Positions 1 to 64,000 of a stretch of 64,000 nucleotides of DNA are shown here, in pieces. The first letter of the stretch is position 1. Each line of letters begins with the position of its first letter. The stretch is from Obrimoposthia wandeli (lineage: Eukaryota). A program made the position numbers and the translations under genes. Location of the stretch: contig CDROCS010001089.1 of assembly GCA_977020255.1 (NCBI GenBank), positions 62,001 to 126,000 of the forward strand, read 5' to 3'. Under the pieces are notes generated by a model, which was not told the origin of the DNA, did not search any database, and saw nothing but the letters and a program-made list of their open reading frames with translations.

Positions 1-920
1 TTTTCCCAAATACAGCGCACTGACTCACTCAAACTCTTTATAATTAGTAATCTAGCAGCTTTATCCACACCTATTTGATCTTCAGCTTTTTCGATCAAAG
101 TTAAGCAAAAACTTAAATCATCAACGCTCAGTTCTATTTTTTCTTCAAAGCTAGCTCCGGACATCACTTTAAAGCCTTGCATCGCTTTAGCGTATTTTTT
201 CTTGAGCGTCTTATTGTGAATAATTAACTCATTGTCTAAGCGTTGCAACTGGCTATCTTCTGCCTGTAACAGTCTATCTGCTTTGCTATTGGTGAGAATA
301 ATTTTACCGTCGGGAGAGAGCAGCATCGAGGCATCTGGCTGCTGGTTTAGAAAGTAACCTAATCGACTTGGCTCCAACTGGGCTGCACGTACTTTTTGCC
401 CCAGCGCCCAGACTTCTTGCATCGTTTTTTGTAGTTTAGCAGTATAGCGAATAATTTTTCTTTTCAGCGCAGCATCAGATCCATCGAAATATAAATTCAT
501 GGCGATCCAGTTTGGATGAGATATACCTATATCTAGCACCACAGTATCATTAATTTGCTGCGGCTCTAGCCACTCCCAAAATGGGGTTGCCATGATTTCT
601 TCATATTTCACATACTTTGAGAGAGCGATGGGCTTATTGGGATGATACAGCCTTTCAAATTTGGTCCATGGGTCAAACTGAATATAGTGGGTAATATAGC
701 CGCCAATCTCTTCATCACTAAAGCCGTATAGCAGCGGGCTGCTCAGATCACTTTCAACATCATTTGGAATCACTAATTCTGCACTTGTTCTATCTCGCAG
801 TGTGATAATACCTTTTGTAGCACCTGTTATTTCACAAAACAGCTGCAGAACTTCTTGCCAAAGCTCTATATTTTCAATGGTTTTGTAAATTGCTTGCTGT
901 AAATTAGCTAAATCTTTCAT
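1..920 (-). CDS. Partial (runs off window start) GAF-like + PAS-fold protein, probably a LuxR-family HTH regulator; the HTH would lie outside the window
   Basis: Hand-translated open frame from ATG at 920 (MKDLANLQQAIYKTIENIELWQEVLQLFCEITGA...YIQFDPW...QQPDASMLLSPDGKIILTNSKADRLL...) stays open to base 1; AAGG RBS upstream. This N-terminal/PAS layout is typical of LuxR-type helix-turn-helix regulators. The C-terminal HTH is not visible. Confidence 0.6.
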   Translation of the reverse strand, partial: MKDLANLQQAIYKTIENIELWQEVLQLFCEITGATKGIITLRDRTSAELVIPNDVESDLSSPLLYGFSDEEIGGYITHYIQFDPWTKFERLYHPNKPIALSKYVKYEEIMATPFWEWLEPQQINDTVVLDIGISHPNWIAMNLYFDGSDAALKRKIIRYTAKLQKTMQEVWALGQKVRAAQLEPSRLGYFLNQQPDASMLLSPDGKIILTNSKADRLLQAEDSQLQRLDNELIIHNKTLKKKYAKAMQGFKVMSGASFEEKIELSVDDLSFCLTLIEKAEDQIGVDKAARLLIIKSLSESVRCIWE

Positions 921-981
921 AGACCTTCTTTGGAATTTGGTGAGAAGGATTAGTCATTAATCACTCCCACCTTAAAAACGA

Positions 982-1575
982 CTACCGCTGCACTATCATA
1001 GCCCCATAATCTTGACTTGCGCTATCTGGATAATAATCCGATATTTCCCAAAGTAGCTGAAAACCATTCTTTTGGTAAAGCCTTAACTCAGGGTCACGCG
1101 AGTATCCACCAAAACTTTGTTCTAGATATTGTTTTATATCTCCTTTGTTTTCTAGTTGCCAGCGATTAAAGCCTGGTAGCCTAGATCCTAAACATAAAAC
1201 ACTGCAGCGCTTACTTTTAATGAATATATCATAATAGTGTTGAATTATAGCAGCTCCAACCGAGTATTTTGCACCTTCCGGTAAAGCTGACATACTAACA
1301 CCGTAAGCAATACTCCCTCCATTAAGGTGCGTTAGCTTAATAGTGCCATTATCTGTTTGTGCCGCCCATGACTTATTCGAGATCTGATTGACCAATTGAG
1401 AGGAGGCGTAGCCTATTAACTTTCCCGTTTCTAATTCAGCGACAATACTCCCTTCAGGAAAAATATCCATTCGCTCACGAATCTGATTTAAAGTTGCCGC
1501 GCTATCTCCCCAGGCTGTTTTTTCTATTGCATTGACTATTTCAATATCTTGCTCTGTCATCGTTCTAATAATCAT
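982..1575 (-). CDS. GNAT-family N-acetyltransferase, resembling the GNAT domain of YhcX-type GNAT/nitrilase fusions but standalone
   Basis: IIRTMTEQDI start, FPEGSIVAE, GSRLPGF, DPELRLYQKNGF and YYPD.AS.DYGAMI motifs; GGGGTGA RBS. Confidence 0.75.
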   Translation of the reverse strand: MIIRTMTEQDIEIVNAIEKTAWGDSAATLNQIRERMDIFPEGSIVAELETGKLIGYASSQLVNQISNKSWAAQTDNGTIKLTHLNGGSIAYGVSMSALPEGAKYSVGAAIIQHYYDIFIKSKRCSVLCLGSRLPGFNRWQLENKGDIKQYLEQSFGGYSRDPELRLYQKNGFQLLWEISDYYPDSASQDYGAMIVQR

Positions 1576-1620
1576 AGTTCACCCCATTCAAGTTGAAGTG
1601 ACTACTTTGACTAAGAACCA

Positions 1621-1661
1621 CAATACAAGCATGTACCTAAAAGTGTATTGAAAGTGCATTA
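1621..1661. promoter_or_regulatory. Putative operator in the divergent GNAT/NACHT intergenic region
   Basis: Inverted repeat CAATACA(1621-1627)-N16-TGTATTG(1644-1650), overlapping an imperfect tandem 11-mer AAAGTGTATTG/AAAGTGCATTA (1640-1661). Confidence 0.35.
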
Positions 1662-1761
1662 ATTGTTTGGAGCAGCAGTATTACGAGTAGCGTTCAGTAT
1701 TCCAAGAGTAACCTTACAGTCGTTTAACCCTCCTCTATCACTTTAAATTACTGGAAACACT

Positions 1762-4700
1762 ATGGCCAAACAACCTAAAAAGCTCGGAATCATTCAATGC
1801 CCTCCACCTGAAAACCATCAACAAATGATGCCCAGCGAGCTGCTAAAGGCGTTAATGATTGCAGGAGATTGGGACGGAAACGGTCTTACCGAAGTTATTT
1901 CTAACGATACATCAAAGGGTATCAGCTTAGATGGTATTAAACGCTGGATGCACAATAACACTATTCCCAAAGGTGAAAATAGAGAAGCATTAAACAGAGT
2001 TATTTTTAACTATTGTAAAGATGCAGATAGCGTCGATCCTCAACAGTGGCAAAATGCACTTTATCAATCTTGGATTCGCTATAGTGCCTCAGTCAAAAAT
2101 CTCACTAAGACAATCTGTCAGCGCGTTCTAAATGATGCCCTATATACACATCTTCCAGCGCTATTTGTCGTCGATCCTCCTAGAAAAATCAGCACCGATT
2201 ACATAGAAATGCAGCTACTTTATGACGCTCCAACAGTCGACTGTAGTGCCGCTAAATTGCACTTGCCAATGTCATTACTCGACAAAAAAGGCAAACAATC
2301 CTGCCTAATATTAGGAGCACCTGGAAGCGGGAAATCCAGTTTATTACGTAGCATAGCACTTGATATAGCCAGCGATAACTGGAGATCGGCAAAAGTACCT
2401 CTGCTGGTCATTGCCAGTGAGTATCTGCAGGCAAAAAAAAACCAGCCACATTTAGATTTAATTACTTTTGCACTTCGAGATTTCTTTATATCTGAAGCAA
2501 CATCATCGAACACTGACCACCATATAAAGCAATCTGTCATGCAAGAAAAATTTATACTTCTCATCGATGGCATCGATGAAGTTGCCATAGATGTGCCCGC
2601 TGTGAATGCGTTATACACTGAACTGAGATCTTTAAGGAATAGTGTCAGTTGGATAGTGATGGCGCGTCCCACCGGTCTGATGGGTACGTTGTACGAATCT
2701 AACCGCTATTGGATTGCGCAACTGAGCAATTCGTCTATTGAAAGGTTCATAGACCTTTGGACAGCTAGGCACAATTTAAATAGTAATTTAAAATACCAGG
2801 TTCTTGGTTCACCCAACATGTTACAATTGGCTAAAAATCCTTTTCTTTTAACTTTATTATGCTCCGCGCACGAAAACATTATCAAAGGATTTATTGCTAA
2901 CACACCCATTGCTACTTTGGAGTATATTCTTGAAGGCATCAGAATTCATGCTCAAAAAAAAACGCTAAACAGAAAAGTACTCTCTTGGGATGTTATCGAA
3001 AAACTTCAGCAATTTTGTTATACTATGCAGCATAATGCGCAAAATACAGCACTGTTTTTTAGTGAACGAACGTGGTGGCAGTTCAGCCCGAATACTCAAT
3101 CAAACAAGCAATTAAACAACGACTCAGAAGATCTTTTTAAGCAAATTTTACCCGCTCGTCTAATCACTACCAGCAATCACTGCCTATACCACTATCACTT
3201 TTTAGATATTAGTATCCAGCAGCAAATAATTGCGCACTCCATGTTAACCCGTCCCATCACCGATATGTTACAAAAACGTTTTAGTGAGAAATGGCGCCCA
3301 GCCTTTATACTTTATGCTGCTCTACTACATTACCGAGGTCGTATAAACGCATTTCAGTTGATAGTAAACACATTGCACAATGAGTGGGAGATAAATCATA
3401 ATTCTACTATTTTGCTAGCCGATATTTTTGCAAGCTCAGGCATTAAGAATACCCAGCTCTGGATTAAAAATGATATTCGCAATTTACTATACGATCAACT
3501 GTGGACCGTAAACCAGACTTCTTGCACTGTTTTAGAAACGCTAGTGAGTCTTGATCACCAATGGCTAGAACAAAAATTTAATAATAATATAGAGAGCGAA
3601 ATACAAAATACTATCAATGAATGTTCATCACCTAATGCAGATAATAGAAACTATCGCTTGATGATGGCAGGCCAACACACACGATCAGCATATAAACAAT
3701 TAAGCACTGTAAATACCTTAACCAGCTATCGCCTTATTGCAGCTACTTTTTGGGGCAATAATACTGAGAAATCGCTGTTAGCAGCGGCAGCTTACGCTGA
3801 TATAATCACTCCCTCAGAAAGACATAGCATTATTGCTTTAAGTAAGAAAGAAAACTTGCCACTGATAACCTCCAGTAAAATACTTGCCTTTGTCTCGGCA
3901 AAGCCCTGTTTAGAATTCATTCCCTTTCTACAAACATTCTGCAATTATTTGGTTAGTCAAAGCGCGGCTCTTTTTAAACTAATTTGTGATGTTTTAGCTG
4001 ATCTTGACAAACCAGCTGTAGTACCTGTTTTTGAACACTTACTTATTCACCAGTCTAAAACATTAGGCGCTGATCCAACTGCTTTTGACACATTATTATC
4101 TGCCATAGAGACACTCTCTTTCGAGCATATTCAGCGGTTACTCACTGAAAAGAACATCAAGCCTTATATTACTGACTGGCGACAGAGAATTACCAGTATA
4201 GTGTTGATAATCAGGTATAACGAAGCGGCTATTAGCAAAGCGATTACAGAAAGTGATAACCTGCAATACTTAATCGCAGCCATTGCGCTAGCGGCTAAAA
4301 AAAAACATCACTTTAGCGAACAGCTAATGTTATTGATTGTGCAAAAATTATCCGATAAAACTAACGAACTCTCTTTCAATCTGATAAATGATTTAGCCAC
4401 TATCGAGTTAATACGTATAAAGGCAGATAAACCCACTAGTTTATCAACCGTGCTTTTTAAGCTCACACAGCATTTATGCTGCTTGCTCTCTCAACCTCTC
4501 TCTCAGTCTCATACACAGCGGCAGCTTCAACACTTTCTGTGTTTATTACGCAGTGCCCTTAAACCACTTATCTATTCTCGCTGGCACCCTTTACACAGGT
4601 TAATTTTGAATCGTCTCTTTAACTCTCAAGACACCGGTTTGCTAGAAGTAGTCATACATGCGACAGGCAAACTCTATACAAATAGTGCGGACAAATTAAT

Positions 4701-5256
4701 TTTAACTAAGCTAGAGGCTATTTTATTTAGTAATAAAATTAGCTTGCGCAGTGCCGCTACATTAGCTATTGGGCGTATCGACTTTGCAACACTGAATCGT
4801 TTACAAAGTGCGCAAAGCGCCAAGTGTGCATTAGCTTCACTCGCCGCACAGCGAGGCTACTTAGTATTCAAAAGATTTTGGGTCGATAAGAGGGGTAAGT
4901 GCACTAATTGGCAAAACCCACCTATTAATATCTTCTATGTTTACGATACAGCCGCGGAGACCGCAGGTATATTTGCCCATGAGATGAGTCGCTATGGTTT
5001 TTGCGTCAGTAACAAAATGTGTGAGTGCGAGTTTTTTTTATTATTCAGCCCCACATCAATTATTGCCAAACAACAAACGCAAGCAGCGCAGTCTAACTGT
5101 TATCAAAAAAAACTTACCCAGAATGTTTTTCATATACCTAAAGATATACCGAACTCGTTAGCTATTATTTTAGCCCAAGCGCTGGCACAAAGTTTACATG
5201 CAACCTTAACACCTAAACCCTCAAACAGCACTTTTAGTACACTTTTAATGCCCTGA
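1762..5256 (+). CDS. NACHT (STAND) NTPase, NLR-like: putative N-terminal HTH, NACHT, helical/HEAT repeats, C-terminal TIR-like alpha/beta domain
   Basis: Walker A GAPGSGKS (aa 185, nt 2314), NACHT Walker B FILLIDGIDE (aa 264), IVMARP sensor, NPFLLTLL motif, YHFLDISIQQ winged-helix-like motif, HEAT-like LRSAATLAIGRI. Confidence 0.85.
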   Translation: MAKQPKKLGIIQCPPPENHQQMMPSELLKALMIAGDWDGNGLTEVISNDTSKGISLDGIKRWMHNNTIPKGENREALNRVIFNYCKDADSVDPQQWQNALYQSWIRYSASVKNLTKTICQRVLNDALYTHLPALFVVDPPRKISTDYIEMQLLYDAPTVDCSAAKLHLPMSLLDKKGKQSCLILGAPGSGKSSLLRSIALDIASDNWRSAKVPLLVIASEYLQAKKNQPHLDLITFALRDFFISEATSSNTDHHIKQSVMQEKFILLIDGIDEVAIDVPAVNALYTELRSLRNSVSWIVMARPTGLMGTLYESNRYWIAQLSNSSIERFIDLWTARHNLNSNLKYQVLGSPNMLQLAKNPFLLTLLCSAHENIIKGFIANTPIATLEYILEGIRIHAQKKTLNRKVLSWDVIEKLQQFCYTMQHNAQNTALFFSERTWWQFSPNTQSNKQLNNDSEDLFKQILPARLITTSNHCLYHYHFLDISIQQQIIAHSMLTRPITDMLQKRFSEKWRPAFILYAALLHYRGRINAFQLIVNTLHNEWEINHNSTILLADIFASSGIKNTQLWIKNDIRNLLYDQLWTVNQTSCTVLETLVSLDHQWLEQKFNNNIESEIQNTINECSSPNADNRNYRLMMAGQHTRSAYKQLSTVNTLTSYRLIAATFWGNNTEKSLLAAAAYADIITPSERHSIIALSKKENLPLITSSKILAFVSAKPCLEFIPFLQTFCNYLVSQSAALFKLICDVLADLDKPAVVPVFEHLLIHQSKTLGADPTAFDTLLSAIETLSFEHIQRLLTEKNIKPYITDWRQRITSIVLIIRYNEAAISKAITESDNLQYLIAAIALAAKKKHHFSEQLMLLIVQKLSDKTNELSFNLINDLATIELIRIKADKPTSLSTVLFKLTQHLCCLLSQPLSQSHTQRQLQHFLCLLRSALKPLIYSRWHPLHRLILNRLFNSQDTGLLEVVIHATGKLYTNSADKLILTKLEAILFSNKISLRSAATLAIGRIDFATLNRLQSAQSAKCALASLAAQRGYLVFKRFWVDKRGKCTNWQNPPINIFYVYDTAAETAGIFAHEMSRYGFCVSNKMCECEFFLLFSPTSIIAKQQTQAAQSNCYQKKLTQNVFHIPKDIPNSLAIILAQALAQSLHATLTPKPSNSTFSTLLMP

Positions 5257-5308
5257 CAAACGACGGCTTACCCCTAATGATTAGCGCTTTAATCATTAGG
5301 CAATCATC

Positions 5309-6379
5309 ATGACTCTCTCTATTCAAGGCTATCCATTTGACTACACTACAAATAGCAAATTTTCACCGATATATAACCAACAGATTAAACAGCGCACGTT
5401 AATCATTCCCGGCGGTGGTTGTGTTTATTATAGAGCGAACAAGGGAGACGTTTGCCCGTTTTGTGCTTTCCCTCCCTTCTCTCGCTACGTTATAAAGGGA
5501 GATAATCACGATGACTATTTTGAATCTTGGGCGCTCACCGCTGACATTTACCAACAGATGTATCTTACTGCACTACAAGATACACAGCCATTCGATAAGC
5601 TAGCGGTATTTAATGGCGGCAGTTTTTTTCCCAGTTCTGAATTACCCAGTCAGTTCCAACACTTTGTCTATGAAGATGTCGCTAAAAGATCGAATATCAA
5701 ACAGTTAATGGTAGAAGCCTACCCCAGTTTTATTTCAGAAAAAAAATTGCAGCAAGCGCAAGAAATGCTTGCTGCCACTGATTTAATGGTCGGAATTGGT
5801 TTTGAAAGTTTGGATGAAACGGTGCGTAACCTATACCTTAAAAAACGCATCGACTTAGCACTATTTGAAAATAAAGTAAAAATGATGCAAAAATTAGGGG
5901 TTCAAGTATTTGTTTATGCTTTTTTAAAAGCGCCTCAATTATCGGAAAGACAGGCCTTAAATGAAACCTTAGCGACACTTGATTATCTACATCAGCTCGG
6001 AGTTGATGAGATAGCCCTCTCTTGTGCTTTTGTGCCACCAGGAACTCAGTTAGAAGCTCTATTTCACGCGGGGGACTTTCGCCCACCTTGGCTCTGGAGT
6101 ATTATCGAAATTATTGAAACGGCTCAAAAAAAGGGCTGGCCGCTCTCTGTTGGTGGTTTTGATGATACTCCCCCTCCTATTGCCACACCAAGTAACTGCG
6201 CTAAGTGCGACGCAAGTGTTTTACAAGCGATTGATGAGCACCGATTAAGCAACGCGTCTAAACACTTATCAGCAATCGATTGTGAATGTAAGCACACTTG
6301 GTTTTCTCAAGTAAACACTTCTAAAGTGCAATTTGAAAACCAAGCAGATATAAACTATCAACTAATATCAACCAGCTAA
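5309..6379 (+). CDS. Radical SAM enzyme of the RaSEA/TIGR01210 (archaeosine synthesis) type
   Basis: C38-x10-C49-x2-C52; VFNGGSFF, VEAYPSFI, VGIGFES, YAFLKAPQLSERQA, FRPPWLWSIIEI and terminal NCAKCD...CECK.W motifs, all parallel to RaSEA-family motifs as I recall them. Confidence 0.75.
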   Translation: MTLSIQGYPFDYTTNSKFSPIYNQQIKQRTLIIPGGGCVYYRANKGDVCPFCAFPPFSRYVIKGDNHDDYFESWALTADIYQQMYLTALQDTQPFDKLAVFNGGSFFPSSELPSQFQHFVYEDVAKRSNIKQLMVEAYPSFISEKKLQQAQEMLAATDLMVGIGFESLDETVRNLYLKKRIDLALFENKVKMMQKLGVQVFVYAFLKAPQLSERQALNETLATLDYLHQLGVDEIALSCAFVPPGTQLEALFHAGDFRPPWLWSIIEIIETAQKKGWPLSVGGFDDTPPPIATPSNCAKCDASVLQAIDEHRLSNASKHLSAIDCECKHTWFSQVNTSKVQFENQADINYQLISTS

Positions 6380-6400
6380 GAGGATTATCCCATTACTTGC

Positions 6401-6440
6401 AATTGGCACTGCTAAACGCGGTCATTTGACGGTGCCAATT
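6401..6440 (+). terminator. Stem-loop downstream of the radical SAM gene, possible end of the NACHT-rSAM transcript
   Basis: AATTGGCAC(6401-6409)...GTGCCAATT(6432-6440) with inner GTCA/TGAC; no clear poly-U tail. Confidence 0.35.
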
Positions 6441-7064
6441 AGCTCTCTTTAACGATGCTCTCATCTTATCAAACATAGCCATCACGCTTCGCGAAATAGA
6501 GTCGAACAAAAGTGGAACTGTTTGTCGCAGGGAATCGATTTTCTTCAATAGCAGCGACTGGACTCTCTATTTACAAATCGTTTTTACTCTTTGTACACTC
6601 CTTTAGTATCACTAGTTCCTCCTGAAAACAACAGCATTCAATGCTGTGATTTTTAAAAGCGAGTTACTGCTTCAATTTTTGCAAAACGGATCTTATTTTT
6701 ACCTTTCAATTGTCATTTTTTAAAAATAGTTCATTTTTACGTGCTTTTAGCGCAAAAAATGGCAAAAACCTATAACTAGTTGCAGTAGAAAAAACTCTAA
6801 ATCTCTGTTCCAATTAACATACGGATTGCAAGTAGCTTTCTACTGAATAAAAGAAGACGTCTTTAACATTGATCAACGCTCATTTTTGTTAAGATCAACA
6901 TAAATTATTCTTAAAGCTTGAGCGTTTCTAAATATTAGTAAGTAATATATTACCCATAAATAAGTATCTTGCGGCTATTTGGCACTTCCCGTTTAACTGA
7001 CAGAACGTGGCTAACTTAAGCAGATTCCTGACCATATAGGGATTGTTATTTTATCAACCAAACT

Positions 7065-7319
7065 ATGCAATGTGGCAGTATCATGACTAACTCCAAACAC
7101 AGCAAAGAAATATTTGAAGGTATAGATGTCTATCAACTTATCGAAGAGAAAAATCAGTTATTAACTTTCTTAGCAACTTGGAAAGAAAATAACCTCACCG
7201 ATCAACAAGCAGTAGATCAGCTAAAAGTATTAACGGCAAAAGCCACTGCGGCTCCTACCGCACAAGCGGCGCATAAATTGCAGATGGAACTCATATATTA
7301 TCCAGATAATATAATCTGA
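7065..7319 (+). CDS. Hypothetical small protein
   Basis: 84-aa ORF (alternative start MTNSKHS) in an otherwise empty region; no recognisable motif. Confidence 0.45.
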   Translation: MQCGSIMTNSKHSKEIFEGIDVYQLIEEKNQLLTFLATWKENNLTDQQAVDQLKVLTAKATAAPTAQAAHKLQMELIYYPDNII

Positions 7320-7363
7320 TCTAAGCAAAAAAGTAACTTGCAGCTTGATTGCTCAAATTAAAT

Positions 7364-9358
7364 TCAATCTGTCATTTTAAACTTATTAACATTTAGAGAG
7401 AGCCTTTGTGATAAGTGTGTCATTTGTTCCGACGTACCGCTGATTTTTACTATACTATTTTTATTTTCAATAGAGCGCTGCTGTATTGAACTTAGATTTA
7501 TATTGATCTCATGCACAACAGAGCTTTGCTGCTCTGTCGATACAGCGTTTTGGGTATTTAGATCATTCACTTTTTCAACTTGCTCAATGATCAAATTAAA
7601 TTGCTCTAATATATCTGCAACGCTTTCATTGGTACCATCTGCAGCTGTTTCACTTAAAACCATTGATTCCACTGCTTCTTTACTGCCTTTTTGTAAAGAT
7701 AAGATCATCTCTTCAATCTGTAATGTTGATTGTTGGGTTTTTTTCGCCAGTGTTCTAACTTCGTCGGCAACAACCGCAAAACCTCGTCCTTGATCCCCTG
7801 CTCTGGCCGCTTCAATCGCCGCATTTAGCGCCAGCAAGTTAGTTTGTTCTGCTATGCCTTTTATGACATCTAGAATAGCACTTATATCATTACTGTTAGC
7901 TTCAACAAGGCGAATGGTCTGCTGTGTGGAGTTCAAGTTATCTATCAATGAAGACATATTCGCGGTTGCAGCACTCAAACGCTGACTACCACTTTGCGCA
8001 GTTGAGTTAGCTTCATTTGACTTCACCGCTGCAGTTGAACAATTACTGGCAACTTCTTCAACCGTGGCACCCATTTCATGCATCGCGGCGGCGACTGAAT
8101 CCGTTTCTTGCTGACCTAACTCCACATCTTTTACCACTGCAGTAGATACACCGCTCAATGAACTAGCAGCTTCTTGCAATGAATCACTGGCATGCTGCAT
8201 ATCGCTAATTAAACCGCGAAAGTGATTTACAGTGTTGTTAAATAAAACAGTAAGTTTTCCTAAATCATCTTGGCTACGCGGCGTAATGGTAAAATCTAAA
8301 TTAGATTTTTCTCCTAGCTCAATCATCCCCTGTGACAGCTCTGTTAATTGCCTTGCAATCAAACGCTGTGTAAAAGTGCTTAATAAAACAGTTAACGTTA
8401 ATAGAATAAACGCACTGATTGATAACCAAGTGAAGCTAGTTATTTCTTCCTTTTCCTTTAGGTGCACGTAATTGGTCAGAGATTGCGCGATATAATCCTC
8501 TGCTTCTTTAAGTAAATTAATTCGTGCGGTTGATTGCTTAAACCAATAACTGGCATCGACATCAAACCCATCATTCTTTTGTGTCATTACACCACGAATA
8601 CGCAGCACTTCAGAAACGGCATTACCCGTCATTTTATTTTTAACATAGCGGATATTTTCAGCCGTTGAAAAATCGTTAAATAGTGAGATAAAACGATTTT
8701 GCTCGACAGCCAGAGAAATATATTTTACTTTCTGCTCCCCTGTTACCAAGTTTTTAGCTAATACGCCACTGATAACCGCTCTCTCGATTCCCGCACGCTC
8801 TTTGCCCTGCAAGAAATAGTAGTAGGCAGATACATATCTTGAAATATTTTTATTAGAAACAGCTTTGGCTAAATTAGCAGTCACCGATAACATGGCGCTA
8901 TTTTGCTTCGTATAATACCCAAGCGCTTCTTTACTTGTAATCGTCAAATTATCAATTGATCCACGAGTCCTGGATAAGTTATTTAAACTTTGGTTAATCC
9001 CGGATAAAACATTAATTAATTCCTTGGAGTTAACATTTTGCTTCCTTTTAGCAACGTTTTCTAAAAAAATTTCCTTTACTTCATCTGTAGCTTGGCGTTG
9101 CCTTTTTAGTTCACTAGAGAACTTGTTACCTTTGCTGTTTAAAAAGATGGCCGAAGCGCCCCTCTCTTTTTGCAACTCATGAACCAAAACACTTGAGGCA
9201 GCAGATAAACTTAACATTTCTTCTGCTGTTTTCATATTTTCAGTAGCCACCCAACTTTTAAAAAGAGTCGCTGCAATAAAACCAATTGCTAAAATTAAAG
9301 GGAATAAAACTATGAGTAAAAGTTTATACTTAATTGAAAGATCGTAAAAAATTTTCAT
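7364..9358 (-). CDS. Methyl-accepting chemotaxis protein with nitrate/nitrite-sensing (NIT) domain
   Basis: Two TM segments flank [12 protein letters not shown] and [12 protein letters not shown] motifs; HAMP; MCP signature [37 protein letters not shown]. Confidence 0.92.
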
Positions 9359-10044
9359 TTACTGGCCTCAAAACCGTTTAATAACTTTTTAAAACTAATT
9401 CCTCGTATAATAATATCTAATAATAATTTATCTTTCGTAAAGCTACGGATAAATGTATATGAAATAAATACGGCTAAAGAATTATTAATAAAAAAGTCAT
9501 GAATTATTAATTACGCGGATTATAGTTAACCAATAGAAATTAAGTGGTTTATCTGGCGGCTGATTGAGATGGGTCAATTTTTTTATCATATAATTAATTA
9601 CTTAATATAAACACGCTTTGGTAAATAGTTTTGCTCATTAAACTTAATTGCATTTTATAAAAACATATATGTAATCGAATTCACAATATATTAACCTTCA
9701 GCTTTATATAGCATAAATAAAGCACAAATATTATCCGCCGTTGATATAAAGCCTAGATGCACAGTAGAAGCGACCCACACTTGCTCGCTAGAAATGCATA
9801 CGCGAATAGCTAGTTTAGAGCCTTGCTAGCATCTTAATACTAAATTGTACTTGTGTTACTGCCATCTTTGAAAGCACGTTAATTTAATGCTTGAAGATGA
9901 TGTATCGCCTTATGGGTTATTGAGCATTCATTGAAATTGAATCGTTCACTCGCGATTATGATGCATTTTGTATGCTTTATTTTAACATTAGTGAAAAACA
10001 AGCGAGCTTAGAAAACGTAGATTTGTGCAGAACTCTCTATCCAA

Positions 10045-10755
10045 TTACTTTATCTGGCTAGCGTAAACAGGCATTATTTTATAACAGCAGCGACTCGCGC
10101 CTTCTAATATATGCTCGGATCTAACTACCGTAGCGAACCCTGTAAAACATGCTTGAAAGTTTTCCAACTCTGTTTTGCAAAAGCCTTGGCAAGCTTTAGC
10201 TGCTGTACAGATAGGGCAATGATCTTCTATCAGTAAAAAGCCTTCATCTAAGGCAACTACTTTTGCCATATACCCTTCTTCTGTACGTAATTGCGCTAAA
10301 CGTGCCACTTTATCTGCAACGGTTAAACCTTTCAATTGATCAAGATACAGCGCTAAGCTTTGCTCTGAGCGCGCCTGAATAATTTGATCTAATCCTTGTT
10401 GGCCAAAACTCACTTCCACCAGCTTAATCAAATCAACCGTTAAATTGGCGTGTCGATCAGTGTATTGAGCGTGCCCGTTCGCTGTTAGGCCCCAAACAGA
10501 AATCGGTCGACCACGGCTCTGTTTCAATAAGGAATTTTTTACCCAACCTTTTTCCAATAGCTTATTCAGATGCTGACCTGCTCCCACAGTCGTCATATTC
10601 AAATCTTTTGCCAGTGCTTTAGCACTCATTTCGCCCTGGGTCTTGATCAAGTACAAAATGCGCTCAGTGCTGTCTTGTACCTTAAGTTTCGATTTTACTT
10701 TTAATGGTTGAGCTTTTGTAATCTGCGTCGCTTTTAAATTCACTATTAAATTCAC
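10045..10755 (-). CDS. SufR-like / ArsR-type HTH metalloregulator
   Basis: N-terminal wHTH (MSAKALAKDLNMTTVGAGQHL, SRGRPISVWGLT); C-terminal EDHCPIC..A..CQGFC..E Cys motif. Confidence 0.8.
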   Translation of the reverse strand: MNLIVNLKATQITKAQPLKVKSKLKVQDSTERILYLIKTQGEMSAKALAKDLNMTTVGAGQHLNKLLEKGWVKNSLLKQSRGRPISVWGLTANGHAQYTDRHANLTVDLIKLVEVSFGQQGLDQIIQARSEQSLALYLDQLKGLTVADKVARLAQLRTEEGYMAKVVALDEGFLLIEDHCPICTAAKACQGFCKTELENFQACFTGFATVVRSEHILEGASRCCYKIMPVYASQIK

Positions 10756-10803
10756 TATTCATGGCTTAGCTTTCGATATGTGCAGTATATCGCTCAATCA
10801 TAT

Positions 10804-10827
10804 TTAGTAAAGTAAAAGCTTTACTAA
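10804..10827. promoter_or_regulatory. Palindromic operator between the divergent regulator and the VOC gene
   Basis: Perfect TTAGTAAAG-N6-CTTTACTAA. Confidence 0.6.
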
Positions 10828-10898
10828 TAAGCAAAGTAGGATTAACCTATTTAATAAAGCAAATGCTTTACTATTTAACTTTAGATTTAGGAGCACTT

Positions 10899-11303
10899 AT
10901 GTATTTAGAACACGCCAACATAACCGTTGCTAGTATTGATAAAGCAATGGCCTTCCTAGCCATAGCCTTCCCTGAATTTGAAATTCGCGGCGAGGGCACA
11001 ACTGAAACAACACGCTGGTTACATTTTGGCAATCAGCAAACTTATTTAGCACTACAGCAAAACCACCAAATAACAGTAGCTCGCGACACGACGTACCTGC
11101 ACAATGGTATTAATCACTTAGGCTTTGTGGTTGACGATTTAGCTAAAATAGCCCATAACTTAAGCAAAGCAGGCTACCAAAAAGAACCCAATTCAAGTGA
11201 TGAACAATACCGAAAGCGCGCCTACTTTTATGATGATAATCAAGTTGAGTGGGAGTTTATTGAATACTTAAGTGATCAGAATAAGCTAAAGAATCAATAC
11301 TGA
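10899..11303 (+). CDS. VOC (glyoxalase/bleomycin resistance) family protein
   Basis: LEHANITV, GINHLGFVVDDL, RAYFYDDNQVEWEFIEY; start moved to ATG 10899 after an AGGAG RBS. Confidence 0.88.
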   Translation: MYLEHANITVASIDKAMAFLAIAFPEFEIRGEGTTETTRWLHFGNQQTYLALQQNHQITVARDTTYLHNGINHLGFVVDDLAKIAHNLSKAGYQKEPNSSDEQYRKRAYFYDDNQVEWEFIEYLSDQNKLKNQY

Positions 11304-11419
11304 AAGACTTCCAAACTTTCTATATTATTTTACATAGCGCATGGGACTGGATACAGCCACTGCGCTATTACCTCTAACCAAGGCCTGCTATATTCTAATT
11401 TTTAATACAGGAAATAATA

Positions 11420-12082
11420 ATGAAAAACATAGTTATTACCGGCGCCAATCGTGGCATAGGCTTAGCCCTAACTCAACAATTCACACAGCTAGGCTATTGT
11501 GTATTTGCTGTGTGTAGACAATCCAGTGCTGAGCTGGAAAACCTTGGCGTTACCGTTATAGATAATATTGATGTAACCAAAAGCTTGGATCTGCTAAAAA
11601 TGCAGTCAGCATTATCGAATGTAGAGGTTGACCTTCTCATCAATAACGCCGGTATTTTACGAGCAGATACATTGCCAGAAATAAGCAGCGATCAGCTATT
11701 AGAGCAATTTAAGATAAATGCATTGGCACCATTACAAGTTGTTTGCCATCTCATGCAGCAGCTTACTGTAGGCAGTAAAATAGCCTTCATTACTTCCCGT
11801 ATGGGCTCTATTCACGACAATAGTTCAGGTGGCTATTATGGATATCGTATGTCGAAAACAGCCCTCAACGCTGCGGCTATGTCTCTTAGTCTCGATTTAG
11901 CGCCTCAAGAAATATCTGTAGCGCTTTACCATCCGGGTTGGGTGCAAACACAAATGGTTAATAACACTGGAGATATCAGTGCAACTGAAGCTGCACAGAA
12001 ATTATCGGGCTTGATGATTGCTCAAGACATGTCTAAAACGGGCTCTTTTACTCATTCAAATGGCCAAGCGTTAACTTGGTAA
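11420..12082 (+). CDS. Short-chain dehydrogenase/reductase (CsgA/C-factor-like)
   Basis: TGANRGIG, LINNAG, SRMGS, YGYRMSK (YxxxK), HPGWVQT. Confidence 0.92.
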   Translation: MKNIVITGANRGIGLALTQQFTQLGYCVFAVCRQSSAELENLGVTVIDNIDVTKSLDLLKMQSALSNVEVDLLINNAGILRADTLPEISSDQLLEQFKINALAPLQVVCHLMQQLTVGSKIAFITSRMGSIHDNSSGGYYGYRMSKTALNAAAMSLSLDLAPQEISVALYHPGWVQTQMVNNTGDISATEAAQKLSGLMIAQDMSKTGSFTHSNGQALTW

Positions 12083-12113
12083 CATCTAACGGTTCTAGAT
12101 ATTAGGCGTCCAG

Positions 12114-13130
12114 ATGAACACAGGAATTAATATGCGCTATTATTTGCAAAACTTAGAGTGGGCTCCGCAATCTCAGCAGGGTTTAAGCAACCATTTACCG
12201 ATGGCAGTACAGGCGCTACAAACGATGCAGGCAAGTGATGCGCAAATATTCAGATACATTGATCACGCATCGCTAAATCTTGAGAAGTTACCTCCCACTG
12301 ACCATGTTTTGCAACTCCAGCATTGGCATGAAGTATGTGATCTGAAAGGTAAATATACCCACTACTGGGCGTTACATCGCTATTTTGCATCAAAGATTAA
12401 AAACAATCTTAAAAATCCGATCGTTGCAGAGTATATCCAGCATTTAACACCGGGTATCAGTAGTGCTGCTTTTCATCCGTTTATACGCCTAGGCCACGCA
12501 CTGGCAAGTAACAATGTATTTGAAGTGGTTAGTGCCTTTGCTTATTGGATTTACGCTTATAGCGAGCTCACTTGGCCAAACAACAAGCGACAAGCTAGCC
12601 CGTCATTGAATACTACAATCAGCTCATTGCTAGTTGGTATTCATTGGCCAACGGGGCGACTAGGTACCAGTATGGTCACCTCTGATATACAACAAGTGAG
12701 CGAACAAGCTAACTTTCACCAGCTAAACTTCAGGCCCGATGCAAAAAATATTGATTTTAAAGAAATGGAACTCAGCGCACTTAATCTCTATTTAGCCTGC
12801 GATGATTTTACAATATTGCACGCAGTGACGGCCACTTACAGCACTAGAGTCATTAGTGAACAGTATTCTCAAATTGATGATTTATATCTTTACCTATGGC
12901 AAGCAGTAGTCACAGCCTACTTATCAAAAGGCCTCACAGCATTACATCAACAAAATACCTTGAAAAGGCTAACGGCTCAGACTTGTTATAGCCGCGAGCA
13001 GATTCGTCATCGCGCCTGCCATTCATTGGATGATCATACTATCAAGCTCGCGGCTGTTTGTTTGCAGATGCATCAAATCACTGGCAATGGTAATTACTTG
13101 CTAGCGATAAGTCGTAAGTTAGATCATTAG
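12114..13130 (+). CDS. Questin oxidase family (DUF4243, AflY-like) protein
   Basis: NHLPMAVQAL, AAFHPFIRLGHA, DFTILHAVTA, DDHTIKL motifs. Confidence 0.75.
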   Translation: MNTGINMRYYLQNLEWAPQSQQGLSNHLPMAVQALQTMQASDAQIFRYIDHASLNLEKLPPTDHVLQLQHWHEVCDLKGKYTHYWALHRYFASKIKNNLKNPIVAEYIQHLTPGISSAAFHPFIRLGHALASNNVFEVVSAFAYWIYAYSELTWPNNKRQASPSLNTTISSLLVGIHWPTGRLGTSMVTSDIQQVSEQANFHQLNFRPDAKNIDFKEMELSALNLYLACDDFTILHAVTATYSTRVISEQYSQIDDLYLYLWQAVVTAYLSKGLTALHQQNTLKRLTAQTCYSREQIRHRACHSLDDHTIKLAAVCLQMHQITGNGNYLLAISRKLDH

Positions 13131-13270
13131 TGTCCGGTTTAATTTTTGTTGTTATTTAACTCATTTATTTCACGTTAATCACTAGTGCTATTTGGCTAAA
13201 ACAACCCAATTACCTATGCTAGAAAACCACAAATCAATGAGCTAGAGAGTTTACACTTTTTAACCGGGCA
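13131..13270. mobile_element. 140-bp MITE-like element, the most complete copy of a dispersed repeat
   Basis: Imperfect terminal inverted repeats TGTCCGGTT/AACCGGGCA (8/9); starts right after the stop codon at 13130; 13210-13267 recurs inverted at 45633-45690 and partly at 54160-54193; no ORF. Confidence 0.55.
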
Positions 13271-13408
13271 GCACTGAAGTTACATAATGAACCCAGCGCG
13301 GTATTTGAATAACCTCAATATTAAATAGCTTAGGGCTAACTCGAATGCCCAATATAGAGCCTTTATTTGCTATACTGTTAAGCATTTCAACGATATAACA
13401 GGCTTCCA

Positions 13409-13993
13409 GTGAGTAAAGCAGAGATAGATAACGACAATTTGCGTATCGGCCAACAAATCCGTGATTTACGCAAAGCTAAAGGGGTAACCCTTGCAGATAT
13501 GGCGCAGCGTATTAACCGCTCGCTCGGCTATGTAAGCCAAGTAGAAAGAGGCGTTTCTGCACTGCCTATTCCTGTATTGAAATCGATCAGTGAAGTGCTA
13601 GAAGTTAAAATTAGCTGGTTCTTTCACTCTGATGCTCATACACCGTTTGAAGAGCTGAACTATATAGTTCGCTGCAACAATAGACGTCGCCTAGAATTTA
13701 CTGGCACCGGTATTGTTGAAGAATTACTAACTCCGCATTTAAGTAGCCAATTACAAATGATTCTCACCACCCTCTCACCTGGTGCTGAAAGTATAGAGCC
13801 TAGAGTGCGTAGCGCTGAAGAGGCTGGGTTTATTCAATCGGGCACTTTGCATCTAAGTGTTGATGAGAAAAACTTTGTATTGCATGCCGGTGACAGCTTC
13901 GCCTTAGATGATAATGGCGCTCACCGTGTGCACAACCCATCTAAAACTGAAGATACTGTTATTATTTGGACATTAGTGGGTGCGAGCTATTAA
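13409..13993 (+). CDS. XRE-family HTH + cupin transcriptional regulator (PuuR-like)
   Basis: IGQQIRDLRKAKGVTLADMA...YVSQVERG HTH; cupin EEAGFIQSGTL...LHAGDSF...HRVHN. Confidence 0.9.
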   Translation: MSKAEIDNDNLRIGQQIRDLRKAKGVTLADMAQRINRSLGYVSQVERGVSALPIPVLKSISEVLEVKISWFFHSDAHTPFEELNYIVRCNNRRRLEFTGTGIVEELLTPHLSSQLQMILTTLSPGAESIEPRVRSAEEAGFIQSGTLHLSVDEKNFVLHAGDSFALDDNGAHRVHNPSKTEDTVIIWTLVGASY

Positions 13994-14040
13994 GGCGAGT
14001 GGCAAGTGGCAAGTGGCAAGTGGCAAGTGGCAAGTGGCGA
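13994..14040 (+). repeat. Heptamer tandem repeat (GGCAAGT)x5 flanked by GGCGAGT / GGCGA
   Basis: Read directly; begins at the base after the XRE stop codon, between convergent genes. Confidence 0.97.
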
Positions 14041-14100
14041 AAATACACTGAAGATTCACAACCACTAGCTTTTTACTCGCTAGAACCTTAACCTCGTTTC

Positions 14101-14892
14101 TTAAAAATTAGCTTTACGCTTTTCTAAGAATGCTTGCATACCTTCGCTTTGCTCATCTGTGGCAAAGCACAAACCAAATAAATCACTTTCCATAGCGCAG
14201 GCATTTTCTAAATCTAGATCTTGGCCGCGCTGCACTAGCTCTTTAGTGAACTTAACTGAAACAGGGCCATTCTTGCAAATCTTAGCCGCCATTTTCAAGC
14301 CTTGCTCCATCAATTCTGCCTGCGGGTAAACATGATTAACTAAACCGCGCTGCAATGCTTCATTCGCATCTAACATGCGACCGCTGACTAACAGCTCCAT
14401 CGCCATTGCACGCCCAATTAAACGCGGTAAACGCTGCGAGCCTCCAAAGCCTGGAGTGACTCCTAAGCTCACTTCTGGCTGACCAAATTTGGCATTTTGG
14501 GAGGCAAAGATGAAATCACAGCTCATCGCCAACTCACAACCTCCACCAAGGGCAAAGCCATTGACCAGCGCAATAACAGGTATATCCAATGTTTCAAAGC
14601 GCCTAAAGGTTTGCAACGCTTGTTCGCCAAATTTTTTGGCTTGCAGGGCAGTTAATGCCTGCATTTGTGCAATATCAGCACCTGCCACAAAAGACTTTTC
14701 TCCAGCCCCTGTTACCAATAACACTCTAGCGCTACTATCAGCTGCTACAATTTCAAGTGCACTTGCCATGTCGTTTAGCGTTTCTTTATTCAAAGCATTA
14801 AGCACTTTAGGCCGATTCACTGTTAAGCAGTAAACATTACCTTCTAATCGTTCTAACAATATATTTTCAAATGTTTGCATATTACACTCCAC
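14101..14892 (-). CDS. Enoyl-CoA hydratase (crotonase)
   Basis: NRPKVLNALN, FVAGADI, GFALGGGCELAMSCD, FGQPEVSLGVTPGFGGSQRLPRLIG. Confidence 0.95.
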   Translation of the reverse strand: MECNMQTFENILLERLEGNVYCLTVNRPKVLNALNKETLNDMASALEIVAADSSARVLLVTGAGEKSFVAGADIAQMQALTALQAKKFGEQALQTFRRFETLDIPVIALVNGFALGGGCELAMSCDFIFASQNAKFGQPEVSLGVTPGFGGSQRLPRLIGRAMAMELLVSGRMLDANEALQRGLVNHVYPQAELMEQGLKMAAKICKNGPVSVKFTKELVQRGQDLDLENACAMESDLFGLCFATDEQSEGMQAFLEKRKANF

Positions 14893-14937
14893 TAAAATAG
14901 TTACGCTCTTTCATTCCATTTATAACAGTTACTCAAA

Positions 14938-15786
14938 TTAATTGTACGAGTAAAAACCACGTCCCGTTTTTCTACCTAAATAACCCGCATCTACCATTTG
15001 TTTTAACAATGGACATGGTCGATATTTACTGTCGCTAAAGCCATCATGTAACACTTGCATGATGCTCAAGCAAGTATCCAGCCCGATCAAATCTGCTAAG
15101 GCTAAAGGCCCCATAGGATGCGCAGCACCTAATTTCATTGCTTCATCAATTTCAGCAGCGCTTGCAACACCTTCATATAACGTAAATATAGCTTCGTTAA
15201 TCATTGGCATTAAAATACGATTAACCACAAAACCAGGACGATCTTGCGAAGTTACAGCTGTTTTATTTAATTTATCAGCGACTTCAAGCATGCTTTGGTA
15301 GGTTTCTTCACTGGTTTGCAAACCTTTAATCACTTCAATAAGTTTCATTAAAGGAACAGGGTTCATAAAGTGCAAACCAATAACCTTATCGGGCCTTTGT
15401 GTTACTGCAGCTAAGCGAGTAATTGAAATCGATGATGTATTACTAGCAAGCAGTGTGCTTGATGGACAAATTTTATCTAACTGGGAGAAAATTTTATGCT
15501 TTAACTGCTCATTTTCGGTAGCGGCCTCTACTACTAACCCCGCCGCTGCCAAAGCGCTAAAATCAGTACTGCCTTGGATGCGCTCGCATATCACTTCTGG
15601 TGTTTCATTTAAGCGATCTTTTTGCGCTAACTTGTTAAGAGATTTTTTAAGTGTTGCTATTCCTCTCTCTATCGCAACCCCATCAATATCATTCAAAATA
15701 ACTTGGTAGCCAGCAGTCGCAAACACTTGCGCTATCCCTTGACCCATTTGGCCTGCGCCAATTACTGCTACTGTTTTAAAACTCAT
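14938..15786 (-). CDS. hbd: 3-hydroxybutyryl-CoA dehydrogenase
   Basis: GAGQMGQGIA, VEAATE, SNTSSISIT, GLHFMNP, PGFVVNR, HPMGPLALADLIGLD. Confidence 0.93.
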   Translation of the reverse strand: MSFKTVAVIGAGQMGQGIAQVFATAGYQVILNDIDGVAIERGIATLKKSLNKLAQKDRLNETPEVICERIQGSTDFSALAAAGLVVEAATENEQLKHKIFSQLDKICPSSTLLASNTSSISITRLAAVTQRPDKVIGLHFMNPVPLMKLIEVIKGLQTSEETYQSMLEVADKLNKTAVTSQDRPGFVVNRILMPMINEAIFTLYEGVASAAEIDEAMKLGAAHPMGPLALADLIGLDTCLSIMQVLHDGFSDSKYRPCPLLKQMVDAGYLGRKTGRGFYSYN

Positions 15787-15908
15787 TTTTGACCCTTTTG
15801 TTATGCCACTAGATTAGTTGTAAATATCAACTCTTATACAATAAACAGTTAATGTGCTCAATCTAATTAGTGGCTAGCTGCAAACAGTTAACGATAATAG
15901 ACGAACAC

Positions 15909-16100
15909 TAAGGAAGTAGCGAATAAGTCCCCCAGATGTTCCCTGTGGAAAACTAAGCGGTTAAATGCGCACAAGAACGTGCAGTGAATGGCCAGTCCTC
16001 TACAAATGTTCTGACAAAGGAGTTCACCGCTTAGCTTTCTTTGAGAACATAAGCACCCTTTACGCCAGGGGCCCCTGGGACTTGTTCGCTACTTTCCTAA
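15909..16100. repeat. 192-bp nested palindromic element (MITE-like or structured RNA)
   Basis: ~24-bp terminal inverted repeat TAAGGAAGTAGCGAATAAGTCCC / GGGACTTGTTCGCTACTTTCCTAA; inner stems ATGTTC/GAACAT and CTAAGCGGT/ACCGCTTAG; perfect palindrome CCAGGGGCCCCTGG at 16065-16078. Confidence 0.7.
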
Positions 16101-16268
16101 CTATTTTATACCTAAAACAAATCTAAATAACAATGCTACTTTAGTGCGCTTATTTGTTTTACACACATCTAGTTACCCGCTAAATTATGTTTATTAAGTA
16201 ACATCTGTGTACACTGCCTTATAAACAACAGCATAAAGGGGCAGATATAGAATTTCATCGCTCCTTTT

Positions 16269-17327
16269 TTGCTTAATATCACGGTACTTACTATGTCTAT
16301 TCGCAAATTTAGCTCAACAATGCTCGACACCAACAGTGCTTATATCACTGCGGATGATCAACAAACCAAAATCTTGAATATCGGTTTTATTTTGTTAGAA
16401 AATTTCTCAATGATGTCTTTTACCGCGGCTGTCGATGTCTTAGTTACTGCTAATTTAGTGCAATCAAACACGCTTTTTAAAGTATCGAGTTATGCCTTAA
16501 AGACCACCAGCATCACCAGCGATCTCGGTATAGATATAACCACCTCCAACAAACTCTCCGAGCTTAAGTTTATGAATGATAGTGAGCTTGACATGTTAAT
16601 TGTCTGTGGTGGATTACGCAGCCCTTTAAGTGTCAACACTAAGCTTAATCAAATTTTAAAAGCAGCACGCAAACATAACGTGATACTCGGTAGTCTTTGG
16701 AATGGAGTGATAGCTTTAGCACAGGCCAATGTATTACAAGAACAAATTTGTGCTTTGCACATAGACAATCACGCATTGATGCAAGAGCACTATCCAAGTG
16801 TTAACTTAACAGATCAAAGTTTTATAAGTGACACTAACCATATCAGTTGTGCGGATGCGTTGGGTGCATTGGATATGATGCTACAGATGGTTGAAAGCAT
16901 CGCCGGCCCCGCCGTTTCAAGAGCGGTAAAGGAAATTCTCAGTTGTAATCGCTCTCGGGAGGGCTGTGAAGATAGATTGAATCAGTTTGGCGATAATGAG
17001 CAATTGCCAACGGTATTGCGCAGTGCAGTACAATTGATGAATAGCAACATAGAAGAACCTATAGCGATTGATGAAATGGCGAGCTATTTACAAACCAATC
17101 GACGCCAGTTAGAGCGCTTATTTAAACAATATTTAAACACTTCTCCTTCACGCCACTATTTAGAAATCAGATTAACATGCGCCAGACGATTACTGATGCA
17201 AAGTAGTGATTCAATCACAAATATCGCCATCGCCAGCGGCTTTGTCAGTAGTAATCACTTTAGTAATTGCTTTAGTCAGTATTTCAAAATACCGCCCAGT
17301 GCTTGCAGAAAAAGAAAAGAAGATTAA
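16269..17327 (+). CDS. GlxA/GbdR-type AraC regulator with DJ-1/PfpI-like domain
   Basis: IGFILLENFSMMSF, LIVCGG, LQTNRRQLERLFKQYL..SPSRHYLEIRL, IAIASGFVSSNHFS. Confidence 0.9.
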   Translation: MLNITVLTMSIRKFSSTMLDTNSAYITADDQQTKILNIGFILLENFSMMSFTAAVDVLVTANLVQSNTLFKVSSYALKTTSITSDLGIDITTSNKLSELKFMNDSELDMLIVCGGLRSPLSVNTKLNQILKAARKHNVILGSLWNGVIALAQANVLQEQICALHIDNHALMQEHYPSVNLTDQSFISDTNHISCADALGALDMMLQMVESIAGPAVSRAVKEILSCNRSREGCEDRLNQFGDNEQLPTVLRSAVQLMNSNIEEPIAIDEMASYLQTNRRQLERLFKQYLNTSPSRHYLEIRLTCARRLLMQSSDSITNIAIASGFVSSNHFSNCFSQYFKIPPSACRKRKED

Positions 17328-17369
17328 GCATTCTTTTCATTGATGAACAATGTTTAACAACACGATGAA

Positions 17370-18473
17370 CTAAAGCACATTGGCAATGATGGCAATAGCA
17401 TTAAATGGCATGCTGCTATCTTGTTCGACGGTAATTTTTTTCTCAGCGGCGAGCACTAGTAAATGTACTATATCTGGGCTTTGCTTGTCCCGCACCATCA
17501 GCAATTTTGGCACACGTCTGAGCATCACTCTGGTCGCCTCGGCTATACCCGGCTTCACTTTGTTAATATCATCGACCTGTTGTGCAATCATTAGTTTACT
17601 CACGTAATCTTGCATCTTTTGGCGGCGAGTATTACCGTCATTACTGCGTTGTTGCAGATCTTCGCTATTAAGCTCAATATTAACAAAGAGCTGCGATATT
17701 TGATCGACGAACCAGCGGCTAATATCTTGATCTTTTAAGTGAGAGTAAAGCACGCACTGATGAAATCCTTGAAACTCATCGCGCAATATCGTGCGTGATA
17801 CAAGCCCTGATACAGTGCTGTTTAGCACGCCACTTGGGATTGCATAATCATCCGTGGTAGCCACTATATCTGCGGTGCCGCCAATGTCAGATATCACACA
17901 AAGCTGGTCGCCAATCTTATAATCTGATGTGCTATTCCACTTTGCTACGGCGGATTTAAGCTCTTGCGTAATCACTCCTTTCGCTGTCCAGCCATCGACA
18001 AACAAAATACTTTTTGCACTGTGTCCAGCTTCTTGAATATAGGCCAGAGCACATTCATCAATCCCTTTATCGCGCACGATTGATATAGAATAATGATGCG
18101 ACTCTATATTGTAGTAATACTTGAGCGCTCTATTTAATAGCACCCCTATTGGTGTACCTGCGCGCGCTAAAGAAAGCAGTGTTACTTGATCCCCCTTTAA
18201 CTGATGTATCTGCTGGGCAAGGCTAGCAATTTCTTGGGCTAAGCGATGCTTGTATTGCTCAACCAACGTGTGAAATATCTGCAAATACTGCTCACTAGGT
18301 GCTGATTCTTTAGATACCATTTGCGAGTAGTGCTGCTTGCCTTGCTGCAGTAGTATTTCTTTTTGCTCAATGCTCAGCATAGGTACATCAATGGCTTGCA
18401 ACAAAAACAGGCAATCTTGCGGTTCATAGCTACCTTGTAGCGGCTTTAAGCCATAGCGTTCAGTTTGGGTCAT
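17370..18473 (-). CDS. StiP-family (PRTase-like + Pelota-like RNA-binding domain) Ter-associated protein
   Basis: GSYEPQDCLFLL, LLSLARAGTPIG, FVDGWTAKGVI, DDYAIPSGVLNSTVSGLVSRT, NKVKPGIAEATRVMLRRVP. Confidence 0.85.
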   Translation of the reverse strand: MTQTERYGLKPLQGSYEPQDCLFLLQAIDVPMLSIEQKEILLQQGKQHYSQMVSKESAPSEQYLQIFHTLVEQYKHRLAQEIASLAQQIHQLKGDQVTLLSLARAGTPIGVLLNRALKYYYNIESHHYSISIVRDKGIDECALAYIQEAGHSAKSILFVDGWTAKGVITQELKSAVAKWNSTSDYKIGDQLCVISDIGGTADIVATTDDYAIPSGVLNSTVSGLVSRTILRDEFQGFHQCVLYSHLKDQDISRWFVDQISQLFVNIELNSEDLQQRSNDGNTRRQKMQDYVSKLMIAQQVDDINKVKPGIAEATRVMLRRVPKLLMVRDKQSPDIVHLLVLAAEKKITVEQDSSMPFNAIAIIANVL

Positions 18474-19198
18474 GTTAGCTTTCCTGCCGTTATTTGGCTC
18501 TTTTGCGGGATCATTTGAAAGTGACAGGCTTGCATAAAAGCTAAATCCGAATCGCTATCGCCAATACCCACAAACAAGGTTTGCGGATTATCGGCTAAGA
18601 AATGCTGTTTAAGAAAATTTACGGCACGTTTTTTACAGGCATAAGGCGGTAGTAATGCCATGTTGTCGCCGTTGATATGTACGCGGGCATTATCATCAAG
18701 TGCACTAAAGCGCTCACTGATCTTCGCAAGCTCGGTTAAATCAGCTTGCTCGCCTTTAATCGATATGTAGCAAGCGATATCAAAGTCGCTGATTATCCGA
18801 CAACGCAATGCGAGTTTGTTTTCGCTGATAGCTTGTTGCACTTGCTCGACATAATCAGTTAGTACTGGCAGCCACTGAGCGGTTTGATCAGCGAGTATAT
18901 TTGACCAACTCTCATCTAACTCACCTTGTGCATTTAAAACAATGGCACCGTGATCTATCACTTGAAAATATGAATGCTCAATCGATACCCTATCCAGCGC
19001 TGCTTTATTGCGCCCAGTAACAGGGATAAAAATATGCTCATTACACAGGTTGATTAACAGTTGTTGCGCGGGAGTTGAGAAAGATGCCGCTAGCCCTTCT
19101 TTATCAACCGCTGTAGTTGTGAGTACTGGTTCATCTAAACACTTTCTTTTGGTTTGAATTAAACTGTCATCGATATCTGAGAAAAAAACTATGGGCAT
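18470..19198 (-). CDS. HAD-superfamily (class IIB-like) hydrolase, Ter-associated
   Basis: FSDIDDSLIQT motif I, PVTGR motif II, CKKRAV, GIGDSDSDLAFM motif IV; 4-bp overlap with StiP. Confidence 0.88.
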   Translation of the reverse strand: MPIVFFSDIDDSLIQTKRKCLDEPVLTTTAVDKEGLAASFSTPAQQLLINLCNEHIFIPVTGRNKAALDRVSIEHSYFQVIDHGAIVLNAQGELDESWSNILADQTAQWLPVLTDYVEQVQQAISENKLALRCRIISDFDIACYISIKGEQADLTELAKISERFSALDDNARVHINGDNMALLPPYACKKRAVNFLKQHFLADNPQTLFVGIGDSDSDLAFMQACHFQMIPQKSQITAGKLT

Positions 19199-19286
19199 CT
19201 TGTATCACTACTTTTTAAGGGTTGAATTGATCGTTCAGAGCAAATATTAGCAATATGCATAATTGATGCTTAAGGTAATCATCGAG

Positions 19287-20465
19287 CTAAGCAGCGTTTA
19301 CCCTAAAGCGATCTAAAATTGCGACATGCGCTTGTAAATCATCTTTAAATGGGCAGCTTTGATATTGTTCTACATTTTCATAACAGATGATTGGCTGTCT
19401 ATCCTGCGGAAAATTATACAAGTAATAAGTACCTTGCTGCCCTTCATCAAAACCGCTTAGTTTGCTGTTAATGCCATGGTCTTCAATAGCAGGTGAGCGC
19501 CCTGTCGATTGAAAGAGCACATCAAACCCTTGTTCTTGCATGTATTCGGCAAGAAGGAAAGGCTGATAGCTAAATTCACCTGTACCTACCACTACATAAG
19601 CTTTGCTTTTGTCTAAGGTACTGGTTATTAACTGCCCCTCAAGAGATTTAAACTCAGCACTTGGCTGAGTATTCATCAGATAACCCACTCGTCCTAAATC
19701 GCTGCGACACGATGCATTACTAATGCCTGTTGCGGTCTTCTCAGGTAGCTTTTCTTGAAAGCGCTCGTCAACGCAAAAACTAAAAGTGCCGTCTAATAAA
19801 CTGCAAAATTCTAGGTTAATAGTTGGATAGCATTTCTTAAAATCCTCGCGCTCACGCTCGCTAATCCAATTAACTAAACTCGCCCAAATAACAGTGCTTA
19901 AATGCGGTAATCTCTCTAAGATATTTTCAGTCAACTGGGCAAGCGTTTTACCAGTGCTAATTTCGTCATCAACTAACACGACACTCGTTACATCTTGATA
20001 ATCATACTCATTTTCTAATTGATAAATAAGATGGGAAGGTGCATGGCTGTGAGCTTCAACAATTTTAAAATCGATAGTTTTGGCTAATTCACAACGCGTT
20101 GTATGACTGAAAATCAGCTTTTTCTCGATGCTGGCTTTATCCATAACAGTGGTATTATTTCGCTTAATCTCTTGGGCAACCCCCGCCGCTAATCCTGTGG
20201 CTGTTTCAGCAACACCTAACACCCATACAGTTGCTGCTTCATCGATAAAAGGTTGTATTTGCTCGGCCATCGCAAGATAACTTTCGCGCATAGCACTGGG
20301 TTTACAGGGCACATATTTCCCCAAAACTTTGGAGACAAACAAGAAACGACGCTTGGGATTTAGCCGCGAACCAAAAGTTAGTAGGGCATCGAGTGGGAAC
20401 CTTGCTCTTAACACAGATACTTGCAGCTCGCCTGTCTGCAATTGAATAGAGTGTTTCTCGGGCAT
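19287..20465 (-). CDS. Phosphoribosyltransferase-domain + TRSP-domain protein, Ter-associated
   Basis: RLNPKRRFLFVSKVLGKY.P, GVAETATGL, EAHSHAPSH, LVDDEISTGKT (PRPP loop), C-terminal GTGEF...QSTGRSP; start moved to ATG 20465. Confidence 0.88.
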   Translation of the reverse strand: MPEKHSIQLQTGELQVSVLRARFPLDALLTFGSRLNPKRRFLFVSKVLGKYVPCKPSAMRESYLAMAEQIQPFIDEAATVWVLGVAETATGLAAGVAQEIKRNNTTVMDKASIEKKLIFSHTTRCELAKTIDFKIVEAHSHAPSHLIYQLENEYDYQDVTSVVLVDDEISTGKTLAQLTENILERLPHLSTVIWASLVNWISEREREDFKKCYPTINLEFCSLLDGTFSFCVDERFQEKLPEKTATGISNASCRSDLGRVGYLMNTQPSAEFKSLEGQLITSTLDKSKAYVVVGTGEFSYQPFLLAEYMQEQGFDVLFQSTGRSPAIEDHGINSKLSGFDEGQQGTYYLYNFPQDRQPIICYENVEQYQSCPFKDDLQAHVAILDRFRVNAA

Positions 20466-20673
20466 TAAATATATCCGTATTAAAAATAAAAAAGTATCGC
20501 TGGCAGTCATTGCTATTAAAACTAGCTGACGTGTTTAAATCAAACATCACCTAAAAATGAGACTGCGCCAATGATTCTGGCCAGATAATATACGCTATAG
20601 GCAGCTAAAGTGGCAAGTAGTCCATGCTCTCTAACTATTAATCACTCTGCTCCTAAATATATTTTCTTTATAC

Positions 20674-20712
20674 AAAAAAAAGCGCCGACTCAGCATTAAA
20701 CCGAGTAGCGCT
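20674..20712 (-). terminator. Rho-independent terminator after terD
   Basis: Minus strand AGCGCTACTCGG-TTTAATG-CTGAGTCGGCGCT followed by a T7 run. Confidence 0.75.
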
Positions 20713-20747
20713 TCCTTCTTTAGTACTAATTTTCTAATGTTAGAAAA

Positions 20748-21326
20748 TTAGCCGATGTTAACACCGTGTTGCTGTGCCATTGGCTTAAGACCGCCAGCAA
20801 AACCTTGACCGATAGCCTTAAATTTCCAAGCGCCGCCGTGTAGGTATAATTCACCGAAAATCAATGCTGTTTCTGTAGAGTAATCTTCAGATAGGTCATA
20901 GCGTGCAATTTCTTCACCTGATCCATCGTTCACAATACGGATGAAAGCGTTAGATACTTGACCGAAGTTTTGGTTACGTGATTCAGCATCATGGATGGTA
21001 ACGCCAACGACAACTTTTTGCACATCAGCAGGCATTAATGAGATGTCAACTATGACTGATTCATCATCGCCATCGCCTTCGCCAGTTGTGTTATCACCGG
21101 TGTGTTCAACAGCGCCACAAGCAGATTTTAAGTTATTGTAAAAAATAAAATCACCATCGACACGTACTTTACCGTTTTCGCCTACCATGAAAACTGATGC
21201 GTCTAAATCAAACTCAGCGCCATCAGTTGAACGATCGTCCCAACCAAGGCCTAAAGTCATTTTTGTCATTCCTGGCGCTACTTTCTCCAGTGAAACGTTA
21301 CCGCCTTTTTGTAGTGATACACCCAT
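20748..21326 (-). CDS. terD: TerD tellurium/stress-response protein
   Basis: [47 protein letters not shown] Ca-binding motif, WKFKAIGQG. Confidence 0.95.
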
Positions 21327-21381
21327 TTTAATTCTCCAAATTTATTTTAAATTGTTTGTTACTGTTAATTAGCTGCTGGTA

Positions 21382-21834
21382 TTACAGCTCAAAATCAGCG
21401 GGGCTTAACCCAAGCTCACGAGCAATTTTTACTGCAACTGCTTTTTCATTATCATCAAACACGCCATCAGCAGCGGCGATAGATAAAATCAAACGCATTA
21501 CTGTACGACAGGCAACTTCATCGCCTTTTAATAGATTTAATGCTTCAAAAGCTTTTGATTCACCAACATCTTGATCGAATTCAAAATTGCCTAAGAAGTC
21601 ATTGAACGACGTAATGACATCCGTGGTTTTGAACACAGAAAGCGCATCATTACTTTCAATGATCTTGAGCATTTTCTTCTTTTCTTCAGAGGACACATCG
21701 CCATCGGCAAGTGCGATTAACGCTGTACCTGCGGTAGCAGCGTTTAAAAACTTTTTGTTTTTAAACTTTAATACTTCGCCTTTGAGCTCATTTGATTTTT
21801 GTTTAACGCTTGATATAAAAGATGCAAAACTCAT
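21382..21834 (-). CDS. terB: TerB tellurite resistance protein
   Basis: KFKNKKFLNA..AGTALIALADGDVSSEEKKKM, IAAADGVFDDNEK...IARELGLSPADF. Confidence 0.92.
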   Translation of the reverse strand: MSFASFISSVKQKSNELKGEVLKFKNKKFLNAATAGTALIALADGDVSSEEKKKMLKIIESNDALSVFKTTDVITSFNDFLGNFEFDQDVGESKAFEALNLLKGDEVACRTVMRLILSIAAADGVFDDNEKAVAVKIARELGLSPADFEL

Positions 21835-21836
21835 AA

Positions 21837-22964
21837 TTAATCCTCGTCGTTTTCACTGTTTGTTTCGCAATCATCATCATGTCTGCGAAAAGGAAGCCCC
21901 CATCCAAATGCACTATCAAGCTCCACTAAATCATTGAAGTATTCATTTAAGGGCGTTATTTTTGGTAGTTCTTCACTAAAATCTAACATGGCTACTGCAT
22001 AGATCGGTTTTACCATTAAAGTACTGGGTGAAATAATGGTTCTTTCCACTCCCGGGATTTGAAACTTTACTTCAACGTCTAGCCCATCCCAACTATCATA
22101 AGCTTCCATCATAGAGACAAAAACTAAGCACTTATGTAGTTTATGCAGATAGCGATCATTGATATCTAGGTTTTCTAAATGCTCTTGTGTTGAGCGATTC
22201 GCCGCAACATAAGGCACTCCATCGAAAGAGCCTTTAAATTCGTCATCAAAGCTATACACGATACCATTTTGGCTATTCTTTAATTGATAAAAACAACCAA
22301 TGCGCAAATCTGAAATTGGTTTAAATTTTTCGCCTAAAAAGTAATTGGCGATAGTTTTCTTTTCACCACCGGCAAATTGCCAGCGCAGTTGAACACCAAC
22401 AGCATGGTCGTTTGAACTGTGATTGTTAGCATTCGCCATTAAGGATGATTGCTTATTAACATTCACCTGCTGGGAAACTTCACGATTCGCTGCAGTAGGT
22501 TTTGATACTGGCGCTTTAATACCATACGTATCTAGCAGTTTAACCAAACCCGCCGAGTAGCCCTGCAAAACACAGCGTATTTTCCAGCGCTCTTGATGCT
22601 TGTATATTTCTAATACTGTGAGTGCTGTTTGATTAGCTATTTGCCCTGATATGTCAATTTTTGCATAACACTGCTGACCTAAAAGGTCATTTAGTTGTGC
22701 GCTTAATTGATTACCAGCGTCATTACTTGCACGAGGTCGAGCAATATATACCGTTATTTTTTGTATATCTTGCTCAATATCGTGCAAGTTCAATAGCAGT
22801 TGCGAGTCTTGGACCGACACACCCTGTTCGCTATCAAAAAGCACTGGGCTGGCGCCTTTTTTACTGAGGATAACACCCCACTCCCACTGCCCTATGTGCA
22901 GTTGAAGTTGGTAAGTGTTATCGCTATCAATAACAGTATTTTGCCCGGCAACTAGCTGTATCAA
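21837..22964 (-). CDS. terA: TerA-like protein (two degenerate TerD-type domains)
   Basis: LVAGQN start, LEIYKHQERWKIRCVLQGY..GL, C-domain LRWQ...DLRIGCFYQLKN..NGIVY...PYV. Confidence 0.65.
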   Translation of the reverse strand: MIQLVAGQNTVIDSDNTYQLQLHIGQWEWGVILSKKGASPVLFDSEQGVSVQDSQLLLNLHDIEQDIQKITVYIARPRASNDAGNQLSAQLNDLLGQQCYAKIDISGQIANQTALTVLEIYKHQERWKIRCVLQGYSAGLVKLLDTYGIKAPVSKPTAANREVSQQVNVNKQSSLMANANNHSSNDHAVGVQLRWQFAGGEKKTIANYFLGEKFKPISDLRIGCFYQLKNSQNGIVYSFDDEFKGSFDGVPYVAANRSTQEHLENLDINDRYLHKLHKCLVFVSMMEAYDSWDGLDVEVKFQIPGVERTIISPSTLMVKPIYAVAMLDFSEELPKITPLNEYFNDLVELDSAFGWGLPFRRHDDDCETNSENDED

Positions 22965-22992
22965 AACATATAACTCACAACAAATGTATTAT

Positions 22993-23601
22993 TTATAAAT
23001 AGCTGCTAGAAGTAGTGTTCAATAACTGCTCTAGCTTTTTGTCTTGAGTTGGCTCACCTACAGCGCGGAATTTCCAATCACTGTTATGACGGTAAAGCAC
23101 ACCTAGTACCATTGACACAGCGCCTTTAAACTTAGGCTCATTGGCAATGTTGTAGCTTGCGATAATATTATCAACTCTTGATGGAGTGCCTTCGTACAAA
23201 CGAATGCTCGCAAACGGAATAGAGGCGAAATCTTGATTGCGATAGCTGTTCAATACAATTGCCACGCTTTTAACGTTAGCAGGGACACGATTAAGCTCGA
23301 TAGAGATAATTTCATTATCTAAACCGTCATCGCCGTCCATGTCACCCGTGGTATCGTCACCACTGTGCACAACTGATCCATCTTTGCTGGCTAACTGGCC
23401 AAAGTAGATAACGTCTACTAATGCTTTTTGCTCGTCGAACATGCCGACACTTGCATCTAAATCAACGGCCACTTTTTTTGAACCGAAAAAGCCTTTCTTT
23501 TCAATGGCTCCCCAGTTAATACCAATACATACTTTGTTTAAACCAGTTCCATTCTTTTCCAAGCTAATGCGCTGGCCTTTCTCTAATGATATTGACATCA
23601 A
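22993..23601 (-). CDS. terZ: TerZ-like TerD-family protein
   Basis: ISLEKGQRISLEK, VDLDAS, VIYFGQL, HSGDDTTGDMDGDDGLDNE, WKFRAVGE. Confidence 0.75.
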   Translation of the reverse strand: MMSISLEKGQRISLEKNGTGLNKVCIGINWGAIEKKGFFGSKKVAVDLDASVGMFDEQKALVDVIYFGQLASKDGSVVHSGDDTTGDMDGDDGLDNEIISIELNRVPANVKSVAIVLNSYRNQDFASIPFASIRLYEGTPSRVDNIIASYNIANEPKFKGAVSMVLGVLYRHNSDWKFRAVGEPTQDKKLEQLLNTTSSSYL

Positions 23602-23708
23602 TATTTCCTTTTTTATTAAGTGGGTAGAAGCAACGCTTCAATCATCTAAATTCTGTTAACCGTGTAAACGGTTTTCACTCAAAAATAATAATGAGTGACA
23701 TACCCGTT

Positions 23709-24749
23709 TTATGATCCTTTTTGTGACGCAAGGTTCTCTGCTTTTTTCACTATCAGCGAATGTATAAAAGCAACGCCGATAAAACCTGCTCCAATTAAGC
23801 CGGTAACAATCTCTGGTACATGTATAAAGGTTTTCAAAAACATCATACTAGCTAAAGCGATTATCGCATAAAACGCACCATGTTCAAGATAGACATACTC
23901 TGACAGCGTATCTTTTTCTACTAGCAAGATGGTTAATGAACGTACAAACATAGCACCGATACCTAAACCAATTGCAATGATAAGCAGGTTAGTACTGATC
24001 GCAAACGCGCCGACAACACCATCAAAACTAAAAGATGCATCTAATAGCTCAAGGTAAACGAACATTGCAGCTCCACCTTTGGCAGCATCATTATTTAACT
24101 TAGCACGCGCTTCTTCTTTTGCTTCCATCATAGAGGTAAGTTTGCCTATCAACATAAAAGTGATTAAACCACTGATACCTGATAATGCGAAAGTACGCTG
24201 TTCTTCACCGCTTAGGGCAAAAATACTAACAATTGCAATCATCAGCAAACAAAATATTTCAGCAGCAAACTTTATGTTCCCAACTTTTGACAATGGTTTT
24301 TCGAGCGCACCAAGCCAATGATCTTTTTCATCATCGAAAAAGAAGTTCAAGCCTACCATCATTAAGAAAGCACCACCAAACGCCATCACTGACACATGCG
24401 CTTCTGACATTAGCGTAGCGTATACATCCGGTGTATTAATCGCGATATCAATTGCGCCCCAAGGAGACACGCCTGCAAAAATACTCACAATTAGCACCGG
24501 AAAAACAATGCGCATGCCAAATACGGCAATTAAGATACCCCAAGTTAGAAAGCGTCTACGCCATAACGCGCTCATGTCTTTTAAGACAGTTGCGTTAACC
24601 ACAGCATTATCAAAAGATAGCGAGATTTCTAGTACAGCCAAAACAGCCACAATAAATAAAGCGGTGTTACCCCCTATAAAGTAAGCCATGATCAAACCTA
24701 GTACTGTAACAATCAAACTGCCATAAAAATATTTTAAATTTTCGAACAT
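23709..24749 (-). CDS. DUF475 TerC-like integral membrane protein
   Basis: LEISLSFDNAVVNATVL, FLTWGILIAVFGMR, YLELLDASFSFDGVVGAFA, YVYLEHGAFYAI. Confidence 0.92.
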   Translation of the reverse strand: MFENLKYFYGSLIVTVLGLIMAYFIGGNTALFIVAVLAVLEISLSFDNAVVNATVLKDMSALWRRRFLTWGILIAVFGMRIVFPVLIVSIFAGVSPWGAIDIAINTPDVYATLMSEAHVSVMAFGGAFLMMVGLNFFFDDEKDHWLGALEKPLSKVGNIKFAAEIFCLLMIAIVSIFALSGEEQRTFALSGISGLITFMLIGKLTSMMEAKEEARAKLNNDAAKGGAAMFVYLELLDASFSFDGVVGAFAISTNLLIIAIGLGIGAMFVRSLTILLVEKDTLSEYVYLEHGAFYAIIALASMMFLKTFIHVPEIVTGLIGAGFIGVAFIHSLIVKKAENLASQKGS

Positions 24750-24790
24750 TTATTCCTCTCATTTTATTCGAGCTTATTAGTGTTGATTCG

Positions 24791-24961
24791 AAACTGGGTC
24801 GTAGCGAGAGCGACTCAATGATTCAAGATACGTACGACTAGATAGGGGCGTTTGGTTATTCCAAACAACTCTATTTAGTGGTGAGTAGATTGTGTCAGTG
24901 AGGCGTTCGCAGTAGAAACCCGTTCTGGATGAACGCTAACGATACTTTATCAGCTCAGTTT
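24791..24961 (+). ncRNA. Candidate multi-stem structured RNA or element upstream of the ter operon
   Basis: Closing stem AAACTGG/TCAGTTT encloses GTCGTA/TACGAC, CTAGATAGGG/CTCTATTTAG (inner GTTTGG/CCAAAC), GCGTTC/GAACGC and GATA/TATC; wobble pairs are G-U only on the + strand. Confidence 0.4.
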
Positions 24962-25143
24962 TAAATCTCAGTACACTTATATCAGGTCTATAGGCTGATT
25001 TTGCAAGTGGCTTTCGCATATGACAGTATTTATCTGAGTTTTGTTGCACTCATATTGCAATAATTTGTTAACAAATGAAAAAGATGGGAATTGGCTTTGT
25101 ATTAATGAGGCTTCGAAAACAACGAGGATGATCTGACAGAGAT

Positions 25144-25199
25144 GTGGCGAGTGGCGAGTGGCGAGTGGCGAGTGGCGAGTGGCGAGTGGCGAGTGGCGA
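25144..25199 (+). repeat. Heptamer tandem repeat (GTGGCGA)x8
   Basis: Eight perfect units counted directly. Confidence 0.98.
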
Positions 25200-25295
25200 T
25201 TCTATAAAACCACTGTATGTTTACAACTCTTTCTTTAATTTCCCGCTTTTCACTCAAATGCCACCCTATATCTTATATGCTTTGTAGCTTGTACC

Positions 25296-25895
25296 TCAAA
25301 TCCACAAAAACAAAGCACATCCTGCAGTTAGTGACCCCGTTCCTCTAGTAAATATTTTCCAGCGTAGATCTGTTGATAAAAAACGCCTAATCGCTTTTCC
25401 CGCCAGTACCCATGGAATGATAGATACAAAACTCAATGGTGGAATGATGATAATAATGAACCACAATAGATTTTCGTTGGCCTCTATTGCCACTAAAATC
25501 AAACTCACAAGTGCTAACGTAGCAGTGACAGCCTTAGGGTTAGCAAACTGAAACAGTGCCGCCGGCATAAAACGCATCGGTTTTGATTGCTCCCTATCTG
25601 CTTGCGTATTACTGGCGTTGGCCATCTTCCAACCTATTAATACTAGCCATAGTGAACCTGTCACTTTCAACACTAACAGCAGCTGTGGCCATGTATCAAT
25701 TAATGGTTTCAATCCCAAGACTGCCACCATGTTCAACAGACATGTGCCAAAAATAATGCCTAGTAAATGCGGTAAAGTACGCTTAAAACCAAAGTTTGCG
25801 CCTGAGTAAACCAACATCATATTGTTGGGTCCTGGCGTCGCCCACATCGTATATGCCACTACGATAAAAGGGCTTAATAATTCTAGATTCGACAT
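25296..25895 (-). CDS. LysE-family amino-acid exporter
   Basis: WATPGPNNMML..SGANFGFKRTLPHLLGI, LFQFANPKA. Confidence 0.92.
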   Translation of the reverse strand: MSNLELLSPFIVVAYTMWATPGPNNMMLVYSGANFGFKRTLPHLLGIIFGTCLLNMVAVLGLKPLIDTWPQLLLVLKVTGSLWLVLIGWKMANASNTQADREQSKPMRFMPAALFQFANPKAVTATLALVSLILVAIEANENLLWFIIIIIPPLSFVSIIPWVLAGKAIRRFLSTDLRWKIFTRGTGSLTAGCALFLWI

Positions 25896-26004
25896 ACATA
25901 CCTCTGCCTGTTTAACTCAAATAAAAAGAAGTGGAATAGCTTTACTCGGTGCCAGTATAGGCTTAACCTTACTTTTAACACAGACACAAAAAGTAGAATA
26001 TTTA

Positions 26005-27438
26005 ATGGGTACAGTTGAAAACACACAGCCAAGCTATTTAGCTATCGCCAATAGAGTTGAAGCACAAATCCTCAGTAAGCAGCTCATTCATGGCACTAAA
26101 CTAGCTTCTATTCGCCAGCTAGCAGCAACAGAAGGGGTTAGTATTAACACCATACGCGCGGCGCTAGACAAACTTACTCAACAAGGTTTGTTAGATAGCT
26201 TACCGCGCATCGGTTTTGTCGTTAACTACCAACAACACAATAACGATACTCAGCCCTTTGAGGAGTTTGTACCCGATAGCTGTTTGGCTGAATCATCCCA
26301 GCACTGGCTCAACACTATGGTGATGGGCAATAGAGGTGCCAACCCATTTTTTCATATGGCGGTGCCTACACAAACTAAAATGTTTAACAGCTTTCAGCGC
26401 CAATTTCGCCAAGTAGTCAAACAAAAATTCGATCACAATGTTGGCAGTGCAGCAGGGCTAACTAGCTTGCGTAAAACCATCAGCGAGCAGCTAGCCACCC
26501 GCCACTGCCAAATTAGCGCCGCTGATATTCAAATAACTAATGGCTGCCAAAATGCTCTTGAGCACATGCTCAGAGTGCTATGTAAACCTGGTGATACTGT
26601 AGCGATTCCTGTCCCTGCTTTTCCAGGTTACTTTGCTCTTCTGGGAATTTTAGGACTAAAAGCGCTAGAGATCCCTATGTCACCACAAGGGCCTGATGCT
26701 GGTATTTTGCAACAAGTAATGGCAGATAAAAAAATCAAAGCACTGATCATTCAACCTAACTGCCATAATCCTACGGGGATCAGCTTAAGTGATGATTACA
26801 AAAAACACATTGCCCAATGGGCAGATGACTATCAAATACCTGTTATTGAAGATGATATCAGCGCGCTGCTAAATTTTGTGGGCCCTGCGCCTAAACTAAT
26901 TGCCAGTTATGATAAACAAAACTGGTGCATTGTTATCAGCTCTATTTCCAAAGTGATAGGCGATAGCGAACGCCTCGGCTGGTGCTGTCCTGCGCGCTTT
27001 AAACAACAATACATGACACAATTTGCGGTGAGCCAGATCAGCAGCTCCTATTTTTTACAACAAGCACTCACCCGCTACTATCAAGGATCGCTATATCAAA
27101 GTCAGCTGCGCAATTGGCGCTTAGATATAAAAATAGCCACGACTGCAGTAGTTTTACGTTTACAGGAAAAATTTGGCAGTACGTTGCAAATTACGCTTTC
27201 AACAGGCGGTTACGCACTGTGGATAAAACTACCTGACCTAATAACCGCCAGCCAACTACATAACTTAATCGATAAGTCTAAAATAGACTTTCTCAGTGGT
27301 GAGCTATTTAGTTTAGAATCACGCTTTAAGCAGTTTATCCGCCTAATTATTATGCCGCCTTTAAATGAAAAAACCTTTATTGGTATTGATCATTTAATTG
27401 AAGTGATCAAGACCTATATGGCTGGTCATCATAACTAA
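26005..27438 (+). CDS. MocR/GntR-family HTH-aminotransferase regulator
   Basis: KLASIRQLAATEGVSINT wHTH, ITNGCQNAL, PNCHNPTG, IEDD, SSISK; start moved to ATG 26005; divergent from lysE. Confidence 0.9.
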   Translation: MGTVENTQPSYLAIANRVEAQILSKQLIHGTKLASIRQLAATEGVSINTIRAALDKLTQQGLLDSLPRIGFVVNYQQHNNDTQPFEEFVPDSCLAESSQHWLNTMVMGNRGANPFFHMAVPTQTKMFNSFQRQFRQVVKQKFDHNVGSAAGLTSLRKTISEQLATRHCQISAADIQITNGCQNALEHMLRVLCKPGDTVAIPVPAFPGYFALLGILGLKALEIPMSPQGPDAGILQQVMADKKIKALIIQPNCHNPTGISLSDDYKKHIAQWADDYQIPVIEDDISALLNFVGPAPKLIASYDKQNWCIVISSISKVIGDSERLGWCCPARFKQQYMTQFAVSQISSSYFLQQALTRYYQGSLYQSQLRNWRLDIKIATTAVVLRLQEKFGSTLQITLSTGGYALWIKLPDLITASQLHNLIDKSKIDFLSGELFSLESRFKQFIRLIIMPPLNEKTFIGIDHLIEVIKTYMAGHHN

Positions 27439-27500
27439 CTGGTTGATAGGTATATTTTTCTATAATTCACAGTTAATACACATAACACAGGACTTACCAC

Positions 27501-28658
27501 GTGAATAAAACCTATCAAGTACAGCTGCTAATTATTTCAGATCAACCTAGCTCCAACTTATGCCCATTACTTGATAGTCGCCTTACACCTGATGAAATCA
27601 TTCTCGCGACCCCCAAAGGAAACAACCATCAAGACTTTCTGCGTTGGATGATTGAAGTGTGCCAACCTCTGGGTATTAAATGCACTGTATTAGACTTACC
27701 TGACTATGAAAAAATTGATACTTTACATCATTGCTTTGAGCAATTAGTCGAGCAGCGTGTTGCATTGGGCCAACAGTTAACACTCAACAGCACTTGTGGT
27801 GAAAAACCTATTGCTATTATCGCTCACGAAGTATTTGTTTATCACAACCTTCCCGTTTTTTATGTCAAACATGATTGGGTGCACTGGCTTCATAACCCCC
27901 GCCAATTAGCTGCTATCAGCTTAGAAGATAAAATAAAAATCCCTGCTTTTCTTAACTGCCATGGTTTGAAAGTCACTGCCCTCAAGCGCGGCCCAATTAC
28001 CCTACAAATGCGCGACATTGCAAGCCATTGGCTCAACCAAGCAAATACTTACACCAAGTCCATGGGCATTTTGAACTACTATGCGGCCCAAGCTCAAAAT
28101 ACACTACATTGCACTATCAGTGAACAACACAACACTGGTCGCAACCCTTTTAGTATGATGTTAGATCAGTTAAGTGATGCGGGCCTCATTCTATTAACAG
28201 GTAACAAATTAACCTTTCGCGATGAACAAAGCCGTTTTTTCGCTAACGGTGGCTGGTTAGAAGATCAAGTATTTAGCGAATTATTAAAATTGCGTAAAGA
28301 GCTCCCAAAATTACAAGATGTTGCGCGCAATGTAGAAATAGAATGGCGCGAAAGCAACTACCAACATAAGGTCAATAATGAGTTAGATGTAATTGCACTT
28401 TATGACAATCGGCTACTAGTAATTGAATGCAAAACAAAACGCTTTGATCGAGGCGAAGCTAGAAATACTGTGTACAAATTAGGCTCTATAATTAAACACT
28501 TAGGTGGGGTAAAAGCTATTGGAGCCATTGTCAGTTTTCAACATATCTCAGCTAAGCACTGCGAGCGCGCTCAGTTGTTAGATATTTATGTATGTGAGAA
28601 GCAAGGACTGGATAATTTATCGGACCAGTTACGTCGATTTTTAGAGCAGTGTAATTAG
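27501..28658 (+). CDS. DUF1887 / Card1-type CARF + PD-(D/E)xK nuclease (VC1899-like)
   Basis: N-terminal CARF-like Rossmann fold (LLIISDQP..NLCPLLD, LNSTCGEKP), FFANGGWLED, nuclease NELDV...DNRLLVIECKT. Confidence 0.82.
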   Translation: MNKTYQVQLLIISDQPSSNLCPLLDSRLTPDEIILATPKGNNHQDFLRWMIEVCQPLGIKCTVLDLPDYEKIDTLHHCFEQLVEQRVALGQQLTLNSTCGEKPIAIIAHEVFVYHNLPVFYVKHDWVHWLHNPRQLAAISLEDKIKIPAFLNCHGLKVTALKRGPITLQMRDIASHWLNQANTYTKSMGILNYYAAQAQNTLHCTISEQHNTGRNPFSMMLDQLSDAGLILLTGNKLTFRDEQSRFFANGGWLEDQVFSELLKLRKELPKLQDVARNVEIEWRESNYQHKVNNELDVIALYDNRLLVIECKTKRFDRGEARNTVYKLGSIIKHLGGVKAIGAIVSFQHISAKHCERAQLLDIYVCEKQGLDNLSDQLRRFLEQCN

Positions 28659-28922
28659 TGCCCATCCAGAAACGAATGTCTACTTCGAACGCATTACCTC
28701 TTGCTGATATGAGTATGCAATTGCTAGGTAATACCATAGGCAACTTATAGCTGTTACTTTTTTGCATAGCCAATGCTAATTCCAATAACGTATCACATGT
28801 TAAGCAGTTTATTCGCCTGATTATTACGCTGCTTTTAAATGAACATCTTTTATGGGTATTGATCACTCGATTGAAGTGGTAGGCTATGGCTTTTTTGCAA
28901 ATCGTGAGGCTGGAATTAGTAA

Positions 28923-29849
28923 ATGAACTCATCCCAAGATAAATCGTCCTTGTTTGGCCATGCCTATTTACTACTGACTCTAGCACCACTTCTGTGGGGT
29001 GCGAATGCGGTGGTTGGCAAGCTCGCGGCAAACCAGTTAAGTGCTATTGAGCTAACTTTTTTCCGCTGGTTTTTGGCGGTGATTTTCATATTTTTCATGA
29101 CTAGGAAAAACATCATACAAGATTGGCCAGTGATTAAAAAATATTGGCGCAGGCTCTTTTTCATGGGCGCTTTCGGCTTCGTTGGATTCAACTTGAGTAT
29201 GTATAGTGCGCTGCATTATACAACCGCAATAAACGTCGCTATCGCACAAGCGGCTATTCCTATGGTGATCATTTTACTGAATAGGATTTTCTTTGCACAG
29301 GCAGTATTTGCGCTGCAGATTGTCGGTGTTGCACTGGCTATTTTCGGTGTAGTGATCACGGTTTCAAGAGGTGATTTAGCAGGCTTACTACAAGGCAATT
29401 TAAATCGCGGCGATGCAATGATGATAATTGCTGTGGCATGTTATGCACTGTACAGCCTTTCACTGCGATACAAACCCGAGATGAATGATTTCAGCTTTGT
29501 ATTTGCTCTAGCTGTCGCCTCATTGGTTATTATGTTGCCATTAATGGGTTGGAGTATCAGCGTTCAATCACTGCCACAACTAAGCTGGTCTAGCATCGCT
29601 ATTATAGTTTATATCGCGGTTTTCCCATCTTTCTATGCACAGCTTTTCTACGCCAAAGGTATCGCAAAAATAGGCGCTAATCGCGGCGGAATTTTCATCA
29701 ATTTAGTGCCCATTTTTGGTGCTATTTTAGCAGTGCTAGTATTAAATGAGCAGTTCCAATTCTATCACATGATAGGCCTATCACTCGTTCTCAGCGGCAT
29801 TGCCCTTGCCGAGTGGATAGTTAGAAAGCGCAATAAGCTCAGTGCTTAA
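28923..29849 (+). CDS. DMT (EamA) transporter
   Basis: LLWGANAVVGK, RGDAMMIIAVACYALYSL, IGANRGGIFINLVPIFG; about 10 TM segments. Confidence 0.9.
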   Translation: MNSSQDKSSLFGHAYLLLTLAPLLWGANAVVGKLAANQLSAIELTFFRWFLAVIFIFFMTRKNIIQDWPVIKKYWRRLFFMGAFGFVGFNLSMYSALHYTTAINVAIAQAAIPMVIILLNRIFFAQAVFALQIVGVALAIFGVVITVSRGDLAGLLQGNLNRGDAMMIIAVACYALYSLSLRYKPEMNDFSFVFALAVASLVIMLPLMGWSISVQSLPQLSWSSIAIIVYIAVFPSFYAQLFYAKGIAKIGANRGGIFINLVPIFGAILAVLVLNEQFQFYHMIGLSLVLSGIALAEWIVRKRNKLSA

Positions 29850-29874
29850 TGCGCGTTTTTTAGCTTCGATCTTG

Positions 29875-31062
29875 CTAACTTTTAACTTGAGCAATATTTA
29901 GGCGTTTCCACTGTACTTCAACGCCAGGTTTTGGATCAAACGGCACCAAAAATGCCAGCATCAGTGAAACGCCAGCCATTGCAGCACCAGTGTAAAAAAC
30001 CAATGCAGGTGAGCTAATCCATAACAATCCGTACAGCGCTGGTAAAACGATAGCAGCACAGTGGTTAATACTAAAGGCGACACCAGCGGTTTGGGCTAAA
30101 TCTTTTGGATCGGCAATCTTTTGAAAGTAAGTTTTTTGCGCTATCGCCATCGAAAACAGCAAATGATCAACGATATATAAAACAATGGCTATTTTAGGAT
30201 CAGCCACTACCGCATAGCTGCTAAAGATAATAATCAATCCGATATATTCAATCGTTAACGTTCTACGCTCGCCAATTTTACTAATCATTTTACCGATAAG
30301 AGGGGCAAATATGATGTTAAGCGCACCGTTGGCTAAAAACATTAAGGCGATATCTGATACTGAAAAGCCGAATTTTTCTACCATTAAAAAACCTGAAAAC
30401 ACCACAAATATCTGTCTTCTTGCCCCTCCCATGAAGGTTAACGCGTAATATAGCCAGTAGCGCTTATGTAATTTTAGCTTTTTATGTTGCTCGATTGCAC
30501 CTTCAAATTTAGGAAAAGCAAACCAGCAAAACAGCGCGATTAACATGGTCGTGGCACCGCCAATTACGTAAATGGTTTTCATCTCGAAATTCAGCATTTC
30601 CACAAATATCCAAACCATGGAAAATGCCACTAAGCTTGCTGCTGATCCTATCGCCACCATTTTTCCCATTTTATAAGGCGCTTCTTCTTTGGAAAAGAAC
30701 TGTAGCGATAGAGATTGATTTACCGTTTCATAGTAATGAAACCCCAGCGACATCAACACTGTAGTACAGTACAAACCGACTTCACTGGGGAAGTATCCCG
30801 TTAGTGCTGTCCCTAAGCCCATTACGAGCAGAGAGACGATAGCTAAGGTTTGCTCGCGAAAAACTAACAGTACAAACACTACGGTAAACGCCAGAAAACC
30901 TGGCACTTCACGCAATGATTGCAAGATACCAATTTCAACACCGGTGAAGTTTGCAGCTTCGATAGTGAAATTATTTAACAGTGATTGCCAAACACCAAAG
31001 GCTACCGGTACAGCGGCCGCCATTAGGTACAATAAAATATCAGGGCGCTTAAATCTTTGCAT
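29875..31062 (-). CDS. MFS transporter
   Basis: IGILQSLREVPGFLA, FMGGARRQIFVVF, GVAFSINH; about 12 TM segments. Confidence 0.9.
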   Translation of the reverse strand: MQRFKRPDILLYLMAAAVPVAFGVWQSLLNNFTIEAANFTGVEIGILQSLREVPGFLAFTVVFVLLVFREQTLAIVSLLVMGLGTALTGYFPSEVGLYCTTVLMSLGFHYYETVNQSLSLQFFSKEEAPYKMGKMVAIGSAASLVAFSMVWIFVEMLNFEMKTIYVIGGATTMLIALFCWFAFPKFEGAIEQHKKLKLHKRYWLYYALTFMGGARRQIFVVFSGFLMVEKFGFSVSDIALMFLANGALNIIFAPLIGKMISKIGERRTLTIEYIGLIIIFSSYAVVADPKIAIVLYIVDHLLFSMAIAQKTYFQKIADPKDLAQTAGVAFSINHCAAIVLPALYGLLWISSPALVFYTGAAMAGVSLMLAFLVPFDPKPGVEVQWKRLNIAQVKS

Positions 31063-31147
31063 TTTCTACTCCAAATGAAACTGAATATGGAAAGTTATTC
31101 CAGAGCTTTACTTTAAATCAGCCAAGATATGGCGTATATAGACTAGT

Positions 31148-31996
31148 ATGACAAAAAATATCGCACACAAGACAAAACCAGTAATTATTCAAAATCACTG
31201 GATTAGCTACCAGGGCCAACCACTGCAACCTACACAAGAAGTGCCAAGGCGGGTTTTCGTGCGCAATTCAGATGTTTACTCTGGTGGCGTAATTCCCACT
31301 CATTCTCACGCTCGAGGGCAATTACTGTTTCTAACAGAAGGCTTAGTTGAAGCTAAAATTCGCGATAGTGAAACTGACACTGCCGATACTTGGATAGTAC
31401 CTCCGCATCGTGCGGTGTGGATTCCGCCTTATTTAGAGCATGAAATTAGAGTCATTCACTCTGTCAAAATGAACAACGTTTATATTGCTCCAAAAGCCGC
31501 AGAGCATTTGCCACCCAATTGCCAGGTAGTTAATGTCAGCAATTTACTACGCGAGCTAATTATTGCCATTGCGAGCTTTAAGGCGCTTTATGATGAAACG
31601 GGTGCTGAAGGAAGATTAGTAGATGTGTTTTTAGATCAACTTAATTTATCTGAAGAAGCACCTCTGCATTTACCGATGCCAAAAACCCCCGCCTTAAAAC
31701 AAATCACCCACACCTTAATTGAACATCCTGAACAACATTTTTCGATGCTGTATTGGCAGCAGCTTCTAGGCATTAGTAGCCGCACACTAGCGCGTAAGTT
31801 TTTAGAAGAAACCAGTATGACTTACAGCCAATGGCGCCAACAAGCTAAACTGTTAAACGCATTACAACGTATTGCCCAAGGTGAAGCAGTTGCCAATATT
31901 GCGTTAGATTTAGGTTATCAAAGCCAAAGTGCTTTTATTAGCATGTTTAAAAAAGCCTTGGGAAAAACACCGGGGAAGTACTTTTTAGATAGGTAG
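31148..31996 (+). CDS. AraC-family regulator with cupin domain (NimR-like)
   Basis: HSHARGQL, WIVPPHRAVWIPP, SRTLARKF..ETSMTYSQWRQQ, IALDLGYQSQSAFISMFKK. Confidence 0.92.
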   Translation: MTKNIAHKTKPVIIQNHWISYQGQPLQPTQEVPRRVFVRNSDVYSGGVIPTHSHARGQLLFLTEGLVEAKIRDSETDTADTWIVPPHRAVWIPPYLEHEIRVIHSVKMNNVYIAPKAAEHLPPNCQVVNVSNLLRELIIAIASFKALYDETGAEGRLVDVFLDQLNLSEEAPLHLPMPKTPALKQITHTLIEHPEQHFSMLYWQQLLGISSRTLARKFLEETSMTYSQWRQQAKLLNALQRIAQGEAVANIALDLGYQSQSAFISMFKKALGKTPGKYFLDR

Positions 31997-32066
31997 TTTT
32001 ATGTGAAGTAAAATTCGCAGCGATTAAATCAGCATCATTAAGCTTTTAAAAACTCAAGGGAAGCAC

Positions 32067-32759
32067 ATGGATATTGAAGCTTACAAAAATGTTCAAAATA
32101 TGGCGAAGCAAACCCATGAGCAGCTTAGTTTATTTATAGACGTTCATGCTACTGAGCAGTCCATAGCAGCAAAAGCAAAAGAGTTACTTGCTGGTTTCGG
32201 AGCAAAAGATACTTGGTATCATGATGTGCCAGCTTTTGTGCTACTGGGTAGCAGAAGCTGTTTGTCTATTTCTGGTAGAGACTATCATCCATCTAACGAA
32301 GAAGTTGGGAAAACTAATTTAGTGACTGTTGATCTCAGTCCGATGGTGGGTAACTTATGGGGGGATTGTGCCAGATCCTATTTTATTGAAAATGGAGTTG
32401 TCACCAGAAACCCTCAATCAGCTGAGTTTCTAGAGGGTAATGCTATCGAAGAAGAGCTGCACCACCGTATGCAAGTTTTTGTAAAATCTGAAACACTTTT
32501 TTCTGAATTATATGCATTTGGTAACGCGCAAATAAAAGCGCTGGGCTATGAAAACCTCGACTTCCTAGGTAATTTAGGTCACAGCATAGAAACGGATCCA
32601 GCTAAAAGGCGCTTTATTGATAAAAGCTGTCACGAGCAATTAGGCCATATGAAATTATTTACTTTTGAACCCCACGTTAGAAAATCAGGTTGTAATTGGG
32701 GGTTTAAACATGAAAATATCTATTATTTTGATGCTAATGGCCGTGCTGTTGAACTTTAA
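32067..32759 (+). CDS. M24-family metallopeptidase (short aminopeptidase P/MetAP-like)
   Basis: Metal ligands visible: VDLSP, WGDCARS, GNLGHSI, FTFEPH, GFKHENI. Confidence 0.82.
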   Translation: MDIEAYKNVQNMAKQTHEQLSLFIDVHATEQSIAAKAKELLAGFGAKDTWYHDVPAFVLLGSRSCLSISGRDYHPSNEEVGKTNLVTVDLSPMVGNLWGDCARSYFIENGVVTRNPQSAEFLEGNAIEEELHHRMQVFVKSETLFSELYAFGNAQIKALGYENLDFLGNLGHSIETDPAKRRFIDKSCHEQLGHMKLFTFEPHVRKSGCNWGFKHENIYYFDANGRAVEL

Positions 32760-32860
32760 TATAACCCAACCGCTAAAAATGTTGCATGATTGGCTCTAGT
32801 AGCTAGAACGCTTCTCGAGCCCTTAAAAGTTTGTGAATACATAAAGTAATAGCTTCTAGC

Positions 32861-33112
32861 TTATTCTTGCTTATTTATCTGCGCTTCTAACAAATCAAAA
32901 CGCTTTTCTAACGCTTCTACTTTTTCTCTCGTGCGCCCTAGTACTGCCGCCTGCGCATCAAATTCATCTCTAGTGACCAGATCTAACTTAGACAATGCAT
33001 TTTGCAATAAACTTTTGATCTGATCTTGGCCAGGTAGGGTACTGCCCTTTGGCAAGTTATTAACTAGTGTTGAAAATTGCTGCGATAGCCCTTCAATAAA
33101 TTTCTCGTTCAT
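32861..33112 (-). CDS. ubiK: Ubiquinone biosynthesis accessory factor UbiK
   Basis: LQNALSKLDLVTRDEFDAQAAVLGRTREKVEALEKR. Confidence 0.92.
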   Translation of the reverse strand: MNEKFIEGLSQQFSTLVNNLPKGSTLPGQDQIKSLLQNALSKLDLVTRDEFDAQAAVLGRTREKVEALEKRFDLLEAQINKQE

Positions 33113-33293
33113 AGATCGTGATCCTTAGATTAAATTTAGTCTCCCAACGGTTCTTCAGAGATCTAATATGCTTAATTATTGATAAATTATAGCATAACGC
33201 ACCGGTCAATAAACTAGTTAAAAACAACCTCTAGCTTCGTTTAGCGCTATTAAAAACCGCCTGCTATGCATTTGCATTTAAGCTGTATTTTTT

Positions 33294-33310
33294 TGCACTA
33301 AAAAAGTGCA
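33294..33310. promoter_or_regulatory. NtrC-type enhancer site
   Basis: TGCAC-N7-GTGCA about 80 bp upstream of the sigma54 promoter of amt. Confidence 0.75.
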
Positions 33311-33391
33311 AATGATATTTATTTGCATCTTATTAAGGAGTTCTCGATTCACTATCCATTTAACTCTTTGATTATTATCAGTTTAATTAGT

Positions 33392-33407
33392 TGGCACGTT
33401 ACTCGCT
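33392..33407 (+). promoter_or_regulatory. sigma54 (-24/-12) promoter of amt-glnK
   Basis: TGGCAC-GTTAC-TCGCT; GG and GC at canonical spacing. Confidence 0.75.
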
Positions 33408-33458
33408 ATAAGAATGATGATTATTTGCTTTTTATTTTTAATACTACTGGAGATTACT

Positions 33459-34721
33459 ATGGAGTCGTTAGTTAGCAACTTAAGTGCTGACCTTACCCAA
33501 TTAAAGTACGCCTTAGACACTTTTTATTTTCTGATGTGCGGTGCTTTAGTAATGTGGATGGCAGCAGGTTTTGCTATGTTAGAAGCGGGTTTAGTCAGGG
33601 CTAAAAATACCACTGAAATTTTAACCAAAAATATTTCGCTATACGCAATAGCCTGCACCATGTATCTACTTTGTGGATACGAAATCATGTACAGCTCACC
33701 CGAAAACGGCATCATCCCAAGCTTAGGATTTTTGATCGGAGCTGAAAATACTTTAGATGATGCATTAGCGACCAGTGATGCACCCTATTATTCAGCACGC
33801 TCAGACTTTTTCTTCCAAGTTGTTTTTGTAGCCACTGCGATGTCAATTGTCTCTGGTGCGGTTGCTGAGCGTATGAAGCTAACGGCGTTCCTACTTTTTT
33901 GTGTGGTAATGACAGGCTTTATCTATCCAATAAGTGGTTATTGGACATGGGGTAGCGGCTTCTTAAAAACAGCAGGATTCTCTGATTTTGCAGGTTCTGG
34001 CATCGTGCATATGGCCGGTGCAGCTGCGGCTTTAGCCGGAGTTTTATTATTAGGCGCTCGCAAAGGAAAATATACTGCTAGTGGCAAAATCAATGCTATT
34101 CCCGGCGCTAACTTACCGCTTGCTACTTTAGGTACTTTTATTTTGTGGCTAGGTTGGTTTGGCTTTAATGGCGGATCTGAGCTAAAACTTTCAGACGTTG
34201 GCGAGGCAAACTCTGTGGCACAGATATTTGTCAACACTAACGCAGCGGCCGCCGGTGGTGTTATTGCCGCGCTATTCACTGCCAGATTATTATTTAATAA
34301 AACAGACCTCACCATGATTCTCAACGGTGCTTTGGCAGGGTTAGTGGCAATCACTGCTGATCCGCTATCACCCGATGCCTTAAGTTCTGTGCTAATTGGA
34401 GCGGTAGCAGGTGTGTTAGTCGTCTTCTCAATTTTAGCCTTGGATAAGTTGCGAATTGATGACCCCGTTGGTGCCATATCGGTACACGGCGTAGTGGGTA
34501 TTTGGGGGTTATTAGCTGTGCCTATTCACAATACTGAGGCTTCTTTATTAGTGCAAATCTACGGAATTGTAGTCATTTTTGGTTGGTGTTTTATTGCAAG
34601 CCTAGCCGTTTGGAAACTTTTACAGCTAACCATGGGGATTCGTGTTAGCACTGAAGAAGAGTTTTTAGGTAGCGATATTAGCGAATGTGGTATGGATGCA
34701 TATCCTGAATTTCAAAGATAA
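33459..34721 (+). CDS. amtB: Ammonium transporter
   Basis: FFQVVF, SGAVAER, DFAGSGIVH, WFGFNGGS, IDDPVGAISVHG (twin His present); start moved to ATG 33459 after a GGAG RBS. Confidence 0.95.
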   Translation: MESLVSNLSADLTQLKYALDTFYFLMCGALVMWMAAGFAMLEAGLVRAKNTTEILTKNISLYAIACTMYLLCGYEIMYSSPENGIIPSLGFLIGAENTLDDALATSDAPYYSARSDFFFQVVFVATAMSIVSGAVAERMKLTAFLLFCVVMTGFIYPISGYWTWGSGFLKTAGFSDFAGSGIVHMAGAAAALAGVLLLGARKGKYTASGKINAIPGANLPLATLGTFILWLGWFGFNGGSELKLSDVGEANSVAQIFVNTNAAAAGGVIAALFTARLLFNKTDLTMILNGALAGLVAITADPLSPDALSSVLIGAVAGVLVVFSILALDKLRIDDPVGAISVHGVVGIWGLLAVPIHNTEASLLVQIYGIVVIFGWCFIASLAVWKLLQLTMGIRVSTEEEFLGSDISECGMDAYPEFQR

Positions 34722-34862
34722 ATCTATTTTTTATGCACGGCTTTGGCCGTTAATGTATTGAAAAATTGGATCATTACCTGTGTTTGTGGCATAAAGTTCA
34801 GTATACTTATGCCCTTTTTAAAGTTATGACTTTAAAAAAACGCATTAAGTGATCCAATCTAA

Positions 34863-35216
<354 letters not shown>

Positions 35217-35238
35217 ACTATTCAGTATTTGTCTTTAC

Positions 35239-35274
35239 CAATAAGTATTCAGCTGACAAGCTGAATACTTATTG
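35239..35274. terminator. Bidirectional hairpin between convergent glnK and sensor kinase
   Basis: Perfect 15-bp stem CAATAAGTATTCAGC/GCTGAATACTTATTG with a 6-nt loop. Confidence 0.75.
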
Positions 35275-35321
35275 CCTGAGCTATTTTACAAACCCTTCTA
35301 TTATCATTTCTCCTCTTACCA

Positions 35322-36665
35322 TTACAGCATCGCTGCTTTTTGTTCTGTACTGGCTAATTGTAAAGATAAGTTTACGCGTAGACCGCTTGGTTGAACAGAC
35401 TCTACCGTTAAGCTGCCTTGTTGTGCTTGCATTGCCTGTTTAGCAATCCCCAAACCTAAACCATGGCCATCAATATTAGTATCTAACCTAAAAAAAGGAT
35501 CACATAGATTGGCTAAAGCAGCCGCTGGCACACCAGGTCCGTTATCTTCAATACTAATCAATAAGCGCTTTTTATCTGGATTAGCTAGTTTGACAGTCAG
35601 GGCGGTCCCTTTCGGGGTGTGCTTCAAACTATTACCTAAAACATTACTGACAGCACGCTCTAATAAAGCGCTGGAGCATAGCGCTATGCATTGAGTTCCC
35701 TGTTCTATACGGACATTAATTTGACGATCGCCGTCATCAAACTGGCTATCAGCTACAATATTTTCAATCACAGGGCAAACGTCAATCACCGAATTAGCAT
35801 GCTGATTTTGTTGCAACTTAGCTAATGAGAGTAATTCATTAATCAGCAAATCTAGTCGTTCGCACTCTAGCTGAATTTGCTTAAGTGCTTTAGAGTCACG
35901 TCCTATTTGCTGCTCTACAATGCCACTCGCGGCCAACAACCTAGCTAAAGGCGCGCGCAGTTCATGGGATACATTTTGAAACAACCGCTGCTGACTTTTC
36001 AAAGTACCTTCAACGTATTCTGCCATTTGATTGAACTCGCGCGCGAAATCACCTATCTCATCCCCTCTTCGCGTTAATTTATCTTCTACCCGCACGCTAA
36101 ACTCGCCATCTTTTAAACGTTGCACATGTGTACGCAATTTATTCATTGGTATTACCACAATAGCACTGACGATAAAGCTAGCTAGCGTGGCACTTAATAG
36201 GATCAATAATGCTTGCACTGAAAAGATAAAACCTTGCCAGCTTTTTAAACTGTGACGTTTTGTCTTCAGATAATATTCTATGTCATAGCGCTTACCTGAT
36301 TCAGAGACTAGCTCCAACTCAATTTTCTCTCCTCTAGGTTTCTTTCCCCCTCCAAGTATTCTTTTCCCTTGCTCATCATGGACTATAATGAATGGCAAGC
36401 TCTTACGCATCATGGGCCAATGCTCATTTGTGTGTTCTTTAAAACTCTTTTTCCTATTTTTTAACTGTTTTCTAAACTCAGTATTGTTTTCATAGCGATC
36501 AATAAACCGCTCTAGTTGAAGACGCACTTGATAGTCGATTTTCGCTTTAAAATTATCTTCATCCGCCAGTTCCCCTATCACTAACACGGTGATCATCATT
36601 ACCATAAAGCTAGAGAGCCACAGTGAGAGGAACACTTTCCAGAAAAGGCGATTTAATCTAAACAT
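35322..36665 (-). CDS. cpxA: Sensor histidine kinase, CpxA-like
   Basis: 2 TM + HAMP (RGDEIGDFAREFNQMA), H-box VSHELRAPL, N-box NVLGNSLKH, DNGPGV, GHGLGL; start moved to ATG 36665. Confidence 0.8.
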   Translation of the reverse strand: MFRLNRLFWKVFLSLWLSSFMVMMITVLVIGELADEDNFKAKIDYQVRLQLERFIDRYENNTEFRKQLKNRKKSFKEHTNEHWPMMRKSLPFIIVHDEQGKRILGGGKKPRGEKIELELVSESGKRYDIEYYLKTKRHSLKSWQGFIFSVQALLILLSATLASFIVSAIVVIPMNKLRTHVQRLKDGEFSVRVEDKLTRRGDEIGDFAREFNQMAEYVEGTLKSQQRLFQNVSHELRAPLARLLAASGIVEQQIGRDSKALKQIQLECERLDLLINELLSLAKLQQNQHANSVIDVCPVIENIVADSQFDDGDRQINVRIEQGTQCIALCSSALLERAVSNVLGNSLKHTPKGTALTVKLANPDKKRLLISIEDNGPGVPAAALANLCDPFFRLDTNIDGHGLGLGIAKQAMQAQQGSLTVESVQPSGLRVNLSLQLASTEQKAAML

Positions 36666-37389
36666 TAGTTGATCCAGTATGATTTGCACTATTGTCGAGG
36701 ATAAATAAATACCCTTCACCGCGCACTGTTTTAATTATGTCCTTATCCTCGAGTAACAAAGCTAGCTTTTGACGTACTCTAGATAAATGTACATCGATAG
36801 AGCGATCATAAGCGGTTAATGCGCGATGCAATACTTTTTGCGTTAGCTCGCCTTTACTGACGACCACGCCTGGGCTTAGCATTAGTTGATGTAATACATT
36901 AAATTCTGCACTGGTTAGCTCTAATATCTGTGCTGCTACTTTTACTTCTCGAGTACTAGGGTTAAGAGAGATCCCCATCAACTCAATGCTGCTCCTAGTT
37001 TCTTTTGAAGGCGCTTTTTGGTTAGAGCGTCTCAAAACAGCTTTAATCCGTGCTAATAACTCCCGAGGATTACAAGGTTTCGACATATAGTCATCAGCGC
37101 CCATCTCAAGGCCTAAAATTCTATCTATATCACCCCCTTTTCCAGTTAACATAATCACTGGCAAGGTGGTGCTAGGACGTATTTGTTGCAACAAATCTAA
37201 GCCCGATATTCCCGGCATCATAATATCGAACACCGCTATATCAAATGCATGTTCTGCATTAAGTATTTGCAGTGCTTGCTCAGCGTTGTCGGCAATGGTA
37301 ACCACAATCCCTTCATAAGTTAGATATTGCGATAACAGGCCACTCAACTCTTTATCATCGTCGACTATCAGTAACTTAATGTGTTGCAT
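36658..37389 (-). CDS. cpxR: OmpR-family response regulator, CpxR-like
   Basis: LLIVDDD, FDIMMPG, LEMGADDYMSKP, LTSAEFNVL, YDRSIDVHLSRVRQKL. Confidence 0.82.
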   Translation of the reverse strand: MQHIKLLIVDDDKELSGLLSQYLTYEGIVVTIADNAEQALQILNAEHAFDIAVFDIMMPGISGLDLLQQIRPSTTLPVIMLTGKGGDIDRILGLEMGADDYMSKPCNPRELLARIKAVLRRSNQKAPSKETRSSIELMGISLNPSTREVKVAAQILELTSAEFNVLHQLMLSPGVVVSKGELTQKVLHRALTAYDRSIDVHLSRVRQKLALLLEDKDIIKTVRGEGYLFILDNSANHTGSTNV

Positions 37390-37517
37390 GCTTACCCCTT
37401 TACTTTAATTCTATTGTTTATCTTTAGCTGATAAGAGGCTGCTGAAGTGAACATTCAGCTTCTGCTCCCTTAGCACTAGTCCTAGTATATCCCGCTAATA
37501 AGGACTAAATACTGCCT

Positions 37518-37532
37518 TTACACAACTTTACA
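37518..37532 (-). promoter_or_regulatory. CpxR-type binding site
   Basis: GTAAA-GTTGT-GTAAA on the minus strand (TTTAC-N5-TTTAC), between the regulator and the spy/cpxP gene. Confidence 0.7.
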
Positions 37533-37614
37533 TTATCGTAACCCTACTTAGCACTTGCTAAAGGCATACTAGGCTCATCAAGTAACTCACAGCATTATAT
37601 TTTGGAGAAACAAC

Positions 37615-38142
37615 ATGAAAACTAAAAACATCACATTGCTTGCTATACCTGCTTTTATATTAGCGACAACTTTTTCAGCTGTTCAAGCATCAGAAAAAAA
37701 ACATAATTTTGGTGGCAATAACCACTGCGAATATAGTGAAAATTCTGAGGGAGGCAATAAAGGAAAGCACGGTAAAAAAGGGTATAACTCAGAAAGAAAA
37801 CTGGCCAAGTTAACCAAAAAGCTTAACTTAACTGACGATCAGCAGAACAAGCTAAAGGCACTATTTAGTGAGCAAAAAGAATCCCGTATGGCGAAATCAG
37901 CACAACGTAAAGCACTTCACCAATCGATTCGTGACTTAGATATTAACGCTGCTGATTACAGCTCAAAACTAGCAACGGTTAAGCAACAGGCAGGTTTAGC
38001 TGCACAAGGAAAAGTTGATAACATGATGTCTATGCGTCAAAAAATGCAGGAGATACTCACTGCTGAACAGCTTAAAAAGATGCAAGATATGCAAGGCGAG
38101 AGAGGCGAAAAGCACGGTAAAGGTAATAATAAAACAAGTTAA
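37615..38142 (+). CDS. cpxP: Spy/CpxP-family periplasmic chaperone
   Basis: Signal peptide; LTxxQ motifs LNLTDDQQ and ILTAEQ; divergent from the two-component system. Confidence 0.8.
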   Translation: MKTKNITLLAIPAFILATTFSAVQASEKKHNFGGNNHCEYSENSEGGNKGKHGKKGYNSERKLAKLTKKLNLTDDQQNKLKALFSEQKESRMAKSAQRKALHQSIRDLDINAADYSSKLATVKQQAGLAAQGKVDNMMSMRQKMQEILTAEQLKKMQDMQGERGEKHGKGNNKTS

Positions 38143-38164
38143 AAGATAAACAGTAAAAAAGAAG

Positions 38165-38189
38165 AAAGGGCGCTTAATGCGCCCTTTTT
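38165..38189. terminator. Bidirectional Rho-independent terminator
   Basis: AAAGGGCGC-TTAAT-GCGCCCTTT with A/T runs on both sides, between convergent genes. Confidence 0.85.
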
Positions 38190-38237
38190 ATATTCAAAAC
38201 CTACCAGTCAATCATTCTTTGATTGATTGATACATCA

Positions 38238-39854
38238 TTAAGGATTGATGATTTCAGGTCCCATAATGCTGTAAGGTAGCGCTGTAGATAGCCACGGAAC
38301 ATAAGTAACGATAATCAAAAACAGCATTAACACTAACATGAATGGCGTTGCTGCTTTAACCACTTTAGATAAGCTCATTCCGGTAATAGCTGAAGTTACA
38401 AATAGGTTTAATCCTATCGGTGGTGTAATCATGCCTATCTCCATATTCACGATCATGATAATCCCTAAGTGGATAGGATCAATCCCTAATTCCATCGCTA
38501 TTGGAAATACAATAGGCGCTACAATTAATAGCAATCCTGAAGGCTCCATAAACTGACCGCCTAATAACAGCAAAATGTTAACGGCTATCAAGAAAGTAAA
38601 CCAATTAAACCCAACCCCTAACATCCACTCGGTAACCATTTGCGGAATGCGTTCTTCAGAAATGGTATGCGCAAATAACAAAGCATTCGCGATGATAAAC
38701 ATCAGCATCAAGGTCGTTTTAGTACCCGCTAACATTACATCACGGGTATCTTTACTATAAAGGGCTGGCAAAAATAGCTTACCTAATAACAATAAATTTC
38801 GCCCCCACACCAGCATACCGGCACCGATGGCTGCAATAATAGGTACGCCTGCTTTGTTGCCGCGCTTATATATGTAAAAAATACTTAACGCGATACCCGA
38901 TAATCCGCCCCACAAGGCTCGATCTGCCGCAGTGATTGTTTGTGAATCCGCTGTGGCGAAGAATGACATTATCATCCACACTAAGAAAAACGAGAAGCCG
39001 TAAACTAAACCATTAAAGCCAATACGTGCCGTGCTAGAATCGGCTTCGCTTACCCAGCGAATACCTTGTAAAGGCCCCATATCTCGATAGACGAACAAGG
39101 CGATAAATATAGAGTAAATCGCTGCAACAGCGGCCGCTTCTGTCGGTGTAAATGCACCGCCATAAATGCCGCCCATAATAATCACGATTAAAAACAACCC
39201 CCAGCCAGCTTCCTTGCCCCCTTGAACAATAGCGCCAAAACCTTTCCAAGGCTCGGATGGCAGTTTTTTAATACGCGCCACGACGTAGATCGCGAGCATC
39301 AACATAAAACCGGCCAATAGGCCTGGAATCACACCAGCTAAAAACATACGCCCTACTGACACTTCAGTGGCTGATGCATAAACCACCATCACGATGGAAG
39401 GTGGAATTAATATCCCCAAAGTACCTGCATTTGCGATGATCCCTGAGGCAAACTCTTTTGAGTACCCCACTTGGCGCATACCTACAATTGCAATACTGCC
39501 GATAGCTACAACTGTCGCCGGAGATGAGCCAGATAATGCGGCAAACATCATACAGGCCAATACCGATGCCATCGCTAAACCGCCACGAAAATGACCTACA
39601 CAGGCAATTGCAAAGTTAATTAAGCGTTTAGCCACGCCCCCTGTAGACATAAATGAAGAGGCTAGTATAAAAAAGGGAATCGCCAATAACGTATAATGCT
39701 GACCCGCACCAAACAGAGAAATAGCGACAGAGGTTAGCTTTGCGTCTGACACAAAGGTAATAAATAGAATTGAAGATAACCCCAATGAGATACCGACAGG
39801 TATTCCCAAAAAGAGTAAGCACAAGACTAGTCCAAATAAAATAATAGGTTCCAC
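38238..39854 (-). CDS. dctM: TRAP transporter large permease
   Basis: LLAIPFFILA, SGSSPATVVAIG, GTLGILIPPSI, GGAFTPTEAAAVA, GMITPPIGLNLFV. Confidence 0.95.
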   Translation of the reverse strand: MEPIILFGLVLCLLFLGIPVGISLGLSSILFITFVSDAKLTSVAISLFGAGQHYTLLAIPFFILASSFMSTGGVAKRLINFAIACVGHFRGGLAMASVLACMMFAALSGSSPATVVAIGSIAIVGMRQVGYSKEFASGIIANAGTLGILIPPSIVMVVYASATEVSVGRMFLAGVIPGLLAGFMLMLAIYVVARIKKLPSEPWKGFGAIVQGGKEAGWGLFLIVIIMGGIYGGAFTPTEAAAVAAIYSIFIALFVYRDMGPLQGIRWVSEADSSTARIGFNGLVYGFSFFLVWMIMSFFATADSQTITAADRALWGGLSGIALSIFYIYKRGNKAGVPIIAAIGAGMLVWGRNLLLLGKLFLPALYSKDTRDVMLAGTKTTLMLMFIIANALLFAHTISEERIPQMVTEWMLGVGFNWFTFLIAVNILLLLGGQFMEPSGLLLIVAPIVFPIAMELGIDPIHLGIIMIVNMEIGMITPPIGLNLFVTSAITGMSLSKVVKAATPFMLVLMLFLIIVTYVPWLSTALPYSIMGPEIINP

Positions 39855-40034
39855 TGATAAGTCCTTACAATAGCGTTACGACTGTAAATATCTGCATGAT
39901 GATTAGCCGTGTAATATCATCCTATTCGGCGACAAAAGAAATGCAAGATAACTTACCTTATCGGTGATGAAAATATTTTCCTAGGTGCATATTGTGATTC
40001 AACTGCCGAATTTAGGATCATGCAAACCTTAGCC

Positions 40035-40724
40035 TTATTGATCTTTTAAAATATCTTTATTTTCTTCAACTAGCTCTTGGCCTTCATGCCCGCTAATCAA
40101 CATACGCCGCTTTCCGGTGTAGATATCTATAAATGCTTGTCCTGATCGGTATACCAATAGCGCTAAACTAATCGGCAAAATAATTAACACTAACCAGCGA
40201 TGTACTCGGGGTTGCAATCCAAAAAATTCCTGCATTACCTCTGGATAGCGTAACTCTTCAACTCCTATACCGATTTTAAACATCTTCGCCCAGTATTCGA
40301 TAGCACCACCGCGCACATCTACTCCGAGTAAATGTAACCAGGTAGAATCAAGTAATATTAAGCCATAACACATACTGGCGAATGCTCCAAAGAGCGCCAT
40401 AACACGGGTTACCGGAGCTGATACTGCATTAAGCAAAAGATCAACACCAATATGCACACCGTTTTTAATACCATAGCTCATGCCAAGCAGAATCAGCCAT
40501 GAAAAAGCCAAGGTATTGAATTCTAATGCGGCGGTCCAGCCGCTGTTAAACCCGTAACGTGCGACAACTTGCCCAAATGAAACCAGCATAATCGCGCTAA
40601 TAACGATCACTAGAATGTTTTCTTCAGCACTTGCTACTTTCTCTGGCCACTTACGCTCAAGCAGCCAAATAATAGCAATTAGTAAAAATAAATAAATATG
40701 AGGCCAGTAAGCCATGTAAAACAC
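40035..40724 (-). CDS. dctQ: TRAP transporter small permease
   Basis: EENIL, QVVARY.FN, WLILLGMSYGIK...HIGVD; lies between dctP and dctM. Confidence 0.9.
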   Translation of the reverse strand: MFYMAYWPHIYLFLLIAIIWLLERKWPEKVASAEENILVIVISAIMLVSFGQVVARYGFNSGWTAALEFNTLAFSWLILLGMSYGIKNGVHIGVDLLLNAVSAPVTRVMALFGAFASMCYGLILLDSTWLHLLGVDVRGGAIEYWAKMFKIGIGVEELRYPEVMQEFFGLQPRVHRWLVLIILPISLALLVYRSGQAFIDIYTGKRRMLISGHEGQELVEENKDILKDQ

Positions 40725-40858
40725 TCCCGCTGAAATCTAAGTTAACAAGTGTGAGTCAAAAAATAACTATCCTAAATTCGCTAGCCGGGCACAAAAATGC
40801 CGTACAGACTTTGGTCTTTTAGCTAGCAAATTTAGGATAATATAAAGTATTACTTGAG

Positions 40859-40888
40859 AAAGAGCCGCTATACCGTTAACGGCTCTTT
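40859..40888 (-). terminator. Stem-loop after dctP (differential stability or partial termination)
   Basis: AAAGAGCCG...CGGCTCTTT. Confidence 0.55.
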
Positions 40889-40939
40889 TAGAGAAGAAAG
40901 TAAATGTATGCTTACTATTTCTCTCAAACGCTTAATTTC

Positions 40940-41932
40940 TTAAGCTTCTGCTGCCGATTTGATCAATTGGGCACCAATATCGCTTTCAAACTTTTTCCAA
41001 ACAGGTTTCATTGCTTCAACCCACTTCGCACGCTGCTCTGGTGTTAGCACGTTGATTTTGCCACCTGCTTTCAAAATATTTTCTCTATTTGCCAGTTCCT
41101 TAGCTTTTACGTTCTCGTTAGCTGCTTGCGTCACTTCATTGGCAATGGTTAAGAACTGATCACGTACTTCAGGCTTCAACTCATCAAGAAATTCAGAAGA
41201 TGTCATGAATAAGTACGCTAGCAACTGGTGGCTAGTTTCAGTGACACTATCTTGTACCTCGAAGAATTTTTTAGTGTAGATGTTTGACCAAGTATTTTCT
41301 TGTCCATCAACTACGCCTGTTTGTAGTGCACCGTATACTTCTTTAAAGGCCATTGGTTGTGGAGACCCACCCATTGCCCCTATCATCGCTTTGGCTACAT
41401 CTGAAGACTGAACTCTAAACTTCATGCCTTTAGCATCAGTTGGTACCGTTAATGCTTTGTTACCAGAGAAATATTTCATGCCTGACATCCAATAACCTAG
41501 GCCTACAAATCCTACATTATTCATCGCGTTCAGTAGCTTTTTACCTGAATCAGAATTAGTGAAACGAATCGCAGCATCCATATCTTTAAAGATGAAAGGT
41601 AAATCAAATACACCAAATTCACGAGTGTAAGATCCGAACTTAGATAGTGAAGGAGCAAGAATTTGTACATCGCCAAGTAATAGCGCTTCAAGCTCTTTTG
41701 AATCGCCAAACAAAGTTGAACTTGGGAAAACTTCGATACACATTTTACCGTTCATTTCTTTATTTACACGTTCAGCTAAAGAATTAGCGGCAACCACTTT
41801 AGGGTGAGTTGTTCCCCCTGTTACGTGGCTTAATTTAGCAACCACTTCCCCTGGATCACATTCAGAGGCAAAGGCAGTAGAAACACTTAAAGCTAAGGCA
41901 ACTGTTGTTAATGCTGTGGTTATTTTTTTCAT
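40940..41932 (-). CDS. dctP: TRAP C4-dicarboxylate-binding protein
   Basis: Signal peptide, FPSSTLFGD..ELEALLLGDVQ, VFDLPFIF, KFRVQ.S, VYGALQTGVVDGQENTWSN. Confidence 0.93.
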   Translation of the reverse strand: MKKITTALTTVALALSVSTAFASECDPGEVVAKLSHVTGGTTHPKVVAANSLAERVNKEMNGKMCIEVFPSSTLFGDSKELEALLLGDVQILAPSLSKFGSYTREFGVFDLPFIFKDMDAAIRFTNSDSGKKLLNAMNNVGFVGLGYWMSGMKYFSGNKALTVPTDAKGMKFRVQSSDVAKAMIGAMGGSPQPMAFKEVYGALQTGVVDGQENTWSNIYTKKFFEVQDSVTETSHQLLAYLFMTSSEFLDELKPEVRDQFLTIANEVTQAANENVKAKELANRENILKAGGKINVLTPEQRAKWVEAMKPVWKKFESDIGAQLIKSAAEA

Positions 41933-41999
41933 TATTCAAACTCCGTATCGTTTTTATTTTAGAATATTAGTAAACTTGGTTTTAACTAAATAGTAATAG

Positions 42000-42015
42000 A
42001 GCACTTTTGATGCCA
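42000..42015 (-). promoter_or_regulatory. sigma54 promoter of dctPQM
   Basis: Minus strand TGGCAT-CAAAA-GTGCT, about 70 bp upstream of dctP. Confidence 0.65.
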
Positions 42016-42356
42016 ACATCAAAATAAAAACGCTAACTATTTGAATATATTTAATTAATTATTTTTATCAGGCTTAGCCTGAATACTAGAGCTAACAAAT
42101 CAAGGTTTAGTATGGGTGATTTTAACTCAAGCATATTTGTTAAGTGGCGGGTTTCCACCCAAACCTCTGAGCGACTCAAGAGCCTACCGAAAATACTTAT
42201 AAACAAGTCTAGCGATAGTTAGATAGCTGCCTTTCAAGTAAAGATGAACGGATGGATTGAATAAGTGCATCTATCAAACACAACCGATGCACAGGTTATT
42301 TTAAGGAGGAAAATATTTTTATACACAGCATTACTGATTTTCAGGCATCAGCTACT

Positions 42357-43172
42357 TCAACAATCCATGTATTGGCATAAAGCTAAACTACGTGAAATCT
42401 GCGTGGCTTTTTTTATCTCTCCTTTGCTTTGTAATTTGGCGATTACTTTCTTTAACACTGGTCTCAATTTCGATTTCCCCATCCCCACTTTAACATTGCT
42501 ATCGTAAAGTATTTTTAACAACACGACATCTAAACCAGTTAACGTTTGGTTGGGAGTGCGGTCATTAAAAATTGAAGGAAACACTGCATCTGAATCTCTA
42601 GGTAATCCCATCACTTGTGTTAGCTCTTCTACAATACAAGCCACTAATTTTGCATGCATACGCGCCTGATCAACCGGTATATAAACAACAGCACTTTTAA
42701 TACTACCATCACCACTAGTGCTCATGGTTGCCATACAAACAGCCGTTTTTAAGTGCTTCAGGCTACTCTTGCCTGAAACTGCAGTGACTAAACCTGGCAG
42801 TTTCTGTTGTGAGGTGAAATAGTATTTAATGTTAGCTTTGCTTTTAGAGCTCACTCTTGCGATGTCTAAACCTGTAATTTTACGCAAATCCGCAATTTGT
42901 GCATTGAGTAGTGAATTGTGCAGTTGCGCATCGCCTACTTGATGCTCAACATAAATTCTCACCGGCTTATTCCATTTATGCACCTGTAAAGGCGCACCTC
43001 CATATTCACTGCCTAGCGCTATCTCGTAAAAGCTATTGGTGATAAATGTGCTTTTTTGCCAAGCGACTGTGGTGGCAAATAATTGAGAGGGCGCTAAACT
43101 AAAGATAAGGATCGCCAGAGTTAGTGCCTTACAGAACTTTAGAGATTTTTTTGAAAAAATACTTTTCCTCAT
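42357..43172 (-). CDS. DUF2927-domain exported protein
   Basis: FYEIALGSEY, HKWNKPVR, ACIVEELTQVMGLPRDS..VFPSIFND, LTGLD..LLKILY. Confidence 0.8.
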   Translation of the reverse strand: MRKSIFSKKSLKFCKALTLAILIFSLAPSQLFATTVAWQKSTFITNSFYEIALGSEYGGAPLQVHKWNKPVRIYVEHQVGDAQLHNSLLNAQIADLRKITGLDIARVSSKSKANIKYYFTSQQKLPGLVTAVSGKSSLKHLKTAVCMATMSTSGDGSIKSAVVYIPVDQARMHAKLVACIVEELTQVMGLPRDSDAVFPSIFNDRTPNQTLTGLDVVLLKILYDSNVKVGMGKSKLRPVLKKVIAKLQSKGEIKKATQISRSLALCQYMDC

Positions 43173-43666
43173 TACTCATCCATTTTTAATTACTTTTTAA
43201 TGAAGTCATGTAATCACTCATTAACAACTTTTCATCGTTAATAGTCAAATAACATTATCTGCTATCTAAACCTTTTACAGCCAATAACGGCAAAGTCTTA
43301 CATAAGAATATCAGCAATTAAAGCCATCCTGCTAGCTTTTTGAGGTGCTACTGTTTTTCTAACTTGTCGGCTAGTTTGAGCACCGCTATTATTTTCGTTA
43401 TTCACCCTCTCTAAGCACTATATAGCACAATCCGATAGTGGCGTTTTTAGGCAATTACTGTTCGTATTGGAAACTTTTCGCCATTTAAGACATTATTCTC
43501 GTTTACTACAATTTTGGAGTCAAAAACCCGCCTTAATAGCGCGGAATTATTGTGCTAAGCGCTTTTATCTGCCTTACGCTATGTTAATATTTGCACCCTC
43601 TGTTGTTTCACAAAACACTAGAGTTAACATCAATTGATGATCACAAATACAAGGCACGCACCCAAA

Positions 43667-44908
43667 ATGAGTAATGCTACATCTTTAGATAAAAGTAAAA
43701 TCAAGATTTTATTATTAGAAGGCGTTCACCAAAGCGCTGTTGACTCTTTTAATCAGGATGGTTATTCAAACATCGAATACATCACTGGCTCTTTATCTGA
43801 AGAAGATTTGTTATCGCGTATCAGCGATGTGCATTTTATCGGTATACGCTCGCGAACTCAGCTCAATGAAAAAGTATTCGCTGCGGCCAAAAAATTAATG
43901 GCTGTTGGCTGCTTCTGCATCGGTACCAACCAAGTTGATTTAGCTGCGGCAACCAAGCATGCCGTCGCGGTTTTTAATGCGCCTTTCTCTAACACCCGCT
44001 CTGTTGCAGAACTGGTTATCGCTGAATCTATTATTTTACTGCGCGGTATCGCCGAAAAAAATGCTAAGGCACACCGCGGTGAATGGCAAAAATCAGCACA
44101 AGGCTCTTTCGAAATCCGTAATAAAACCCTCGGCATCGTCGGTTACGGCAGCATCGGTTCACAACTCAGTGTTATTGCTGAATCATTAGGTATGAAAGTA
44201 CTTTTCCACGATGTGGTAAGTAAACTGCCATTAGGAAACGCTCAGCAAGTTAGCAGCTTATCTGAGTTACTGGCAAAAAGTAATATCGTCAGCTTACACA
44301 TTCCAGAAGTCAACGCGACCAAAAATTTGATGTCGACTTTAGAGTTTTCACAAATGAAAGAGGGTGCAATTTTCATCAATGCGGCCCGCGGCACTGTTGT
44401 TGATATTGATGCACTATGTATTGCTTTAGAGAACAAAAAACTATCGGGTGCAGCTATCGATGTATTCCCTGTTGAGCCACGTACTAACAAAGAAGAATTC
44501 ATCTCGCCGCTGCGTAAATTCGACAATGTTATCTTAACGCCACACGTTGGCGGATCAACTATGGAAGCGCAAAAGAGCATTGGCTCGGAAGTAGCAGACA
44601 AACTAGTAAAATACAGCGATAACGGTACTTCTGTAACCTCTGTAAACTTCCCAGAAGTTTCACTTCCCGATCACACAGATGAAGATGGAGTGCATAGATT
44701 GCTGCACGTTCACCATAACGTGCCTGGGGTGCTTTCTAATATCAATACTATTTTGTCAGAAAATAACATCAACATTTCAGGTCAGCATTTACAAACTAAT
44801 GATAAAGTTGGCTATGTTGTTATCGATGTTGATGCGGATTGTTCAGAAAAAGCGCTGAATAAACTATCGTCTATTGAAGGCACTATTCGCTGCAGAAGGT
44901 TATTCTAA
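43667..44908 (+). CDS. serA: D-3-phosphoglycerate dehydrogenase
   Basis: KIKILLLEGVH, GIRSRT, FCIGTNQVDL, GYGSIGSQL, TPHVGGST, C-terminal ACT domain; start moved to ATG 43667. Confidence 0.97.
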   Translation: MSNATSLDKSKIKILLLEGVHQSAVDSFNQDGYSNIEYITGSLSEEDLLSRISDVHFIGIRSRTQLNEKVFAAAKKLMAVGCFCIGTNQVDLAAATKHAVAVFNAPFSNTRSVAELVIAESIILLRGIAEKNAKAHRGEWQKSAQGSFEIRNKTLGIVGYGSIGSQLSVIAESLGMKVLFHDVVSKLPLGNAQQVSSLSELLAKSNIVSLHIPEVNATKNLMSTLEFSQMKEGAIFINAARGTVVDIDALCIALENKKLSGAAIDVFPVEPRTNKEEFISPLRKFDNVILTPHVGGSTMEAQKSIGSEVADKLVKYSDNGTSVTSVNFPEVSLPDHTDEDGVHRLLHVHHNVPGVLSNINTILSENNINISGQHLQTNDKVGYVVIDVDADCSEKALNKLSSIEGTIRCRRLF

Positions 44909-44997
44909 TTTAACACCTCGTTAGCAGCGCTATTAGCTAGAACACACTAGTACAGGCCTAGTGTGTTTACTGACCTCCCTACCTATTTTTAAAGCAT

Positions 44998-45632
44998 TTA
45001 ACCCCTTGATACAACCTCTTGCTCTAATACGTTTAAATCTGCTATTTTCGCAAATACTTGCTCGTGCCACTTTAATGCTTCATCCACTAAGTGATACTTA
45101 GCGCCATCGATAATGCACAACTGAGACTTTGGAAACTGCCGCCCAATAAGCGCTACATTGTATTGCCAATTAACCGTTTGATCATCACTGCCTTGAATAA
45201 TGAGCACAGGGGTAGCACAAGGCGGATATTTTGCAAATCGTTTTGCCCAACTTAACATCGCCCCTATCCAATTTAATTGAACATACTGGCTGCTAAAGGG
45301 ATCCTGCTTGTCAATAAACTCTAGGTACTGAAGATCATGGCTATTTTCACTTCTGCCACGCTTCACAGAGTAACCAAGAAGCGTATGCATTGGTATCGCA
45401 TTTTAACCTATTTAAATTTGTCACACTGTACTAGTGGCGCTAATTAAATGCGTTGTTTGACTATTATTTCATGGCAAAACGGCGCGTAAATCTCGAGGAT
45501 TAAAACACATCGGCATATCATATAATTCTTGTGTGGAATATTTTCCTCAGTTAAGCCATGGCCTATTTTATCGTAAATAAGTACATCCCAGCCTAGCGCT
45601 AATAAATACTTGATTGCGATATAAAGTGTGAT
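44998..45632 (-). pseudogene. Fragmented alpha/beta hydrolase (Hydrolase_4/lysophospholipase-like)
   Basis: Pieces: YLLALGWDVLIYDKIGHGL (45552-45610); frameshifted HLI(S/A)PLV near 45450; C-terminal SENSHD...QDP...WIGAM...LIIQGSDDQTVNWQYN...GAKYHLVDE. The GxSxG region and the N-terminus are missing. Confidence 0.75.
45454..45560 (+). repeat. 107-bp direct repeat, copy 1 (copy 2 at 45742-45848)
   Basis: 101/107 identical by manual alignment; period 288 bp. Confidence 0.95.
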
Positions 45633-45690
45633 CCGGTTAAAAAGTGTAAGCTCTTTACTCATTGATTTGTGGTTTTCTAGCATATGGTAA
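45633..45690 (-). mobile_element. Partial copy (one end) of the MITE-like element at 13131-13270
   Basis: 58 bp matching 13210-13267 inverted, with 2 substitutions and 2 single-base indels. Confidence 0.75.
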
Positions 45691-45741
45691 TCAACGATTT
45701 GCTAAATTTTTCAAATAATCTAACCAAGCTCGATCTAGAGG

Positions 45742-45848
45742 TGTTTGATTATTATTTTGTGGCAAAATGGCGCGTAAATCTCGAGGATTAAAACACATCG
45801 GCATATCCTATAATTCTTGTGTGGAATATTTTCCTCAGTTAAGCAATG
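45742..45848 (+). repeat. 107-bp direct repeat, copy 2, upstream of the MscS gene
   Basis: See copy 1; contains TATAAT. Confidence 0.95.
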
Positions 45849-45890
45849 ATATAGCTATCATTACTCTTTTTTAAGCTAGGTTCGTATTTT

Positions 45891-48800
45891 ATGAGATTTA
45901 TCGCAAGCTATATTTTTTGCTTCTTTATGGTCGCTCTACCTATTAATGCCTCTGCCAATCTCGCGATAGATACCATTCAACGACAATTAGAACTATTAGA
46001 CCCTAAACTTGAAACTAACAGGGAGTTGCGGGATATTTATTTACAAATTATTGATACTCACTCCCGCACTAATGAAACGCAACAACAAGTTAATGATTTT
46101 AAAAAAAAATTACAAACCCTTCCCAGTGATATATCGCAACTCAAAGCACAACTAAGCAAAGAGCAACCCAGTAAAGATAGCAAAACCACCCATCAAACCC
46201 AACGGGCAAAACTTGCTAAAGCAACCCAGAAAGTGCCCTTAGCAGCACTAGAGCTTGAACTCACTCAACTACAGTCAACTCAGTTAGAATTGCAGCAAAA
46301 TCGCGATAGAATCGAAAACCAAATTAACACTGATGAGCAAAAGCCGGTAGAACTTCGCAAATCCCTGGCAGAGCTAAAACAGCAACCTATCACTTTAGAT
46401 ACTACTAGTCACACTCAGATTCAACAGCAGTTGGATGAAGTATTATTTTCGTTTAAAAACTTAACAGTGCAATCGATCAACCTCGAGCTGTTAGTGATTC
46501 CGCTTAACAATAAATACAACCGCTTAAAGCTTAGCTGGACTGATACTGAACTGCTTGTATTGAGCCAAACTATTCGCTACTACCAAGATAAAATTCAACG
46601 ATTACGACAATCCGCGACGGACAAACTCTTAAAGGAAGCCACACCTGCAAATACCAAGAAAGACAACCCTGCCCCAATCAGCAAATTAATACAGCAAAAC
46701 AACGCCTTAAGTAACCAATTACGCACTAGTGTCGCCAATGCAGCTAATGTCGTTGAAAGGTTGCGCATATTAGACCAGCAGCACACTTTAATTTTGCAAA
46801 GCTATAAAATTATTCAACAGCAGCTCGCACTCAGTGAAAACAGTTTTGGTATTGAATTAAAAAACTTTAGCCGACGCTTCTCAACTGTGCAACTTATCGG
46901 TGATAGCCGCGCTGAAATCACACGCATTAAACTGTTAAACATTGAACTCAACCAATTAAAGTTGAACATGGCGATCAACAAACCAGTGACAACTTCTTGG
47001 GATGAAGAATCACTAGCTGATTTACAATCTTTACAAAGTACCAGTTTAGATTTGATCAATAACTTACATACTGCGTACGCAAGAGAGCTAGATGAACTAT
47101 CTAAAACGCTCACCCTTGAAACACAGATAGAGAAACAATTTAAGCAGGGTGAAAAACTGCTTACTGAGTATTTAATTTGGCTACCCAGTGTACCTAACGT
47201 CGATAGCAATTGGTTAACGCAAATCACCAATAGCACTCAAACGCAGCTACAAAATGCCTTACAAGCGATTAATCAAACGACACTTAGACCTACGGAACAA
47301 TGGTTACGCTGGATAATTATCTTCATTTTAGTTTCTTTTGTTGCGCTATTTTTACTACGCTATCAACTCCAGCATGAAAAAATGTGGTCCCAGCAAATTG
47401 GCAACGTCGTTCGCGATCGTTTCAGTCGCAGTTTGAAGCTGCTTTTTTTGGCTCCAGCGATTAGTTTACCTATTCCTTTAATACTCTATATTTTATTAAA
47501 TCATGTGTTGGTCATTCAAGATCAGAACATCCAATACATCAATAATTTACTATGCTTTTCTGTGTGGTTTTACCTCAGTTTTTTCTATTGGTTAAAACGC
47601 CCTTACGGCCTTTTCATTAGCCACTTAGATATCCCCGAAGACTTTTGTATTAAGCTTAAAAAGCTTTTGATACCAATGTACTTTCTCGGTGTACCTATGG
47701 CTTGGTTACTCTTGTATTTTGATAGTATCCCGTCTCTTGAGTTGCACTCAGGCTTAGGACGTTTAATATTTATCGCTTTAACCATTCTTGCCGGTGCATT
47801 TTGGGGAGCGCTTTGGAAAGTATCGCCGCGTGGCAACCTTGTCACCAACGGAATTAGCTGGTGGCAGCAACCTAAATTATGGTTAGTAGCGCTGGTGGCT
47901 ATTCATGTAGTATTGGTTTTCGCCGCCCTTTTGGGGTATTTATTTACCAGCTCTATTGTGATGTCCATTTTGCTGGCAATCACTTTGATTTTTTACGCAG
48001 TGTTCTCAATATACCGTTTAGGAGTACGCTGGTTACTCATCGCAGAACGGCGAATCTCTTTTGCTAAAGCCCGTGCCAGGCGCATAGAAATACTCGCTGC
48101 TCGTGAAAAAAATGAAGAAGTTCCCGTTTTAGAAGAAAACTATCTAGGGGTTAAATCAGTCTCGGAGCAAGCCTCTGTATTACTTAAGGCCCTTTCATTT
48201 AGCTTACTCTTTTTTGCTTTATGGTTTTTGGTAAAAAACTTCCTGCCTTCTTTAGATATACTCGATAACGTAATTCTTTGGAGTAACGACATCACAACGG
48301 CAAGTGGAATCAGTTCAGAGAGTATCAGTTTACGCAGTGTTATCACCAGTGGCTTTATCATTGGTTTAACGATATTAGCTGCCTACAATTTGCCAGGATT
48401 ACTAGAGCTATTAATACTGCGCCATATTAATTTAACACCGGGCACTTCATATGCAATTACCACTATTACCCGCTATTTACTCATTATTGCCACAGTCATG
48501 GCAGGTGCTAGTCAGATAGGAGTTGAATGGGCAAAGCTACAGTGGTTAGTGGCTGCAATGGGGGTTGGTTTAGGTTTTGGCTTACAAGAAATTGTGGCCA
48601 ATTTTGTCTCGGGAATTATCATTTTATTTGAAAAACCAGTGCGAATTGGCGATACCATCACTATTGGCGGAGTGACCGGTAAAGTGACTAAAATTAAAAT
48701 TCGCGCAACAACCATCGCTGATTGGGATAGAAAAGAAGTCATCATCCCCAATAAAACCTTTGTTACTGATCAACTGATTAACTGGTCACTTTCCGATGCT

Positions 48801-49106
48801 ATTACCAGGGTAGTTGTGCATGTAGGGGTAGCTTATGGCTCAGATACAGAGTTAGTGCACAGGCTGATTCAACAAGCTGCTAACTCAAACTACAGAGTCT
48901 TACAAAGCCCTGCACCAGAAGTCTTTTTCACCACTTTTGGCAATAGCACTTTAGATTTTGAATTGCGTTTCTTTGTCGATAGTTTAGGCGATAGAAATAT
49001 AGCCATCCATGAAATCAATCAACAAATTAACCAAGTATTTGCAGAACAAAATGTCAGCATTGCCTTTCCACAATTGGATGTGCATTTACATCGCAGTAAA
49101 AACTAA
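45891..49106 (+). CDS. Large MscS-family mechanosensitive channel (MscM/MscK-like)
   Basis: Signal peptide, long coiled periplasmic domain, multiple TM segments, GVGLGFGLQEIVANFVSGIIILFEKPVRIGD, IAFPQLDVHL. Confidence 0.92.
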   Translation: MRFIASYIFCFFMVALPINASANLAIDTIQRQLELLDPKLETNRELRDIYLQIIDTHSRTNETQQQVNDFKKKLQTLPSDISQLKAQLSKEQPSKDSKTTHQTQRAKLAKATQKVPLAALELELTQLQSTQLELQQNRDRIENQINTDEQKPVELRKSLAELKQQPITLDTTSHTQIQQQLDEVLFSFKNLTVQSINLELLVIPLNNKYNRLKLSWTDTELLVLSQTIRYYQDKIQRLRQSATDKLLKEATPANTKKDNPAPISKLIQQNNALSNQLRTSVANAANVVERLRILDQQHTLILQSYKIIQQQLALSENSFGIELKNFSRRFSTVQLIGDSRAEITRIKLLNIELNQLKLNMAINKPVTTSWDEESLADLQSLQSTSLDLINNLHTAYARELDELSKTLTLETQIEKQFKQGEKLLTEYLIWLPSVPNVDSNWLTQITNSTQTQLQNALQAINQTTLRPTEQWLRWIIIFILVSFVALFLLRYQLQHEKMWSQQIGNVVRDRFSRSLKLLFLAPAISLPIPLILYILLNHVLVIQDQNIQYINNLLCFSVWFYLSFFYWLKRPYGLFISHLDIPEDFCIKLKKLLIPMYFLGVPMAWLLLYFDSIPSLELHSGLGRLIFIALTILAGAFWGALWKVSPRGNLVTNGISWWQQPKLWLVALVAIHVVLVFAALLGYLFTSSIVMSILLAITLIFYAVFSIYRLGVRWLLIAERRISFAKARARRIEILAAREKNEEVPVLEENYLGVKSVSEQASVLLKALSFSLLFFALWFLVKNFLPSLDILDNVILWSNDITTASGISSESISLRSVITSGFIIGLTILAAYNLPGLLELLILRHINLTPGTSYAITTITRYLLIIATVMAGASQIGVEWAKLQWLVAAMGVGLGFGLQEIVANFVSGIIILFEKPVRIGDTITIGGVTGKVTKIKIRATTIADWDRKEVIIPNKTFVTDQLINWSLSDAITRVVVHVGVAYGSDTELVHRLIQQAANSNYRVLQSPAPEVFFTTFGNSTLDFELRFFVDSLGDRNIAIHEINQQINQVFAEQNVSIAFPQLDVHLHRSKN

Positions 49107-49359
49107 ATTTGGCTCCAACAACGGCTAACGACATAGTCCAAGGGTGTATCACTAGTTTATTTATGCACAGCATGGATTATTCTCATAGTGAAGAGCATAG
49201 CAATAACCCCTCAAAAGAGCTGTAAATCAATTACTGGATTAATGCTGTTATCGGAAGGTTTAAAAGCATTGAGTTAAAAATGGAAATTATTTTCATATTT
49301 GCTATTATCTATCTCGTTATAGCCATTCATTACTAATCACTATCATTTAGGGTGTCCAG

Positions 49360-51534
49360 ATGAGTCAGAAAACTGCCGTTGGCAATCTACAAGTATCTAC
49401 CGAATTATTCAATTTCATCAATGAAGAAGCGCTACCTGGAACAGGTATTAATGCCGCTGCGTTTTGGTCTAAAACAGATCAAATGATTCATGATTTGATG
49501 CCTAAAAATGCTGAATTATTAGAAAAGCGAGAATCAATTCAAAGCCAAATTGATCAGTGGCATGTGAGTAATAGAGATGCAGGTTTTGATTTCCCAAGCT
49601 ATAAATCTTTCTTGAAAGAAATTGGTTACTTACAAGCTGAAGGCGAAGATTTCGCAATTACTTCAGCCAATGTTGATAGTGAAATGGCTAGCATGGCTGG
49701 CCCACAGTTAGTGGTTCCTGTGATGAATGCACGTTTTGCTATAAACGCAGCCAATGCGCGTTGGGGCAGCTTATACGATGCACTTTATGGATCTGACATT
49801 ATAGATGATGAAGATGGGAGCGAGGCGGGCTCACAATACAATTCATTGCGCGGTGACAAAACCATTCGCTATGCTAGAGACTTTCTAGACCAAGCCATTC
49901 CATTAGCCCAAGGCAGCCACAAAGATGCTATTAACTACAGCATTATTGATAAAAGGCTAAAAGTTGAGCTTAAAAGCGGTGAAACTACTTTAGCCAACCC
50001 TGAAAAACTAGTGGGTTACAATGGCGAGCTCAATGCACCTAGCGCGCTATTATTTTGCAACAACGGTTTACATTTTGAAGTGCAAATTGATGCTAATCAT
50101 TTCATCGGCAAAACCGATGCGGCAAGTATTAAAGATGTCCTAGTAGAATCTGCACTTTCAACTATCATGGATTGCGAAGACTCCGTTGCCGCTGTTGATG
50201 GTAGTGACAAAGTGACAATCTACCGCAACTGGTTAGGCCTTATGCAAGGCAACTTATCAGAAGAAATTACAAAAGGTGGCAAAACCTTTACCCGTACGAT
50301 GAACCCTGATCGCGTTTATAGCGATTTAAACGCTAAGCCGTTAACGCTTAAAGGGCGCAGCTTACTTTTCGTGCGTAATGTGGGTCATTTGATGACTAAC
50401 CCAGCTATTTTGAATAAAGATGGCAGCGAAGTACCTGAAGGCATGATGGATGCGATTTTCACTGCATTGATGGCGATTCATGATTTAAATGGTTCAGGCC
50501 AATACCAAAACTCTACTACCGGCTCAATGTATATCGTTAAACCTAAAATGCACGGCCCTGAAGAAGTTGCTTTTGCCAATGAGCTATTTGCACGCGTAGA
50601 AGATATTTTATCACTTGAGCGCTACACCTTAAAAATGGGCATCATGGATGAAGAGCGCCGCACCACGGTCAACCTTAAAGAATGTATTCGCGCTGCCAAA
50701 GAGCGTGTTGCCTTTATCAATACAGGCTTCTTGGATAGAACTGGCGATGAGATTCATACCTCGATGGAAGCGGGTCCTATGATTCGTAAGAACGATATGA
50801 AGAGCCAAAAGTGGATTGCAGCCTATGAAGATTGGAATGTAGACACTGGTTTACTTTGCGGTTTATCTGGCAAGGCTCAAATTGGTAAAGGCATGTGGGC
50901 TATTCCTGATCAAATGGCAAACATGATGAAAACTAAAATTGGCCACCCATTATCAGGCGCTAATACTGCATGGGTTCCATCTCCTACTGCCGCCACTTTA
51001 CATGCTTTGCATTACCATAAAGTTGATGTTTTTGCTGAGCAGCAAAAAATTAAATCACGTACTAGAGCCAATGTAGATGACATTTTAGATATCCCTGTGG
51101 CTATTGATCCGAACTGGAGCGCTGAAGATATTCAACATGAATTAGACAACAACTGCCAGAGCTTATTAGGTTATGTGGTACGTTGGGTTGATGCGGGCAT
51201 TGGTTGCTCAAAAGTACCTGATATCAACAATGTTGGCTTAATGGAAGATAGAGCAACGCTACGTATTTCTTCACAGCATATGACTAACTGGCTTCATCAT
51301 AATGTTTGTTCAAAAGATCAAGTATTAGCGACGCTGAAGAAAATGGCTAAAGTTGTAGATCAGCAAAACAGCAATGATAGTGGTTATCAAGCGATGGCTG
51401 AAGACTTTGATGCCAGCATTGCTTTTGCAGCGGCTTGTGAATTAGTGTTTGAAGGCTGTGTACAACCAAGTGGTTACACAGAGCCCGTTTTACATAGAAG
51501 TCGTTTAGCGGTTAAAGCTAAACAGTTAAACTAG
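49360..51534 (+). CDS. glcB: Malate synthase G
   Basis: [77 protein letters not shown]. Confidence 0.97.
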
Positions 51535-52151
51535 TTTTATACGCAATCTCATTTCAAACGTAATTAGCAGTGACTAATTACATTTGAAAGACTGATTTTG
51601 CTGAAGGTCGCTGAAAGGAATACTGTGATGAATGAAATCGCGGTATTCCTTATCTTTTTTCCATAGTATTTTTTAAACGCTGCACAACTAAGCTTCTTCT
51701 CTAACATGTAATATTGAAGAAACTATTAACTTCTGATCACTAAGTGTAAAGCGACGTGAGCTTACAATTAAATATTCAAATATCATATTTTCGTCTCCTT
51801 TACCTAACACTTAAATCTACTGTATAATTTGCCATTTTTCATACTTCTCCCTTGACGCTCTCCTATCTATTTAAATTAATTAGCTTTATTTTTTTATACC
51901 AATAGTAACTTCAAACGACAAACTTGATCTAAAATAGTACAAGTAAGATAAATTCTTTAATCACTTATATTCCATAGCTAACAAATAATTAAACGTTTTA
52001 TGCGGCTATCATTCAGCTAGTTTTGGAATTTCTCTTACTCTCTATTTACCCAACTGTTGTTTGTGCGGGCTAATAAAGCAGAACATTAGCAAAACGATTG
52101 CTGGATTCAAGTAATGAATGCGAATCTTTCTTGTGAGATGTATCGAGAGCA

Positions 52152-54107
52152 ATGAGTATACAATGCGATAATTTAACCACCGCTGTGTGGATATATGACA
52201 TAGATAATTTTTGTATCCACTGGGCTAATACCGCAGCTTTAAAACTGTGGGAAGCCTCTTCACTGGCAGAGCTTTGCGCTAGAGATTTTAAACCTGGCAC
52301 CTCAGATGCCGTGCAAAAAACTTTATTAGGCTATAAAGAATCCTTCAAAAAACAACAAGTGCTATCAATGTATTGGGACTTTACCCCGAAAGATATCCCT
52401 AAACAGGCCTTTTGCCTGTTCTCTGGATACTCATTCACGGATGGTCGTATTGGTTTAGCTTGCGAGGCAATATCAGCAACGCTGATCACCGATAATATGT
52501 CCCGTAACACTAGTGTCATGCTATCTACCTATGACACCAACGGGAATTTCATTAGCGCAAATCCACCTTTTGCGGCCGCGATGGGCACCAAAATATATCA
52601 TTTAAAGCAAGTGCTGCATAATGATGATAATGTTAAAAACATTATTGGTACTTTGATGCACCAACAGCAGCTAAACATTGACAGATTACTAGCAACAGAT
52701 AGCGGTGAGCTGTGGTTTAATTTACAAATATCTTTATCAGATGCGAAACTCGATGCTAGCGAAATCCTCATTCAGCAGCTCAATATCAACGAAAGAAAAC
52801 TAGAGCAAATCTATTTAACACAACAAGCCTACACTGACCCCCTAACAGGTTTACTAAATAGACGCGGACTTACTCAGCAATTAGAAAAAAGAATAGACGA
52901 TGACACTGAGTTTTTTATTTATTATATCGATCTAGACAGTTTCAAAATGATCAACGATGCTATGGGCCACGCAGTAGGGGATTTAGTATTAAAAGCATTA
53001 GCTAAACGCTTAAAAAGTAAAATTTTCAATAGTCCAATTGCCTGCCGTTTTGGCGGAGATGAGTTCATATTAATCGTCAACAAAGATAATACTAATCAAA
53101 CACAAATGGGTATCGCTAAAAAGTTACTCAAGCTTACTAACCAGCCATACACTGATAGCACTGGCAACCCTATTTTGGTTTCTGCTAGTGTCGGTAGCGC
53201 AAACTTTCCAAAAGATGGCACTGATCTTAATAAGTTATTGCTCAGGGCCGATGCAGCAATGTACGTAGCAAAGTCTCAGGGAAAAAAGCGCGGTATCCGT
53301 TACACCAAAGGAATGGAAGATAAGCTACAAAGAAGTAGTTTAGTGGCCAGGTATTTATATTTAGCCATAGAACACTCAGAGTTTGAGCTACATTATCAGC
53401 CCGTTATCGATACTTTAGATCAAAGAATTCATTCATTTGAAGCTATATTGCACTGGAATAATGCGGTATTGGGGTTCGTGCCGACCGAGGAAATAATGCA
53501 AGTCGGCGAGAGTATCGGCATCATAACTGAAATTGGCAATTGGGTGATCAATCAAGCCTTGAGTGATTTATCCCAGTTGCGGCAAGACACATACTCCCAA
53601 GCCCTTATTAGTATTAACATTCATGACTTACACTTCCAAGAAACCCTGTTACACGACTATTTGCAACAAATGCTTGCGAAGCACCACCTGCTAGCTAACG
53701 ACCTTATGCTGGTGATACCAGAAACAACGTTATTAAAGGATCTTAATCAACAGTGCATTGCTGCTTCTTTAGCAAAAAAAGGCTTTAATTTAGCCATTGC
53801 TGAATTTGGAACGGGCTTATCAACCTTAGCTTTCTTACACCAAATGGCGATCAATACCATTAAGATTGATCGTTGTTTCACTGCAAACTTTGAGCAAAAC
53901 CCAACTATATTGACGAGCCTGCAACAGCTACTCAAATCATTAGATTTAACTATCATAATTGAAGGCGTTTTGCACAAACAACAATCAGAACAGCTACATT
54001 TGATAGGTATTAACTTGCAACAAGGCCTCACCCTTGCAGAACCTAAACCACTGAGTTTCTACATAGAACAAGCCAATGTTGGCAGGCAGGCGAAACTAAA
54101 TTTTTAA
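52152..54107 (+). CDS. PAS-like/GGDEF/degenerate EAL protein
   Basis: TDPLTGLLNRR, DLDSFKMIND, RFGGDEF intact; EAL motifs altered (EAILHW, AEFGTGLS, EGVL). Confidence 0.88.
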   Translation: MSIQCDNLTTAVWIYDIDNFCIHWANTAALKLWEASSLAELCARDFKPGTSDAVQKTLLGYKESFKKQQVLSMYWDFTPKDIPKQAFCLFSGYSFTDGRIGLACEAISATLITDNMSRNTSVMLSTYDTNGNFISANPPFAAAMGTKIYHLKQVLHNDDNVKNIIGTLMHQQQLNIDRLLATDSGELWFNLQISLSDAKLDASEILIQQLNINERKLEQIYLTQQAYTDPLTGLLNRRGLTQQLEKRIDDDTEFFIYYIDLDSFKMINDAMGHAVGDLVLKALAKRLKSKIFNSPIACRFGGDEFILIVNKDNTNQTQMGIAKKLLKLTNQPYTDSTGNPILVSASVGSANFPKDGTDLNKLLLRADAAMYVAKSQGKKRGIRYTKGMEDKLQRSSLVARYLYLAIEHSEFELHYQPVIDTLDQRIHSFEAILHWNNAVLGFVPTEEIMQVGESIGIITEIGNWVINQALSDLSQLRQDTYSQALISINIHDLHFQETLLHDYLQQMLAKHHLLANDLMLVIPETTLLKDLNQQCIAASLAKKGFNLAIAEFGTGLSTLAFLHQMAINTIKIDRCFTANFEQNPTILTSLQQLLKSLDLTIIIEGVLHKQQSEQLHLIGINLQQGLTLAEPKPLSFYIEQANVGRQAKLNF

Positions 54108-54159
54108 CCTGTTTAAACAGTACATTTTCGTGTCAGTATTTAGCTTCGTTAACAGCGGT

Positions 54160-54193
54160 CCGGTTAAAAAGTGCAAGCCATCTAACTCATTGA
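54160..54193 (+). mobile_element. Short end-fragment of the MITE-like repeat
   Basis: CCGGTTAAAAAGTGCAAGCCATCTAACTCATTGA, 29/34 identical to the inverted right end of 13131-13270; between convergent genes. Confidence 0.6.
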
Positions 54194-54206
54194 GCTGATT
54201 TAGGTT

Positions 54207-55076
54207 TTATTTAAATACCACTGTTTTGTTCCCATCTAAGAAAACTCTGTGTTCTATGTGCATTTTCACCGCTTTGGCTAATGCAAATGTTTCTGTATCC
54301 CTGCCGACAGCAACTAATGAATTTGCATCATAAGTGTGATCAACTAATTGCACAGACTGCTCAATAATAGGACCTTCATCTAAATCTGGAGTGACGTAAT
54401 GGGCCGTTGCACCGATTAATTTTACACCTCTAACATGTGCTTGATGATAAGGTTTTGCTCCCTTAAAACCAGGCAAAAATGAATGATGAATATTAATCGC
54501 CCTACCTTTAAGCTCTGTGCATAAGTTATCCGTTAACACTTGCATGTACCTCGCCAGTACAACCAACTCAGTTTGTGTCTCTTCGACTATGTCCAGTAAA
54601 GCCAATTCTTGCTCACGCTTATTATCTTTGGTGATAGGCAAATAAATAAAACGTATGCCTTCTCTTTCTGCCATTGGCCTAAGATCTAGGTGATTAGAGA
54701 CGATAGCCGTCACTTCCATATTAAGCTCACCTTTACGCAGCCTATAAAGTAAGTCATCTAAACAGTGGTCAAACTTACTCACCATGATCAGTACTTTAGA
54801 AGGTTTAGTGGCGTCCACTAAGCTCCATGTAAGATCCAAATGCTCGGCCAACTCTGCAAATTGATTTTCTAGGTCTGCTAATGTGCAATCCCCAGATTCG
54901 ATATAACCCACTGCACGCATAAAAAACTGTTTGGTATCGGGGTCATCATACTGCGATAAACCGCTGATATAGCTGCCCCTTTCGGCGAGAAAGCTAGTCA
55001 CGCTAGACACTATACCGCTTTTCGCAGTACAGCTGACTTTTAGTATGAATTGATGGTTAGAGTTAACTTCATTCAT
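54207..55076 (-). CDS. purU: Formyltetrahydrofolate deformylase
   Basis: N-terminal ACT domain, VLIMVSK..HCL.DLL, VLARYMQVL, INIHHSFLPGFKGAKPYHQAH.RGVK. Confidence 0.96.
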   Translation of the reverse strand: MNEVNSNHQFILKVSCTAKSGIVSSVTSFLAERGSYISGLSQYDDPDTKQFFMRAVGYIESGDCTLADLENQFAELAEHLDLTWSLVDATKPSKVLIMVSKFDHCLDDLLYRLRKGELNMEVTAIVSNHLDLRPMAEREGIRFIYLPITKDNKREQELALLDIVEETQTELVVLARYMQVLTDNLCTELKGRAINIHHSFLPGFKGAKPYHQAHVRGVKLIGATAHYVTPDLDEGPIIEQSVQLVDHTYDANSLVAVGRDTETFALAKAVKMHIEHRVFLDGNKTVVFK

Positions 55077-55375
55077 GATTATGCCCTGTATGTGTAAATA
55101 ATATTTTTATTCATCATTCAAAATCGCTATTAACTTCTCTTGAATAACTGCAATATAAGAAAGCTGTATGCTTTCAATAGATGACCGAAACAGCTGTTTC
55201 TAGAGTTCTCTGTCTAGCGAATTTAAAATATTTTTAGGAGGTCTCATTAAATACCTCTAATAGTATAAAACTTAAACTGGCGCCTAACTCATCATTGACT
55301 ACACGAACTCATTTCAAGTCGTTAGCTATAGTCAGATAAGTTGGCGACCAGATTAATATCGCTATTAAAATGTCC

Positions 55376-56833
55376 TTATGTAATTTCGGCCTCAGCTTTA
55401 CTCTTCGCTAATTTCAATTCCTCTTCTGAAATTTTAGGCGAGAACCAACCGAGCGCCGCGTATGTACAACCAATAACAGGAGACAACCAGCAGGCGAAAG
55501 CGAGTGGGATGTAAAGTAAGTTTTCCATATTGCCATCACTGATACCTAATCCAAGCGCGGTGATAACAAATGCACCACCTGCATTCCAGGGAATTAACGG
55601 CGAAATTAAAGTGCCGCCTTCTTCAATTGCTCTAGATAAATTAAGTTTTGAATAGCCTTGCTCGACATAGGCAGGTGCAAACATTCGCCCCGGCAGAGCA
55701 ATAGATAAGTAAGGATCGCCAGCCACTGCATTGGTTGCTATTGCTGAAGTAGTTGCCGCTAAATGCAAACCAAAGAAGCCGTTCACACGGCGCATAATGG
55801 CTTCAATAATGGTACCTAAGCATCCTGTGCGTTCGAGTGCACCACCAAATCCTAAGGCAATCATAACTAGCGTGATGACCCAAGTCATAGATTGGATGCC
55901 ACCTCGGTTTAACAAGCTGTCAATTTCGCTAACACCAGTGTCTATTTTATAACCAGACTGCATAAAACCAAACACATCATGCAATGATGATCCTTGTACA
56001 AACATTGCCATTAACGCGCCAACAACAACACCTGCAAACAATGAAGGTAAGGCTGGCATTTTTTTCAAGGCTAAGATAATAACTAGTACTGGCGCTAATA
56101 ATAAGTACCATGAAAGCTCGAAATTCTGCTCTAGCCCAAGCATTATTGCATCAATTTTAGAAAAATCTACCGTATTTGAACTGGCAATGTTAAAGCCGGC
56201 AAACACGTAAATAGCCAGCGCAATCAACATCGCTGGCACAGTAGTCGGCATCATATTACGAATATGGTCGAATAGATTAACACCTGTGACCGCCGGTGCT
56301 AAGTTTGTAGTATCTGACAGAGGAGATATCTTATCACCAAAGAAAGCACCAGAGACAACGGCACCTGCTGTCCAGTACATAGGAATGTCAAAACCAGCCC
56401 CAATACCCATTAAAGCTAGACCGACAGTCCCTACCGTGCCCCATGAAGTACCTAGTGACACCGACACTACTGCACATAGCAGCATCGCAGCTCCTAGAAA
56501 TAATTCCGGTGAAAGCAGTTTCAATCCGTAGTAAATTAAGACTGGAACTGTGCCACTGGCAATCCAGACGCCGACAATCATGCCGACTGTCATTAATATC
56601 GCGATTGATGGCAATCCAACCCGTATGACTTGCATCACTCCGCCTTCAATGTCATCCCAGGTATAGCCTCGCATCCACGCAAGGACCGCAGTAATTGCTA
56701 ATCCGATCGCCAAAGGTACATGAGGAGTAAAGTCTTTATAGTAAAAAAGCTGCACTCCAAGGACGGCAAGCGTAAGGAGGATTGGCAGTAATGCTTCACC
56801 GAGGGTGGGCTTCAAATTTTTTTTATTAATCAT
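55376..56833 (-). CDS. nhaC: NhaC-family Na+/H+ antiporter / amino-acid or organic-acid transporter
   Basis: GTSWGTVGTVG, SGAFFGDKISPLSDTTNLA, SRAIEEGGT, IPWNAGG; start moved to ATG 56833 after a GAGG RBS. Confidence 0.88.
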   Translation of the reverse strand: MINKKNLKPTLGEALLPILLTLAVLGVQLFYYKDFTPHVPLAIGLAITAVLAWMRGYTWDDIEGGVMQVIRVGLPSIAILMTVGMIVGVWIASGTVPVLIYYGLKLLSPELFLGAAMLLCAVVSVSLGTSWGTVGTVGLALMGIGAGFDIPMYWTAGAVVSGAFFGDKISPLSDTTNLAPAVTGVNLFDHIRNMMPTTVPAMLIALAIYVFAGFNIASSNTVDFSKIDAIMLGLEQNFELSWYLLLAPVLVIILALKKMPALPSLFAGVVVGALMAMFVQGSSLHDVFGFMQSGYKIDTGVSEIDSLLNRGGIQSMTWVITLVMIALGFGGALERTGCLGTIIEAIMRRVNGFFGLHLAATTSAIATNAVAGDPYLSIALPGRMFAPAYVEQGYSKLNLSRAIEEGGTLISPLIPWNAGGAFVITALGLGISDGNMENLLYIPLAFACWLSPVIGCTYAALGWFSPKISEEELKLAKSKAEAEIT

Positions 56834-57327
56834 CTTTTCCTCTTTGTTCATTTAAATGTGTTGCAGATAACAGATGCATTTAAATTGACACACCCGCTAC
56901 TAGATTTCGCGGACTGATTGTATTGCATTGTGTAGCTTGCGATTGTTTGTTCTCACGACAAATAGGCCATCAATTGCGACAAGGAAGAGTGTAGAATCGG
57001 TAATGACGAGCACTTACAGCACCAATAAAACGCAGCTCAGCGCCGCCAATAAGCTACTTAAGCTACTTAAGCTTATTCTGTCGGTAACCATTGTTGGGCT
57101 GGCTCGTGGCCAACGCGCATTTCCCTAAAGACGACTATCACTTACGGCTGGCATCTTGAATACATCGTGAAATCACTGGGGAAAAGTGCAATATTTGCTG
57201 CAGCAAATGAATGAAAAATAGTCTACACAGCAATGGCTGCCAAGAGATATTAGCTTGGAACAAGACACGATACTCAGTTAACTTAATCCATGTAGCTGTA
57301 AGCTATGGTGTCAATATTTGAAGCGCT

Positions 57328-57852
57328 TTATTGCGCTTCACTAATGTAAAAGCGGTTAATTATTTCTTTAACTTCTTTAATTAAAACATTTGGAAATTGT
57401 CGATAATCAAAATAGGGACTATATAGCAATAACATGCCTTGCTGATTGGTTTTATAAAAAACGCGTTTACAACTACTTTGGCGCATATTACTGAGCGCAT
57501 CATCATCAACATTAAAACGCTGCCAGCATTGCTTGCCACTAAAAATATGTACTGTTGCTTGCTCACTTATCTGGGAAGTAAAATTGATCTGCTCTTCTTG
57601 TTGAAGCAGCTGTGAATCTCGATATACTTTCCAATCATCATCACTGCACAGCTTTGCAAATATGGTAAATATTTTTCGCCAATGGTTGCCGTTTTTTTCG
57701 ATCAATTCAGCTACGTGCGCTACATTCCCCTCTAAAGTAAGCGGCTGATTATCGATATAAAGCACGATTCTTGGCTGCGTAACACCTAGGCTGGCAACTC
57801 TTAGTTGTTGTGTCTGCAAAATGACTCCAAAAATTATTATCAACAAGCACAA
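57328..57852 (-). CDS. Conserved hypothetical protein (resembles DUF6942 family)
   Basis: NGNHWRKIFTIFAKL and SPYFDYRQ motifs; family name from memory; true start uncertain. Confidence 0.5.
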   Translation of the reverse strand: MCLLIIIFGVILQTQQLRVASLGVTQPRIVLYIDNQPLTLEGNVAHVAELIEKNGNHWRKIFTIFAKLCSDDDWKVYRDSQLLQQEEQINFTSQISEQATVHIFSGKQCWQRFNVDDDALSNMRQSSCKRVFYKTNQQGMLLLYSPYFDYRQFPNVLIKEVKEIINRFYISEAQ

Positions 57853-57951
57853 TATAATTATGCTTTTGTGAATATCAACCCGCTACTTCTGTTAAAATGC
57901 GCCATTCTTCAGATTGAAAAATCAATATTTCATGCCAACTAGGGTAGCAAC

Positions 57952-59328
57952 ATGAACATAACGTGCTTTACCGACCTTCCTCTAAGTGATGACACACTTG
58001 CAGACTTATCACATCTAGGCTATGTCAAACCAACCCCAATACAAGCGCAGGCACTTCCTGTTGTGCTAGCTGGTAATGATATTCAAGCCAAAGCAGAAAC
58101 CGGTAGCGGTAAAACAGCTGCTTTTGGTATTGCTATTATCGAAAAAATTGATTTAAGTTTAAAAAAACCTCAAGCGCTTATCATTGCTCCAACAAGAGAG
58201 CTCTGCAACCAAATTACCAGTGCTATGCGCACCTTTGGCCGTTCAAAAGCCAACTTGCGAGTCGTCACTTTATGCGGAGGCACCGCAAAGCATCCACAGC
58301 GTGACAGCCTAAAACAGGGTGTGCATATCATTGTTGGTACACCTGGTCGCCTTATTGATCACTTACAAGGCGAACATCTAGATTTAAGCGCTATGCAAAT
58401 CGTGGTACTAGATGAAGCAGATCGCATGCTAGATATGGGGTTTGCACCGCAAATTGGTGACATAGTAGGTCATTTTCCTGATGTTCACCAAACATTACTT
58501 TTTTCAGCAACTTTCAATCAACAAGCTAGAGAGTTAGCTAATGCCATTACAGATGATGCTGTATACATTGAAGTAGAAGCTGAGCAAACGACTGAGAATC
58601 TCAAACAGAAGCTTTGTCGTTGCACAACCGAAAACAGAGACCAAACTATCCACAACTTGTTAATTCAATCTCAGTTTGAATCTTGCATCATTTTTTGTAA
58701 TACCAAAAAAGTTTGTCATCAATTGCGTATCTATTTACGTAACATGGGCCATGCAGCGCTAACTTTGCACGGTGACTTAGAACAAAACGAGCGTGAAGAT
58801 ATATTAGTACAATTCTCTCAGAACAGCGCCACCATCCTAATTGCTACTGATGTAGCCGCAAGAGGCTTGGATATTGAAGCGGTGCCGGGAATCATTAATT
58901 ATGATGTACCAACAGACCCTGCCACTTACACACACCGTATTGGCCGCACTGCGCGTGCTGGTAAATCAGGTGTAGCGATTACTTTGTGTTCTAACCAAGA
59001 AAGCCATCGCTGGGAACGTATTTTAGAACTACAAGAAGCGGTTGTTGACCCTATTCTTAGCAAAGATGCACTAGGCAAATCACCGCTATTCGCCCCTTTT
59101 AAAACTATCTGTATTTTAGGTGGCAGAAAGCAAAAGCTAAGACCAGGAGACTTATTAGGCGCACTGACCAAAGATGATAACTTGAGCCGTGAGCAAATTG
59201 GCAAGATAGATGTTATGCAAACGGTAAGTTACGTAGCCATTACTAACTCTTACGCCAAGCAGGCACTTAATCAAATACAAAGTGGTCGTATTAAAGGTAA
59301 GAAATATCGAGCGAAAATTTTAAACTAA
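57952..59328 (+). CDS. dbpA: ATP-dependent RNA helicase DbpA
   Basis: AETGSGKT, PTREL, DEAD, FSAT, HRIGRTAR; C-terminal RNA-binding domain GGRKQKLRPGDLLGALT. Confidence 0.93.
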   Translation: MNITCFTDLPLSDDTLADLSHLGYVKPTPIQAQALPVVLAGNDIQAKAETGSGKTAAFGIAIIEKIDLSLKKPQALIIAPTRELCNQITSAMRTFGRSKANLRVVTLCGGTAKHPQRDSLKQGVHIIVGTPGRLIDHLQGEHLDLSAMQIVVLDEADRMLDMGFAPQIGDIVGHFPDVHQTLLFSATFNQQARELANAITDDAVYIEVEAEQTTENLKQKLCRCTTENRDQTIHNLLIQSQFESCIIFCNTKKVCHQLRIYLRNMGHAALTLHGDLEQNEREDILVQFSQNSATILIATDVAARGLDIEAVPGIINYDVPTDPATYTHRIGRTARAGKSGVAITLCSNQESHRWERILELQEAVVDPILSKDALGKSPLFAPFKTICILGGRKQKLRPGDLLGALTKDDNLSREQIGKIDVMQTVSYVAITNSYAKQALNQIQSGRIKGKKYRAKILN

Positions 59329-59511
59329 TAACCCGTCCACTTTGAAAAGCGAAGGTTAGCTGGCACTGGTAGCACAGTACCCTCTACCTTTTGTATAAAT
59401 TAAATGTTCTATAATCAGTTACCAAATTAATAAAATATTCAGGTTGCAATATTACTACTTTTGTAGCTATTGCAAATTTTGTTAAGCGTACTGATTGCTT
59501 TAACAGTTCAT

Positions 59512-59787
59512 TTATTTCTTTGTTTTGTCACTGTAAAAACTATCTTCGTAATACATGCCTTTTATCTCAAGCTTTTTTTCAACCCAACGGTTAAAACGGC
59601 TCCAAATAAAAAACGCAGGCGTCATTCCCAAACCTATCCCCAGCATTAAACCACTGCCTTTATACTCTAGCGGCATCAACTCAGTCATATAATCAAAAAA
59701 CTGAAAATGCTGTAACACGTAATACCACAAGACAAGAAAGGCAAAAGCAAGGGCTGTCGCTAGATGGTGTTTTAAATTTTTACTCAA
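59512..59787 (-). CDS. Small membrane protein, hypothetical
   Basis: Two hydrophobic segments; ends with IKGMYYEDSFY; TTG start after AGGA. Confidence 0.65.
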   Translation of the reverse strand: MSKNLKHHLATALAFAFLVLWYYVLQHFQFFDYMTELMPLEYKGSGLMLGIGLGMTPAFFIWSRFNRWVEKKLEIKGMYYEDSFYSDKTKK

Positions 59788-59960
59788 TGTACTTCCTACT
59801 AAAACAGTTGTAAAAATGACTATTATTATCTATTAGCCAGCGGTAAGCAAAAACTTAAAACCCAAGCGCTACAAGCCTACATTTATACACAGCAAAAAAC
59901 ATTCGCTCCACCCAAGGTACTATTAACTCTTGGATGATTTAGGCTCCGCCTAATTCATCT

Positions 59961-60146
59961 CTAATAAATCAGCAGCCACAGAATGTTTTTCCAGTAAGCG
60001 AACTCTAAAATCACCCCTATAATCAAAAAAAGCAACACTAATACTGGGCCAAAAGCATACATCGTTTCTACTAAGCTTTGTGCAAATAAGCGCTTTTTAA
60101 TACGCTTAAAAACTGTGCTTTTATTCAATATTGCTGTCGGTTGCAT
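59961..60146 (-). CDS. Small membrane protein, hypothetical
   Basis: Strong AGGAGG RBS, C-terminal TM segment, 16 bp downstream of yacL. Confidence 0.6.
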   Translation of the reverse strand: MQPTAILNKSTVFKRIKKRLFAQSLVETMYAFGPVLVLLFLIIGVILEFAYWKNILWLLIY

Positions 60147-60162
60147 AGCTTATCCTCCTGAT

Positions 60163-60585
60163 TTAGCTAGTCTGTAAGTACCTTATCCAAGCCGCAAGTA
60201 ATTGCTGAAAATCTTCTAAACCACAGCTGGCCACTAAGCCCGATTCTGACACATGAAAGTCTTGTTCATCTTCAGCATATTCATCACTACTAAATTCGTA
60301 GTCATCTTGCTCACTTGTTAGTTCATCAGCTTGCTCTATCACAGCATTAGCTTTCACTATTGCCTGATCCCGCGTTAGTTCTAGGAAAAACTCACGCCCT
60401 TCGCATTCATACTGCCATTGGCTGCCAACTAACAGTTGTTCTACTGCCAATGCTATCTTGGCCAATTGCGTATGGCTGTGTTTACTCGACATTTCAATAT
60501 TAAGCCAGTGAGCAAAAGCTTCTCCCTCCATATTCAAGCGAGCCACTGGCTGACCGATATCGTTGCGAGTAAAACTATATTCCAC
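60163..60585 (-). CDS. yacL: YacL/UPF0231-family protein
   Basis: MEYSFTR, MEGEAFAHWL..E, SCGLEDF..LL.AW. Confidence 0.8.
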   Translation of the reverse strand: MEYSFTRNDIGQPVARLNMEGEAFAHWLNIEMSSKHSHTQLAKIALAVEQLLVGSQWQYECEGREFFLELTRDQAIVKANAVIEQADELTSEQDDYEFSSDEYAEDEQDFHVSESGLVASCGLEDFQQLLAAWIRYLQTS

Positions 60586-61093
60586 TGATCGCCCCTAATG
60601 ACGAGCAGCGAACATAAATTTCCGCAATTTCAGCGAGATACTGCTGATCTATCTCATCAAATCGCGCGACAATAGGACTATCAATATCTAGCACCGCAAA
60701 TACTTTCTCATTACGCAAAAGTGGCAAAACTATTTCAGAGTTAGAGGCCGCATCACAGGCGATATGGCCAGCAAATTGGTGAACATCGTCAATACGTTGA
60801 ATATCCCCCGTTGCTGCTGCTGTACCACAAACTCCTTTTCCTAAAGGAATACGTACACAGGCAACCTGCCCTTGAAACGGGCCTAAGACTAGCTGTGCAT
60901 CTTTAACATAATAAAAGCCAACCCAGTTAAGCTGTTCAAGATTATTAAATAGCAAAGCGCTTAAATTCGCAGCATTGGCTATAAAATCTGTTTCACCGCT
61001 CAATAACGCCTCTGCTTGCTTAACCAATAGCTGGTAACTTTGTTCTTTTTGCGATTCTTTATCCGAGAGTTTTTGCTGCATTGTTGTATTCAT
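60575..61093 (-). CDS. msrC: GAF-domain free methionine-(R)-sulfoxide reductase
   Basis: ANAANLSALL, NWVGFY, LGPFQGQVAC..IPLGKGVCG, HIACDAASNSEIVLP, VLDIDSP. Confidence 0.9.
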   Translation of the reverse strand: MNTTMQQKLSDKESQKEQSYQLLVKQAEALLSGETDFIANAANLSALLFNNLEQLNWVGFYYVKDAQLVLGPFQGQVACVRIPLGKGVCGTAAATGDIQRIDDVHQFAGHIACDAASNSEIVLPLLRNEKVFAVLDIDSPIVARFDEIDQQYLAEIAEIYVRCSSLGAISGI

Positions 61094-61142
61094 TTACGCT
61101 TGCTCTATTGATTAAATGCGAATCGCAGCTACTGGCGTTCGC

Positions 61143-61601
61143 TTATTTAAGATCATTTATTTCGGTGGTTGTGCGGTATCTTTTGGAAGTGACATAACCT
61201 TCCATAGAACCAATTTTTTCATCTAATTTGCGTAATCTGTCACGAATATCTTGTAACCGATTACTCGCAGACTTGCTGTAATTAAACACTTTATTACTAC
61301 GAGATTGGTGCTGGGTATTAGCTGATCGATAATCATCCGCTCTACTTACTGTAGGCTTATCTTCACGCTTAGCGATCATGAAAATAGCGACGATATAAGC
61401 AATTATCCCGAACTGAAAGGTGAATATAACTAAGCTGATACAAACCAACCTAGCGACCCATATTGGCACGTCAAAGTAATCAGCAAACCCCGCGCAGACG
61501 CCGGCAATTTTACCGTCTCTGCTATTGCGATACAAATTACGTTGGTAGCCATTTTCTTTTTTGGGTCTATTTGGATCTTTATTTCTATTTGAGCAACTCA
61601 T
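61143..61601 (-). CDS. pspC: Phage shock protein C
   Basis: LYRNSRDGKIAGVCAGFADYF, TM segment, EGYVTS tail; start moved to ATG 61601. Confidence 0.92.
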   Translation of the reverse strand: MSCSNRNKDPNRPKKENGYQRNLYRNSRDGKIAGVCAGFADYFDVPIWVARLVCISLVIFTFQFGIIAYIVAIFMIAKREDKPTVSRADDYRSANTQHQSRSNKVFNYSKSASNRLQDIRDRLRKLDEKIGSMEGYVTSKRYRTTTEINDLK

Positions 61602-61620
61602 AACTTCCCCTTTACTAAAA

Positions 61621-61857
61621 TTAGTGACTCTGGTTGCGCCATCCTTCGTGTTGATCATCCAAAATAGCTTCTAGATTGTTGATGCGCTCAGATAACTTTT
61701 CGATAGTTTGCACAGTGTCATCTATTACATCTTGATCTTGTGCTGACAATCCCTGTTTCTCTTTGCTTTTACTCCAGTAGTGCAAAACTAGCCATAGTGG
61801 TGCCACTATGACCAGAAAAACCACTAGCGGTACAAAGATAAATATCGTTCCTGACAT
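61621..61857 (-). CDS. pspB: Phage shock protein B
   Basis: VIVAPLWLVLHY, ERINNLEAILD; start moved to ATG 61857 after GGGAGG. Confidence 0.92.
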   Translation of the reverse strand: MSGTIFIFVPLVVFLVIVAPLWLVLHYWSKSKEKQGLSAQDQDVIDDTVQTIEKLSERINNLEAILDDQHEGWRNQSH

Positions 61858-61868
61858 ACTACCTCCCA

Positions 61869-62534
61869 CTATTTGTTTTTAATTTTAGATTTAAGTTCTG
61901 CCAATTCTTGCTCAATTTCGTCATTGATAGCTAAATCAGCAATTTCTTCTGCTAAAGAGTGATTAGAGCGCCCCATGTCATAAGATTCAACTTCCGCTTC
62001 AATTTCTTCTAAACGCTGCTCATATTGCTCAAACTTATCAAATGCTTTATTCAATGTTTCACGGTTAGTACGCTTGCGAACTTCTAATCTTGAGCGTCCA
62101 GTTTGCTCTCTTACTAATAACTCTTTTTGCTTGGCGCGTGCAGCATCTAACTTAGATTGCAACTGGCCTATCTCATCGCTTAATAAGGCAATTTGTTCAT
62201 CAATGAAAGATAATTCAGCTTCGCCCGCTTCAACCGCTTCTTGCGCACGGCGTTTTTCAATAAGTGCACCTTTAGCTAAATCTTCGCGCCCTTTACTGAT
62301 CGCCAGCTCCGTTTTTTCCAACCAATTATGCGCATCTGCTTGTAGTGCTTTTACGCGGCGCTGAAGCTCCTTTTTATCGGCAATTATTTTTGCTGACGTG
62401 GTGCGTACTTCAACTAACGTATCTTCCATCTCCTGAATCATCAAGCGAATCATTTTTTTAGGATCTTCAGCGCGATCCAAAATTGAAGTTATATTGGCAT
62501 TTACGATATCTTGAAAACGTGAAAATATACCCAT
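61869..62534 (-). CDS. pspA: Phage shock protein A
   Basis: MGIFSRFQDIVNANITSILDRAEDPKKMIRLMIQEMEDTLVEVRT. Confidence 0.97.
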   Translation of the reverse strand: MGIFSRFQDIVNANITSILDRAEDPKKMIRLMIQEMEDTLVEVRTTSAKIIADKKELQRRVKALQADAHNWLEKTELAISKGREDLAKGALIEKRRAQEAVEAGEAELSFIDEQIALLSDEIGQLQSKLDAARAKQKELLVREQTGRSRLEVRKRTNRETLNKAFDKFEQYEQRLEEIEAEVESYDMGRSNHSLAEEIADLAINDEIEQELAELKSKIKNK

Positions 62535-62624
62535 GATGTAACCCTTCCTTTAATTATCTGTATTTTATCGAGTGTGTTGGATACTATTTTTAGCGACCTT
62601 AACACTGTAATTGATAATACTTAT

Positions 62625-62640
62625 TGCGATTACCGTGCCA
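62625..62640 (-). promoter_or_regulatory. sigma54 promoter of pspABC
   Basis: Minus strand TGGCAC-GGTAA-TCGCA; divergent pspF is the cognate activator. Confidence 0.8.
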
Positions 62641-62841
62641 ATTCTTAAATATCTTGTAAGCCACTGTTATATAACACTTAAATATATTTAGTTTTTTCCT
62701 ATTAGCTTTCATTGTAATAATAATAACTAATATATAGTTATATAAGCTAATTTATGGTTTTATTGACGATTTATAAATAATTGCCGTAAACGTAAATAGC
62801 ATAGCCATCTTATTAATAAACTGTCTTGGATGTGATCATCA

Positions 62842-63909
62842 ATGGAAAAGCAAACGATAATAGGTGAATCTGCTTTACTCGCTCAATCATTAGAGCATTT
62901 AAGCTTAGTTGCTCCGCTTAATAAGCCAGTATTGATTATTGGCGAGCGTGGCACAGGTAAGGAGCTCATTGCAGAGCGCTTGCACTTTCTTTCTAAGCGC
63001 TGGGAAAAGCCATTTCTCAAACTTAATTGCGCAGCTTTGAGTGAAAGCCTATTAGAATCCACTTTATTCGGCCATGAAGCCGGCGCATTTACAGGCGCAA
63101 TGAAAACCCATAAAGGCTATTTTGAACGCGCTAGTGAAGGCACTTTGTTTTTAGATGAACTTGGCACTATCTCTACACGCGTACAAGAAAAGCTATTAAG
63201 AGTGATTGAATATGGTGAGTTTGAGCGCGTAGGTGGCCAGCATACTATTCAAGCAGATGTGCGTATTGTAACCGCCACTAACGCAGATCTAATCGATTTA
63301 GCACAGCAAGGTAAATTCAGAGCAGACCTGCTTGATAGGCTTGCTTTCGATGTTATCAATTTACCACCGTTGCGCTTGCGCGCAGAGGACATCCTTATCT
63401 TAGCCGAGCATTTTGCGATTTCTATAAGCAGAGAATTAGGCCGAGAAGTGTTCATGGGTTTTAGTGCTGGTGCAACCAAAGCATTGCAGCAGTACCACTG
63501 GCCTGGCAACATTCGCGAGCTAAAAAACGTTGTACAACGCAGCGTATATCGCCAACAAACCCCCGATGCCTTGATAGAAAATATTATAATAAACCCTTTT
63601 GCCACTTTGTGGCCCAGCCAGCACCCTTTGAACAAAGCTGACTCGGCGAGCAGTGAGTTAGCAAACGAGAACTCTGTAAAAAAACAATTTCAACCTGCTT
63701 ACGAACATACAACATCTGGATTAGATTTAAAGCAACAAGTGCAAAATTTTGAGTGCCAGTTGATAAAAAATAGTTTGCAGAAGCACCATTATCAACAGAA
63801 AAATACCGCTGCAGCTTTAGGCATTACCTACCACCAGCTGCGCGCTTATTTAAGAAAGTATCCAGATTTACACAACAAGAACAGCTCGCTAGAATGCTTA
63901 TCTGAGTGA
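62842..63909 (+). CDS. pspF: sigma54 activator PspF
   Basis: GERGTGKELIA, LFGHEAGAFTGA, LFLDE, WPGNIRELKN, C-terminal HTH; no receiver domain; divergent from pspA. Confidence 0.95.
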   Translation: MEKQTIIGESALLAQSLEHLSLVAPLNKPVLIIGERGTGKELIAERLHFLSKRWEKPFLKLNCAALSESLLESTLFGHEAGAFTGAMKTHKGYFERASEGTLFLDELGTISTRVQEKLLRVIEYGEFERVGGQHTIQADVRIVTATNADLIDLAQQGKFRADLLDRLAFDVINLPPLRLRAEDILILAEHFAISISRELGREVFMGFSAGATKALQQYHWPGNIRELKNVVQRSVYRQQTPDALIENIIINPFATLWPSQHPLNKADSASSELANENSVKKQFQPAYEHTTSGLDLKQQVQNFECQLIKNSLQKHHYQQKNTAAALGITYHQLRAYLRKYPDLHNKNSSLECLSE

Positions 63910-64000
63910 CTTATTTGTGCGTATATTTTAAGCACTTAACTTTACGTATTTTCTTTTAAACACTCCTCCCAAAATTATAATTTACGGGCTGAAATGATAA

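Follow-up and report, generated by a model that had tools for sequence, protein, structure and literature searches.

In Elp3, a radical SAM (rSAM) domain and a GNAT domain are combined in one polypeptide chain, and LuxR solos of the PAS type sense signals other than AHLs. Decarboxylases are the closest solved relatives of the GNAT-like protein reported here, and whether they transfer acyl groups is disputed. The archaeal rSAM enzyme RaSEA depends on ArcS as its partner (PMC11298593). In bacteria, the N-terminus of a NACHT protein can be a DNA-binding 'adaptor', and the Walker B signature D[GAS]hDE was defined in the same study (bioRxiv 10.1101/2022.07.19.500537). Here we describe a locus within a 64-kb window (64,000 nucleotides, the whole stretch of DNA that was analysed) in which a RaSEA-like rSAM enzyme, a GNAT-like protein, a NACHT protein and a LuxR-type regulator (REG) are encoded side by side. 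No prior description of this gene combination was found in the literature, which agrees with the earlier note on this DNA; the combination is recurrent and undescribed.

Results

ORF analysis recovered exactly the four genes of the earlier note, with their strands and with gaps of 61 bp (REG/GNAT), 186 bp (GNAT/NACHT) and 52 bp (NACHT/rSAM). These genes and further features are listed in Table 1. REG is located directly downstream of the GNAT gene on the same strand and extends 199 bp past the left edge of the window, the full 372-aa gene being L001:1302-2420. The locus is flanked by core genes (spoT, rpoZ, gmk and the gene for saccharopine dehydrogenase), and neither an integrase nor adjacent defence genes were found at these flanks.

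Table 1. Positions of genes and candidate regulatory elements in the window.
Feature	Position	Strand	Remarks
REG (regulator)	1..920 (920..<1)	-	codons 1-306 of 372 (translation)
GNAT-like protein	982..1575	-	197 aa
Divergent intergenic region, GNAT-REG pair versus NACHT gene	1576..1761	.	186 bp; contains the GNAT-side TACAC box
Tandem TACAC box, GCACTTTCAATACACTTTT	1639..1657	-	63 nt upstream of the GNAT start codon
HTH-NACHT protein with long helical C-terminal region	1762..5256	+	1164 aa
N-domain of the NACHT protein, predicted XRE/Cro-C1-type helix-turn-helix	1762..2151	+	approximately aa 1-125
Tandem TACAC box (5228-5246), then CTGACA -35-like hexamer (5253-5258)	5228..5258	+	
Perfect palindrome, 11-bp arms, 6-nt spacer	5273..5300	+	between the -35-like hexamer and the rSAM start
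Radical SAM enzyme (rSAM)	5309..6379	+	356 aa
Terminator-like hairpin	6631..6647	+	approximately 250 bp 3' of the rSAM gene

The rSAM protein matched TIGR01210 (RaSEA) from end to end with 157.3 bits (E 5e-46), under the equivalog cutoff of 212. It contains the cluster motif C38-x10-C49-x2-C52 and a C-terminal four-Cys site (C297, C300, C325 and C327), and the alignment showed that these cysteines and other core residues are common to all 48 archaeal sequences. In the tree, the bacterial clade was sister to archaeal RaSEA, with the split supported 100/100. Profile matches to PDB entries included queuine lyase (6P78, 3e-9) and Elp3 (0.007). On these sequence comparisons, the predicted enzyme belongs to a bacterial sister family of archaeal RaSEA and carries its Fe-S and Cys motifs. 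Its closest characterised relatives are RaSEA, MnmL/YtqA, queuine lyase and Elp3.

The 197-aa protein was not called as a GNAT by Pfam (E 0.17). Its AlphaFold model (pLDDT 96.9) yielded Foldseek matches to 2REE/2REF, 6MFC and 7UCI with a TM of 0.85 and E 1e-14, while other GNATs reached a TM of approximately 0.6, and the profile search returned CurA (4e-16), SxtA (7e-15) and GphF (5e-11). Model and profiles indicate a predicted GNAT fold of the GNAT_L clade, together with the decarboxylase domains of CurA, GphF and SxtA. Because CurA His389 aligns with an invariant tyrosine (Tyr167 in LYQKNGF), which is that of the classical GNAT motif B, and because among the GNAT-like proteins the Thr355 position is not conserved and the Arg404 position is variable, malonyl decarboxylation by this protein appears unlikely. 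It is predicted to be an acyl-CoA-type enzyme that retains the classical acyltransferase tyrosine. In other contexts, GNATs of this fold type are found joined to C-N hydrolases, aminotransferases and carrier proteins.

We compared 80 rSAM loci, including 30 bacterial loci and 48 archaeal RaSEA loci. A GNAT-like protein adjoined the RaSEA-like rSAM in 29 of the 30 bacterial loci, the sole exception being a cut contig, and no GNAT was found beside archaeal RaSEA in any of the 48 loci. The bacterial loci belong to Proteobacteria, CPR/Patescibacteria and Clostridia. GNAT and rSAM were separated by at most 4.4 kb in 28 of 29 loci, their pairwise distances were correlated (r = 0.86), and in one CPR locus (L023:2257-3984) they form a single 575-aa ORF in the order GNAT then rSAM. 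Homologues of both also shared contigs in a set of 5.8 billion proteins. The pair is scattered, occurring in about 30 species out of 185,579 genomes scanned, and about nine lineages, within the Gamma- and Alphaproteobacteria, have all four genes together. Co-occurrence as neighbours, a check proposed earlier, was observed: these genes cluster in many genomes that are not related to one another, which places their adjacency well outside what chance would give. REG was present in all 16 informative proteobacterial loci, the window not counted, and a HisKA_7TM histidine kinase adjoined the pair in all 12 informative loci of the CPR/Clostridia type, with response regulators close by. The pair always stands beside a sensor, either a GAF/PAS-LuxR regulator (Proteobacteria) or a 7TM histidine kinase (CPR, Clostridia). 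Based on these results we concluded that GNAT and rSAM are co-inherited, fused in one lineage, and act as a two-enzyme core; GNAT, RaSEA-like rSAM and a ligand-sensing regulator are the invariant unit of a conserved bacterial module.

REG has a GerE/LuxR HTH (residues 309-362, 31.4 bits) that lies beyond the window, and its N-terminal part is GAF/PAS-like, as indicated by a weak PAS match and by language-model neighbours, which are GAF/PAS-GerE regulators. The NACHT domain (PF05729) spans residues 181-332 with 42.6 bits against a cutoff of 26.7, including Walker A (G185-S192) and Walker B (D269-G-I-D-E273), and a Pfam search with the C-terminal 784 aa of the protein gave no match. With the AlphaFold model of the N-domain (pLDDT 84.5), nearly all top rows from Foldseek and VIA were XRE-family HTH proteins (HigA, P22 c2, Stl, ImmR, RodZ; Z 7.7-5.1, Foldseek E 0.01-0.04), and Atlas provided an HTH_3/HTH_26 lead. 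The N-terminal region of approximately 110 aa is predicted to be an XRE-type HTH, the model being of moderate confidence and the matches lying under the strong-match ranges of the tools. An HMM of the N-domain also matched one free-standing protein, in L007, and a multi-TM fusion in L009, as well as bitopic membrane proteins adjoining the rSAM (L010, L012, L013, L016 and L017); in other genomes this HTH domain has membrane sensor modules as fusion partners instead. Full-length NACHT homologues (at least 27% identity) sit in GNAT/rSAM loci wherever the context was readable, but over half of the proteobacterial loci lack the protein, as do all those of CPR/Clostridia. L007 encodes an unrelated NACHT-HEAT protein, and TPR-CHAT proteins occur in L018, L019 and L021 (Rhodobacteraceae). 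The earlier note had proposed that the NACHT NTPase controls, or is co-expressed with, the enzymes of a sensor-gated module; a role as organising sensor is not supported for a protein missing from most loci and with a predicted XRE-type HTH, not a toxic effector, as its output. We concluded that the NACHT protein serves as a second, accessory regulator comprising this output, the NTPase and a helical sensor region.

The tandem TACAC boxes of GNAT and rSAM are identical. Two matches occurred in the 64-kb window, where 0.22 would be expected by chance, and these were the only two on the 752-kb contig. The GNAT-side box was independently recovered as inverted repeat I2 and is conserved upstream of GNAT in L006, L008, L009 and L014. 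On the rSAM side, 62 nt separate the end of the box from the rSAM start, and the hexamer and the NACHT stop codon overlap; L005-L009, L011, L014 and L015 preserve the motif TACAC-N6-TACAC-N9-10-CTGAC. A box precedes both the GNAT and the rSAM start by 62-71 nt in the window, L006, L008, L009 and L014. As the TACAC/CTGAC motif is intergenic, not coding, in L008 and L009, it represents a DNA-level element. In loci of the Vibrio type, related GTAC repeats occur at a spacing of 11 bp. The 3' arm of the palindrome holds the only Shine-Dalgarno-like AGG, and the palindrome is conserved only in L005, a 92%-identical relative, with one spacer change; it is a candidate operator or translation-masking hairpin. 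Since rSAM has its own conserved promoter-like element over the NACHT stop codon, the 52-bp gap is poor evidence of obligatory co-transcription. REG may bind the TACAC boxes and thereby control its own gene pair and the rSAM gene.

Discussion

We favour, with moderate confidence, a small-molecule pathway of two enzymes under sensor control, which may represent a signal synthase together with its receptor, the chemistry being suggested by neighbours and relatives of the enzymes. By analogy with ArcS-RaSEA, the GNAT would stand in for ArcS and would join an acyl group from acyl-CoA or ACP to an amine, yielding an N-acyl (amide) adduct. The rSAM would cleave an alkyl C-N bond of this adduct by radical chemistry and free a small product such as a primary amide or an amine, and sensing of the product by the neighbouring receptor could create an autoinduction-type signalling loop. 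The amine/amidine chemistry of the earlier note is supported in part, in that the enzymes plausibly act on an amine or amide C-N bond. Distant TIGR01210-like rSAMs occur on plasmids of Streptomyces and Bacillus thuringiensis, within small-molecule gene clusters. However, a regulator beside the enzymes fits substrate-induced catabolism equally well, the nearest solved GNAT relatives, being decarboxylases of disputed acyl-transfer activity, speak against the proposed chemistry, and the characterised rSAM relatives count against the acyl-amine reading, as all act on tRNA nucleosides or 7-deazapurines (TIGR01210, TIGR01212; PDB matches to queuine lyase and Elp3), not on free acyl-amines.

These substrates would suit a split Elp3- or RaSEA-like enzyme modifying RNA (tRNA), in which the GNAT binds acyl-CoA, the rSAM adds a modification to a base or trims one, and the regulators only tune expression. 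The union of both domains in Elp3 and in the L023 fusion speaks for it, as does the requirement of RaSEA for ArcS (PMC11298593). Against it stand the scattered distribution, the tight sensor linkage across phyla with dedicated regulated promoters, and a GNAT that resembles polyketide-loading GNAT_L, not the Elp3 KAT, with a fusion order reversed relative to Elp3; in addition, neither an RNA-binding domain nor an ArcS/TGT-like partner nor a tRNA gene was found near the pair in the loci examined. We therefore consider RNA modification fairly unlikely. A sensor-induced salvage, catabolic or detoxification pair, in which an external amide or amine is sensed and then processed, would explain the outward-looking sensors linked to the enzymes (7TM kinase, bitopic membrane HTH proteins) and the profile match to queuine lyase, a C-N lyase of queuine salvage; inducible pathways also usually have a regulator beside their enzymes. 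Nevertheless it appears unlikely, as no conserved transporter or further catabolic gene was found across the 30 loci and a GNAT, which typically builds an amide, would be an odd opening step for breakdown. That GNAT and REG apparently form one autoregulated pair, more typical of autoinduction, is a weaker argument.

Defence was another option of the earlier note. In an anti-phage or conflict system, the NACHT protein (TPR-CHAT in Rhodobacteraceae) would sense infection, with the enzymes either modifying nucleic acid or producing a molecule that is antiviral or toxic. Both NACHT/STAND NTPases and TPR-CHAT proteins are characteristic of conflict systems and appear repeatedly at these loci, about nine lineages having NACHT; the sporadic distribution in the tree resembles horizontal transfer, and bacterial NACHT proteins with DNA-binding 'adaptor' N-termini exist (bioRxiv 10.1101/2022.07.19.500537). 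However, PADLOC similarity was at the P-loop level only for every component tested, the flanks consist of core genes, no copies occurred in 50,697 phage records, and plasmids held only distant homologues within biosynthetic clusters. Moreover, the enzymes and the LuxR or kinase sensor are constant where the NACHT protein is not, and tiny CPR genomes carry the pair along with a two-component system. A defence role is thus not supported, and we judge it quite unlikely. Chance adjacency of unrelated genes, in favour of which only the low Pfam scores obtained for two of the four proteins could be cited, is ruled out for practical purposes by the recurrence of the gene set in many phyla, the GNAT-rSAM fusion and the common promoter motifs.

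Comparison with known systems

The small-molecule pathway favoured here resembles LuxI-LuxR, PAS-type LuxR solos and CqsA-CqsS in that an enzyme gene adjoins a LuxR-family regulator or a polytopic histidine kinase. As in autoinducer synthase/receptor pairs, enzyme and regulator would form an autoregulated gene pair, with a putative recognition element upstream of the presumed synthase genes. In contrast to LuxI-LuxR, the domain search found neither LuxI (PF00765) nor an AHL-binding domain among the window genes. The NACHT protein is similar to bNACHT/NLR-related proteins in its Pfam NACHT match over the cutoff, its Walker A and D[GAS]hDE Walker B motifs and its tripartite build of N-terminal output, NACHT and long C-terminal region, but differs in its predicted XRE-type output, in belonging to a subfamily dedicated to GNAT/rSAM loci and in matching no PADLOC family.

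CurA, GphF and SxtA GNAT_L domains gave both the best structural and the best sequence-profile matches to the GNAT, well apart from other GNATs; those domains belong to polyketide loading modules, whereas the window protein is free-standing, not part of a synthase, and has a tyrosine in place of CurA His389. With Elp3 the pair shares a radical SAM domain of the broad Elp3/RaSEA/MnmL group, weakly matching Elp3 structures by profile, an acyl-CoA-binding GNAT domain, and the fused form in L023. In the window, however, the genes are separate, the L023 fusion runs GNAT-rSAM as opposed to rSAM-KAT, the GNAT is of the GNAT_L type, and RaSEA is far closer to the rSAM than Elp3 is. Likeness to ArcS-RaSEA comprises CX10CX2C, the C-terminal NCxxC...CxC and other core residues, and a partner gene that looks obligatory, as that of RaSEA is (PMC11298593). 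The window rSAM nevertheless falls into a separate bacterial clade with a score of 157 against the cutoff of 212, its partner is a GNAT-fold protein and not the TGT-like ArcS, and the bacterial loci, without tRNA context, are linked to sensors and regulators.

Organization and genomic setting of the locus

The four genes under study encode a GAF/PAS-LuxR regulator (REG), a GNAT-like protein, a NACHT protein and a RaSEA-like radical SAM enzyme (rSAM). Their layout and strands as given in the earlier note, two divergent pairs, were reproduced exactly by the ORF list and the translations, and the gaps of 61 bp (REG to GNAT), 186 bp (between the pairs) and 52 bp (NACHT to rSAM) were confirmed. Upstream DNA beyond the window was fetched, yielding a complete REG of 372 aa. 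The source contig, CDROCS010001089.1, is 752 kb long and bacterial in character; it belongs to a 1.35-Gb assembly of 6,912 contigs. Its presence there is presumably explained by a symbiont, by contamination or by a metagenome-like composition of the assembly. The nearest relative, an Oceanospirillaceae MAG (locus L005), has a 92% identical rSAM and displays synteny on the left flank. The locus is flanked by core genes (spoT, rpoZ, gmk and a saccharopine dehydrogenase gene), and neither tRNA genes nor Rfam families were found in the first 10-20 kb of the window. A methyl-accepting chemotaxis protein with NIT (nitrate/nitrite-sensing) and HAMP domains is encoded at 7364-9358 on the minus strand; this gene is common to L005 and lies outside the conserved module. 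Positions 1133-1159 in the GNAT coding region and 6328-6354 at the 3' end of rSAM form an inverted repeat of 27 nt with 85% complementarity, which is probably due to chance.

Positions of the genes, promoter-like boxes and related proteins (window coordinates, or coordinates within homologous rSAM loci of other genomes where an L number is given)
Feature	Position	Strand	Remark
REG	start 920, off the window's left edge	-	ORF list, translation
GNAT gene, 197 aa	982-1575	-	ORF list, translation
NACHT gene, 1164 aa	1762-5256	+	ORF list, translation
rSAM gene, 356 aa	5309-6379	+	ORF list, translation
TACAC box, GNAT side	1639-1657	-	63 nt before GNAT start
TACAC box, rSAM side	5228-5246	+	62 nt before rSAM start
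N-domain (probable HTH), free-standing protein of 182 aa	L007:9404-9952	+	just upstream of rSAM
N-domain (probable HTH) fused to 5-6 transmembrane helices	L009
N-domain (probable HTH) in bitopic membrane proteins	L010, L012, L013, L016, L017		directly downstream of rSAM
Bitopic N-domain protein	L010:11076-11993	-
Bitopic N-domain protein	L012:11079-12434	-
Bitopic N-domain protein	L013:4444-5955	-
Bitopic N-domain protein	L017:11087-12358	-
Different NACHT-HEAT protein	L007:5761-8856	-	similarity to the window NACHT confined to the NTPase domain (22% identity, E 8e-5)

GNAT and rSAM form a conserved core

When 185,579 species, each represented by one genome, were scanned with an rSAM alignment, 80 loci were obtained: 17 proteobacterial, 13 from CPR/Patescibacteria, Clostridia and unbinned sequences, and 50 archaeal. 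Gene conservation across these loci was read by tblastn and ORF clustering. A GNAT homologue occurs beside rSAM in all 30 bacterial loci except L018, where the 5-kb contig breaks off 2.2 kb upstream of rSAM, and is absent from every archaeal locus of the scan. At most 4.4 kb separate the two genes in 28 of 29 loci. The pairwise divergences of GNAT and rSAM are correlated (r = 0.86), and GNAT homologues from a set of 5.8 billion proteins share contigs with rSAM homologues. In a Candidatus Falkowbacteria MAG, a single in-frame ORF of 575 aa (L023:2257-3984, plus strand) encodes GNAT followed by rSAM and is a natural fusion of both core enzymes. A complex prediction for rSAM and GNAT, scored 0.00 with controls not run, speaks neither for nor against an association of the two proteins.

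REG is present in every informative proteobacterial locus. In all 12 informative non-proteobacterial loci, the GNAT-rSAM pair is adjoined by a 7TM-receptor histidine kinase (HisKA_7TM, HisKA and HATPase_c domains) with response regulators nearby. Full-length NACHT was identified among the scanned loci only in L005, L006, L008, L011, L014 and L015. NACHT homologues of at least 27% identity lie within GNAT/rSAM loci wherever the context is readable; a 23%-identical homologue lies outside such loci. The co-localization proposed earlier held for GNAT, rSAM and a regulator across the informative bacterial loci, and for full-length NACHT in these six of the scanned loci. In L005, the REG gene matches in three pieces (4779-5640) while GNAT, NACHT and rSAM are intact, which suggests frameshifts that may reflect a pseudogene or an assembly error. 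The gene set of GNAT, rSAM, regulator and NACHT was not found described in the literature searched, and the names used in databases are limited to 'hypothetical protein', 'radical SAM enzyme (TIGR01210 family)' or 'archaeosine synthase beta-subunit'.

rSAM is related to archaeal RaSEA

The rSAM matched the NCBIfam RaSEA model TIGR01210 at 157.3 bits (E 5.4e-46, model positions 14-308 of 313), which is below the curated equivalog cutoff of 212.15 bits; the next-best NCBIfam model, MnmL/YtqA, reached 33 bits. Profile matches to PDB entries included queuine lyase (3e-9) and Elp3 (0.007). C38, C49 and C52 (CX10CX2C) as well as C297, C300, C325 and C327 are invariant in the 30 bacterial sequences. 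In a maximum-likelihood tree, the 30 bacterial GNAT-linked and 48 archaeal sequences formed separate clades, each supported at 100/100 and divided by long branches. Judged by sequence, the rSAM is not RaSEA itself but its sister. The activity of RaSEA requires a complex with ArcS, and the lysine adduct is made beforehand by ArcS (PMC11298593). An ArcS/TGT-like gene is conserved in none of the 30 bacterial rSAM neighbourhoods.

No phage matches were obtained, and on plasmids only distant homologues (22-28% identity) were found. These TIGR01210-like enzymes are encoded on pFRL5 of Streptomyces sp. F8 (L090) and on a plasmid of B. thuringiensis HD1002 (L091). Both lie in biosynthetic-looking clusters, one with a P450, serine hydroxymethyltransferase, a glycosyltransferase and a carbamoyltransferase, the other with FabZ/KS/FabG, AsnB, a PPTase and ABC exporters. 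The distant homologues thereby lend modest support to the view that the rSAM group is not confined to tRNA.

The GNAT-like protein has a GNAT_L-type architecture

No significant match to Pfam or NCBIfam was obtained for the GNAT-like protein. Its AlphaFold model, based on an alignment of 26 homologues, has a GNAT fold (pLDDT 97). The best structural matches were the GNAT_L decarboxylase domains of CurA (2REE/2REF), GphF (6MFC) and SxtA (7UCI), with TM 0.85-0.86, E of about 1e-14 and rmsd 2.0-2.5; they form a top group clearly separated from ordinary GNATs (TM about 0.6, E 1e-8). Sequence profiles gave the same three proteins (CurA 3.8e-16, SxtA 7e-15, GphF 4.9e-11). Two CurA residues, His389 and Thr355, we take to be catalytic. 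In the HMMER alignment, the counterpart of His389 (chain residue 174) is the invariant Tyr167 of motif B (LYQKNGF), that of Thr355 is Ser131, a position occupied by Gly or Ala in several members, and Arg404 falls on a variable position. Since a Tyr stands at the His389 position and the Thr355 and Arg404 positions are not kept, malonyl decarboxylation is unlikely, and the protein is best read as a putative acyl-CoA/ACP-binding enzyme that combines GNAT_L architecture with acyltransferase-type catalytic equipment, not as a malonyl decarboxylase. The invariant tyrosine lies in the general motif LYxKxGF, and motif B aligns with that of RimI and Ard1. This fold type is also known from fusion proteins in which it is joined to aminotransferases, carrier proteins or carbon-nitrogen hydrolases (B. 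subtilis YhcX type).

Regulators and promoter elements

REG carries a GerE/LuxR HTH at residues 309-362 (31.4 bits, cutoff 23.5), encoded outside the window, and the 300 residues at its N-terminus are similar to the sensor regions found in GAF/PAS-GerE regulators. The 64-kb window contains two copies of the motif GCACTTT-N3-TACACTTTT, with 0.22 expected by chance. The resulting tandem promoter-like elements (TACAC boxes) near the GNAT and rSAM starts are the only copies on the 752-kb contig, and the pair was found independently by repeat finding (as I2). In the 1.35-Gb assembly the pattern showed no excess over a reversed-pattern control (57 versus 86); the counts carry meaning only inside the contig and the window. 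The rSAM-side box runs on into a hexamer, CTGACA, which overlaps the stop codon of the NACHT gene. Upstream of rSAM, TACAC-N6-TACAC-N9-10-CTGAC is kept in L005-L009, L011, L014 and L015, and in L008 and L009 this element is located in non-coding DNA. Matching boxes occur 64-71 nt before GNAT in L006, L008, L009 and L014, and Vibrio/Marinomonas/Ferrimonas-type loci have GTAC-type repeats with 11-bp spacing in the shared intergenic region. From these patterns we infer that the GNAT(-REG) pair and rSAM may constitute one small regulon with activator-type promoters, and that rSAM would be independent of read-through from the NACHT gene. REG and the HTH-like domain of the NACHT protein are the candidates for binding the boxes. 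A perfect palindrome at 5273-5300 (11-bp arms, 6-nt spacer), situated before the rSAM start, holds a Shine-Dalgarno-like AGG. Conserved in L005 alone, it may serve as an operator or as a translation-masking hairpin.

The NACHT protein matched Pfam NACHT (PF05729) at 42.6 bits (cutoff 26.7), with Walker A GAPGSGKS at 185-192 and Walker B DGIDE at 269-273, the latter in line with the NACHT signature D[GAS]hDE (bioRxiv 10.1101/2022.07.19.500537). No Pfam match of any kind, HEAT repeats included, was obtained in its C-terminal region; HEAT_2 was found only in the unrelated NACHT protein of L007. An HMM of the first ~130 residues identified this N-domain also in three other settings: free-standing, fused to several transmembrane helices, and in bitopic membrane proteins. 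In the bitopic proteins of L010, L012, L013 and L017, the N-domain is combined with a low-complexity linker, a single TM helix and a periplasmic C-terminal domain that is conserved but of unknown fold, a ToxR/RodZ-like layout. The N-domain was modelled as a five-helix bundle (pLDDT 84.5), and its structural neighbours are almost all XRE/Cro-C1 HTH domains (HigA, P22 c2, Stl, ImmR, DdrO and RodZ; Foldseek probability 0.99-1.0, E 0.01-0.04; VIA Z 7.7-5.1). As these scores are modest, the assignment to the XRE-type HTH is probable, not certain. As the N-domain also occurs free-standing and on membrane modules, it is thus a conserved output domain, probably of HTH type, joined to interchangeable sensor modules, one of which is NACHT plus the helical region. 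The earlier view of the NACHT protein as the controlling NTPase was not sustained given its absence from most of the scanned bacterial loci, and we read it as an accessory regulator.

Rhodobacteraceae-type loci encode a protein with TPR and CHAT (caspase-like protease) domains (L021:5791-8115, minus strand; L019:6694-8981 and L018:3-1229, plus strand). Small unannotated proteins (ORF clusters c14, c22 and c24) are encoded between GNAT and rSAM in such loci, at the place held elsewhere by the NACHT gene. The c14 proteins matched the N-domain at a borderline level (small database, E 3e-4 to 1e-3), and no link between them is claimed.

Discussion

The GNAT-rSAM pair is co-inherited, sometimes fused and co-regulated, and it is constantly linked to ligand-sensing regulators; chance adjacency of the genes can be given practically no weight. 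As a tentative proposal, possible rather than probable, GNAT and rSAM would represent a new class of synthase for an autoinducer, i.e. a diffusible signal, acting by acyl-amine formation and subsequent radical C-N cleavage. In the underlying mechanism, which is about as likely as not, GNAT would take the role of ArcS toward the RaSEA-like rSAM and make an N-acyl adduct, of which rSAM would cut the alkyl C-N bond to free a small amide or amine. This product would be detected by the adjacent LuxR-type receptor or 7TM kinase, with REG being autoregulated via the GNAT-side box. Under the more tentative proposal of a new synthase class, the receptors would be dedicated ones, of LuxR type in marine Proteobacteria and 7TM histidine kinases in CPR/Patescibacteria and Clostridia, and the NLR-like HTH-NACHT protein would serve as a second, cytoplasmic ligand-gated transcription factor.

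Modification of tRNA by the two enzymes appears unlikely in view of the sporadic distribution, the absence of an RNA-binding partner and the pairing with dedicated sensors. A slightly lower probability is assigned to a sensor-induced pair for salvage or detoxification, and one slightly lower again to a system of defence or conflict, an option raised in the earlier note. Against the latter stand the core genes in the flanks, the absence of phage copies and the dispensability of NACHT in most loci. In addition, a PADLOC search with the four proteins and seven from related loci returned no defence family: NACHT gave P-loop-level matches only (E 2e-4 or weaker), and GNAT, rSAM and REG gave nothing.

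If the proposed mechanism of the pair applies, RaSEA-type radical C-N chemistry would no longer be limited to archaeal tRNA but would extend to a small-molecule pathway of bacteria, in which another partner forms the adduct, and a function would be provided for a family labelled only 'hypothetical' or 'radical SAM enzyme (TIGR01210 family)'. The constant coupling to receptors makes the pair a candidate for a new system of cell-cell or environment sensing, including in the ultra-small CPR bacteria, about whose signalling little is established to our knowledge. A NACHT protein with transcriptional output would also contrast usefully with antiphage NLR-like proteins. Cultivable carriers are Vibrio agarilyticus SM6, Ferrimonas aestuarii, Marinomonas aquiplantarum CECT 7732, Palleronia abyssalis CECT 8504 and Pseudoalteromonas phenolica.

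Compared to known systems, the locus differs from acyl-homoserine-lactone quorum sensing by LuxI/LuxR, which relies on a LuxI-type synthase and an AHL-binding domain; neither was found here, and Autoind_synth and Autoind_bind gave no match even at E 10 or 0.1. The GNAT-like protein resembles the GNAT_L decarboxylases in fold and profile; however, the catalytic His/Thr of CurA are not kept. Elp3 unites an N-terminal rSAM and a C-terminal KAT in one chain, whereas here the genes are separate, and the order in the L023 fusion, GNAT-rSAM, is the opposite of that in Elp3. With archaeal RaSEA, the bacterial rSAM has in common the Cys triad, the C-terminal NCxxC...CxC motif and several charged core residues, but its clade lies outside the archaeal one, a block motif reads FNGGS in the bacterial and YTSGS in the archaeal group, and GGFDDxPPP is bacterial only. 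While the partner of RaSEA is ArcS, the constant partner of the bacterial rSAM is GNAT. All components belong to known superfamilies, and what is new about this RaSEA-type, partner-dependent rSAM is its partner and its regulatory context.
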